From positions 1 through 33,585 of IMG/VR virus record IMGVR_UViG_3300030376_006181: DNA of 33,585 bases; one strand, given 5' to 3'. The translations under genes were made by a program, and so were the position numbers. The DNA comes from a virus. Taxonomy: Duplodnaviria; Caudoviricetes. This document shows, piece after piece, positions 1 to 33,585 of the stretch. Numbering within the stretch: the first letter of the stretch is position 1; each line of letters starts with the position of its first letter. The notes under the pieces were generated by a model, which was given only the letters and a program-made list of their open reading frames with translations, did no database searches and had not been told where the DNA came from.

Positions 1-170
1 GCATTAACATCTAATTGTTTTTCTGCAAGCTTTTGTTGTAAGCGTTGCATTAGAATTTTTTTATCTAATTTTTCTTCCTCTGATGTATGAAGTTCATCGA
101 CAACTTTTGAAATAGTAGCTAAGGCTCCACCTTTTCCACCACCAAGTAAGCCACCGAGTAGATTAAGCAC
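1..170 (-). CDS. Holin, GTA-type 3TM family (N-terminal part, truncated by window edge)
   Basis: Read manually; not in the ORF track. GTG start at 170 gives MLNLLGGLLGGGKGGALATISKVVDELHTSEEEKLDKKILMQRLQQKLAEKQLDVNA..., matching the 'VVD..hTS.EEK...Q.eVN' pattern of GTA-type holins. Coupled to the upstream stop. Confidence 0.7.
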   Translation of the reverse strand, partial: MLNLLGGLLGGGKGGALATISKVVDELHTSEEEKLDKKILMQRLQQKLAEKQLDVN

Positions 171-304
171 TATGCTGCTCCACCTGTCATCCAGCTAAGT
201 ATCCAGATAACAATGATCGCTACTATAGCGGCCTTAATCCAGTCCTTCATTTTCCACTCTGACCACTCTTTAATATGTGACCATAGATCTTTTAGTAAGT
301 TCAT
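170..304 (-). CDS. Small membrane protein (44 aa), possibly a lysis accessory
   Basis: Read manually: MNLLKDLWSHIKEWSEWKMKDWIKAAIVAIIVIWILSWMTGGAA. GGAGG RBS and one C-terminal hydrophobic helix; directly upstream of the holin. Confidence 0.7.
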   Translation of the reverse strand: MNLLKDLWSHIKEWSEWKMKDWIKAAIVAIIVIWILSWMTGGAA

Positions 305-335
305 AGAACCTCCTTTGTTAAAGTAGCGAAGTATA

Positions 336-521
336 CTATTTTACGCCTTTGAAAGCTACTTTTTTAATTTGCATTCTACTTGTTTGTCCTTGAGGTCCGC
401 TTCCTTTGTTATCTTTAACAACAAAAGCAGGAAAAACTTGTTCCGCTGTTGAAGCTACTTTAGTATTTGGAAAGGGGTTTTTCTGAGGGACTTTGGTCAT
501 TTTTGCATTTTTAAATTTCAT
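336..521 (-). CDS. Small basic hypothetical protein
   Basis: 61-aa Lys-rich ORF with an AGAGGA RBS, in the portal operon. Confidence 0.7.
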   Translation of the reverse strand: MKFKNAKMTKVPQKNPFPNTKVASTAEQVFPAFVVKDNKGSGPQGQTSRMQIKKVAFKGVK

Positions 522-522
522 A

Positions 523-648
523 TTATCCTCTCTTTTTAGCCTTAGCTATACCACCTTTTTTCATAAAGCCCATTTTATTACGAACGGGTGTAGGTAGTTT
601 TTTAAGTCCTTTATTAGATTTAGGTACTGGTTTTAATCTTTTTTTCAT
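523..648 (-). CDS. Small basic protein (41 aa) with MKKGG motif
   Basis: Read manually: MKKRLKPVPKSNKGLKKLPTPVRNKMGFMKKGGIAKAKKRG. TGATG overlap with the upstream gene. Confidence 0.65.
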   Translation of the reverse strand: MKKRLKPVPKSNKGLKKLPTPVRNKMGFMKKGGIAKAKKRG

Positions 649-869
649 CAATGATACGTTACATTATTTTTTTCAATTAAAAAAGATTTATTTATCATAT
701 CAAATAATATTTCTGCTTGATCTGCTGGCATTTCCTCATGAAGCAGTATTTTAGAAACATTTATCAAAGAAGTTGCAAATTCAACAGCATCTAGTTTTTC
801 AGTATCTATGCGGTCACGAACACTTCTATAGATATCGTAAGCATTGTTTTTAGGAGCGTCTTGCGGCAT
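648..869 (-). CDS. Hypothetical protein
   Basis: 73-aa ORF overlapping the portal 3' end and coupled to the next gene. Confidence 0.7.
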   Translation of the reverse strand: MPQDAPKNNAYDIYRSVRDRIDTEKLDAVEFATSLINVSKILLHEEMPADQAEILFDMINKSFLIEKNNVTYH

Positions 870-3243
870 TCATTTTCTCCAAAGTTACAGCGGCTCTAAG
901 TTGAGCGATATCCTCAGTAGAGTCAATCTTTTCATCCTGTAGCTTTTCTTTTTGTTTTACTTTTAATAAATCTAAAGCCATCTGATTTTCATCTGATTTT
1001 TCTTTTCGTCTTATCTCTGCTGCTTGAAGATCTAATTCTTTTTTGCGCAATTCAACAAGACTGTCTTCACCCATACCTTCCATCATTTCTTGTTCTTCGG
1101 CAACCATGTTATTTGTCATCTCAGCAATTTGTTTTGCAATAGCAGCTTCCATCTGCATCTGCATCTGTTGCTGTGCTTGAGGATCTTGTTGCATCTGTTG
1201 CATCTGAGGAGCCATTTGTTCCATCACTGCTTGTCTTGCCATTAATGAAATATGTTCAGAAATATGAGCTTGTAAAATACTCATTACAGGTAAATTACTT
1301 TTAACTAACATGCTTGACATGAAAGCACGATGAGCATCAATATGAGCTTGATGATCTTGACCCTCGAATGCTTTGAGAGGTTTTCCTAACAATGAAATAG
1401 AATTCTCGAGTCCTGGATCTGTTGGTTGTGGTTGAGGCGGGGGAGGAAGAAGCGCCTCAATATTATCCACTCCCAATGCAAGATACATACGGCGGTACGC
1501 TTCTTGCAAATTATGCTGCTCAGGATTACTCTGAGCTAGTTGTAACTGTAACTGTGCCATTGCCACTCTTTGTGACATAGAAAACATATTTGGATCAGAC
1601 ACAGGAACGACATCTATCCTGTCGTCAAAATCTGTTTGTTTAACTGTCTGGTTTCCACCAACAACTTGATAAGGATATTCAGGTGGCAGGCTTGTACCAA
1701 AAACTTTTGCTAATAATTTAAATTCTATTTTTTGTGCGTAATGTAATCTCTTATGGATAGCGCTCATAACTTTTGCGCCTTGTTCCATCATTGCTAAGGT
1801 TGTACCAACTGGAGCATTGGTATTTGTTTCTGCAATCTTCATGTCAGCCACGGCAGCGAAACGCTTACCCGCGTCTACACAAAAACCTAAGAGCTGGAAT
1901 AATACTTGGTCGGGTCCTTTATAAGGTAAAGGTAATAGTCCTTGGCGCAAGTCTCCACCCGGTGCATCCACGTCTCTAAATTCTCCTGGCTGTAAAGGAC
2001 TGTCGTCATCTCTGATACGTAATCCTCTTGCCTTAAAGCCTGCTGGCAAGTTTGATAATGTTCCCGCATCAATAAGTTGACGGAGCGTGGCAGTAGCCGT
2101 TCGTGAGAGGCCCCCCAACATATGGATAAGACCAAAACCATAAAAGCCAAGACCAGGAAGGAACTTGTAGTGAACGAAATATTGTATTTTCTTTTTAAGA
2201 GGGTCATCCTCTTTGTAGTTTCTGTAGATTGATAATACTTTTCCTGAGCCTTCATCGATTGTAACAACGTATGGCAGCTCTATACCTGTTTCTTCCCCAG
2301 TTTTCGCGTCTTTATCTTCGAACCCTGGTATGTCCAAATTGCAATGTATTTCATACAAAGTATATGCATTATCTGCATAATCTGTCTTTTCTACACCCTC
2401 TATCCTGTCATATTTTGCCTGAATTTTGCTCTCTTCGTCACTCTCTTCTACCTCAATATCCCTATAAAACCCTGCATTTTGTAGTTTTCTAAGCTCATTT
2501 CGGTTCATTTTAACAATTTGACCTACTCTTTCCGCTGTTTCTAGGTCTGTTGCCATGTAATTAACGACTAAATCCTCACTTGGAACAAATTTTGACACAC
2601 ATTGTGCCTTACCACCGTCATAATACACCTTTTTAAAAGCAGATCCTGCTAAAGGTAGGTGAAATAACAACTGATCCATGTCTGGAGTGTAGTCTTCCAT
2701 GACTGTAGTGATCTGATAATTCATAAAATCTTGTACTCTGTCTGCTTGCGCGATAACTTCTGGTGTTTCTACCCCTAAAATTGACGTTTTTACTGGTCCT
2801 GATGGAGGTAATAATTCTTTAAACGCTTGCGCTTGAAATTGTGTGACAGATTCCGCTAATAATGGGTGTGTTACACCGCTTGCGCCTTGAAAAGGCTGTG
2901 ATCTTTCATCATATTTAAAGCCTAAAAGGTCTAATCCCTTTGTATAAGCGTCTTCCCACTCGGACCGTGAATCGCGGTCCATCTTAAAATCACCAACTAA
3001 GTCGGTAGATATAGAATTTAAATCGTCATCTGAGAGAATGTCTGCCAAGTTTTCGTAAAAATCTCCTGTTGATCCTGCCTTATTTGGGTCAAAATCAATA
3101 GTAGCGCCGCCGTCTTCTTCTTGAATAATATCGATGTCTGGGTCTTGTCTAGCCTGCTCAATGAAAACTTCTGTGTCCGCGTCGCGCGGTCCATCAATTT
3201 CTCTAAAGTTTGGTATTGGTTGTATCTTTTTATCAACGGCCAT
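850..3243 (-). CDS. Portal protein (podovirus-type, long Q/M-rich C-terminal coiled-coil)
   Basis: 797 aa, downstream of terL. Motifs HPLLAESVTQFQAQA, LPLAGSAFKKVYYD, YGFGLIH, RQLIDAGTLSNLPAG and PGEF are typical of this portal family. Confidence 0.9.
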   Translation of the reverse strand: MAVDKKIQPIPNFREIDGPRDADTEVFIEQARQDPDIDIIQEEDGGATIDFDPNKAGSTGDFYENLADILSDDDLNSISTDLVGDFKMDRDSRSEWEDAYTKGLDLLGFKYDERSQPFQGASGVTHPLLAESVTQFQAQAFKELLPPSGPVKTSILGVETPEVIAQADRVQDFMNYQITTVMEDYTPDMDQLLFHLPLAGSAFKKVYYDGGKAQCVSKFVPSEDLVVNYMATDLETAERVGQIVKMNRNELRKLQNAGFYRDIEVEESDEESKIQAKYDRIEGVEKTDYADNAYTLYEIHCNLDIPGFEDKDAKTGEETGIELPYVVTIDEGSGKVLSIYRNYKEDDPLKKKIQYFVHYKFLPGLGFYGFGLIHMLGGLSRTATATLRQLIDAGTLSNLPAGFKARGLRIRDDDSPLQPGEFRDVDAPGGDLRQGLLPLPYKGPDQVLFQLLGFCVDAGKRFAAVADMKIAETNTNAPVGTTLAMMEQGAKVMSAIHKRLHYAQKIEFKLLAKVFGTSLPPEYPYQVVGGNQTVKQTDFDDRIDVVPVSDPNMFSMSQRVAMAQLQLQLAQSNPEQHNLQEAYRRMYLALGVDNIEALLPPPPQPQPTDPGLENSISLLGKPLKAFEGQDHQAHIDAHRAFMSSMLVKSNLPVMSILQAHISEHISLMARQAVMEQMAPQMQQMQQDPQAQQQMQMQMEAAIAKQIAEMTNNMVAEEQEMMEGMGEDSLVELRKKELDLQAAEIRRKEKSDENQMALDLLKVKQKEKLQDEKIDSTEDIAQLRAAVTLEKMNAARRS

Positions 3244-3464
3244 TATGTAATCCTTGTTTTAGTTCGTTTACCTTTTTTCATTCTTTTAAATCCACGAGGC
3301 GTGATTAATCCACCACGTTTCCCTTTTCGCGGTTCAACGAGCGTTGGATTAATACTAAATAATTCTGATTCAATTTCTATAATTTTATCATCATCATCTC
3401 CTGAAATAGCATCGCTCAATAAATCTAAAAGTTGAGCTACTCTTGATGATCCTTTTTCTGCCAT
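3243..3464 (-). CDS. Small hypothetical protein (acidic N-terminus, basic KRGG C-terminus)
   Basis: 73 aa with a GGAGG RBS, between terL and portal; TAATG coupling to the portal. Confidence 0.75.
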   Translation of the reverse strand: MAEKGSSRVAQLLDLLSDAISGDDDDKIIEIESELFSINPTLVEPRKGKRGGLITPRGFKRMKKGKRTKTRIT

Positions 3465-3472
3465 GTGGCCTC

Positions 3473-4915
3473 CTAATAATAATTTCGTTGCATTCCTATT
3501 GCTAATTGCTCCGGTTCATAATCTTCTGGGTGCACCACAAAATTACCTTGGCGGAACCTTAACATAGCTTGGGTCATGCTGTCTACTAAATCATCATGTT
3601 CCCCAAATGGAAAAGCCGCACACTCCTCCACCATCTCTTCTGCCCATCTTTCATCTGGACGCCATACCATGCCAGCTTCAAATAAAGGTGCAACAGAATT
3701 GACTCTAACGTGTTTATCATTTCCTTTGCTCGGTGTAAAGTTAACAACAGGAATTCCCATTGCACGTAGCTCATCTGTTAGTGGCATACCACTTGCTTTT
3801 GCTTCAATCAATACAGTTTCAGGGTCCCAATATTTATATTCTTCCATCGCTGTTTTTTTTAATTCAGGAAAATCCCATCTGCCTTTTTTACAATCCATTA
3901 GTATTGCACTAGGCTTATAAGAATTTTTTGGATAAAATATTCCCCAGGTTGATATTGCTGAAAAGTCGGCGGTCTCTTTTTTGCTGTAGGCGGTATCATA
4001 ACTTTGTATGATGTGTACCATTTCAGGCGGGTCCTCTTCTTCCCAAATCTTCCACCACTCTCTTTTAATAATGGAACCTTCTTCTGAAACAGGATTTTGT
4101 TGCCACTGTGCTTGCCATTTCTGCTCTGTCAAAGAAGCCTTAACACTTTCCAATTCTTCTAATTTCCAATACTGTGGCCAGATTGGCTCATTGCTTGGTA
4201 AAATAGCAGGAAACTCTACAACTTCCCATTGATCTGCTTTTGGTTCTGTTTGTGCTTTCATCAACTGACCAGTCAAATCTTTCGTAGACCAACGTGTCAT
4301 AACAATAAGAATTCTACCTCCTGGCTGTAAACGTTGTCTAGGACCAGAGGTATACCACTCATACGCACTATCCATTGCTGTCTCGGACAGGGCATCTTGT
4401 TCCGAATGAGGATCATCAATAATCAAGAGATCCGCACCACGGCCCGTGATTGCACCACCAACACCCGCAGCAAAATATTCTCCACCATAGTTTGTTTCCC
4501 AACGTCCCGCTGCTTTACTGTCTGCACTTAAGTTTACATTTTCAAAAACATTTTTATATTCTCCAGTTCCCATTAAGTTTCTAACCTTACGACCGAACCG
4601 GTAAGCGAGTTCCGCGGTGTGTGTTGTTTGTATAATTTTTAATTTAGGATTCATTCCCATCATGAAAGCAGGAAACAAGAATGATGCAAACTCTGACTTT
4701 GTATGTCTTGGTGGCATATTTACAATTAATCTTTTTATTTTACCGTCCGCTAGTTCTTGAAGCTTGGCGGCCGTTTTTGAGTGGTGGGGGCCTTTGACAA
4801 AATCTGGCCACATTACCCTAACAAAATTTAAAAAGTTATCTTGAGCTGCTGCTTGTAATTTTAATTCCTGTTCACGGAGCAACAGCTTTAATTCTTCAGC
4901 TGATGGTTTATTCAT
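3473..4915 (-). CDS. terL: Terminase large subunit
   Basis: Walker A-like MPPRHTKS, Walker B LLIIDDP, coupling motif MTRW, nuclease motifs QSYDTA, IEAKASG and HDDLVDS. Confidence 0.95.
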   Translation of the reverse strand: MNKPSAEELKLLLREQELKLQAAAQDNFLNFVRVMWPDFVKGPHHSKTAAKLQELADGKIKRLIVNMPPRHTKSEFASFLFPAFMMGMNPKLKIIQTTHTAELAYRFGRKVRNLMGTGEYKNVFENVNLSADSKAAGRWETNYGGEYFAAGVGGAITGRGADLLIIDDPHSEQDALSETAMDSAYEWYTSGPRQRLQPGGRILIVMTRWSTKDLTGQLMKAQTEPKADQWEVVEFPAILPSNEPIWPQYWKLEELESVKASLTEQKWQAQWQQNPVSEEGSIIKREWWKIWEEEDPPEMVHIIQSYDTAYSKKETADFSAISTWGIFYPKNSYKPSAILMDCKKGRWDFPELKKTAMEEYKYWDPETVLIEAKASGMPLTDELRAMGIPVVNFTPSKGNDKHVRVNSVAPLFEAGMVWRPDERWAEEMVEECAAFPFGEHDDLVDSMTQAMLRFRQGNFVVHPEDYEPEQLAIGMQRNYY

Positions 4916-5213
4916 TCCGTAACATTATCATACTCTCTGTATTTGTAAAACAGACTATAGGACTGTCGCCACAAAACTACGGGGCCTAAAAAGGGGGGCG
5001 GGGGGTCTTAAAAAAACATTTCGGATTTTGGGAATAGGCTGGGACTCAAAAGGGAGAAGGCAAGAGGAGGAAGAGAGCTGACCTATCCTCCCTGCTCTTT
5101 TCTTTTCACGTGAAAAGGATAGGGCAACGGATAAGATACGAAAATTATTTAAAAAAAGATTTAACAAGAGGGTTCAATCCCACGTATACATATTGCAAGT
5201 ATGCAACTCCTGT

Positions 5214-5245
5214 GAGCTAGTCAGTTATTTCATTCTGGCTAGCTC
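5214..5245. other. Stem-loop in the terL/early-gene intergenic region
   Basis: GAGCTAGTCAG-N10-CTGGCTAGCTC, an 11-bp stem with one G-U pair. Confidence 0.5.
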
Positions 5246-5290
5246 TAAAAACTTATCCACATTATTCGTAATAAAAGATAAATGAACTAT

Positions 5291-5324
5291 ATAAAAGATA
5301 ATCTTTTACATGTACTGGTATAAT
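5291..5324 (+). promoter_or_regulatory. Putative early promoter: extended -10 preceded by a palindromic operator-like site
   Basis: TGGTATAAT (TGnTATAAT) at 5316-5324 and the perfect inverted repeat TAAAAGAT-A-ATCTTTTA at 5292-5308. Confidence 0.55.
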
Positions 5325-5442
5325 TATATTCAAGCTTGGTTGGGCAAATGGTCTGACAACCTCGACACTCCGAAACAACAGTAGGGGACGAGGATACAGA
5401 TCTACCAAGGTTGAATACAACAACCGATTGAAAGGTACTCAG

Positions 5443-5655
5443 ATGAGCGAAAGCAATAATCTAGATATCGATCAGGTACTCAATAAGCTTGCTGAGCTAC
5501 TGGCTCAGAAGCTTGAAGAGAGGAAGAGCGACACTGCTTCTCTTCTCGATAGGGTAACTGACTTAGAGGATCGCATTGACGATTTCTCTGAGGACGATAT
5601 CCGTGATTGGATTAGCGATGCGATTAACAACGCTACGATCACGATTGAGTCGTAA
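5443..5655 (+). CDS. Small acidic coiled-coil early protein
   Basis: ATG at 5443 after a GAAAGG RBS; 70 aa, heptad-rich and acidic. Confidence 0.75.
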   Translation: MSESNNLDIDQVLNKLAELLAQKLEERKSDTASLLDRVTDLEDRIDDFSEDDIRDWISDAINNATITIES

Positions 5656-5665
5656 TTCTATCAAG

Positions 5666-5692
5666 AGGGGCGAGATGAGCTCGCCCCTTAAA
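5666..5692 (+). repeat. Intergenic hairpin repeat, copy 1
   Basis: AGGGGCGAG-ATGAG-CTCGCCCCT followed by TAAA. Confidence 0.8.
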
Positions 5693-5710
5693 CTCTTTAA
5701 GGAGTTCAAT

Positions 5711-6070
5711 ATGAAATACAAAGAACTTGTATTAGAAGCCCTTAAAAAGAATTTCAAGGATTTATCTGATAGCGGTCACGCTATCGAGGACAAAGATTAT
5801 TATGTTAATGATCTTGGTCTTCCAGAAGGATATGTTGATGAGTTCGTTACTCGTCATCATTCTTCTAAGGATAACCCTAAGGGGATGATTTTTAACGCAC
5901 AGGGCGAAAGGTTAGAATACCTTGACGGTGTTTATAACCTACAAATCCTTAAGCATATGGCTTGGATGTTAAACCCAAATAGTAAAGAGTACGAAGACGG
6001 TCTAAGCTCTTTGGGTCGCGGCTTCGAAGCTAGGCATTACCATAAGGCTATTGCCAAGGCTTTGGGTTAA
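5711..6070 (+). CDS. Hypothetical early protein (119 aa)
   Basis: ATG at 5711 after an AAGGAG RBS (MKYKELVLEALK...). Confidence 0.8.
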   Translation: MKYKELVLEALKKNFKDLSDSGHAIEDKDYYVNDLGLPEGYVDEFVTRHHSSKDNPKGMIFNAQGERLEYLDGVYNLQILKHMAWMLNPNSKEYEDGLSSLGRGFEARHYHKAIAKALG

Positions 6071-6078
6071 TCTTTTAC

Positions 6079-6106
6079 AAGGGGCCAGATAAGCTGGCCC
6101 CTTAAA
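6079..6106 (+). repeat. Intergenic hairpin repeat, copy 2
   Basis: AAGGGGCCAG-ATAAG-CTGGCCCCTT followed by AAA. Confidence 0.8.
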
Positions 6107-6127
6107 TCATTGATAAAGGAAATCATT

Positions 6128-6337
6128 ATGAAAAATAATGACGAACAAGCTACTTACAAACAGCTTGGTTATATCAATACAGCGTTAAGAAATCTGGAGG
6201 TCAAAGGGCTTCTAGATAGACTTGGCACTCGAAGAGATATTTATTCTCTTCCAATGTCCAAGAGAGACGCAAGGCTCATTATCGAAGATATCAAAGATAA
6301 CTTTGAGAATGACGAAATCTTTACCGACATAAACTAA
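6128..6337 (+). CDS. Hypothetical early protein
   Basis: ATG at 6128 after an AAGGA RBS; contains the 'ATxKQLxYI' pattern common in small phage proteins. Confidence 0.75.
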   Translation: MKNNDEQATYKQLGYINTALRNLEVKGLLDRLGTRRDIYSLPMSKRDARLIIEDIKDNFENDEIFTDIN

Positions 6338-6404
6338 TACCTGTCGGTTGGGTAGGGGGGGCGTTATTACGCCCCTTCATTACTTAACTAGAAAGGAAAC
6401 GACT

Positions 6405-6590
6405 ATGACTAAACTAGAGAAGGTGCAAGCGGAAAAAGAGCAAGCACTGATTTTATTAACGCAAGTTGTTGAAACTTACACCTTGCGCGATAAAGGCAAA
6501 ATTCAAGGCGCATATGTGTACAGCCGTGAATTACTAGACGAAAGAATTAATAAATTTTTTGAAAGGCTAGGTTTTAAAAATGTGGAATGA
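6405..6590 (+). CDS. Hypothetical early protein
   Basis: ATG at 6405 after GAAAGGA; preceded by the hairpin GGGGCGT-TATT-ACGCCCC (6358-6375). Confidence 0.7.
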   Translation: MTKLEKVQAEKEQALILLTQVVETYTLRDKGKIQGAYVYSRELLDERINKFFERLGFKNVE

Positions 6591-6666
6591 AAAAACACAA
6601 GCAATATTAATTATTCTTATCGGAGTATTCTGTATCGTGATGACGATACCGACATTTTTCTTATGA
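6580..6666 (+). CDS. Putative 28-aa membrane peptide
   Basis: Read manually: MWNEKTQAILIILIGVFCIVMTIPTFFL. Fills the gap and overlaps both neighbours. Confidence 0.5.
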   Translation: MWNEKTQAILIILIGVFCIVMTIPTFFL

Positions 6667-6854
6667 TGACATACTTTGATATAAAAATAAAAACATGGGA
6701 CGCAAACGAGCGTCCCATGAAAAAGCTATCCAAAGATGATATAGAAATGATTGTGTATCGAGTTAGAGAAGACTTAGCGGAAGGCGGGTCAATGGATACT
6801 CAAGGCGAAACGCATTTATTAACTTTCGATAATGGTGGCTTAACATCTAAATAG
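6663..6854 (+). CDS. Hypothetical protein
   Basis: 63-aa ORF with an ATGA overlap with the upstream peptide. Confidence 0.65.
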   Translation: MMTYFDIKIKTWDANERPMKKLSKDDIEMIVYRVREDLAEGGSMDTQGETHLLTFDNGGLTSK

Positions 6855-6855
6855 A

Positions 6856-6893
6856 GTAGGGGGGCTTATGCCCCCTTGCTACTATCATTTTTT
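6856..6893 (+). terminator. GC-rich hairpin at a convergent gene junction
   Basis: GTAGGGGGGC-TTAT-GCCCCCTTGC, with a T-run shortly after, between converging ORFs. Confidence 0.5.
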
Positions 6894-6928
6894 ATTACTA
6901 TCACGCTTTGTATCCGTTTTGTTTACGT

Positions 6929-7204
6929 TTAGCGTTTCAAAGAGTTTAACGCTTCATTCCAACCTTTAGTATACGCTTCATCCCAGCCTTCATAATCGTG
7001 CTGCTCGTCCAGGGCTCTATTATACGCCCTGATTAAATGAATCAAATGCATATCTAATAAGTTTATTTCCTTTTCCTTACTTCTCGATTTGTGTAAGTTT
7101 AGCGCCTGATCGTGCATATCACAAGGTATACCGCGCTGCTCGCTTTCAGGTTTGCCTAGATTATCCAGGGTATTTTCAACTTTTAATAATTCTCTTAATA
7201 TCAT
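6929..7204 (-). CDS. Hypothetical protein
   Basis: 91-aa ORF with plausible composition; motif 'H.S.SK...I.L.DMH..HL.RA'. Confidence 0.7.
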   Translation of the reverse strand: MILRELLKVENTLDNLGKPESEQRGIPCDMHDQALNLHKSRSKEKEINLLDMHLIHLIRAYNRALDEQHDYEGWDEAYTKGWNEALNSLKR

Positions 7205-7259
7205 ATTTTTTCTTTGTTAACGTTTAGCGCGCCCCGCTTACCGGGGCCCGCTTCATAAT

Positions 7260-7457
7260 TTATAAATCTTCTAGCATTCCTTCATAAATGTCCTGAGCAT
7301 ATCTATGCTCAACATAAAAGCAACGCTCATCAACTATTGACCTGGACCAATCATCAAACACAACGTTTTTTTGCCACCAGTCCAGGGCCGCCTCTGTATG
7401 CAATTTGAATTCAACTATTGAACCCTTGCTGCTTATGGCTGCATGATTTTTTAACAT
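7260..7457 (-). CDS. Hypothetical protein (65 aa)
   Basis: Likely start ATG 7457 after GAAAGGA (MLKNHAAISSKGSIVEF...VEHRYAQDI); the longer N-terminus in the track crosses the intergenic region. Confidence 0.7.
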   Translation of the reverse strand: MLKNHAAISSKGSIVEFKLHTEAALDWWQKNVVFDDWSRSIVDERCFYVEHRYAQDIYEGMLEDL

Positions 7458-7538
7458 TTTTTTATTCCTTTCTACTTGATTAATATATAAAAGACTATAA
7501 AGGATAATAAAACATTTAACAATAAGAAAGTGAAAAAA

Positions 7539-8174
7539 ATGTACACAATAAAAAAAGCTAAACAATTGACCGGCGGCGGAATTAGTAACTCTAACCGTAA
7601 AATGCCGGGTCACACTTACGGCCTGAGCGCGCTTGATTGTAAGACCGGGGAAAAGCTGCGGGGCGTTCCTGGTTCAGTGTGTTTTTTATGCTATGCAATG
7701 AAAGCTAATTATTTTTATCCAAGCGTAAAGACTGCACATGAAAGAAGGCTCAAGTCTATTAATAATAAAACCTGGACCGCGGCTATGATTCAATTAATTA
7801 CGCATTATGAAAAAAATTATTTTAGATGGCATGATAGCGGGGATATACAAACAATAGAGCACTTAGGCAAGATCTGCGCCGTAGCTGCAGGGACGCCCCA
7901 TATTAAACACTGGCTGCCAACACGTGAAGCAAAAATATTAAAAGATTATAAAGAAGCGGGCGGGGTGATCCCTGCAAACCTGGTTATACGCTTGAGCGCG
8001 ACTATGGTAAACGGGGTCCCGTCTAAAATTCATGATCATTCGTCAACGGTTCATACCGCCGGCGTTAAACCAATTGGTGAAGCTTGCAACGCGCAAAATC
8101 AGGGCGGCCAATGCCTGGACTGCCGCGCATGTTGGAACCCTGCAATTAAAAATATTTCTTATGAAGCGCATTAA
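7539..8174 (+). CDS. Gp88-like Cys-rich phage protein
   Basis: Motifs KMPG, C-x12-CxxCYA, RWHDSGD, WLPTRE, NLVIRLS and C-terminal C...CLDCRACW match the phage gene-product-88 family. Confidence 0.75.
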   Translation: MYTIKKAKQLTGGGISNSNRKMPGHTYGLSALDCKTGEKLRGVPGSVCFLCYAMKANYFYPSVKTAHERRLKSINNKTWTAAMIQLITHYEKNYFRWHDSGDIQTIEHLGKICAVAAGTPHIKHWLPTREAKILKDYKEAGGVIPANLVIRLSATMVNGVPSKIHDHSSTVHTAGVKPIGEACNAQNQGGQCLDCRACWNPAIKNISYEAH

Positions 8175-8271
8175 AATATTATTTGAATTCTGTATAATTA
8201 TAATCTTAATCTACTGGCTAATACTCAAACCGATATTTTGGATCATCGACAAACTTCAAGAGGGCGCCTAA
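8161..8271 (+). CDS. Small membrane peptide (36 aa)
   Basis: ATG 8161: MKRIKILFEFCIIIILIYWLILKPIFWIIDKLQEGA; overlaps the Gp88-like gene end. Confidence 0.5.
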   Translation: MKRIKILFEFCIIIILIYWLILKPIFWIIDKLQEGA

Positions 8272-8309
8272 GCGCTCATCAAAAAAAAGCTTTCTGAAAA
8301 ATAAAGTGT

Positions 8310-8510
8310 GTACGTTTTGTGTACGTTTAGCGTTCCGCTAACCTACTATCACGTTCTCTTGTGTGCGTTTTGTCAACCGAGAGGCGAGGGTCACCCTCCT
8401 CCGATTTGGGTACGTTTTGTGTGCGTTTAGTCAACGTTTCGTGAACCAGTTGCCAGTCAAATGGTTTATCAAACACGGCTATCGGTTCGGTTTTCGGTAC
8501 GTTTTGCGCG
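8310..8510 (+). repeat. Cluster of phased TACGTTTTGTGT(A/G)CGTTTAG-type repeats
   Basis: 8311-8330 and 8411-8430 are 19/20 identical, with partial copies at 8361-8374 and 8497-8506. Related 17-mers lie at 6918-6934 and 7213-7229. Confidence 0.8.
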
Positions 8511-8812
8511 AGTTCCCTACCCTTGTCCCCTCCATAGATTTTTATGGTACTCTGTTCGAGGGTCGTGGCTATGATAAAACATTTTCCACCCTTCAAATGG
8601 TGCTGTAAATTCCACGCAATCTGATGAGGCGTAATCTTTAATTTATTACTATAAATTACCTTTAATTCAGCCGTAAAGAACCCACAGGAGGGGAAACAAC
8701 CAACAAGGTCTGGAAACCCCTGTATTGTGCGAGTTTCTATTCTTGTCCAAGATATTTTAGACAAATTCTTTTTTAATAATTGCCAAAACTTAGCCTCTGG
8801 TTTGCGTAACAT
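8327..8812 (-). CDS. VRR-NUC / PD-(D/E)XK nuclease (Holliday-junction resolvase-like)
   Basis: PE..FW, RIE, GFPDLVG, ELK and HQIAW motifs. The low-complexity C-terminal tail is encoded by the DNA repeats. Confidence 0.85.
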   Translation of the reverse strand: MLRKPEAKFWQLLKKNLSKISWTRIETRTIQGFPDLVGCFPSCGFFTAELKVIYSNKLKITPHQIAWNLQHHLKGGKCFIIATTLEQSTIKIYGGDKGRELAQNVPKTEPIAVFDKPFDWQLVHETLTKRTQNVPKSEEGDPRLSVDKTHTRERDSRLAER

Positions 8813-8899
8813 TTCTAAGGGCTAACAGTAACCTAAAAAAGATTAAATTAAATAAAAGATTTTCTTTGATAATCTGTTAATTCATGATAAAGGTTTTTT

Positions 8900-9437
8900 T
8901 AGAAAGCCAATTAGTAGGACTATACTGGCGGGACTTGGGAGTGGCACCCTAGGTATCCCCTCCACCTAGGTGGATGTGACAGGGGACTGTGATGAGCAGA
9001 CGAGAGTGACTTTATAGGACTGGTTTCGAAAAGCTTTCAATGATTTATATACTGTGAAAGTGGATAAAACCGCCACCGACTAGCGTTCCGATAAGTGCTT
9101 TAAAAAGGGAGGTCAGTATATAATTTATTCTAGGCGAGGATGAATAGTAGTAGGCATAAATATAACAGGTTTCTTAGTAACTGGTCATTGTTGAAATCAA
9201 GACGTTAAAAAAGGAAGGCTTACTAAGTGCTACTATAGGTAGCTTAGAATAAGAAATGAAGTTCACAATGACTTAAAGCGCTAATGTGTCTTCATAGGGT
9301 AGCATGGTCGCCCGAAGTATACCATGACGTGGGGCTGATAACTCGGTACAGTTTAGAAGTATACGCCAAAGTGTCAGCCCAAGGTATCTGAGGAGCCTTA
9401 CACTCTCAGCTAGTAGCCGAGCTAGTTCCCTTCGGCA
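8900..9437 (+). ncRNA. Candidate large structured non-coding RNA (possibly GOLLD-like)
   Basis: About 650 bp with no ORF of 60 aa or more in a gene-dense genome. Helices include 9045-9054/9114-9123, 9184-9195/9262-9272, 9303-9308/9321-9326 and 9332-9340/9372-9380, plus a 3' pseudoknot at 9381-9409. Boundaries are approximate. Confidence 0.65.
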
Positions 9438-9469
9438 ATTAACTTAACCAAAATAGAAAGAAGGATAAT

Positions 9470-9652
9470 ATGACATTTAAAATAGGAGACATGGTCGAAG
9501 TCAAATCGATTGAAGAATGGGGCTTTGTCCACGATAGAGAAATTGGTAAAGGTAAAAGAAACCTTTATCTAATAGATGAAATTCAAGGAGAAGGTTTTTC
9601 TTGGTTTCGTCAAGATGACTTAAAACTAATCAACAGAAAAAAGGAGGACTAA
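9470..9652 (+). CDS. Small SH3-like/KOW-like hypothetical protein
   Basis: The 'FKIGDMVEV...G.V...YLI' pattern; AAGGA RBS. Confidence 0.7.
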   Translation: MTFKIGDMVEVKSIEEWGFVHDREIGKGKRNLYLIDEIQGEGFSWFRQDDLKLINRKKED

Positions 9653-10057
9653 ATGGGAGATAGAGTAAGTATACAGTTTAAAGATAGTGACGGAGATAAG
9701 TCACCAGTCTTGTTTCATCATTGGGGGGGAATGTACCTCCCCAAATTTGCATCAAATTGGATGAGGGCATTTAAAAAAAAATTAAGTATTGAAGATAATG
9801 TAAGTGACCCTTTAACTAGATTAGAGGCAAGATCAGTTGCTGTTCAATTTATTGCAGACCTAAGAAATCATGAATTTTTTCATGAGTGCATGGGTTTTGA
9901 AAAAGATGAGGAGGGTAAATCAATTTATCAAAAACCAATTCATTCTGGTGAGTTTGTTTCACATAGTGTTTATCTAGGTGCAGATGAAAACGAAGGAGAC
10001 AACTCTGATAATGGTCATTTTGTTATTGATACAGATACAGGAGACTTTGTAATATAA
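9653..10057 (+). CDS. Conserved phage hypothetical protein
   Basis: 134 aa with an AGGAGG RBS; N-terminal 'MGDR..I......LFHHWGG' pattern seen in phage early proteins. Confidence 0.8.
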   Translation: MGDRVSIQFKDSDGDKSPVLFHHWGGMYLPKFASNWMRAFKKKLSIEDNVSDPLTRLEARSVAVQFIADLRNHEFFHECMGFEKDEEGKSIYQKPIHSGEFVSHSVYLGADENEGDNSDNGHFVIDTDTGDFVI

Positions 10058-10063
10058 TTATAG

Positions 10064-10092
10064 AGGAGGGCAATTAAGCCCTCCTTTTTTTT
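10064..10092 (+). terminator. Rho-independent terminator
   Basis: AGGAGGGC-AATTAA-GCCCTCCT followed by a T-run. Confidence 0.75.
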
Positions 10093-10105
10093 AAAGGAGA
10101 ATAAT

Positions 10106-10378
10106 ATGCCAGTACAACATACATATTGGGAATGGGAAGAGGCATTCGATAAATTTGGATTTGGAGACGGAGATGAGTGGAACGGCACGCATTTAGTTGA
10201 AGAATTTCTTCACGGCATAGGCTGTAAGGAAGTTGAGTGTGACTCTTGGGGAATACATAATTATATGATTTTCCGAATAGTAGATAAAGACGGCAAGGAA
10301 TATGAGTTTGATGGTTACGAAGAACCTCAAAACATTTTGCCGAAACACATAGTTGAAAAACTAAACAAGGAGTTTTGA
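10106..10378 (+). CDS. Acidic hypothetical protein
   Basis: 90 aa with an AAGGAG RBS; motif 'WEEAFDKFGF.DGD...G.HN..I'. Confidence 0.8.
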   Translation: MPVQHTYWEWEEAFDKFGFGDGDEWNGTHLVEEFLHGIGCKEVECDSWGIHNYMIFRIVDKDGKEYEFDGYEEPQNILPKHIVEKLNKEF

Positions 10379-10379
10379 T

Positions 10380-10541
10380 ATGAAAAAAATAATTAGATAC
10401 ATCCTGTGTAAGTTTGGTGTGATTAAACCACAGCCAAGTTTAATATGGAGAAATATCCTAGACAATGAGCATATAGGTGTCATTGGTTATGGGTACAGTA
10501 GAAAAGATGTAATCAAAGCAGAAGATAAATGGAGGAGGTAA
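10380..10541 (+). CDS. Hypothetical protein (53 aa)
   Basis: Read manually: MKKIIRYILCKFGVIKPQPSLIWRNILDNEHIGVIGYGYSRKDVIKAEDKWRR. Fills the gap exactly and has an AAGGAG RBS. Confidence 0.6.
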   Translation: MKKIIRYILCKFGVIKPQPSLIWRNILDNEHIGVIGYGYSRKDVIKAEDKWRR

Positions 10542-10542
10542 C

Positions 10543-10785
10543 ATGGCTAGATTTATTTTAGATGTTGAAACTGAATACGATAAAAATAATAATGTTTTAA
10601 CTGATATTAAAAAAGGTTGTGAAATATTCGCTGACGAATACTTGTCACAAAAATTTAATGGTGGGGCTGTGAGCATAACCTGTATTGATAAACACAACAC
10701 AGGGCAGTTTCATGAAGAAAATCGTTTTAATAAACTAACTTCAAAACAAATAAGAAACTTTAATAGGAGGGGAGATGACGATTGA
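10543..10785 (+). CDS. Hypothetical protein
   Basis: 80 aa with a GGAGG RBS. Confidence 0.75.
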   Translation: MARFILDVETEYDKNNNVLTDIKKGCEIFADEYLSQKFNGGAVSITCIDKHNTGQFHEENRFNKLTSKQIRNFNRRGDDD

Positions 10786-11047
10786 TATAGGTCATAACTG
10801 CATTGGGTGTCATGAGGACACCCAGTTCGGTAGTGGGAGGTTTGTTAATAGAATTCCTGCGGAAAATGATGAGTATAATGGTTATTTATGTGTTGATTGC
10901 CAGTCAGATAATTGTGATGAGTGTGATACACTAACACATGAATATCACCATGATGATGACGGCAATTTTTTATGTGATGATTGCTATGTAAACAAAGTTA
11001 AAATGGGTCTAACAAGTGACCCTTACGATATATTGGAGGATGAATGA
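10775..11047 (+). CDS. Cys-rich zinc-finger protein
   Basis: Four CxxC pairs (CIGC, CVDC, CDEC, CDDC) and 'GSGRFVNRIPA'. Confidence 0.75.
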   Translation: MTIDIGHNCIGCHEDTQFGSGRFVNRIPAENDEYNGYLCVDCQSDNCDECDTLTHEYHHDDDGNFLCDDCYVNKVKMGLTSDPYDILEDE

Positions 11048-11172
11048 GTAATACAGAATTAGCTTATGAAATTAGAAAAGCGTTAATAAAGAATGGCTAT
11101 GTAAGATATGACCACGAACAAAATAAAATTCTTGAATGGTTAATTTTAGATGTTTTAGAGGAGGTAAGATGA
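11044..11172 (+). CDS. Hypothetical protein (42 aa)
   Basis: Read manually: MSNTELAYEIRKALIKNGYVRYDHEQNKILEWLILDVLEEVR. GGAGG RBS and ATGA overlaps on both sides. Confidence 0.6.
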   Translation: MSNTELAYEIRKALIKNGYVRYDHEQNKILEWLILDVLEEVR

Positions 11173-11321
11173 GAGATAATCCAGATGATCTAGCTAATCA
11201 AAAGCTAGAAAAAATAAGAAAGTGGTGTTTAATCAATGCAAGGTATGATTGGGATAGTGCAGATGCTCGTGAAGAGTTCCAAGCTATTGTTAATCTAATT
11301 GATGAGGAAGAGGGCGATTAG
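11169..11321 (+). CDS. Hypothetical protein (50 aa)
   Basis: Likely start ATG 11169 after GGAGG (MRDNPDDLANQKLEKIRKW...). Confidence 0.65.
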   Translation: MRDNPDDLANQKLEKIRKWCLINARYDWDSADAREEFQAIVNLIDEEEGD

Positions 11322-11336
11322 CCCTCTTTTTTTTGC
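11308..11336 (+). terminator. Rho-independent terminator spanning convergent stop codons
   Basis: AAGAGGGC-GATTA-GCCCTCTT followed by a T-run. Confidence 0.65.
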
Positions 11337-11806
11337 TCTATTTCTTTTACTTCTGTAAAGTCAGCGTCAATAATATCTCCGTACAGTTTGCGTATATCTT
11401 TTAATCTAGACTGTACTTGGTCTAAGCTCATTGAATCAATAGAATTAACCACATGAATGTTTTGTGCATGATTGTAAAATCCTGCTGCTTGACCTCGATT
11501 CTTTTCAGCTTGAACGGCTGCACTCCAAGCATTTTTTTCTTCTGCTTTTCTGGACAGTTCATCTAATCTACTGACGTGCCTGTCATAAGTAACGGCAGTT
11601 TTGTGTTGCATTTCTTTTTTCATCTCATCGATGTATCTAACAACCTCAGGATGTTTCTGAGGATTTAATAATTCAGATGCTGTTACAGTTGCTCTGCTTT
11701 CCCCGTATCCTGCACGTTTTGCCGCCTCTGTGGCTGTAATTTGTCCATCGTTTGAAACGTATTCATTAACAAATCTAAGTTGTTTTAACGTTAAGCGTTT
11801 AGTCAT
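11318..11806 (-). CDS. terS: Terminase small subunit
   Basis: HTH signature 'LT.KQ..FV.EY......ATEAAKRAGY....A...ASELL....V..YI' and 'SAAVQAE..RG.AAG'. Likely start ATG 11806. Confidence 0.8.
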   Translation of the reverse strand: MTKRLTLKQLRFVNEYVSNDGQITATEAAKRAGYGESRATVTASELLNPQKHPEVVRYIDEMKKEMQHKTAVTYDRHVSRLDELSRKAEEKNAWSAAVQAEKNRGQAAGFYNHAQNIHVVNSIDSMSLDQVQSRLKDIRKLYGDIIDADFTEVKEIEQKKEG

Positions 11807-11814
11807 ACGCCTAT

Positions 11815-12001
11815 ATATAGAAGATATCAAAAGTTAATTCTATTAAAAAATTTAGTAACTCCTGAGAGAACTAAAACGTACTATGAAGGTACTAAGTAAA
11901 TCATTGTATTATAAAGATTAATTAGTCAAAGTACGTTAGTACGTTGAGTTTCAGAGTTGAAGGATAAAAATTGTACTACTAACTTTTAATTTCTTCTATA
12001 T
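11815..12001. repeat. Symmetric inverted-repeat element, origin-like
   Basis: Outer arms 11815-11836 and 11980-12001 match at 20/22. Inner AACGTACT/AAGGTACT face AGTACGTT x2 across an AT-rich core. Confidence 0.7.
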
Positions 12002-12016
12002 GTGTTACTATACACC

Positions 12017-12241
12017 ATGCGAAATTATAAAAAAGAGTACAAAAACTACCATTCCAAGCCAAGTGAACGTAAAAGAAGGTCCTCCAGAAACAAGGCCCGT
12101 AGAAAATTAGGCGATAAAAAAGGTTATGACGTTTCGCACCGTGATTCGAATCCCATGAACAATAAAAAAAGTAATCTCAAACATTCCAAGCCATCCAAGA
12201 ACCGTTCATTCAAAAGAACGAAAAAAGCAAGAGAGGCTTAG
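12017..12241 (+). CDS. Small basic HNH-family endonuclease
   Basis: 'RNY..EY...H...R..RN.AR....DVSH.D.NP.NN...NL.....KNR' is the typical small phage HNH pattern. Confidence 0.75.
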   Translation: MRNYKKEYKNYHSKPSERKRRSSRNKARRKLGDKKGYDVSHRDSNPMNNKKSNLKHSKPSKNRSFKRTKKAREA

Positions 12242-12435
12242 TCTAAGAAAAACTTAGGATCTTCCGTTACTGGTGCTAAAATTTTTCGGAGAGCTTCAAA
12301 CCCTTGACCGCGAACCGTGTTCCATTCCTCACGAGTATAGGTCCTATCATAATGAGGATTCCAAAACGTCACCGTAATCATGCCACATTTTGTGCATTCA
12401 TGTATCCTTTTTACAGGACTATTAGGCAGTATCAT
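12238..12435 (-). CDS. Hypothetical protein
   Basis: 65 aa with an AGGAGG RBS and one CxxC. Confidence 0.7.
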   Translation of the reverse strand: MILPNSPVKRIHECTKCGMITVTFWNPHYDRTYTREEWNTVRGQGFEALRKILAPVTEDPKFFLD

Positions 12436-12484
12436 GACTACCTCCTTTTCGGTGCAATATTATATGATGTTTTAAAAGATATGT

Positions 12485-12513
12485 AAAGCCCCGCAACTGA
12501 ACAAATGCGGGGC
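12485..12513 (-). terminator. GC-rich hairpin, putative terminator
   Basis: GCCCCGCA-N10-TGCGGGGC, with a short TTT after it on the minus strand. Confidence 0.5.
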
Positions 12514-12629
12514 ACAGGAGCGGAAAGTTAGTGATTTAACGGGCCAAATATATGAATATTGGGAGTCGAACCGCCCGAACCACTTACGCCTTCACCTCAC
12601 GATTAAGCCAGACACTTTCCATTGCCTGT
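12514..12629 (-). ncRNA. Candidate small structured RNA
   Basis: Nested helices 12514-18/12625-29, 12522-28/12614-20, 12530-36/12578-84 and 12540-44/12573-77. A G-U pair favours the minus strand. Confidence 0.45.
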
Positions 12630-12688
12630 AAAGGTAGGTTCTATCCCGACTCTAAAAGGGTGGTTCACCCTTAAACTCTATAACTGGT

Positions 12689-12916
12689 TTACTCATCCGA
12701 AATCGTGTAGTTTTTGAAACATTCTGGGTCAAGCGGTGGTCCGTAGTAGTATGCAACGGCATCGTTCTCACCTTCGGTCCATGTTTGGTGGTAGTAATTA
12801 TCTTCATTGATTTCCCCTTGTGAGTGACAAACCTTACACTGCTCAATTGATTGCTCTGCTTCAAATGATAACCTGACATATCCATTTCCTTTGCAGTTGT
12901 GACATATCATTACCAA
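12689..12916 (-). CDS. Small protein with DnaJ-type zinc-finger repeats
   Basis: CHNCKGNG and CKVCHSQG (CxxCxGxG-like); no J-domain or HPD motif. Confidence 0.75.
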   Translation of the reverse strand: MVMICHNCKGNGYVRLSFEAEQSIEQCKVCHSQGEINEDNYYHQTWTEGENDAVAYYYGPPLDPECFKNYTISDE

Positions 12917-13152
12917 CTCTTTTGATGCGTGTCGTAATACTTTGTAATCTTTTCATGTCTTCTCCTTTTTGGTTTTGGATCCTTAACAGCTTGATGACCT
13001 TGTTTTAATCTACGTCTATAAACAGCTCCTAGTACAGAATTCTTACTACGGCCAAAGATAGTGCCTATCTGCGAGTAAGAATATTTTTCTTTTAGTTTTT
13101 CAATTAAGTCTAATTCTCTGTCTGTATATTTTTTTTCAATTCCACTTCTCAT
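12910..13152 (-). CDS. GcrA-like HTH protein
   Basis: 'YTDRELDLIEKL...SYSQIG...GRSKNSVLGAVYRRRL' parallels the GcrA N-terminal DNA-binding domain (WTDER...SASQIA...SRNAVIGK.HRL.L). Confidence 0.7.
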   Translation of the reverse strand: MRSGIEKKYTDRELDLIEKLKEKYSYSQIGTIFGRSKNSVLGAVYRRRLKQGHQAVKDPKPKRRRHEKITKYYDTHQKSW

Positions 13153-13286
13153 TCGTACCTCCTTATTATAATTCTATGCAGTCTTTCCCATTGTAATCTA
13201 GTGGCTACTTCTCGACCGTTCCGTGGTTCGCGAAGCGCCTTCAATGATGCTTTTAACTTGCGTAATTTCTTTTCACATTTAGTCAT
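13149..13286 (-). CDS. Small basic hypothetical protein (45 aa)
   Basis: Read manually: MTKCEKKLRKLKASLKALREPRNGREVATRLQWERLHRIIIRRYE; ATGA overlap with the next gene. Confidence 0.55.
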   Translation of the reverse strand: MTKCEKKLRKLKASLKALREPRNGREVATRLQWERLHRIIIRRYE

Positions 13287-13290
13287 CTTT

Positions 13291-13464
13291 CTATTCTCCC
13301 AGTTTAATTAACACACGGCGTAACCATGAGTCTTCTTGTTTTATCTCATAATACAACCAAATACAATAATCATCATCCCCTGGACATGTTCGCATGAAAC
13401 TCCAGAACGGGGAAAAGTAAATTAACATCCCCGTAATGATAATCATCGCAAGCCATTTATTCAC
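13291..13464 (-). CDS. Small membrane-anchored hypothetical protein
   Basis: Likely GTG start at 13464; N-terminal hydrophobic helix followed by 'YFSPF...RTC...C'. Confidence 0.55.
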   Translation of the reverse strand: MNKWLAMIIITGMLIYFSPFWSFMRTCPGDDDYCIWLYYEIKQEDSWLRRVLIKLGE

Positions 13465-13723
13465 GGCGTTTAACGATTTCCCCTGCAATCGCAGAGTACG
13501 CCGCCAAATCAACATAGCTATCATGTTTCGTTGCATGCATACTTCTTGCGATCTTTACCAAGCCCATCATAATAGCAACCTGATCAGGGCGAACAGGCGT
13601 CTCGAGATACGTGGACCATAAATCAGCAATGCGGGTGTGGTTAACAAGTTTATCACCGTAGTCTTCATGACGATCGCCCGCGACTAATTCTTTTGCTTCT
13701 AATAATATGTCTTCACAAATCAC
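13457..13723 (-). CDS. DUF6378-family phage protein
   Basis: 'IL.EA..LV.GDR...YG....N..RIA.LWS.YL......VA.MM..VKIAR......DS.VD.A.Y' signature. Confidence 0.8.
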   Translation of the reverse strand: MICEDILLEAKELVAGDRHEDYGDKLVNHTRIADLWSTYLETPVRPDQVAIMMGLVKIARSMHATKHDSYVDLAAYSAIAGEIVKRRE

Positions 13724-13887
13724 TGAAGCCTCGCTCTCTCTTCTTGCGTTCGCATTCTTTTTTCATAATACCCACGCAGTTTCAACATTTCTATTTCATC
13801 TTCTCTACCTTGCCACCAACGACCTAGATAAAAAACGATACCCCAAGAAATACCGATAGTTAATAAGTGCCAAAAATCAAACATCAT
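13720..13887 (-). CDS. Small membrane protein
   Basis: Likely start at 13887 (MMFDFWHLLTIGISWGIVFYLGRWW...); one TM helix. Confidence 0.6.
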   Translation of the reverse strand: MMFDFWHLLTIGISWGIVFYLGRWWQGREDEIEMLKLRGYYEKRMRTQEERARLQ

Positions 13888-14069
13888 GCGGACCCCTCTG
13901 GTTTGGATATAGCGAGGTAATGTTCCTCGCCTATCTCGTTTCCTAAATCCCATTGAACGCGTACCCAAACATCAATGTTATCACCACCATGTTTATCAAC
14001 GAATTCTTGAGACGTCATTTCTGCAGCATCTTGCTCCATATCCATAAGCCAGTTTTTTACACTACCCAT
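13884..14069 (-). CDS. Hypothetical protein
   Basis: 'MGSVKNWLMDME.DA..M...EFV.KHG' pattern; AAGGAG RBS. Confidence 0.75.
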   Translation of the reverse strand: MGSVKNWLMDMEQDAAEMTSQEFVDKHGGDNIDVWVRVQWDLGNEIGEEHYLAISKPEGSA

Positions 14070-14265
14070 TTTTCTTCTCCTTATGTTTATTTACTAACCA
14101 TACAATCTGATTACTGATGGAACGTAAATCTTTATCTGCTAACTTCTTAAGATCTTTCCACGTATTAAGTGGAACTGTTACAGACTTATATTTATCCGTG
14201 TTCATAATTTTCCTTTCTGGCCAAAAGACCGTGTGTTTATAAAAAGTAACTAATCTATCTTCCAT
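14062..14265 (-). CDS. Ribbon-helix-helix (Arc/CopG-like) regulator
   Basis: 'KYKSVTV...TW..LKKLA....RSISNQI.WLV' fits a beta-alpha-alpha fold. RBS-supported starts exist at both 14265 and 14205. Confidence 0.7.
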   Translation of the reverse strand: MEDRLVTFYKHTVFWPERKIMNTDKYKSVTVPLNTWKDLKKLADKDLRSISNQIVWLVNKHKEKKNG

Positions 14266-14308
14266 AGCTTTCTCCTTAATATAAAAGACAATATAAGAAT
14301 TTAATTTA

Positions 14309-15754
14309 TTAAGTCAACCATTCCTTTAATTCTTCGCCTAAAACTTTTGCGGCAATGTCTATTTTATTACGAAGACTCTTAACAATCTTTTCATCGACAG
14401 TCTTCTCTGTCATTAAATCAATGTAAGTAACGCTCTTGGTCTGACCAATACGATGCGCTCTATCTTCTGATTGAATTCTTTTTTCTAAATCGTAGTTGTT
14501 AGAGTAATAAACAACAGTGCTTGCGGCAGTCAACGTCAAGCCGTAGCCGGCAGTCTGTTGATTACCTACAAAAAATCGCAAGGAATTGTCTGGATCCTGA
14601 AAGCGCTTGACAATCTCTTGCCTTTCCTTATCTGGTGTGTCACCAAAATAAGTTGATACACTATCGACCCCGTATTCCTTTTCTATCTCCTGTCTGATGT
14701 TACGAATATCTTGTCGATAGTTAGCCCATATAATAACTTTTCCATCTGTTTCAGCAAGTATATTCATTAATTCTTTTATACGATTATTTTTAAATGTCTG
14801 GATTTCTCCGTCTTCTCCTGTAAGATGTCCGCAACTAATTTGATGTAGTCGTAATAATTGTGTCATTACAGTAGGCGCCGTAACCAAACCACCCTTCTCA
14901 AGTTCTGCTAAAGCAAACTCTTTCATTGTTGAATACGCTTTCTTTTGTTCATCTGATAATTCAACAACTCTCTTCGTATAAACTTTAGGTGGTAGATCTA
15001 AACAATCTTCTTTCAATACTCTATAGGAATAAGGTTCTAACAATCCACTGAGCTCGCCCAAGTTTCGGTAACCAACAACTTTATTAAAGACGTGCGTACC
15101 AACATTTGTTTTTACTTGAATGCAGTATCTACTTTTAAAACTATAGTAAGAAGAAAATCCTAAGATCGCCGGATCAAGAAATTCACATTGTGAAAATAAA
15201 TCAATTGGATCTTTTGTAACAGGAGACCCTGTTAGAATTCTTTTAAACTTCGCAAGTGTACCAAGCTTTAAAATATTTTTTGTTTGTTGTGCTTTTGGAT
15301 TTTTTATCGTGGTGCTTTCATCTACCGCCATCAATGCACGATGACCATTTAGAAAGCGTTCCGCGAACCGTGCACCTTTAGTCGTACGAAGCGCTTCAAC
15401 ATTCATTAATAATATGTCGAGCGTTAGATCCTTCGGGTCCTTTATAATACTCTCTAACAATTCTTTCTCTGTCTTATTAGGAGTAGGTGTCCATGATACA
15501 ACATAAGGTTCAACGTGATCGGGCAAATGATTAGGTATCTCTTGTTTCTCCCAGTTACGATACACACCCTTCGGTGCAATAATAAGAGCACCATTAATAT
15601 GACCTTGATCATACAACATAGACATATTATCAATGAGAACTTTCGACTTACCTGTCCCCATTTCCATGAATAAACCATAGGATTCTTTCTCCCATGACTT
15701 TTCTAATGCAGTTTTTTGATGTGCATACGGCACAGTTTTAAATGGATAATCCAT
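14309..15754 (-). CDS. SNF2-family (SF2) helicase
   Basis: HQ, MEMGTGKS, DEST, LTGSP, GYGLTLT and QSEDRAHRIGQ motifs. Confidence 0.93.
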   Translation of the reverse strand: MDYPFKTVPYAHQKTALEKSWEKESYGLFMEMGTGKSKVLIDNMSMLYDQGHINGALIIAPKGVYRNWEKQEIPNHLPDHVEPYVVSWTPTPNKTEKELLESIIKDPKDLTLDILLMNVEALRTTKGARFAERFLNGHRALMAVDESTTIKNPKAQQTKNILKLGTLAKFKRILTGSPVTKDPIDLFSQCEFLDPAILGFSSYYSFKSRYCIQVKTNVGTHVFNKVVGYRNLGELSGLLEPYSYRVLKEDCLDLPPKVYTKRVVELSDEQKKAYSTMKEFALAELEKGGLVTAPTVMTQLLRLHQISCGHLTGEDGEIQTFKNNRIKELMNILAETDGKVIIWANYRQDIRNIRQEIEKEYGVDSVSTYFGDTPDKERQEIVKRFQDPDNSLRFFVGNQQTAGYGLTLTAASTVVYYSNNYDLEKRIQSEDRAHRIGQTKSVTYIDLMTEKTVDEKIVKSLRNKIDIAAKVLGEELKEWLT

Positions 15755-15848
15755 AGTTTTCTCCTCTAGTTAGTAATTTTTCTTTCTAAGTATGCATTTA
15801 ATGCTTGATTTATTTTTTTGCAAGGACTAAATGGAGAAGGAGAAAGCT

Positions 15849-16155
15849 TATGACAGTTTATGTAGTACAAGAAAAACCAGGAGTAGATATGACAGATGCT
15901 CTTCGCTTTGGTAATTTCCAAGAGTTATTGCCAAGAAAAGATCAATTAATCATTAGTGCTAAGCCTGTTCTTTTTTCGCTTAAAAAAAAGTTAGAGAACT
16001 TTTCTGACAATGACTATATATTATGTCTAGGTGATCCATCCATCATTGCTGTGGTAGCATCGGTGGCGTCTAAAATGAATAGAGGAAAATATAAACTCTT
16101 GAAGTGGGACCGCATAGTAAAAAAATATTATCCCGTGGAGATAGACATCAACTAA
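15849..16155 (+). CDS. Conserved phage hypothetical protein in the replication module
   Basis: ATG 15849 after AAGGAG; motifs VYVVQE, DYIL..GDP and LLKWD. Confidence 0.75.
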
Positions 16156-16176
16156 ATAAATATAGGAGAAAGCTAT

Positions 16177-16728
16177 ATGTCATTATTTGAAGAAACTAAA
16201 AAAAATATCGATGACTTTAAACAGTCAGGCGATGATCGATTACGAACTTTAGGAGAGCGTTGTGAAGACCTTGAAGAAGTACGTGAAGATATAAAGACAG
16301 CGAAAGCAAAACTAAAAGCTTTGGAAGAAGATCAATTCAAATTAGAAAATGAATCTATTCCAACATTGCTAGAGGAATTGAATATGAAGTCTGTCACACT
16401 TACAACAGGAACAAAAGTTTCTGTAGAAGAAGTGTATAAGGCACATATAAGTGAAGACAATAAACCCGATGCGTTTGCATGGTTAAGAGAAAATGGGTTT
16501 GACGATATAATTAAAAATGATATTGTCGTGACCTTTGGAAGAGGAGAAGAAGACAACGCTACTGATTTGTATCAGAGATTGCGCGATGAAGGGCAAGCTC
16601 CAATACAGAAGAGCGGTGTTCATGCCTCTACCTTAAAAGCTTTTGTTAAGGAGCAAATACAAAAAGGTGTTGATTTGCCCCAAGACAAATTTGGTGTCTA
16701 TGTAACCAACAAAGTGAAAATTACATAG
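16177..16728 (+). CDS. Conserved phage replication-module protein (coiled-coil N-terminus)
   Basis: 183 aa with an AGGAG RBS; motifs 'AF.WLRENG.DDIIKN' and 'VH.STLKAFVKE'. Confidence 0.8.
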   Translation: MSLFEETKKNIDDFKQSGDDRLRTLGERCEDLEEVREDIKTAKAKLKALEEDQFKLENESIPTLLEELNMKSVTLTTGTKVSVEEVYKAHISEDNKPDAFAWLRENGFDDIIKNDIVVTFGRGEEDNATDLYQRLRDEGQAPIQKSGVHASTLKAFVKEQIQKGVDLPQDKFGVYVTNKVKIT

Positions 16729-16756
16729 TGAAACTTGAAAACTGAAAGAGGAAATT

Positions 16757-17551
16757 ATGGCGAAGAATGCTATGACGACTAAGAAAGAAACAAAAGAGGT
16801 AGCACAGGTTATCCCTTTTGAAAACTTTGGATCAATGGGTTTTGATACTATTGATACACAAGACTACGCTACACCAAGGCTTAAAGCTTTGATGGCATTA
16901 TCTCCAGAGGTACAGGATGAGACTGTTCCTGGAGCAAAGGCTGGCATGATATACAACAGCGTGACAGAAGAATTGTACAGTGGTGAAACTGGCATTCGTG
17001 TTATCCCTTGTGGCTTCGCAAGAGAATACGTTGAATGGTCTAACATCGGTACAGGATCTAATGCACCTGTTAATGTCTATCCCGCAACTTCAGATATTCT
17101 CTCACAAACAACGAGAGACAATATGAATAAAGATAGACTGGAGAATGGTAATTACATTGAAACATGTGCTAATCATTTTCTCTATGTTCTAAATGACAAC
17201 GAGGCATCTTCAGGAATGTTAGGTGCACCTTGTGTTATCACACTCAAATCAACAGGGTATAAACGAAGTAAGAAATTTAATTCTCTTATTCGTTCCGTGA
17301 TCCCTTCTGCGTGGCCAATGTTTTCTGGTATCTTTAAAGTTACCACAACAAAACAGAAAAACGACAAAGGAACATGGCACTCTTTTGATTTTGCTTTCGA
17401 TCGATTACTCGATCAAGGTAATGAAAAGGACATTGCAATCTTTAATTCTGCGAAAACTTTTGCTGAAACCGTTTCTAAGGGTGAGGCTAAAGTATCACAG
17501 GAAAGAGGAGAAGGCAATGCGACTACGACGGAAGAAGCTGTTCCGTTTTAG
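16757..17551 (+). CDS. Putative single-stranded DNA-binding protein
   Basis: Located upstream of the primase, with an acidic tail ending EEAVPF and an 'N.KG.W' motif. Confidence 0.6.
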   Translation: MAKNAMTTKKETKEVAQVIPFENFGSMGFDTIDTQDYATPRLKALMALSPEVQDETVPGAKAGMIYNSVTEELYSGETGIRVIPCGFAREYVEWSNIGTGSNAPVNVYPATSDILSQTTRDNMNKDRLENGNYIETCANHFLYVLNDNEASSGMLGAPCVITLKSTGYKRSKKFNSLIRSVIPSAWPMFSGIFKVTTTKQKNDKGTWHSFDFAFDRLLDQGNEKDIAIFNSAKTFAETVSKGEAKVSQERGEGNATTTEEAVPF

Positions 17552-17557
17552 GTAGCG

Positions 17558-17598
17558 AAGAGGGGGCTCCTTTCCGAGCGGGGCCCTCTTTTATTTTT
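17558..17598 (+). terminator. Rho-independent terminator
   Basis: AAGAGGG..GCTC/GAGC..CCCTCTT followed by TTATTTTT. Confidence 0.7.
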
Positions 17599-17608
17599 AA
17601 AGGGTGTT

Positions 17609-19204
17609 ATGAACGTAGAAAAATTTATAGAAATATTTTCAGGATTAGAAAGAGCCTATGGTTCTTATGAGCCTGATGGAAATGTAAGATCGGATGGTAA
17701 AAAAGGTGGTAAAGCTTTTATTAACAAGCGATTAGTTACAAAAGAATTATGGGTTAATCATTTACAAGGAAAACAAAGTTTAGGAATTATACCAATCACA
17801 GACAACTCTACTTGTAGGTGGGGATGTATTGATATTGATGTGTATGAAGGGTTTGATCACAGCATATTAATTAAACAAATAGAAAAAAATAAATTACCTG
17901 TTGTTGTTTGCAGATCAAAGAGCGGCGGTGCACATATATTTATTTTTACTACTGAACCAATCTCTGCAAAATTAATGCGATTAAAACTTCATGAGTTTAG
18001 AGCTCTACTTAATTACGGCGATGCAGAAGTTTTTCCAAAACAAACAGAGCTAGATACAGAGAGAGGGGACACAGGTAACTTTTTAAACCTTCCTTACTTT
18101 GATGGGGATAGATCGGTGCGTTATGGTTTTAACGGAAAAGCTGAATCACTATCAGTAGATGAGTTTATAGATTTTGTTCAAACAAAAATAATTTCAGAGA
18201 AAGATTTAAAATCATTTAAGTTAAAAAAAAGAAAAACAAAAGAAGAGCCAGAGGGTTTACTAGCAGATGGTCCACCTTGTTTACAAGGCTTGGCTCAGGA
18301 TAAAATTCAAAAAGGAATGCGTAATGAATGTATGTTTCAATATTCTGTTTATGCAAAAAAGAAATGGGCAAATGAAAACTGGCAGAGTAAGGTGCACAGT
18401 TTTAACACATTAGAAAACTTCACAGAAATTTTAGATTACAGAGAAACCGATACCGTTATCAAAGAACAAGAGAAAAAAGATTACGGATATAAATGTAAAA
18501 CAGAACCATTTAAAGGACGATGTAATAGAACAGAATGCCGTGCTCGTAAATGGGGTATTGGTGATTTCTTTGAACCGCAGATTTCTGGTTTACAAAAATA
18601 TGAAACAGATGATCCTCAATGGTATTTAAATTTTACAATTTATACTGATGAAGGAGAAGAGGTTAGACGAATTAAATGCAACACGGAAGAATTATTTGAT
18701 CAAAGAAAATTTAGAAAAAAATGTATGGATGTTTTAACTGTGTTGCCTGATGCGATGGGGGGAGACGACTGGACTAAAAAACTACAGACGTTGATGGCTG
18801 ATGCAGATGTAATTAAAATGGAAGAAGAAATATCTAAAGGTGGTCAGTTTGATCAACACTTAAAATCTTTCTTAACAGATCAAGGTATCTCTGATGATGT
18901 AAGAGATCTATTAGTTGGTAATCCTGTTCGTAAAAGAATCAATATTAAGAATGATGAAGATCAAACAGAAGAGATTGATGCTATCTTGTTTAATCCAAAA
19001 GATGTTGTTGATTATTGCACAAAGAAAAAATTTACAGCGCTAGATCAAACAAGAATGATATTAAGAATAAAAGAATCTTTTAAAGGAGATAGTCATAAAC
19101 TTAGTGTCGATAATAATAAAAAATATGTTTGGTTTGTTCCTGATGATTTTCAAAAACCTAAAGATATTGAGATACCAGACATGAAGAAAGCAGAACCGTT
19201 TTGA
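17609..19204 (+). CDS. DNA primase, archaeo-eukaryotic primase (AEP) superfamily
   Basis: Motif I CIDID, motif II RSKSGGAH, EVFPKQ, GNFLNLPY, then a PPC...G.RN PriCT-like region and a Cys cluster. Confidence 0.85.
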   Translation: MNVEKFIEIFSGLERAYGSYEPDGNVRSDGKKGGKAFINKRLVTKELWVNHLQGKQSLGIIPITDNSTCRWGCIDIDVYEGFDHSILIKQIEKNKLPVVVCRSKSGGAHIFIFTTEPISAKLMRLKLHEFRALLNYGDAEVFPKQTELDTERGDTGNFLNLPYFDGDRSVRYGFNGKAESLSVDEFIDFVQTKIISEKDLKSFKLKKRKTKEEPEGLLADGPPCLQGLAQDKIQKGMRNECMFQYSVYAKKKWANENWQSKVHSFNTLENFTEILDYRETDTVIKEQEKKDYGYKCKTEPFKGRCNRTECRARKWGIGDFFEPQISGLQKYETDDPQWYLNFTIYTDEGEEVRRIKCNTEELFDQRKFRKKCMDVLTVLPDAMGGDDWTKKLQTLMADADVIKMEEEISKGGQFDQHLKSFLTDQGISDDVRDLLVGNPVRKRINIKNDEDQTEEIDAILFNPKDVVDYCTKKKFTALDQTRMILRIKESFKGDSHKLSVDNNKKYVWFVPDDFQKPKDIEIPDMKKAEPF

Positions 19205-20739
19205 CCACTAAAAAAATATTCGGGCCCCCTGGCACAGGTAAGACACATACTCTTTTAAGTATTGTAGAAGAAGCTTTAGATAATGGAATAGAACCAAATA
19301 AAATTGGATATTTTTCTTTTACACAAAAAGCAGCGAAGGAAGCTATCTCGCGAGCCGTGGACCGTTTCCCACAATACGATAAAAAAGATTTTAAATATTT
19401 TAGAACGCTACATAGTTTAGCATACATAGAACTCGGTCTTGGAAATGATTCAATGATGGATGATGATGATTACAAAGAGCTCTCTGATAAATTAAATATA
19501 AAAGTTTCTAATCCTAATCAAAAACTAAAACAGTACGGAGTGAGCTGGCAAGATGATGCGTACTTACAGGTTTATGATTTATCGCGTATTAAACAAGTTA
19601 GTCTTGAACATCAGTTCATGCAACCTGACACACCGTTTTTAAAAGACGGAGAAATTAAATTAAGAAAAATTGCTCGGGGCTTTGAACAGTATAAAAAAGA
19701 TAACAAATTCATGGACTTCACCGACATGATTATAGAGTACACAAAAAGAAAAGTAACTCCTCGTTTTGAAGTTTTAATTATTGATGAGGCGCAAGATCTT
19801 AGTAGCATTCAATGGGATCTGGTTGAACTACTATCACGTTCTTCTAAATCTGTTTACATTGCCGGGGATGATGACCAAGCAGTTTTTAAATGGGCGGGCG
19901 CAAGCCCAGAAAGATTTCTTAGATTAAAAGGTGAGCAAGTTATTTTAAATCAATCGTACCGTGTTCCGTTAGCCGTGCAAGAGAAAGCGGTAAACATTAT
20001 AAATAGAATTCCTGAGAATGAACGTGTTATGAAAAATTGGAACCCTCGTGATTTTCAAGGACTTTATAAAAAACACAATTTTGTTTTCTTTAATAATTTT
20101 AATTTACATAATAATGATTGGTTAATTTTAGCCAGGACAAAATATCATTTAGATAACGTAGAAAAAGAATTAAAAAAAACAGGAGTCTTTTATTCTCGTT
20201 ATGATAAAAAATCTATTTCTGATCGACTATTAAATGCGATTATTTCATGGACTGATATTTCAAGAGGAAAATCAGTGTCTCTAAAATCAGTAAAAGATAT
20301 GTATAGCTACATGAAAGTAGACGAAGATGTTGCGCACGGGTTTAAAACAATGCCTAGAGCATCAGATACAGCGCAATACACCTATGAAGATTTAAAAAAT
20401 AACTATGGATTACTCGCAAAAAAAGATATGATATGGCGAGAATCAATGTCTGACATATCAGACAGTAAAGCACAGTACGTAAAAAAAATGTTGGAGAATA
20501 AACAAAACTTAAAAAAAGATCCTGATGTACGCCTCTCTACTATACATGCTTCAAAAGGTGGGCAAGCATCAAACGTGTTGTTATTTTCTGACACGTCTTC
20601 AAAAGCAGACGAAGCTTACAGACGAAATAAAAGTGATGAAAGAAGAGTTTTTTATGTAGGAATGACAAGAGCAAAAGAACAACTGCACGTAGTTCGTTCA
20701 GAAACAATGTATGAGTTTGGAGAATTGTTTTGGAGTTAA
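19201..20739 (+). CDS. SF1 UvrD/Rep-family helicase
   Basis: GPPGTGKT, FTQKAA, TLHS, IDEAQD, GDDDQ, QSYR, STIHASKG and ERRVFYVGMTRAK motifs. Confidence 0.93.
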   Translation: MTTKKIFGPPGTGKTHTLLSIVEEALDNGIEPNKIGYFSFTQKAAKEAISRAVDRFPQYDKKDFKYFRTLHSLAYIELGLGNDSMMDDDDYKELSDKLNIKVSNPNQKLKQYGVSWQDDAYLQVYDLSRIKQVSLEHQFMQPDTPFLKDGEIKLRKIARGFEQYKKDNKFMDFTDMIIEYTKRKVTPRFEVLIIDEAQDLSSIQWDLVELLSRSSKSVYIAGDDDQAVFKWAGASPERFLRLKGEQVILNQSYRVPLAVQEKAVNIINRIPENERVMKNWNPRDFQGLYKKHNFVFFNNFNLHNNDWLILARTKYHLDNVEKELKKTGVFYSRYDKKSISDRLLNAIISWTDISRGKSVSLKSVKDMYSYMKVDEDVAHGFKTMPRASDTAQYTYEDLKNNYGLLAKKDMIWRESMSDISDSKAQYVKKMLENKQNLKKDPDVRLSTIHASKGGQASNVLLFSDTSSKADEAYRRNKSDERRVFYVGMTRAKEQLHVVRSETMYEFGELFWS

Positions 20740-20921
20740 AAGAATTTAAAAAACATACAAGAACAACTCTGCGCGGTGTTCAAGAATGCCTATATAAACT
20801 GCCCCAACTTAAACGCCCTGATGTTGAGCGCTATCTAAAACTGGCGGTATTAGATTTGCAACTTGTGCTTAATGAGATACGAGCGTTGGAAAGTAAATAT
20901 GGCGAAGAAAAAAAGAAGTAA
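20730..20921 (+). CDS. Hypothetical protein
   Basis: 63-aa ORF with a TTG start and a GGAG RBS, bridging the helicase and polymerase genes. Confidence 0.55.
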   Translation: MELKEFKKHTRTTLRGVQECLYKLPQLKRPDVERYLKLAVLDLQLVLNEIRALESKYGEEKKK

Positions 20922-22800
20922 AAGCACTTTACAAATTCCATTTCCGGAATTTAATTTTAAAAGAGAATTAGATTGGGCTCCTCCAGAAACTCTGCCTGAT
21001 TTGTCTGACGCAAAAGAAATAGCGATAGATTTAGAAACTAAAGACAATGGGTTAGGTACAGGCGTTGGTCCTGGTTGGGCTACTAAAAATGGATACCCAA
21101 TAGGTATAGCCGTAGCCGTTGAAGGATGGAAAGGGTATTTTCCTATTGCTCATGAAGGTGGCGGTAACATGGATAAGAATTTAGTTCTTCGTTACATGAA
21201 AGAAATTTTAAAACTACCTTGCGATAAAGTTTTTCACAATGCTATTTATGATGTTGGTTGGATGCATGCTTTAGATTTGCAAGTAAATGGTCGTATCATA
21301 GACACATTGATTGCCGCTCCATTAGTTGATGAAAACAGATATCGTTACACTCTTGATGATTTAGGAAAAGAATATGTTGGAGAAAAAAAATCACAACATG
21401 ATTTATACGAGGCCGCAAAAGAATGGGGGGTAAATCCAAAAACAGAAATGTGGAGACTTCCTCCAATGTACGTTGGCCCTTATGCTGAACAAGATGCGGC
21501 TCTGACGTTGAAACTATGGGGCGCTTTAAAAACAAAAATTATACAAGATGATTTATTAGATGTTTTTAAATTGGAGTCTGACTTATTCCCTGTATTATTT
21601 GAAATGAAAAAACAAGGAGTACGCATTGACTTGGATAAAGCTGAAGCTACAAAAAAAGATTTGTATAAACAAGAGCAAGGAATTCTTAAAAAGATTCATG
21701 ACATCTCTGGCATGCATGTTGATATATGGGCAGCAGCTTCTGTTGCAAAAGCTTTTGATGCTCAAGGAATTGAGTATGATAAAACTGAAAAAACAAAACA
21801 AGCAAAATTGGATAAAGAGTTTTTGGTATCTCATCCTAGTGATTTGGCTAGGTTGGTTGTTAGGGCTCGTGAGATTAATAAAGCGAGAACCACCTTCATC
21901 GATAGTATACTCAAGCATTCGCACAGAGGGAGGATTTTCGCTGAAGTTAACCAAATGCGTAACGAGCAAGGAGGAACTATATCGGGACGTCTTTCCATGC
22001 AGAATCCAAACTTACAACAAATCCCGGCAAGAGATGAAGAAATAGGTCCATTAATTAGAAGTTTATTTATTCCTGAAGAAGGAACGACGTGGGGTTGTTT
22101 TGATTATTCGCAACAGGAACCGCGATTGTTAGTTCATTATGCATCTGTCTTAAAACAAGAAGGTTCTGAAACATTAGTAAATGGATACCGTGAGGGTGAC
22201 ATAGACTTTCATCAAGTGGTTGCAGATATGGCGGGCATAAAACGTAAGCAAGCTAAAACAATTAATCTTGGTATGATGTATGGTATGGGTAAAGCAAAAC
22301 TAGCTGATCAATTAAATTTAAGTTTAAGGGAGGCGGAAGAACTCTTTACTAAATATCATTCTAATGTTCCTTTTGTTCGAGCAATTAGTAAACGGGCAAT
22401 GAAACTAGCGGGGGACAGAGGATATATTAGAACGTTAAAAGGTCGTAAGTGTCGTTTTGATTTATGGGAACCTTTAGAATTCGGTGCGGGCTTGCCTTTA
22501 CCAAGAAATGAAGCCGCCGCTAAGTATGGTGGATTTAGTCAGTTAAAAAGAGGTTGGACATACAAAGCGTTAAACAGATTAATACAAGGAGGTTCAGCTG
22601 ATCAAACAAAACAAGCAATGGTGTCTTTGTATGATGAAGGATTTTTACCTATGATACAAGTTCATGATGAAGTTGATATTTCTGTAGAGAATGAAAAACA
22701 AGCAGAAAAGATAAAAGAAATCATGCAAACATGCGTGGAATTAAATGTTCCTAGTGTAGTTGATTATGAAAAAGGTGCATCGTGGGGCGAGATCAAATAG
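20899..22800 (+). CDS. polA: DNA polymerase, family A, with 3'-5' exonuclease
   Basis: Exo motifs IDLET, HNAIYD and YAEQD; polymerase motifs GRLS, NLQQIP, DYSQQEPR, RKQAKTINLGMMYG and QVHDE. Likely start ATG 20899. Confidence 0.95.
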   Translation: MAKKKRSKSTLQIPFPEFNFKRELDWAPPETLPDLSDAKEIAIDLETKDNGLGTGVGPGWATKNGYPIGIAVAVEGWKGYFPIAHEGGGNMDKNLVLRYMKEILKLPCDKVFHNAIYDVGWMHALDLQVNGRIIDTLIAAPLVDENRYRYTLDDLGKEYVGEKKSQHDLYEAAKEWGVNPKTEMWRLPPMYVGPYAEQDAALTLKLWGALKTKIIQDDLLDVFKLESDLFPVLFEMKKQGVRIDLDKAEATKKDLYKQEQGILKKIHDISGMHVDIWAAASVAKAFDAQGIEYDKTEKTKQAKLDKEFLVSHPSDLARLVVRAREINKARTTFIDSILKHSHRGRIFAEVNQMRNEQGGTISGRLSMQNPNLQQIPARDEEIGPLIRSLFIPEEGTTWGCFDYSQQEPRLLVHYASVLKQEGSETLVNGYREGDIDFHQVVADMAGIKRKQAKTINLGMMYGMGKAKLADQLNLSLREAEELFTKYHSNVPFVRAISKRAMKLAGDRGYIRTLKGRKCRFDLWEPLEFGAGLPLPRNEAAAKYGGFSQLKRGWTYKALNRLIQGGSADQTKQAMVSLYDEGFLPMIQVHDEVDISVENEKQAEKIKEIMQTCVELNVPSVVDYEKGASWGEIK

Positions 22801-23315
22801 TAGATAAACGTTGCACGCGTTGTAATACGTATAAACGTTTGGAAGAGTTTGATAGAAAAAAAGAAAACAAAACAAATGGTCGTAAGTCTTGGTGTAAAGT
22901 TTGTGCAAGCAGACACAACAAAACGCGTTGGACTAATGGAAAAGGTGACAAAGATAAAGCTACCATAAGTGCAGATCCACGTAAGTTTTTTAATCATTGG
23001 TTAAAAGATGTGCAAAATCCTAAAAGTAAAAATAGGCATCCCGTTGATCCTAGTCTAACCGTTGACGATTTATTAAATCTATTTGAAAAACAAGATTATA
23101 GATGTGCTAAAACAGGAGTGTTGCTTACACATCTAAAAGGGCAAAGAAAAGTCAACACTAACGTATCTATTGACAGGATTGATAACAATTTAAAATTATA
23201 TACTTTAAGTAATATTCAACTAGTTTGTTATAGATATAACCTTATGAAGGGCGATATGACGGAAAAAGAACTTGATAAGTGGTGTAGAATAATTCTATTC
23301 TCTCCAGATGATTAA
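22782..23315 (+). CDS. HNH-like endonuclease with N-terminal zinc finger
   Basis: N-terminal CTRC...CKVC; C-terminal 'Q.YRCA.TG....SIDRID...Y...NIQLVC...N.MKG' beta-beta-alpha-Me pattern. Confidence 0.8.
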   Translation: MGRDQIVDKRCTRCNTYKRLEEFDRKKENKTNGRKSWCKVCASRHNKTRWTNGKGDKDKATISADPRKFFNHWLKDVQNPKSKNRHPVDPSLTVDDLLNLFEKQDYRCAKTGVLLTHLKGQRKVNTNVSIDRIDNNLKLYTLSNIQLVCYRYNLMKGDMTEKELDKWCRIILFSPDD

Positions 23316-23511
23316 AACTTTTATATTGGTAGTAAGCTTATGGGGCTACAATGGTAGCGCTTGGGTGTACACCGGTAATCAAATGGTGCTTAAAGAACCA
23401 ATGCCTAAAGAACAATGTGAAACAATTGCTAGTAATTGGCAAAAGTTTGAAATGAATAAATATTTTCGTTTTTCTATTGAGTGTATAGAAGATATTAGAA
23501 AAGAAACTTAA
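23308..23511 (+). CDS. Hypothetical protein
   Basis: 67 aa with a hydrophobic N-terminus and two Cys; overlaps the upstream gene. Confidence 0.6.
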   Translation: MIKTFILVVSLWGYNGSAWVYTGNQMVLKEPMPKEQCETIASNWQKFEMNKYFRFSIECIEDIRKET

Positions 23512-23708
23512 TCAATAGCTTGGTCTATTTTGTCATTAATAGCTACAACATTCGCTTCAATGACCGAGAGCCGTGCATCGATACGCAACATATCTAAATC
23601 TTTTATCTTACTTTCATTAGCAAAAACTCTATTCACTAACATTCCGTAACTATAGATTACAGTTACACCTGCGATTAGTATTGCAGTAATATTAATTTTA
23701 GATCTCAT
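23508..23708 (-). CDS. Small TM plus coiled-coil protein
   Basis: 66 aa; last gene of the minus-strand structural operon. Confidence 0.6.
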   Translation of the reverse strand: MRSKINITAILIAGVTVIYSYGMLVNRVFANESKIKDLDMLRIDARLSVIEANVVAINDKIDQAID

Positions 23709-24624
23709 ACATTATGCCTGCGTTATTTGGATCTAAACTAAGTGTAAGACTGCCTGGCAAATTAAACGGCGTTTCTGTTGTGTATCTTAATGACTTGTTG
23801 CCTATGTCTACATCTAATCCTTTATTATCATCAAGCTTTCTAAACCCTTGAACAATTGGATTGTCATCTAAACCAAAAGCGCCAATCCCGTCTTGAAAAT
23901 TACCAAATAGGTTTCCTAAATTAAGATTATTTGATTGATTTGGTGAAACAGCTCCTTGATCAATAAGAAGACCCAACCCATCATTTAAACTACCGGCGTT
24001 TATGAGTCTATATTCACCACTATTAACAGCATCTTCTACATTTGAAGCAACATTGAAATCACCCTCATTTGAGAAAATACCAGAGCCCTCAGCTGCTGCC
24101 ATGTTTTGCTCATCTAATGGATATCTTAACGCTGGCATGATACCATCTCCGCTATATGGAATGGGTTTATCTTCCATACCAAACATTTTCTTTATTGCTT
24201 GTACAGCGAATGGTCCTTGTTGCGCTGCTGTTTCTACAGGATACATTCTTTTCATTTCTCCTGGAAACTGATTTTGAAGTCTCTTGGTAGGGTTTAAAAA
24301 ATCTCTGTCTATAACGCTTTGACGTAACTCGCCTCCTTTTGTCGTAAGAACAGGACCGCCTGAACTTGTTCTTATATTTCCTTGTACTGTTAGTTCGTCA
24401 TCGCCCCCAAAAACCTGTTGTTTAACAGTGTTCATAGCAAGATCTTTAACAAACTTTTTTTGTCTTGATCTTAAATCTTTTGCCTGATCTGTATCACCGC
24501 TTGCAATAGCTTTGTTAATTCTTCTATCTAAACTACCAATACTTTGCTTAAGATTATCAGTCTTCTGTTGATAAGACTTACCATAACCTCCACCAGTTTT
24601 TGCTAAATAATCACCTCTTGCCAT
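23698..24624 (-). CDS. Putative virion-associated protein
   Basis: 308 aa, translationally coupled within the structural operon. Confidence 0.65.
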   Translation of the reverse strand: MARGDYLAKTGGGYGKSYQQKTDNLKQSIGSLDRRINKAIASGDTDQAKDLRSRQKKFVKDLAMNTVKQQVFGGDDELTVQGNIRTSSGGPVLTTKGGELRQSVIDRDFLNPTKRLQNQFPGEMKRMYPVETAAQQGPFAVQAIKKMFGMEDKPIPYSGDGIMPALRYPLDEQNMAAAEGSGIFSNEGDFNVASNVEDAVNSGEYRLINAGSLNDGLGLLIDQGAVSPNQSNNLNLGNLFGNFQDGIGAFGLDDNPIVQGFRKLDDNKGLDVDIGNKSLRYTTETPFNLPGSLTLSLDPNNAGIMYEI

Positions 24625-27600
24625 TATAATATCCCTTTACCACTTTTACCAAATTTCGTTGGAACATCAAGCGCCTTATATAATTCCTCACGAACTTGAG
24701 GGTTTGTTCCAAATATTGGAACTGATTTTACTAGTTCTCTTATTAGCTTTTCTTTTTCCCCATCCGTCATTAAATCTCTTACGCCTTCTAAATAACTAAT
24801 TAATCGGTGAACTATAGGGCCCATTAAGGCTTCTACTGGTCCGGATCCATACTTTTCTGCTCTAGCAGAGTCTAATAACAATTGTATTGGACCAAGAAAA
24901 CCTGTTCTTTCCACCGCTCTAAATATATATTCTAGATCATCTTCGTTTTTTCGACGTGGATTTCCTTTTGCTCCATACTGTATTGCTTCACGTAGTTCAT
25001 TACCAAGAGCAGCGGCTATAACCATAATTGCTCCAACAGCAAAGTACCGTGATCCGTTTTTCATGCCATTGTAAAAACCACTTTGAAAAGTATCTCTAAT
25101 CCATCTTTTTAATACGGTGTTAGAAAATGTTATTTGAAATCCTTTTAATTGTCCGAGAATAGCTAAATGAGGATCAGACATCCACATAGGTCGTTGCGTT
25201 GCACGCGGATTCATTACTACTTCATTGACATATCTAACTCCACCAAGACGAACTTGATTTTGAAAAAAATCTGTAGCTTGATAGGCTTCTTTGTTACCGC
25301 TTTTATATATATCACTATTAACAAAACTAACGGCATCGTTTGGATCAACACCAAGTTCTCTTAACTGTTCTGTTTTATTTTTAAATCTACCTGTTTGTGG
25401 TAGATCTTCTACACGTGCCACTCCTCTTTTTTGCATGTTGCGTGCAAGAAATTGAGCATTACCAAAAATTAATCCTTGCGATGCTTGATAAGCAAGAGAT
25501 CTATTAAACCTTGTAAATTGTGATAAAAAATTTAATCGAAAAAACTTTTCTGTTATTTTATTTGTATCCTGTCCTCCGCCGAATGCATCTGTTTGTCGTT
25601 CGATAACAGAGGCTTCCAATCCAAGACCAATGTTAGCGATTGCTTGATCTACTTCATCACGTGGATATCTAGGAAACACACTACGTATCGCACCTTTTAA
25701 TCCACTAACAATAGACTTTGCAATTGCTTTAGGTCCCGCGCCTCCTCTACCAAGAACCAAGAAAGGTTCACTAAAAGAAGATATAGTTGCAAATGGTAAC
25801 GTTAAAACATACCCGTAAGTAATTAAAGCAGAGTTAAGTTTTCTAAAAAAACTACTTTGAATAGGTCTATATTGTTTTTGTAAGGCTTTACCAACATCAA
25901 TCATTCGTTGTTTTTCTGCTTCTGTCATTGGAACACCAGCGTCTCTTGTTTCAGCGGCTATGTTTGCTAAAGCCGCATCCATAAGCTCTCCTTCTTTTCC
26001 AAAAGTTTTTGCATACTCAACACGACGAATAACAGCGTCTCTATATCGATGCGCTGTGTCGATAACATTTGCATTAATAAAAGGAGCTAGTTTTTCAGTA
26101 GGTATATCTTTTAATTCTCTTTTCTTTTCTATTGGCCCTGCTTTTACAGTAGGTTGCTGTCCAATGTTTGCATCTTTTAAAGCAATAGTAAAACCTTTAT
26201 TGTCTACAATATTATCTCTAATATTTACAGCGGCCTCTCTGCTAAAACCTTCGCTCTGAAGCATTTGAATAAACTGTTCATTAAATTTAGGATTGTTTTG
26301 TAGTTTTTGATATTGATACATTGTTGGGTAGTATCCTTGAACATATCCTGGATCAAAACCTACTTTCTGTCCTTTAAACGTTCCTCCTTTTCCATCATTA
26401 ATATCCAAAACATATTCTGCTTCTCTAGCATATTTAATTATATCATCATAAAATTTACGCAGTTGTAAAGCAGCTTTTCTTACTTTTGGATTAGAAACAG
26501 TGGCTTCATTTATTATTGGTTGATTAACAGCTAACAAAAGCTCCCTGTTTGTTTGTGCCGTAATAGCACCCGTGAAAGGAAAACGAACTGATTTTGAAAC
26601 AATATCAATTGCTTTTTGTAAAGGAACACTAAACTTACCTGCATTTAAAAATATACGTTCATCAATTGTAGCGCCCTGTACTTCTTCTTTAGAGATACGT
26701 GTTTTTTCTCTTCCTTTAGCACCTTCAAATGCTGCCCCTCCATCATAATAAGCCATTTGCTGTCTTACTTTTTTTGCTGTTTCAGATCTCATTGCTAAAT
26801 CATCAAGAGCAGATACAGACTTTCCAACAGTCTTATCAAGAACTTGATCTTTAAACTCACCTAAACCTTTTTTAAATTTATATAATCTAGAAGTAGGAAC
26901 AGGTTCTGTGCCAAGAACATCAATCTCATTTCCTTCTTCGTCTTTAATTGTTTTAAAATATCGTACTTGCGCGGGCCCTCTTCCGTAATAGTTAGAAGAA
27001 AAAGGTTTACCTCCCAATTCATACACACGGCGAACCGTGTCCCGTGCTGGTTTATCCACGTATAAATTTATTTCTGCATCTCTTACTCTTAAGAAATCTT
27101 GTTCATTTTTTATATTTTGTTGTTCTTCCGGCGTTGCTAATTTTTTAAATGTTTTATAATCAGGGTATTTAATAGCGGTTCCTGAGTTATCGGGGAAGTT
27201 ACGAAGACCAGAATCTCCGGCTCTATCTAATATAGGACCTACAGTGCTTGTGATAGCCGAATAAACACCACCACCAAACATACCTTGAATACCTGCATTA
27301 ATAACATCACTTTTAAATTTTTCTCCAGATACTTTACCCCCTGTTACTTTTTCTGCATCTTTAATAAATAATGCTTCTTGTGCACCTTCTGTAGCTCCCT
27401 CTAAAGCTACTGCGGTAGCCATGTTACCTCCTACTTTAAGAACTGTGTCAAAAGCTTTTGACGCTACGTTTTTATCAACGTCAAATGTTTTAGCTATTTC
27501 GTCAACGGCTTTTGTTTTACCTATTCTTTTTAAAGCTGGTTCAAGAGGTCTTAGAATAGGGACAATACTTACAACGTCAAAAGCACCTGCAACTAAACCT

Positions 27601-28223
27601 GTCTTAAGAGCCTGTACAGGATCAGAAAAATCTTCATTGTTTGCTAACTCTTTTTGTTTACGAACAGCTTCACCTGTGTTTACAAAAGAAGAAGGTAAAA
27701 ATCCACCAAGAAGAGTTAACGCTGTCCTGCCAGCAAAAGTTGCTGGTGTAAGACCGGCTAATGCAAAAGCAACTCGTGTTGCTAAGGCGCCCGTTGTTCC
27801 TGGAATTAAAGAGGGTAAAGCCTGACCAATCATATTAGCAACCCAAGGTCCTATATCTTCCGCGTCAGTTACGTCTTCTATGCGAGAAACTTTAGCATTT
27901 CCCACATTAGCTGCTTCAATTCTATTTTTCATTGATACGGAGTCCCCGTATTGTTCTATGTCATCGCTGCCGAACAACTGACCCATAACACTAATTGCAT
28001 CACCGGTAACTGCTTGAAGATTATTAAAACTTCTTTTGACACCTTTACTAAACTCGTTTCCTGGTTCATCGGAAGGTATTATATCGCTCGATATACCTAT
28101 AGATGAAAGAAAATCGTCATCAAATCCTGTGTTTAAATCTATTCCTGAAAGAAGATTATCTTCTGTTTGAGAAGTTGCTCCAGGAAGTTCTACACCTATC
28201 TCTGAAAGAAAATCTTCAGCCAT
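24624..28223 (-). CDS. Large internal virion / DNA ejection protein
   Basis: 1199 aa with Gly/Ala-rich hydrophobic N-terminal segments, an 'EG.TEG.QE' motif and a helical C-terminus; position is typical of podovirus ejection proteins. Confidence 0.7.
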   Translation of the reverse strand: MAEDFLSEIGVELPGATSQTEDNLLSGIDLNTGFDDDFLSSIGISSDIIPSDEPGNEFSKGVKRSFNNLQAVTGDAISVMGQLFGSDDIEQYGDSVSMKNRIEAANVGNAKVSRIEDVTDAEDIGPWVANMIGQALPSLIPGTTGALATRVAFALAGLTPATFAGRTALTLLGGFLPSSFVNTGEAVRKQKELANNEDFSDPVQALKTGLVAGAFDVVSIVPILRPLEPALKRIGKTKAVDEIAKTFDVDKNVASKAFDTVLKVGGNMATAVALEGATEGAQEALFIKDAEKVTGGKVSGEKFKSDVINAGIQGMFGGGVYSAITSTVGPILDRAGDSGLRNFPDNSGTAIKYPDYKTFKKLATPEEQQNIKNEQDFLRVRDAEINLYVDKPARDTVRRVYELGGKPFSSNYYGRGPAQVRYFKTIKDEEGNEIDVLGTEPVPTSRLYKFKKGLGEFKDQVLDKTVGKSVSALDDLAMRSETAKKVRQQMAYYDGGAAFEGAKGREKTRISKEEVQGATIDERIFLNAGKFSVPLQKAIDIVSKSVRFPFTGAITAQTNRELLLAVNQPIINEATVSNPKVRKAALQLRKFYDDIIKYAREAEYVLDINDGKGGTFKGQKVGFDPGYVQGYYPTMYQYQKLQNNPKFNEQFIQMLQSEGFSREAAVNIRDNIVDNKGFTIALKDANIGQQPTVKAGPIEKKRELKDIPTEKLAPFINANVIDTAHRYRDAVIRRVEYAKTFGKEGELMDAALANIAAETRDAGVPMTEAEKQRMIDVGKALQKQYRPIQSSFFRKLNSALITYGYVLTLPFATISSFSEPFLVLGRGGAGPKAIAKSIVSGLKGAIRSVFPRYPRDEVDQAIANIGLGLEASVIERQTDAFGGGQDTNKITEKFFRLNFLSQFTRFNRSLAYQASQGLIFGNAQFLARNMQKRGVARVEDLPQTGRFKNKTEQLRELGVDPNDAVSFVNSDIYKSGNKEAYQATDFFQNQVRLGGVRYVNEVVMNPRATQRPMWMSDPHLAILGQLKGFQITFSNTVLKRWIRDTFQSGFYNGMKNGSRYFAVGAIMVIAAALGNELREAIQYGAKGNPRRKNEDDLEYIFRAVERTGFLGPIQLLLDSARAEKYGSGPVEALMGPIVHRLISYLEGVRDLMTDGEKEKLIRELVKSVPIFGTNPQVREELYKALDVPTKFGKSGKGIL

Positions 28224-30866
28224 TTATAGTATCCCAGAAAAATCTGCCTTTATTCCTTTTTTCTCAAGCTCTGCTTTTATTCTAGCTACAGCAGCTTCTT
28301 TGCTTAAATTAAATTTACTCATGGCCGCACTAACTATAGCGTCTGTTATTGGAAGAGTAGCTCCTTTAAACCCTGTTATTTGATCTTTGCCTGTGTCTTT
28401 AAAACCAAACCACGCAGTAATATCTTGAAGCTCTGGAACTAATGTTTTGTCTACTTCATTAATTGCTTCTAAAGCTAACATGTCACCATCCGGTACTGTC
28501 TCACCCGCATTGTAATACCCGTTTGCTAAAGATTGCATTTTATTTCTAACTGCCGTTATGTATCTCGCATCTAAACTATCTAAGTTTTCAGTGGTTAAAT
28601 TATCAGGGTCTATGGATCTGTTAAAGTTTGTGCTGAGTGTGCTTAATATAGTACCATTTAACAAATCTTTATCTCCTAAATCGTATTTAGTTTGTTTGGT
28701 AATTTTATTACCTGCTTTTATTTCTTCTTTTAATAAATCCATTTTTCCTGAGAGAAGAACTTTAAATATCTCACCACGTAATTTTTGTTGCGCTGCTTTT
28801 GTTTTGTAACGTTCGTTAATTTCATTTTTAACATATTGTCCTGCAGTTTGAATTGCTGCATCAAGAGGTTTGCCTGGAGTTTGCGCTAGTTGTAATCCGT
28901 AGTAAATCATTTTAAGAGCATCCGAGTCGGGGTTTTCAACAGCGCCTAAATTGTATCCTGATTCTTTTAAAGCATTTCCAATGATCTCACTAAATCCTGA
29001 AGACATACTTTCACTGACTACTGCTTTACCCGCACCGTCTGATGTTGCGCCCGCTTCTCCAGTTGCTTCTGCAACTGCCGCCGCATCACTAGCTACTGCA
29101 TCATCTGTTGATATAGTACCAGTAACGTTTTCTTTATTTTCTGAAGCAACAATTTCTTTTTGTTCTTCTTCAACTTTTGAATTAACCTTTTCACCTAATA
29201 TACGAAGCTGATCATTTTTTTCATTCATCAACTTTTGAAATTCTTCTTTTGATATTTCATTGTTTTGATATCGTTGTAAAATAGTATCCATTTCAGTTTT
29301 AATTTTATCTGCATCTGATATTACTTTTTGTTTTTCTGTAAGGCTTGTGTTCTTTACATTGTTCACTGAGTCTTTGACAAAATTTATACTGTTATCAAGA
29401 GCGTCTTTTGTTCCAACTAAAAAATTACTCATAGTAGGATTTTGAGAATATTTATCATAGAGCTTTTGATCTGCTTCACTTAATGACTGATAATTAGAAC
29501 CTAAAATTCTTTTTATATTTTCTACCTCGTCGCCGGCTGCTTTTGTTTTAGTATTAATATCATTTATCATCTTCTGCCATTGAGCGAGCGGATTTCGTAT
29601 GTTTCCTTTTTCGTCTTTATCGATAGAGTCTACTACGCCCTCTACAAGAAATTTACCCAACTCTCCTTCTTTAGACGCTTGTGCAAAACCAGAATCTGCA
29701 AGAGAATCAATTTTAAACGGTGTTGCGCCTGGTCTGATATCAACTCCTGTTATCGTGTTAAAAGCATCATAAAAATCATTAACAGAATCTTCAGAGGGAG
29801 CCATATTTGCAATTACTCCTCTTGTAAAATCAACTGCTTCTTCAAGAGTTTCTCCTCCTACTTTTGCTGCTGTATTTAATGTTATTAAAGCACCATCTAT
29901 TAATTTTTTATTCGTGCTTTTTACACCTTCAGCAAAAGCTTCGGCTCCCGCTTCTGTGTTAAGAGAATCAAATACATCTACAATAGCTTGAGAATCTTCT
30001 TGTATTTTTTCATCAATTGTTTTCCCGTCATCCATAAGACTCGGTGTTCCCATAATTAATGATGCAAAATTAGGAGTTTTAACCTCTGATTTTTCTTCTA
30101 CTGTGCCACCTTCTGTTGTCACTGTTTCAGGAGATCCTTCAATTGCTGCAATGCCATCTTCTGAACCTTCTGAACCTTCTGTTACTTCTGCTCCTTCTCT
30201 TAAAAGAGAATCAATAACAGGTTGTTGTCTTTGACTAGGATCAGATGCCGCTGCTGCCATAATACCTGCAATCTGTTCCTGTGTTCCTTGATCAATTATA
30301 GATTGATATGCGTTGCCTTCAGGAACATTGTCTCCCGTAAATCCCATAGATTGAACTCCTGGAAAACCTGTTTGATCTGCAATACCTAATATGCCTTCTT
30401 TATTATCGGGATAGAACATAAACTTTAGAGGATCGCCGCCATCTTCTCCTGGAAAGAAACCTTTTTCATTCATTAATTTAGTTGCTTCAATCGCTCTTAA
30501 AAAACTCTCTGTATCTGTAGGTTGTCCAGATTGATCAAAACCACCTTGATAGAAATTCATTATCTGTTCTATAGTAGGAACGTACACACCAGATTGTGCC
30601 TTAATAGGCTGTTGAAACATTTTTCTGTTAAGAGGATTGTTTGGTCTTACTGCTCCACCGTCTGCCATCTTACGAGTTTTATAAAAAGACTCTACTTCAT
30701 CAACAAATTTTATTAACTCTTCCTGATATGTTGTATCGTTTTGATCTGCTTTTCGTTGTATAAATTCAATTAGTTTTGGATCGTCGTAAGAAAACTCACC
30801 TTGGCCAAATGTTTTACCTTCTTCTTTTGGATTTATTGTTGATATTATTCCTGTCATACTAACCAA
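28224..30866 (-). CDS. Putative internal virion / ejection protein
   Basis: 880 aa, acidic and low-complexity, with 'MADGG' and 'PL.R.MF' motifs. Confidence 0.65.
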   Translation of the reverse strand: MVSMTGIISTINPKEEGKTFGQGEFSYDDPKLIEFIQRKADQNDTTYQEELIKFVDEVESFYKTRKMADGGAVRPNNPLNRKMFQQPIKAQSGVYVPTIEQIMNFYQGGFDQSGQPTDTESFLRAIEATKLMNEKGFFPGEDGGDPLKFMFYPDNKEGILGIADQTGFPGVQSMGFTGDNVPEGNAYQSIIDQGTQEQIAGIMAAAASDPSQRQQPVIDSLLREGAEVTEGSEGSEDGIAAIEGSPETVTTEGGTVEEKSEVKTPNFASLIMGTPSLMDDGKTIDEKIQEDSQAIVDVFDSLNTEAGAEAFAEGVKSTNKKLIDGALITLNTAAKVGGETLEEAVDFTRGVIANMAPSEDSVNDFYDAFNTITGVDIRPGATPFKIDSLADSGFAQASKEGELGKFLVEGVVDSIDKDEKGNIRNPLAQWQKMINDINTKTKAAGDEVENIKRILGSNYQSLSEADQKLYDKYSQNPTMSNFLVGTKDALDNSINFVKDSVNNVKNTSLTEKQKVISDADKIKTEMDTILQRYQNNEISKEEFQKLMNEKNDQLRILGEKVNSKVEEEQKEIVASENKENVTGTISTDDAVASDAAAVAEATGEAGATSDGAGKAVVSESMSSGFSEIIGNALKESGYNLGAVENPDSDALKMIYYGLQLAQTPGKPLDAAIQTAGQYVKNEINERYKTKAAQQKLRGEIFKVLLSGKMDLLKEEIKAGNKITKQTKYDLGDKDLLNGTILSTLSTNFNRSIDPDNLTTENLDSLDARYITAVRNKMQSLANGYYNAGETVPDGDMLALEAINEVDKTLVPELQDITAWFGFKDTGKDQITGFKGATLPITDAIVSAAMSKFNLSKEAAVARIKAELEKKGIKADFSGIL

Positions 30867-31866
30867 ACAACCTACTTAATCCCAATGCACCAATACCAAG
30901 ACCAGCGATTTGAGATAATGGATTTACAGGAGGCGCTTGATCACCATAAGTAATACTAGAATAACTAGAAGGCTGACCTGTAAGTATATCGCTAGCAAAA
31001 CCAAGTCTAGTGAATGGTTCCATTTCTTGTTGCTCTGCAGTTTTTCTCGCAGCATCAAGACCCGCTTGAGAAATTTGTTGTTGTAGTCCACCAATACCAA
31101 GAAGAGAACTAGCATCTGTTAATCCCGCGCGTTGAAAATCTAATCCAAGACCCGCTTGTCCAGCGCCTAGTGTACCTAATCCTTGACCTAGTTGCCCGAA
31201 CCGTGAACCGATAGCCCCGAGACCTTGTCCGGCCATTAGTTGTCGTTGCTTATCTCTTTGAGCGTTTGCTAAAGCTTGATTGAAACCTGATTGTTGCGCT
31301 TGACCAATTTGTCGTAAAGTTCCTTCATCTATGCCTGCTTCAACAACACCTAAACGTGAACCGCCAAACGCGCCCGCTTGTTGCGCTTTTGAAGCTGCTT
31401 GTGTTTTCATGATGTCACCTTGTCTTTTTATTTCATCAGTGACCGCTGCTTGATATGGATTAAAATACTGACTTATATCTTGCCCTGTAATTCCTGTAGC
31501 GCCCTGACCCAACATCTGTGCACCTTGTGCAAAAAAAGGAGTTCCAGCTAACGCCGCACCGACACCACTTTGTAATGTTCCCTGTGCTTGTTGTAAGAAA
31601 GGAGCAAAGCCTCCCAATCCTTGACGTGTTCTTTGAAAAGCATCTATCTGATCTTGGTTTAGTCCAGCAATGCTGTATTGTGGTACTTGTCTAGAAACAC
31701 CCGCTCTACCAAAACGACGTAAATTAAAATCTTCTAAGCCCTCAGTAAACTCTCCTGTATTAGGGTCTTTTCTTCTCTCTGCGTTTGGATCACCAAATAC
31801 ACTTGCAAGAAGCTGTTCACTTCTCTCTTCTATATAGGGTGCTTGTCTTACGAATGTCTCAGCCAT
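30859..31866 (-). CDS. Putative DNA transfer / ejection protein (Q/G/A-rich)
   Basis: 'Y.NPYQ..V...', 'AGAFGGSR' and a C-terminal hydrophobic Gly-rich tail. Confidence 0.7.
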   Translation of the reverse strand: MAETFVRQAPYIEERSEQLLASVFGDPNAERRKDPNTGEFTEGLEDFNLRRFGRAGVSRQVPQYSIAGLNQDQIDAFQRTRQGLGGFAPFLQQAQGTLQSGVGAALAGTPFFAQGAQMLGQGATGITGQDISQYFNPYQAAVTDEIKRQGDIMKTQAASKAQQAGAFGGSRLGVVEAGIDEGTLRQIGQAQQSGFNQALANAQRDKQRQLMAGQGLGAIGSRFGQLGQGLGTLGAGQAGLGLDFQRAGLTDASSLLGIGGLQQQISQAGLDAARKTAEQQEMEPFTRLGFASDILTGQPSSYSSITYGDQAPPVNPLSQIAGLGIGALGLSRLFG

Positions 31867-33083
31867 TATGCGTTACCTCTTGATTGCGGTGACAGTTTAC
31901 CACCTTTTTCTAAATAATCCATCATTTCATACATAGGCTTCGCACCTCCTGCATTTTTCACAGCCTTTGCTGTAACGACAAATTCACCATTGCTTAAGTA
32001 TGCGGGTATACTATCACTTGTTCCTGTTCCAGGACCGTTTAACATTCCTTGAGCTCTTGGTGCGTTTTCAGGAAAACCACCTTTAGCCAACATAGCAATA
32101 CCTTCCATTTTCTTTAATCCGTTAACTGGTTCGTTCACCATACCACCTTGAGCAACTTGTAAAGGATTAACAATGTTTGATCCAGCAAAATACGAAGGAG
32201 CAAAATTAAGTGATGCTAGTTGTCCAAAATCTCCTGGATAAACATTTGTATCTACATATTCTTCTTCATCTTCTCCGCCCATGAATGCATTGAAAAGTTG
32301 CGGTGCTTGCTGTGCTAACATAAGACCAGCTAACACTCTTGATTTGCTATATCCTTTTGTCGGATCGCCCCCTTCTCTAAAAAGATTTGACACTGTTTCA
32401 AAAATTCCTTTTTTTGTTTCTGGTGTGTTGATTACTTTTCCTGCCGTTTGTCCTAGTTCTGCAGCATTTGAACCGTCAAAAACTTGTTGACTTGTATTTG
32501 TAAATTGAGGTGCTGCTCCTTTAAACAACGTACCTAAACCACCTTCTTGAATACCTTTAAATATAGAACTTCCTAAAGATCTACCACCCGCTTGATTTCC
32601 TAAATTAAATGCTTGCGTTCCTTTACCAAGTCCCGCTAATCCTCCAGCCATAATACCTGACATTAACGCTTGCCTTGGATCTTGTCCTCCTATCAAACCA
32701 CCCGCTGTTCCTGCCGCTCCTACTAATAAAGGACCTGCACCAGGAATAAATGATGCCGCTATAGGTAAAAGAACAGGTGCTGCTTTTTTTATTTTTTTAA
32801 ATAACTTTTTAAGAAAAAATTCTGGTTGACCTGTGACTGGATTAATTGAGTTAAGATTACTACCAACAATATACTCAGCCGGATTAATACCGAGTTTTGC
32901 CATAGAGGAAAACACTTGATCTCGAAGTTCTGGGTTTTTATCAAAAACCTCCATCGGAATGATGGTTTCACCTGTTGCTACATGAGCAATAGTGTCATCT
33001 TCAAAACGTCCTAATTCGCGTAAAGCTCCGACAGCGTCTTGAAAATTAGCCAATCCGCCTTGTTGTAGTTTCAATTTTTTCAT
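31866..33083 (-). CDS. Putative internal virion protein with GPGTGTSDSIPA-LSNGEFV domain
   Basis: 'NP.TG.PEFF.KK.FK' motif, Gly/Ala hydrophobic segment, and a C-terminal motif also familiar from tape-measure proteins. Confidence 0.7.
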   Translation of the reverse strand: MKKLKLQQGGLANFQDAVGALRELGRFEDDTIAHVATGETIIPMEVFDKNPELRDQVFSSMAKLGINPAEYIVGSNLNSINPVTGQPEFFLKKLFKKIKKAAPVLLPIAASFIPGAGPLLVGAAGTAGGLIGGQDPRQALMSGIMAGGLAGLGKGTQAFNLGNQAGGRSLGSSIFKGIQEGGLGTLFKGAAPQFTNTSQQVFDGSNAAELGQTAGKVINTPETKKGIFETVSNLFREGGDPTKGYSKSRVLAGLMLAQQAPQLFNAFMGGEDEEEYVDTNVYPGDFGQLASLNFAPSYFAGSNIVNPLQVAQGGMVNEPVNGLKKMEGIAMLAKGGFPENAPRAQGMLNGPGTGTSDSIPAYLSNGEFVVTAKAVKNAGGAKPMYEMMDYLEKGGKLSPQSRGNA

Positions 33084-33214
33084 TAATCTCCTAATAGTGC
33101 ATCTTATAAATGTAGCAAGAAGGCGAAACTTGAAACTTAAGCCAATTTAATCCTATATTTATAGGCAAATAATTGCTATATGACAATAGATATTTATGCA
33201 AAGAAAGGGAAAGC

Positions 33215-33585
33215 ATGGCTAAAAAGAAACAAGAAGCAGAACAAGTCTTACAGTTTGATACAATAAGACCTTTTGGTCCTACAATAATGAGAGGCAGAAT
33301 GCCTGACTTCATTACTAAAATGCTTGATGATAAAGCAACAGAGATGTTGACTGATAAGAAATTATCTAAAGAGTTTGATCATTCAGGTAACTTAGCAGGT
33401 AATGTTAAACAAGAAGTTCGTTTTCCACAAGACTGGATGAACACCGAAGAGTTTATGCCGATGGTACAACTAATGGGTGAGATGGTTAAGAATTATATTT
33501 CTATACCACCAGCAAGTGAAACAATTAGACCAGAGTTTGTAGGTAAGATGGTCATTGAATCTATGTGGTCCGTGAGCCAATGGGC
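33215..33585 (+). CDS. Probable 2OG-Fe(II) oxygenase-like protein (truncated by window edge)
   Basis: Read manually: MAKKKQEAEQVLQFDTIRPFGPTIM...D.S.NLAGNV..E...IESMWSVSQWA, open to the window end. The 'PFGP', 'LAG' and 'W.V.Q' patterns fit this phage family, but the catalytic residues lie outside the window. Confidence 0.55.
   Translation, partial: MAKKKQEAEQVLQFDTIRPFGPTIMRGRMPDFITKMLDDKATEMLTDKKLSKEFDHSGNLAGNVKQEVRFPQDWMNTEEFMPMVQLMGEMVKNYISIPPASETIRPEFVGKMVIESMWSVSQW

What the first reader, a model, noticed from the sequence alone, without database searches (positions are those of the whole stretch)
8900..9437. About 540-nt ORF-free, highly paired element: candidate large ornate phage RNA (possibly a compact GOLLD-like RNA)
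Seen in sequence: this is the largest non-coding gap in the window. Helices include TCCCC/GGGGA (8956-60/8982-86) around TCCAC-CTAG-GTGGA, the perfect 10-bp TTATATACTG/CAGTATATAA (9045-54/9114-23), GTCATTG-T-TGAA/TTCACAATGAC (9184-95/9262-72), a crossing CTTAGTAA/TTACTAAG (9173-80/9220-27), CATGGT/ACCATG and GGGCTGATA/TGTCAGCCC. An H-type pseudoknot closes the 3' part: the AAGG/CCTT stem at 9381-99 has a loop CTGAG that pairs with CTCAG at 9405-09. A final GCCGA/TCGGC hairpin follows. Established knowledge: GOLLD and ROOL are large phage-associated structured RNAs of unknown function. Inference from memory only: the GTAGCATGGTCGC...CTCTCAG 3' region resembles the conserved 3' half of GOLLD, but this element is shorter and has no tRNA neighbour. 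It may be a variant or a new class.
Basis: partly seen in the sequence, partly recalled or inferred. Interest (0 to 1): 0.85.

Follow-up and report, generated by a model that had tools for sequence, protein, structure and literature searches.

The report
Shuffled RNA cassette array in pelagiphage
The gene-free stretch of this ocean phage is not one giant RNA but a string of about nine small, separately folding RNA cassettes that related marine phages swap and reorder behind their likely early promoters; none matches a catalogued RNA family, and they likely work as RNA tools during takeover of the host cell.

Summary
The gap and its helices are real, but it is not a GOLLD-like RNA: no Rfam match, whole-region folding no better than shuffles, and the long-range helix is not conserved. 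The window is an HTVC023P-type pelagiphage relative. 8903-9436 is a chain of nine modules (M1-M9) between a predicted host-polymerase promoter and small early ORFs. All but M6 recur in other marine phage contigs, with other neighbours and in other orders. M4 (93 nt) has 62 distinct contexts and 14 of 31 pairs covary; the M8/M9 double pseudoknot has 7 of 18. G-U pairs fall only on the sense strand. In HTVC027P-like phages the cassettes sit on one standard stem, and cultured HTVC027P carries such an array. A third of M4 arrays with a called ORF (16 of 48) have another promoter before it, so the RNA may be the product. M9 ends 16-19 nt before a start codon in 25 of 33 cases, which points to a cis role. 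Best guess: an exchangeable pool of protein-binding RNAs plus a terminal mRNA shield; no partner is identified. This scan noted similar arrays on other marine phages; I found no paper describing them.

The parts
8327..8812 (-). Divergent upstream gene, conserved in relatives (PHROG 2165)
   Evidence: E 1.6e-12; same ORF in L035, L036, L040
8865..8893 (+). Predicted host sigma70-type promoter (TTTGAT-17-TAAAGG); predicted start near 8900-8903
   Evidence: Inferred from the equivalent TTGTAT-17-TAA site in L035/L036/L040; NOT reported by the consensus scan; untested
8903..9038 (+). M1, multi-helix junction (conserved core 8912-9028); always the first module of its array
   Evidence: 9 variants aligned, 6 of 28 predicted pairs change on both sides; order
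9043..9123 (+). M2, 10-bp closing stem with two inner helices; cleanly absent in L009/L183 between ATTTAT repeats; other neighbours in L117, L144, L238
9124..9253 (+). M3, wrapper stem (9124-9143 with 9237-9253) holding M4 here and other cargo in L117 and in RNA-library contigs
   Evidence: table 5c; table 5c
9144..9236 (+). M4, widespread 93-nt module: P1, P2 (9173-80/9220-27), invariant apical stem with a T-loop-like 7-nt loop (9191-97), invariant purine-rich single strands
   Evidence: 44 variants: 14 of 31 pairs covary, 0/500 shuffles; 62 contexts; T-loop label is recalled
9255..9297 (+). M5, hairpin with a palindromic hexamer in its loop; loop shared with L088 and L190
   Evidence: too few variants for a covariation test
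9298..9330 (+). M6, small hairpin; found only in near-identical genomes
9331..9380 (+). M7, hairpin with an exchangeable outer stem and a nearly invariant inner core
   Evidence: 15 matches; 4 of 14 pairs covary in 12 variants
9381..9409 (+). M8, H-type pseudoknot (9382-84/9396-98; 9388-90/9407-09 and 9393-95/9403-05)
   Evidence: 5 of 9 pairs covary in 12 variants
9410..9436 (+). M9, mini-pseudoknot (9410-13/9422-25; 9416-20/9432-36), usually last before the ribosome site
   Evidence: 2 of 9 pairs covary; 16-19 nt before ATG in 25 of 33 contexts, 33 nt here
9470..11321 (+). Downstream run of small ORFs without confident family, presumed early genes; terminator-like hairpin at 10062-10087

Best explanation
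The gap is a chain of about nine small RNA modules that fold on their own and that marine phages share and reorder; it is likely transcribed early by the host polymerase, the inner modules likely act as RNA products that bind host proteins, and the last pseudoknot likely shields or tunes the message of the first gene. Shown: modular build, exchange between phage lineages, sense-strand RNA pairing with covariation, no Rfam match. Inferred: promoter and early timing; release by host RNases at the closing stems or AU-rich linkers; swapping by recombination through shared stems and short repeats; protein partners (none identified). Confidence in the cassette-array architecture alone is about 0.93; the number below is for the whole mechanism.
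For: Alleles at this locus: M1-M2-M3-M4-M5-M6-M7-M8-M9 (window), M1-M3-M4-x-M7 (L009), the same plus M8-M9 (L183), M1 alone (L008), M1-y-z-M7-M8-M9 (L162), M1-M2-M3(other cargo)-PK-z-M7 (L117), M4-M2 reversed (L238). M4: 62 distinct contexts in 45 upstream and 51 downstream clusters; 43 different ORF starts among 48 with a called ORF; 16 of 48 have a further promoter match before that ORF; 21 of 42 with an upstream promoter match lie within 25 nt of the -10 box. Covariation. In M4 P1/P2, 76 cells are G-U and 0 are A-C, which fixes the sense strand. The helices vary while the single-stranded core stays nearly invariant, as expected of a binding surface (part of that core was fixed by the search patterns). 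Standard stems carry different cargos in HTVC027P-like contigs. Cultured HTVC027P has a promoter-flanked 550-nt gap with one such stem and a 140-nt module 81% identical to one in the M4 array L230. Contigs from 7 of 8 RNA libraries laid hold modules and change sequence at module borders. HTVC027P has no polymerase of its own (PMC12753301, passage).
Against: No partner, ligand or cleavage site was found. The RNA runs are assembled contigs, picked because they hold this sequence, so they do not show transcription, strand, ends or level. M4 is also the sole leader within 40 nt of an ORF in 10 of 48 cases, which fits a cis role. Anti-defence is a weak motive: 19 of 172 Pelagibacter genomes had any defence system, all restriction-modification (PMC11066056, passage). 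Some module orders may be assembly chimeras across shared modules (L004/L007/L029 join another lineage's promoter to this array inside M4). Promoter and ORF calls are crude patterns with visible miscalls. The host is inferred from protein likeness only.
Confidence: 0.45

Rival explanations
1. All modules are cis-acting leader elements (5' nuclease blocks, antitermination signals of the put type, translation enhancers) that tune the downstream early genes, like PeSL cassettes.
For: M9 sits at a fixed 16-19 nt from ATG in 25 of 33 contexts; the commonest pseudoknot cassette has a ribosome site within 45 nt in 28 of 72; M1 is always first; M4 is promoter-proximal in 21 of 42.
Against: 16 of 48 M4 arrays are followed by another promoter match; modules occupy any position and precede unrelated ORFs; arrays stack up to nine different folds, more than one cis signal should need (inference).
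Confidence: 0.3
2. The modules are metabolite-binding aptamers, acting as riboswitch-like sensors or sponges.
For: Invariant purine-rich joining strands in M4 and compact pseudoknots M8/M9 look like aptamer cores (likeness recalled).
Against: No Rfam riboswitch match in the window or in 55 related loci; no expression platform; no consistent downstream gene.
Confidence: 0.1
3. The modules are self-assembling units that build oligomers or cages through kissing loops, as manA, ROOL and GOLLD do.
For: Palindromic or wobble-palindromic loop words in M5 and M2 in their few variants; RNAs under 200 nt form cages (10.64898/2026.07.01.735769, results read).
Against: No statistical test of the palindromes; no conserved pairing between modules; manA model finds nothing in the window or five related records.
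Confidence: 0.08
4. The modules are selfish DNA hairpins or recombination hot spots with no RNA function.
For: Terminal inverted repeats, standard stems, clean loss between short direct repeats.
Against: G-U only on the sense strand (76 against 0), covarying pseudoknots, arrays lie in the promoter's direction in the contexts printed.
Confidence: 0.05
5. One 540-nt GOLLD-like ornate RNA.
For: Size, phage origin, many helices.
Against: No GOLLD or ROOL match, no tRNA, no conserved long-range helix, modules lost and reordered.
Confidence: 0.02

Closest known systems
PeSL mobile regulatory cassettes of T4-type phages RB49/phi1 (PMC2839356; abstract and section 13 read)
   Same: Non-coding cassettes in hypervariable early regions beside host sigma70 promoters; shuffled by recombination
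   Different: A PeSL is a promoter plus one terminator hairpin; here many different covarying folds and pseudoknots are chained downstream of one promoter
Early intergenic long non-coding RNAs of crAss-like phage phi14:2 (bioRxiv 10.1101/2020.03.07.982082; passages read)
   Same: Long gene-free early stretches; there shown abundant and stable, function unknown
   Different: Other phage order; the passages read describe no modules or shuffling; sequence likeness not tested
GOLLD (RF02032) and ROOL (RF03087) (PMC12286853; passages read)
   Same: Phage-borne structured RNA of unknown function
   Different: Those are single folds with a conserved core, often near tRNAs, forming cages; none of this is found here
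RT-2 motif (RF03077; RT motifs in PMC5737381, passages read)
   Same: Weak likeness to the M4 core: 10.5 bits, E 7.1 in the window; 13.3 bits, E 0.003 per record on the L022 variant
   Different: Far below the 40-bit cut-off; 4 of 5 records tested, 3 of them M4 carriers, gave nothing; the same search rang in 8 of 14 controls; no reverse transcriptase among the 46 ORFs scanned
manA motif (RF01745)
   Same: Structured 5' RNA of marine phages
   Different: No match in the window or five related records
Phage RNA decoys: pseudo-ToxI repeats and RNA anti-CRISPRs (recalled; search listing only)
   Same: Phage RNA acting on a host protein is the working model; M8 is a small H-type pseudoknot
   Different: ToxI model RF02519 does not hit the array; modules are not tandem copies of one host repeat

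Membership tests
GOLLD | Match to covariance model RF02032 | tested here: not met
   (no match at E<=10; cut-off 150 bits)
GOLLD | Universally conserved 3' domain of one large fold, many members over 800 nt | tested here: not met
   3' modules are lost or replaced among alleles; definition from PMC12286853
GOLLD | Often near tRNA genes | tested here: not met
   0 tRNA in the window; the record is 56% complete
GOLLD | Homo-oligomeric nanocage | not testable with these tools
   needs SEC or cryo-EM
ROOL | Match to RF03087 | tested here: not met
   (one search had no ringing control)
manA | Match to RF01745 | tested here: not met
RT-2 | Score over the 40-bit cut-off of RF03077 | tested here: not met
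   10.5 and 13.3 bits
RT-2 | Reverse transcriptase gene nearby | tested here: not met
   none among 46 window ORFs; genome incomplete
Type III antitoxin / pseudo-ToxI | Tandem near-identical pseudoknot repeats matching RF02519 | tested here: not met
   only hit is 14.2 bits at 8071-8098, inside an ORF; modules are unlike each other
PeSL cassette | sigma70 promoter with one overlapping terminator stem-loop | tested here: not met
   no + strand terminator-like site in the array; modules lie downstream of the predicted start
PeSL cassette | Shuffling of cassettes in hypervariable early regions | tested here: met
Fremin 2023 viral candidate RNAs (8,495 from IMG/VR) | Module present among their alignments | tested here: inconclusive
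   the zip and PDF files could not be read; no motif hit in the readable tables, whose head rows show no sequence column

The most novel reading that the evidence does not exclude
SAR11 phages keep a shared, recombining library of dozens of small folded RNAs, an RNA counterpart of integron gene cassettes. The cassettes are mounted on standard stems behind the first host-polymerase promoters, cut out by host RNases, and used as aptamer-like effectors against host proteins (polymerase, ribosome or RNases) or rival phages.
Probability: 0.4. Interest if true: 0.9.

Novelty: categorically new. Interest (0 to 1): 0.74.

Why it matters
HTVC023P-type phages are reported among the most abundant ocean viruses, and all early genes of HTVC027P are of unknown function (PMC12753301, section read). 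A swappable set of RNA cassettes at the head of the early transcript would be a layer of host takeover that gene-level studies skip. It also offers dozens of compact natural folds outside Rfam. It is testable now: HTVC027P is cultured, carries an array, and has a published infection RNA-seq time course whose text does not mention non-coding or intergenic RNA.

Tried and rejected
Rfam scans of the window and of 55 related loci gave only sub-threshold hits, mostly microRNA-like hairpins. BLASTN of the element and of two other arrays against 50,697 cultured phage records found no module. The M4 model found only the window's own copy in 38 sources, including HTVC023P, HTVC027P and the fetched parts of HTVC103P, 023Pt_psg01 and DSL-LC04. 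One GTDB scan with the commonest pseudoknot motif gave a single hit, in a flavobacterium, not examined further; no SAR11 genome could be reached, so host mimicry and antisense targets are untested. Folding energy per module is weak (best z -2.6 for M7, -2.0 for M3+M4; the others -1.6 to +0.8), so the case rests on covariation. The CAG/CTG pseudoknot drawn in M4 does not covary. M4 has a Shine-Dalgarno-like word and ATG/GTG/TTG 8 nt later in 41 of 44 variants, but no conserved peptide follows and the 3 exceptions keep P1 pairing; kept only as a lead. One search used a structure out of register by one column and is replaced. Run X10 laid nothing. Dropped as chance matches: 4 of 22 hits and 12 of 43 contexts. 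Alignment A2 holds 44 of the 60 M4 strings (the rest were near-duplicates). The cluster count (138 clusters, 83 in three or more of 189 crude array regions) is redundant and only an upper bound.

Full report
Observation. The named helices are all present and the gap 8813-9469 is free of long frames. It is richer in G+C (43%) than the window (37%). As one RNA it folds no better than shuffles (z -0.31; minus strand +0.16). Rfam gives nothing near a cut-off, targeted GOLLD, ROOL, manA and ToxI searches miss the array, and there is no tRNA.

Context. The window is a linear virus record, 56% complete, with portal, terminase, family A polymerase, primase and helicases. Its polymerase is 47-56% and its large terminase 61-65% identical to those of 023Pt_psg01, DSL-LC04, HTVC023P and HTVC027P. 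A SAR11 host is likely but not shown; one of the four is recorded on a gammaproteobacterium. The element lies between a divergent conserved gene (8327-8812) and a run of small unknown ORFs from 9470. I place the promoter at 8865-8893 from the matching site in relatives; the consensus scan did not report it.

Relatives break the element into modules. Loci found with the 134-aa neighbour protein included L009, which lacks 9043-9122 cleanly between two ATTTAT repeats, replaces 9254-9330 and lacks 9381-9440, and L008, which keeps only the 5' part. A pattern from the middle gave 22 viral hits: 4 were chance, 4 were near-identical genomes or L009, and 14 were other contigs with 89-100% identity that ends at the module's closing helix, around 9145-9235 where the contig is whole. 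Further scans and local alignment defined M1-M9. Orders seen include M1-M3-M4-x-M7, the same with M8-M9, M1-y-z-M7-M8-M9, M1-M2-M3(other cargo)-PK-z-M7, M4-M2-PK, M7-M7 and M7-M5. M4 occurs in 62 distinct contexts that fall in 45 upstream and 51 downstream clusters. Of 121 M4 loci, 60 have a protein hit to the cultured phage sequences held: best to HTVC027P in 49, 023Pt_psg01 in 6, HTVC103P in 3 and HTVC023P in 2. Assembly across shared modules could create some orders, but it cannot create the sharing itself, nor the compensated variants.

The modules are RNA folds. In 44 M4 variants, 98.9% of cells pair and 14 of 31 pairs change on both sides, with 0 of 500 shuffles as high and slid controls at 0-3 pairs (related sequences inflate this control). 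P1, P2 and an optional hairpin covary; the apical stem and the purine-rich strands are invariant, partly because the patterns fixed them. G-U cells number 76 and A-C cells 0. M8/M9: all cells paired, 7 of 18 pairs covary, including both pseudoknot stems. M7: 4 of 14. M1: 6 of 28 predicted pairs in 9 variants. M2, M3 and M5 have too few variants and M6 has none.

The wider system. Neighbouring arrays hold many other recurring cassettes. The commonest is a pseudoknot that clamps variable inserts (97 pattern hits; 72 distinct contexts with the downstream partner); it is absent from the window. A crude clustering of 189 array regions gave at most 83 clusters seen in three or more arrays. None of 55 loci scanned matched Rfam. 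In HTVC027P-like contigs different cargos sit on one standard 14-bp stem. Cultured HTVC027P has a 550-nt gap between two promoter-like sites with one such stem, and shares a 140-nt module at 81% with the M4 array L230; it has no M4.

Expression. Of 24 runs listed, 15 are on record as RNA. In 7 of 8 laid, contigs fit modules and run into other sequence at 9043, 9123, 9144, 9235 and 9332; in two runs a contig joins M3 with a new cargo to M7. These are contigs chosen for holding the sequence, and run X1 covers the ORFs as well. They show presence in RNA libraries, not transcription.

Mechanism. Two classes appear. M9 ends 16-19 nt before an ATG in 25 of 33 contexts, which fits a cis role at the edge of the ribosome footprint, such as a nuclease block or translation aid (inference). 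M4 has no fixed place or gene: 43 different ORF starts among 48, and in 16 of 48 another promoter match lies before the ORF, so there the array looks like a transcription unit of its own. Variable helices around an invariant core suggest a binding surface. I therefore favour RNA products that bind host proteins early in infection, freed at the stems and swapped by recombination (0.45), over an all-cis leader (0.3), aptamers for small molecules (0.1), self-assembly (0.08) and selfish DNA (0.05). No partner is identified. Anti-defence is not the obvious target, since known systems are rare in Pelagibacter (PMC11066056, passages); polymerase, ribosome or RNases are candidates by inference only.

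Known systems. PeSL cassettes share the shuffling but are promoter-terminator units. phi14:2 makes abundant, stable early intergenic RNAs of unknown function. GOLLD and ROOL are single cage-forming folds. RT-2 is a faint lead for M4. Ten literature searches found no description of such arrays. The main texts of the HTVC027P transcriptome paper and the HTVC023P-type genome survey have no hit for 'non-coding' or 'intergenic' (word search only). The library lacks most subscription papers, and the alignments of Fremin 2023 and the supplement of Weinberg 2017 could not be read, so single modules may already be listed there. Earlier AI notes of this scan describe similar arrays on other marine phages; none was returned for the window's sequence, and they are not independent support.

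Verdict. A real, well supported array of uncatalogued, exchangeable RNA cassettes. The GOLLD reading falls; the function is inferred. Interest 0.74.

Noticed in passing
window 8300-8514 (+): Five copies of an 11-bp repeat family (TGTGTACGTTT-like) overlapping the end of ORF 8327-8812; similar repeats in L008, L009, L038, L042. Possibly an origin or packaging site.
   Followed up: no
L004/L007/L029, joint inside M4 (window 9145): Another lineage's promoter region is joined to the window's M4-to-ORF block (99.9% over 2,356 bp): a recombinant through M4 or an assembly chimera.
   Followed up: partly
L059-L155: A pseudoknot clamp (GGC-TTGGGTAGT-GCC ... ACTACCC) holds inserts of 5 to over 100 nt and occurs up to twice per array; the commonest cassette seen, not in Rfam.
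   Followed up: partly
L173-L262; MN698241 17670-18219 (-); MW574966 16152-16478 (-): A standard stem carries different cargos, suggesting a processing site and a recombination handle.
   Followed up: partly
window 9314-9322 and 9357-9365: The word AAGTATAC recurs in M6, M7 and another cassette (L176).
   Followed up: no
window 9207-9236: Shine-Dalgarno-like word and a start-type codon 8 nt later inside M4 in 41 of 44 variants, without a conserved peptide.
   Followed up: partly
MN698241 16213-16499 (-): HTVC027P has an unannotated homologue of the gene family of window ORF 8327-8812 (70% DNA identity to its copies in L036/L041).
   Followed up: no
window 7530-8174 (+): GP88-family gene (Pfam PF17338); its HTVC027P homologue is the best cultured hit beside many M4 arrays, and gp33/gp34 form their own expression cluster in PMC12753301.
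   Followed up: no
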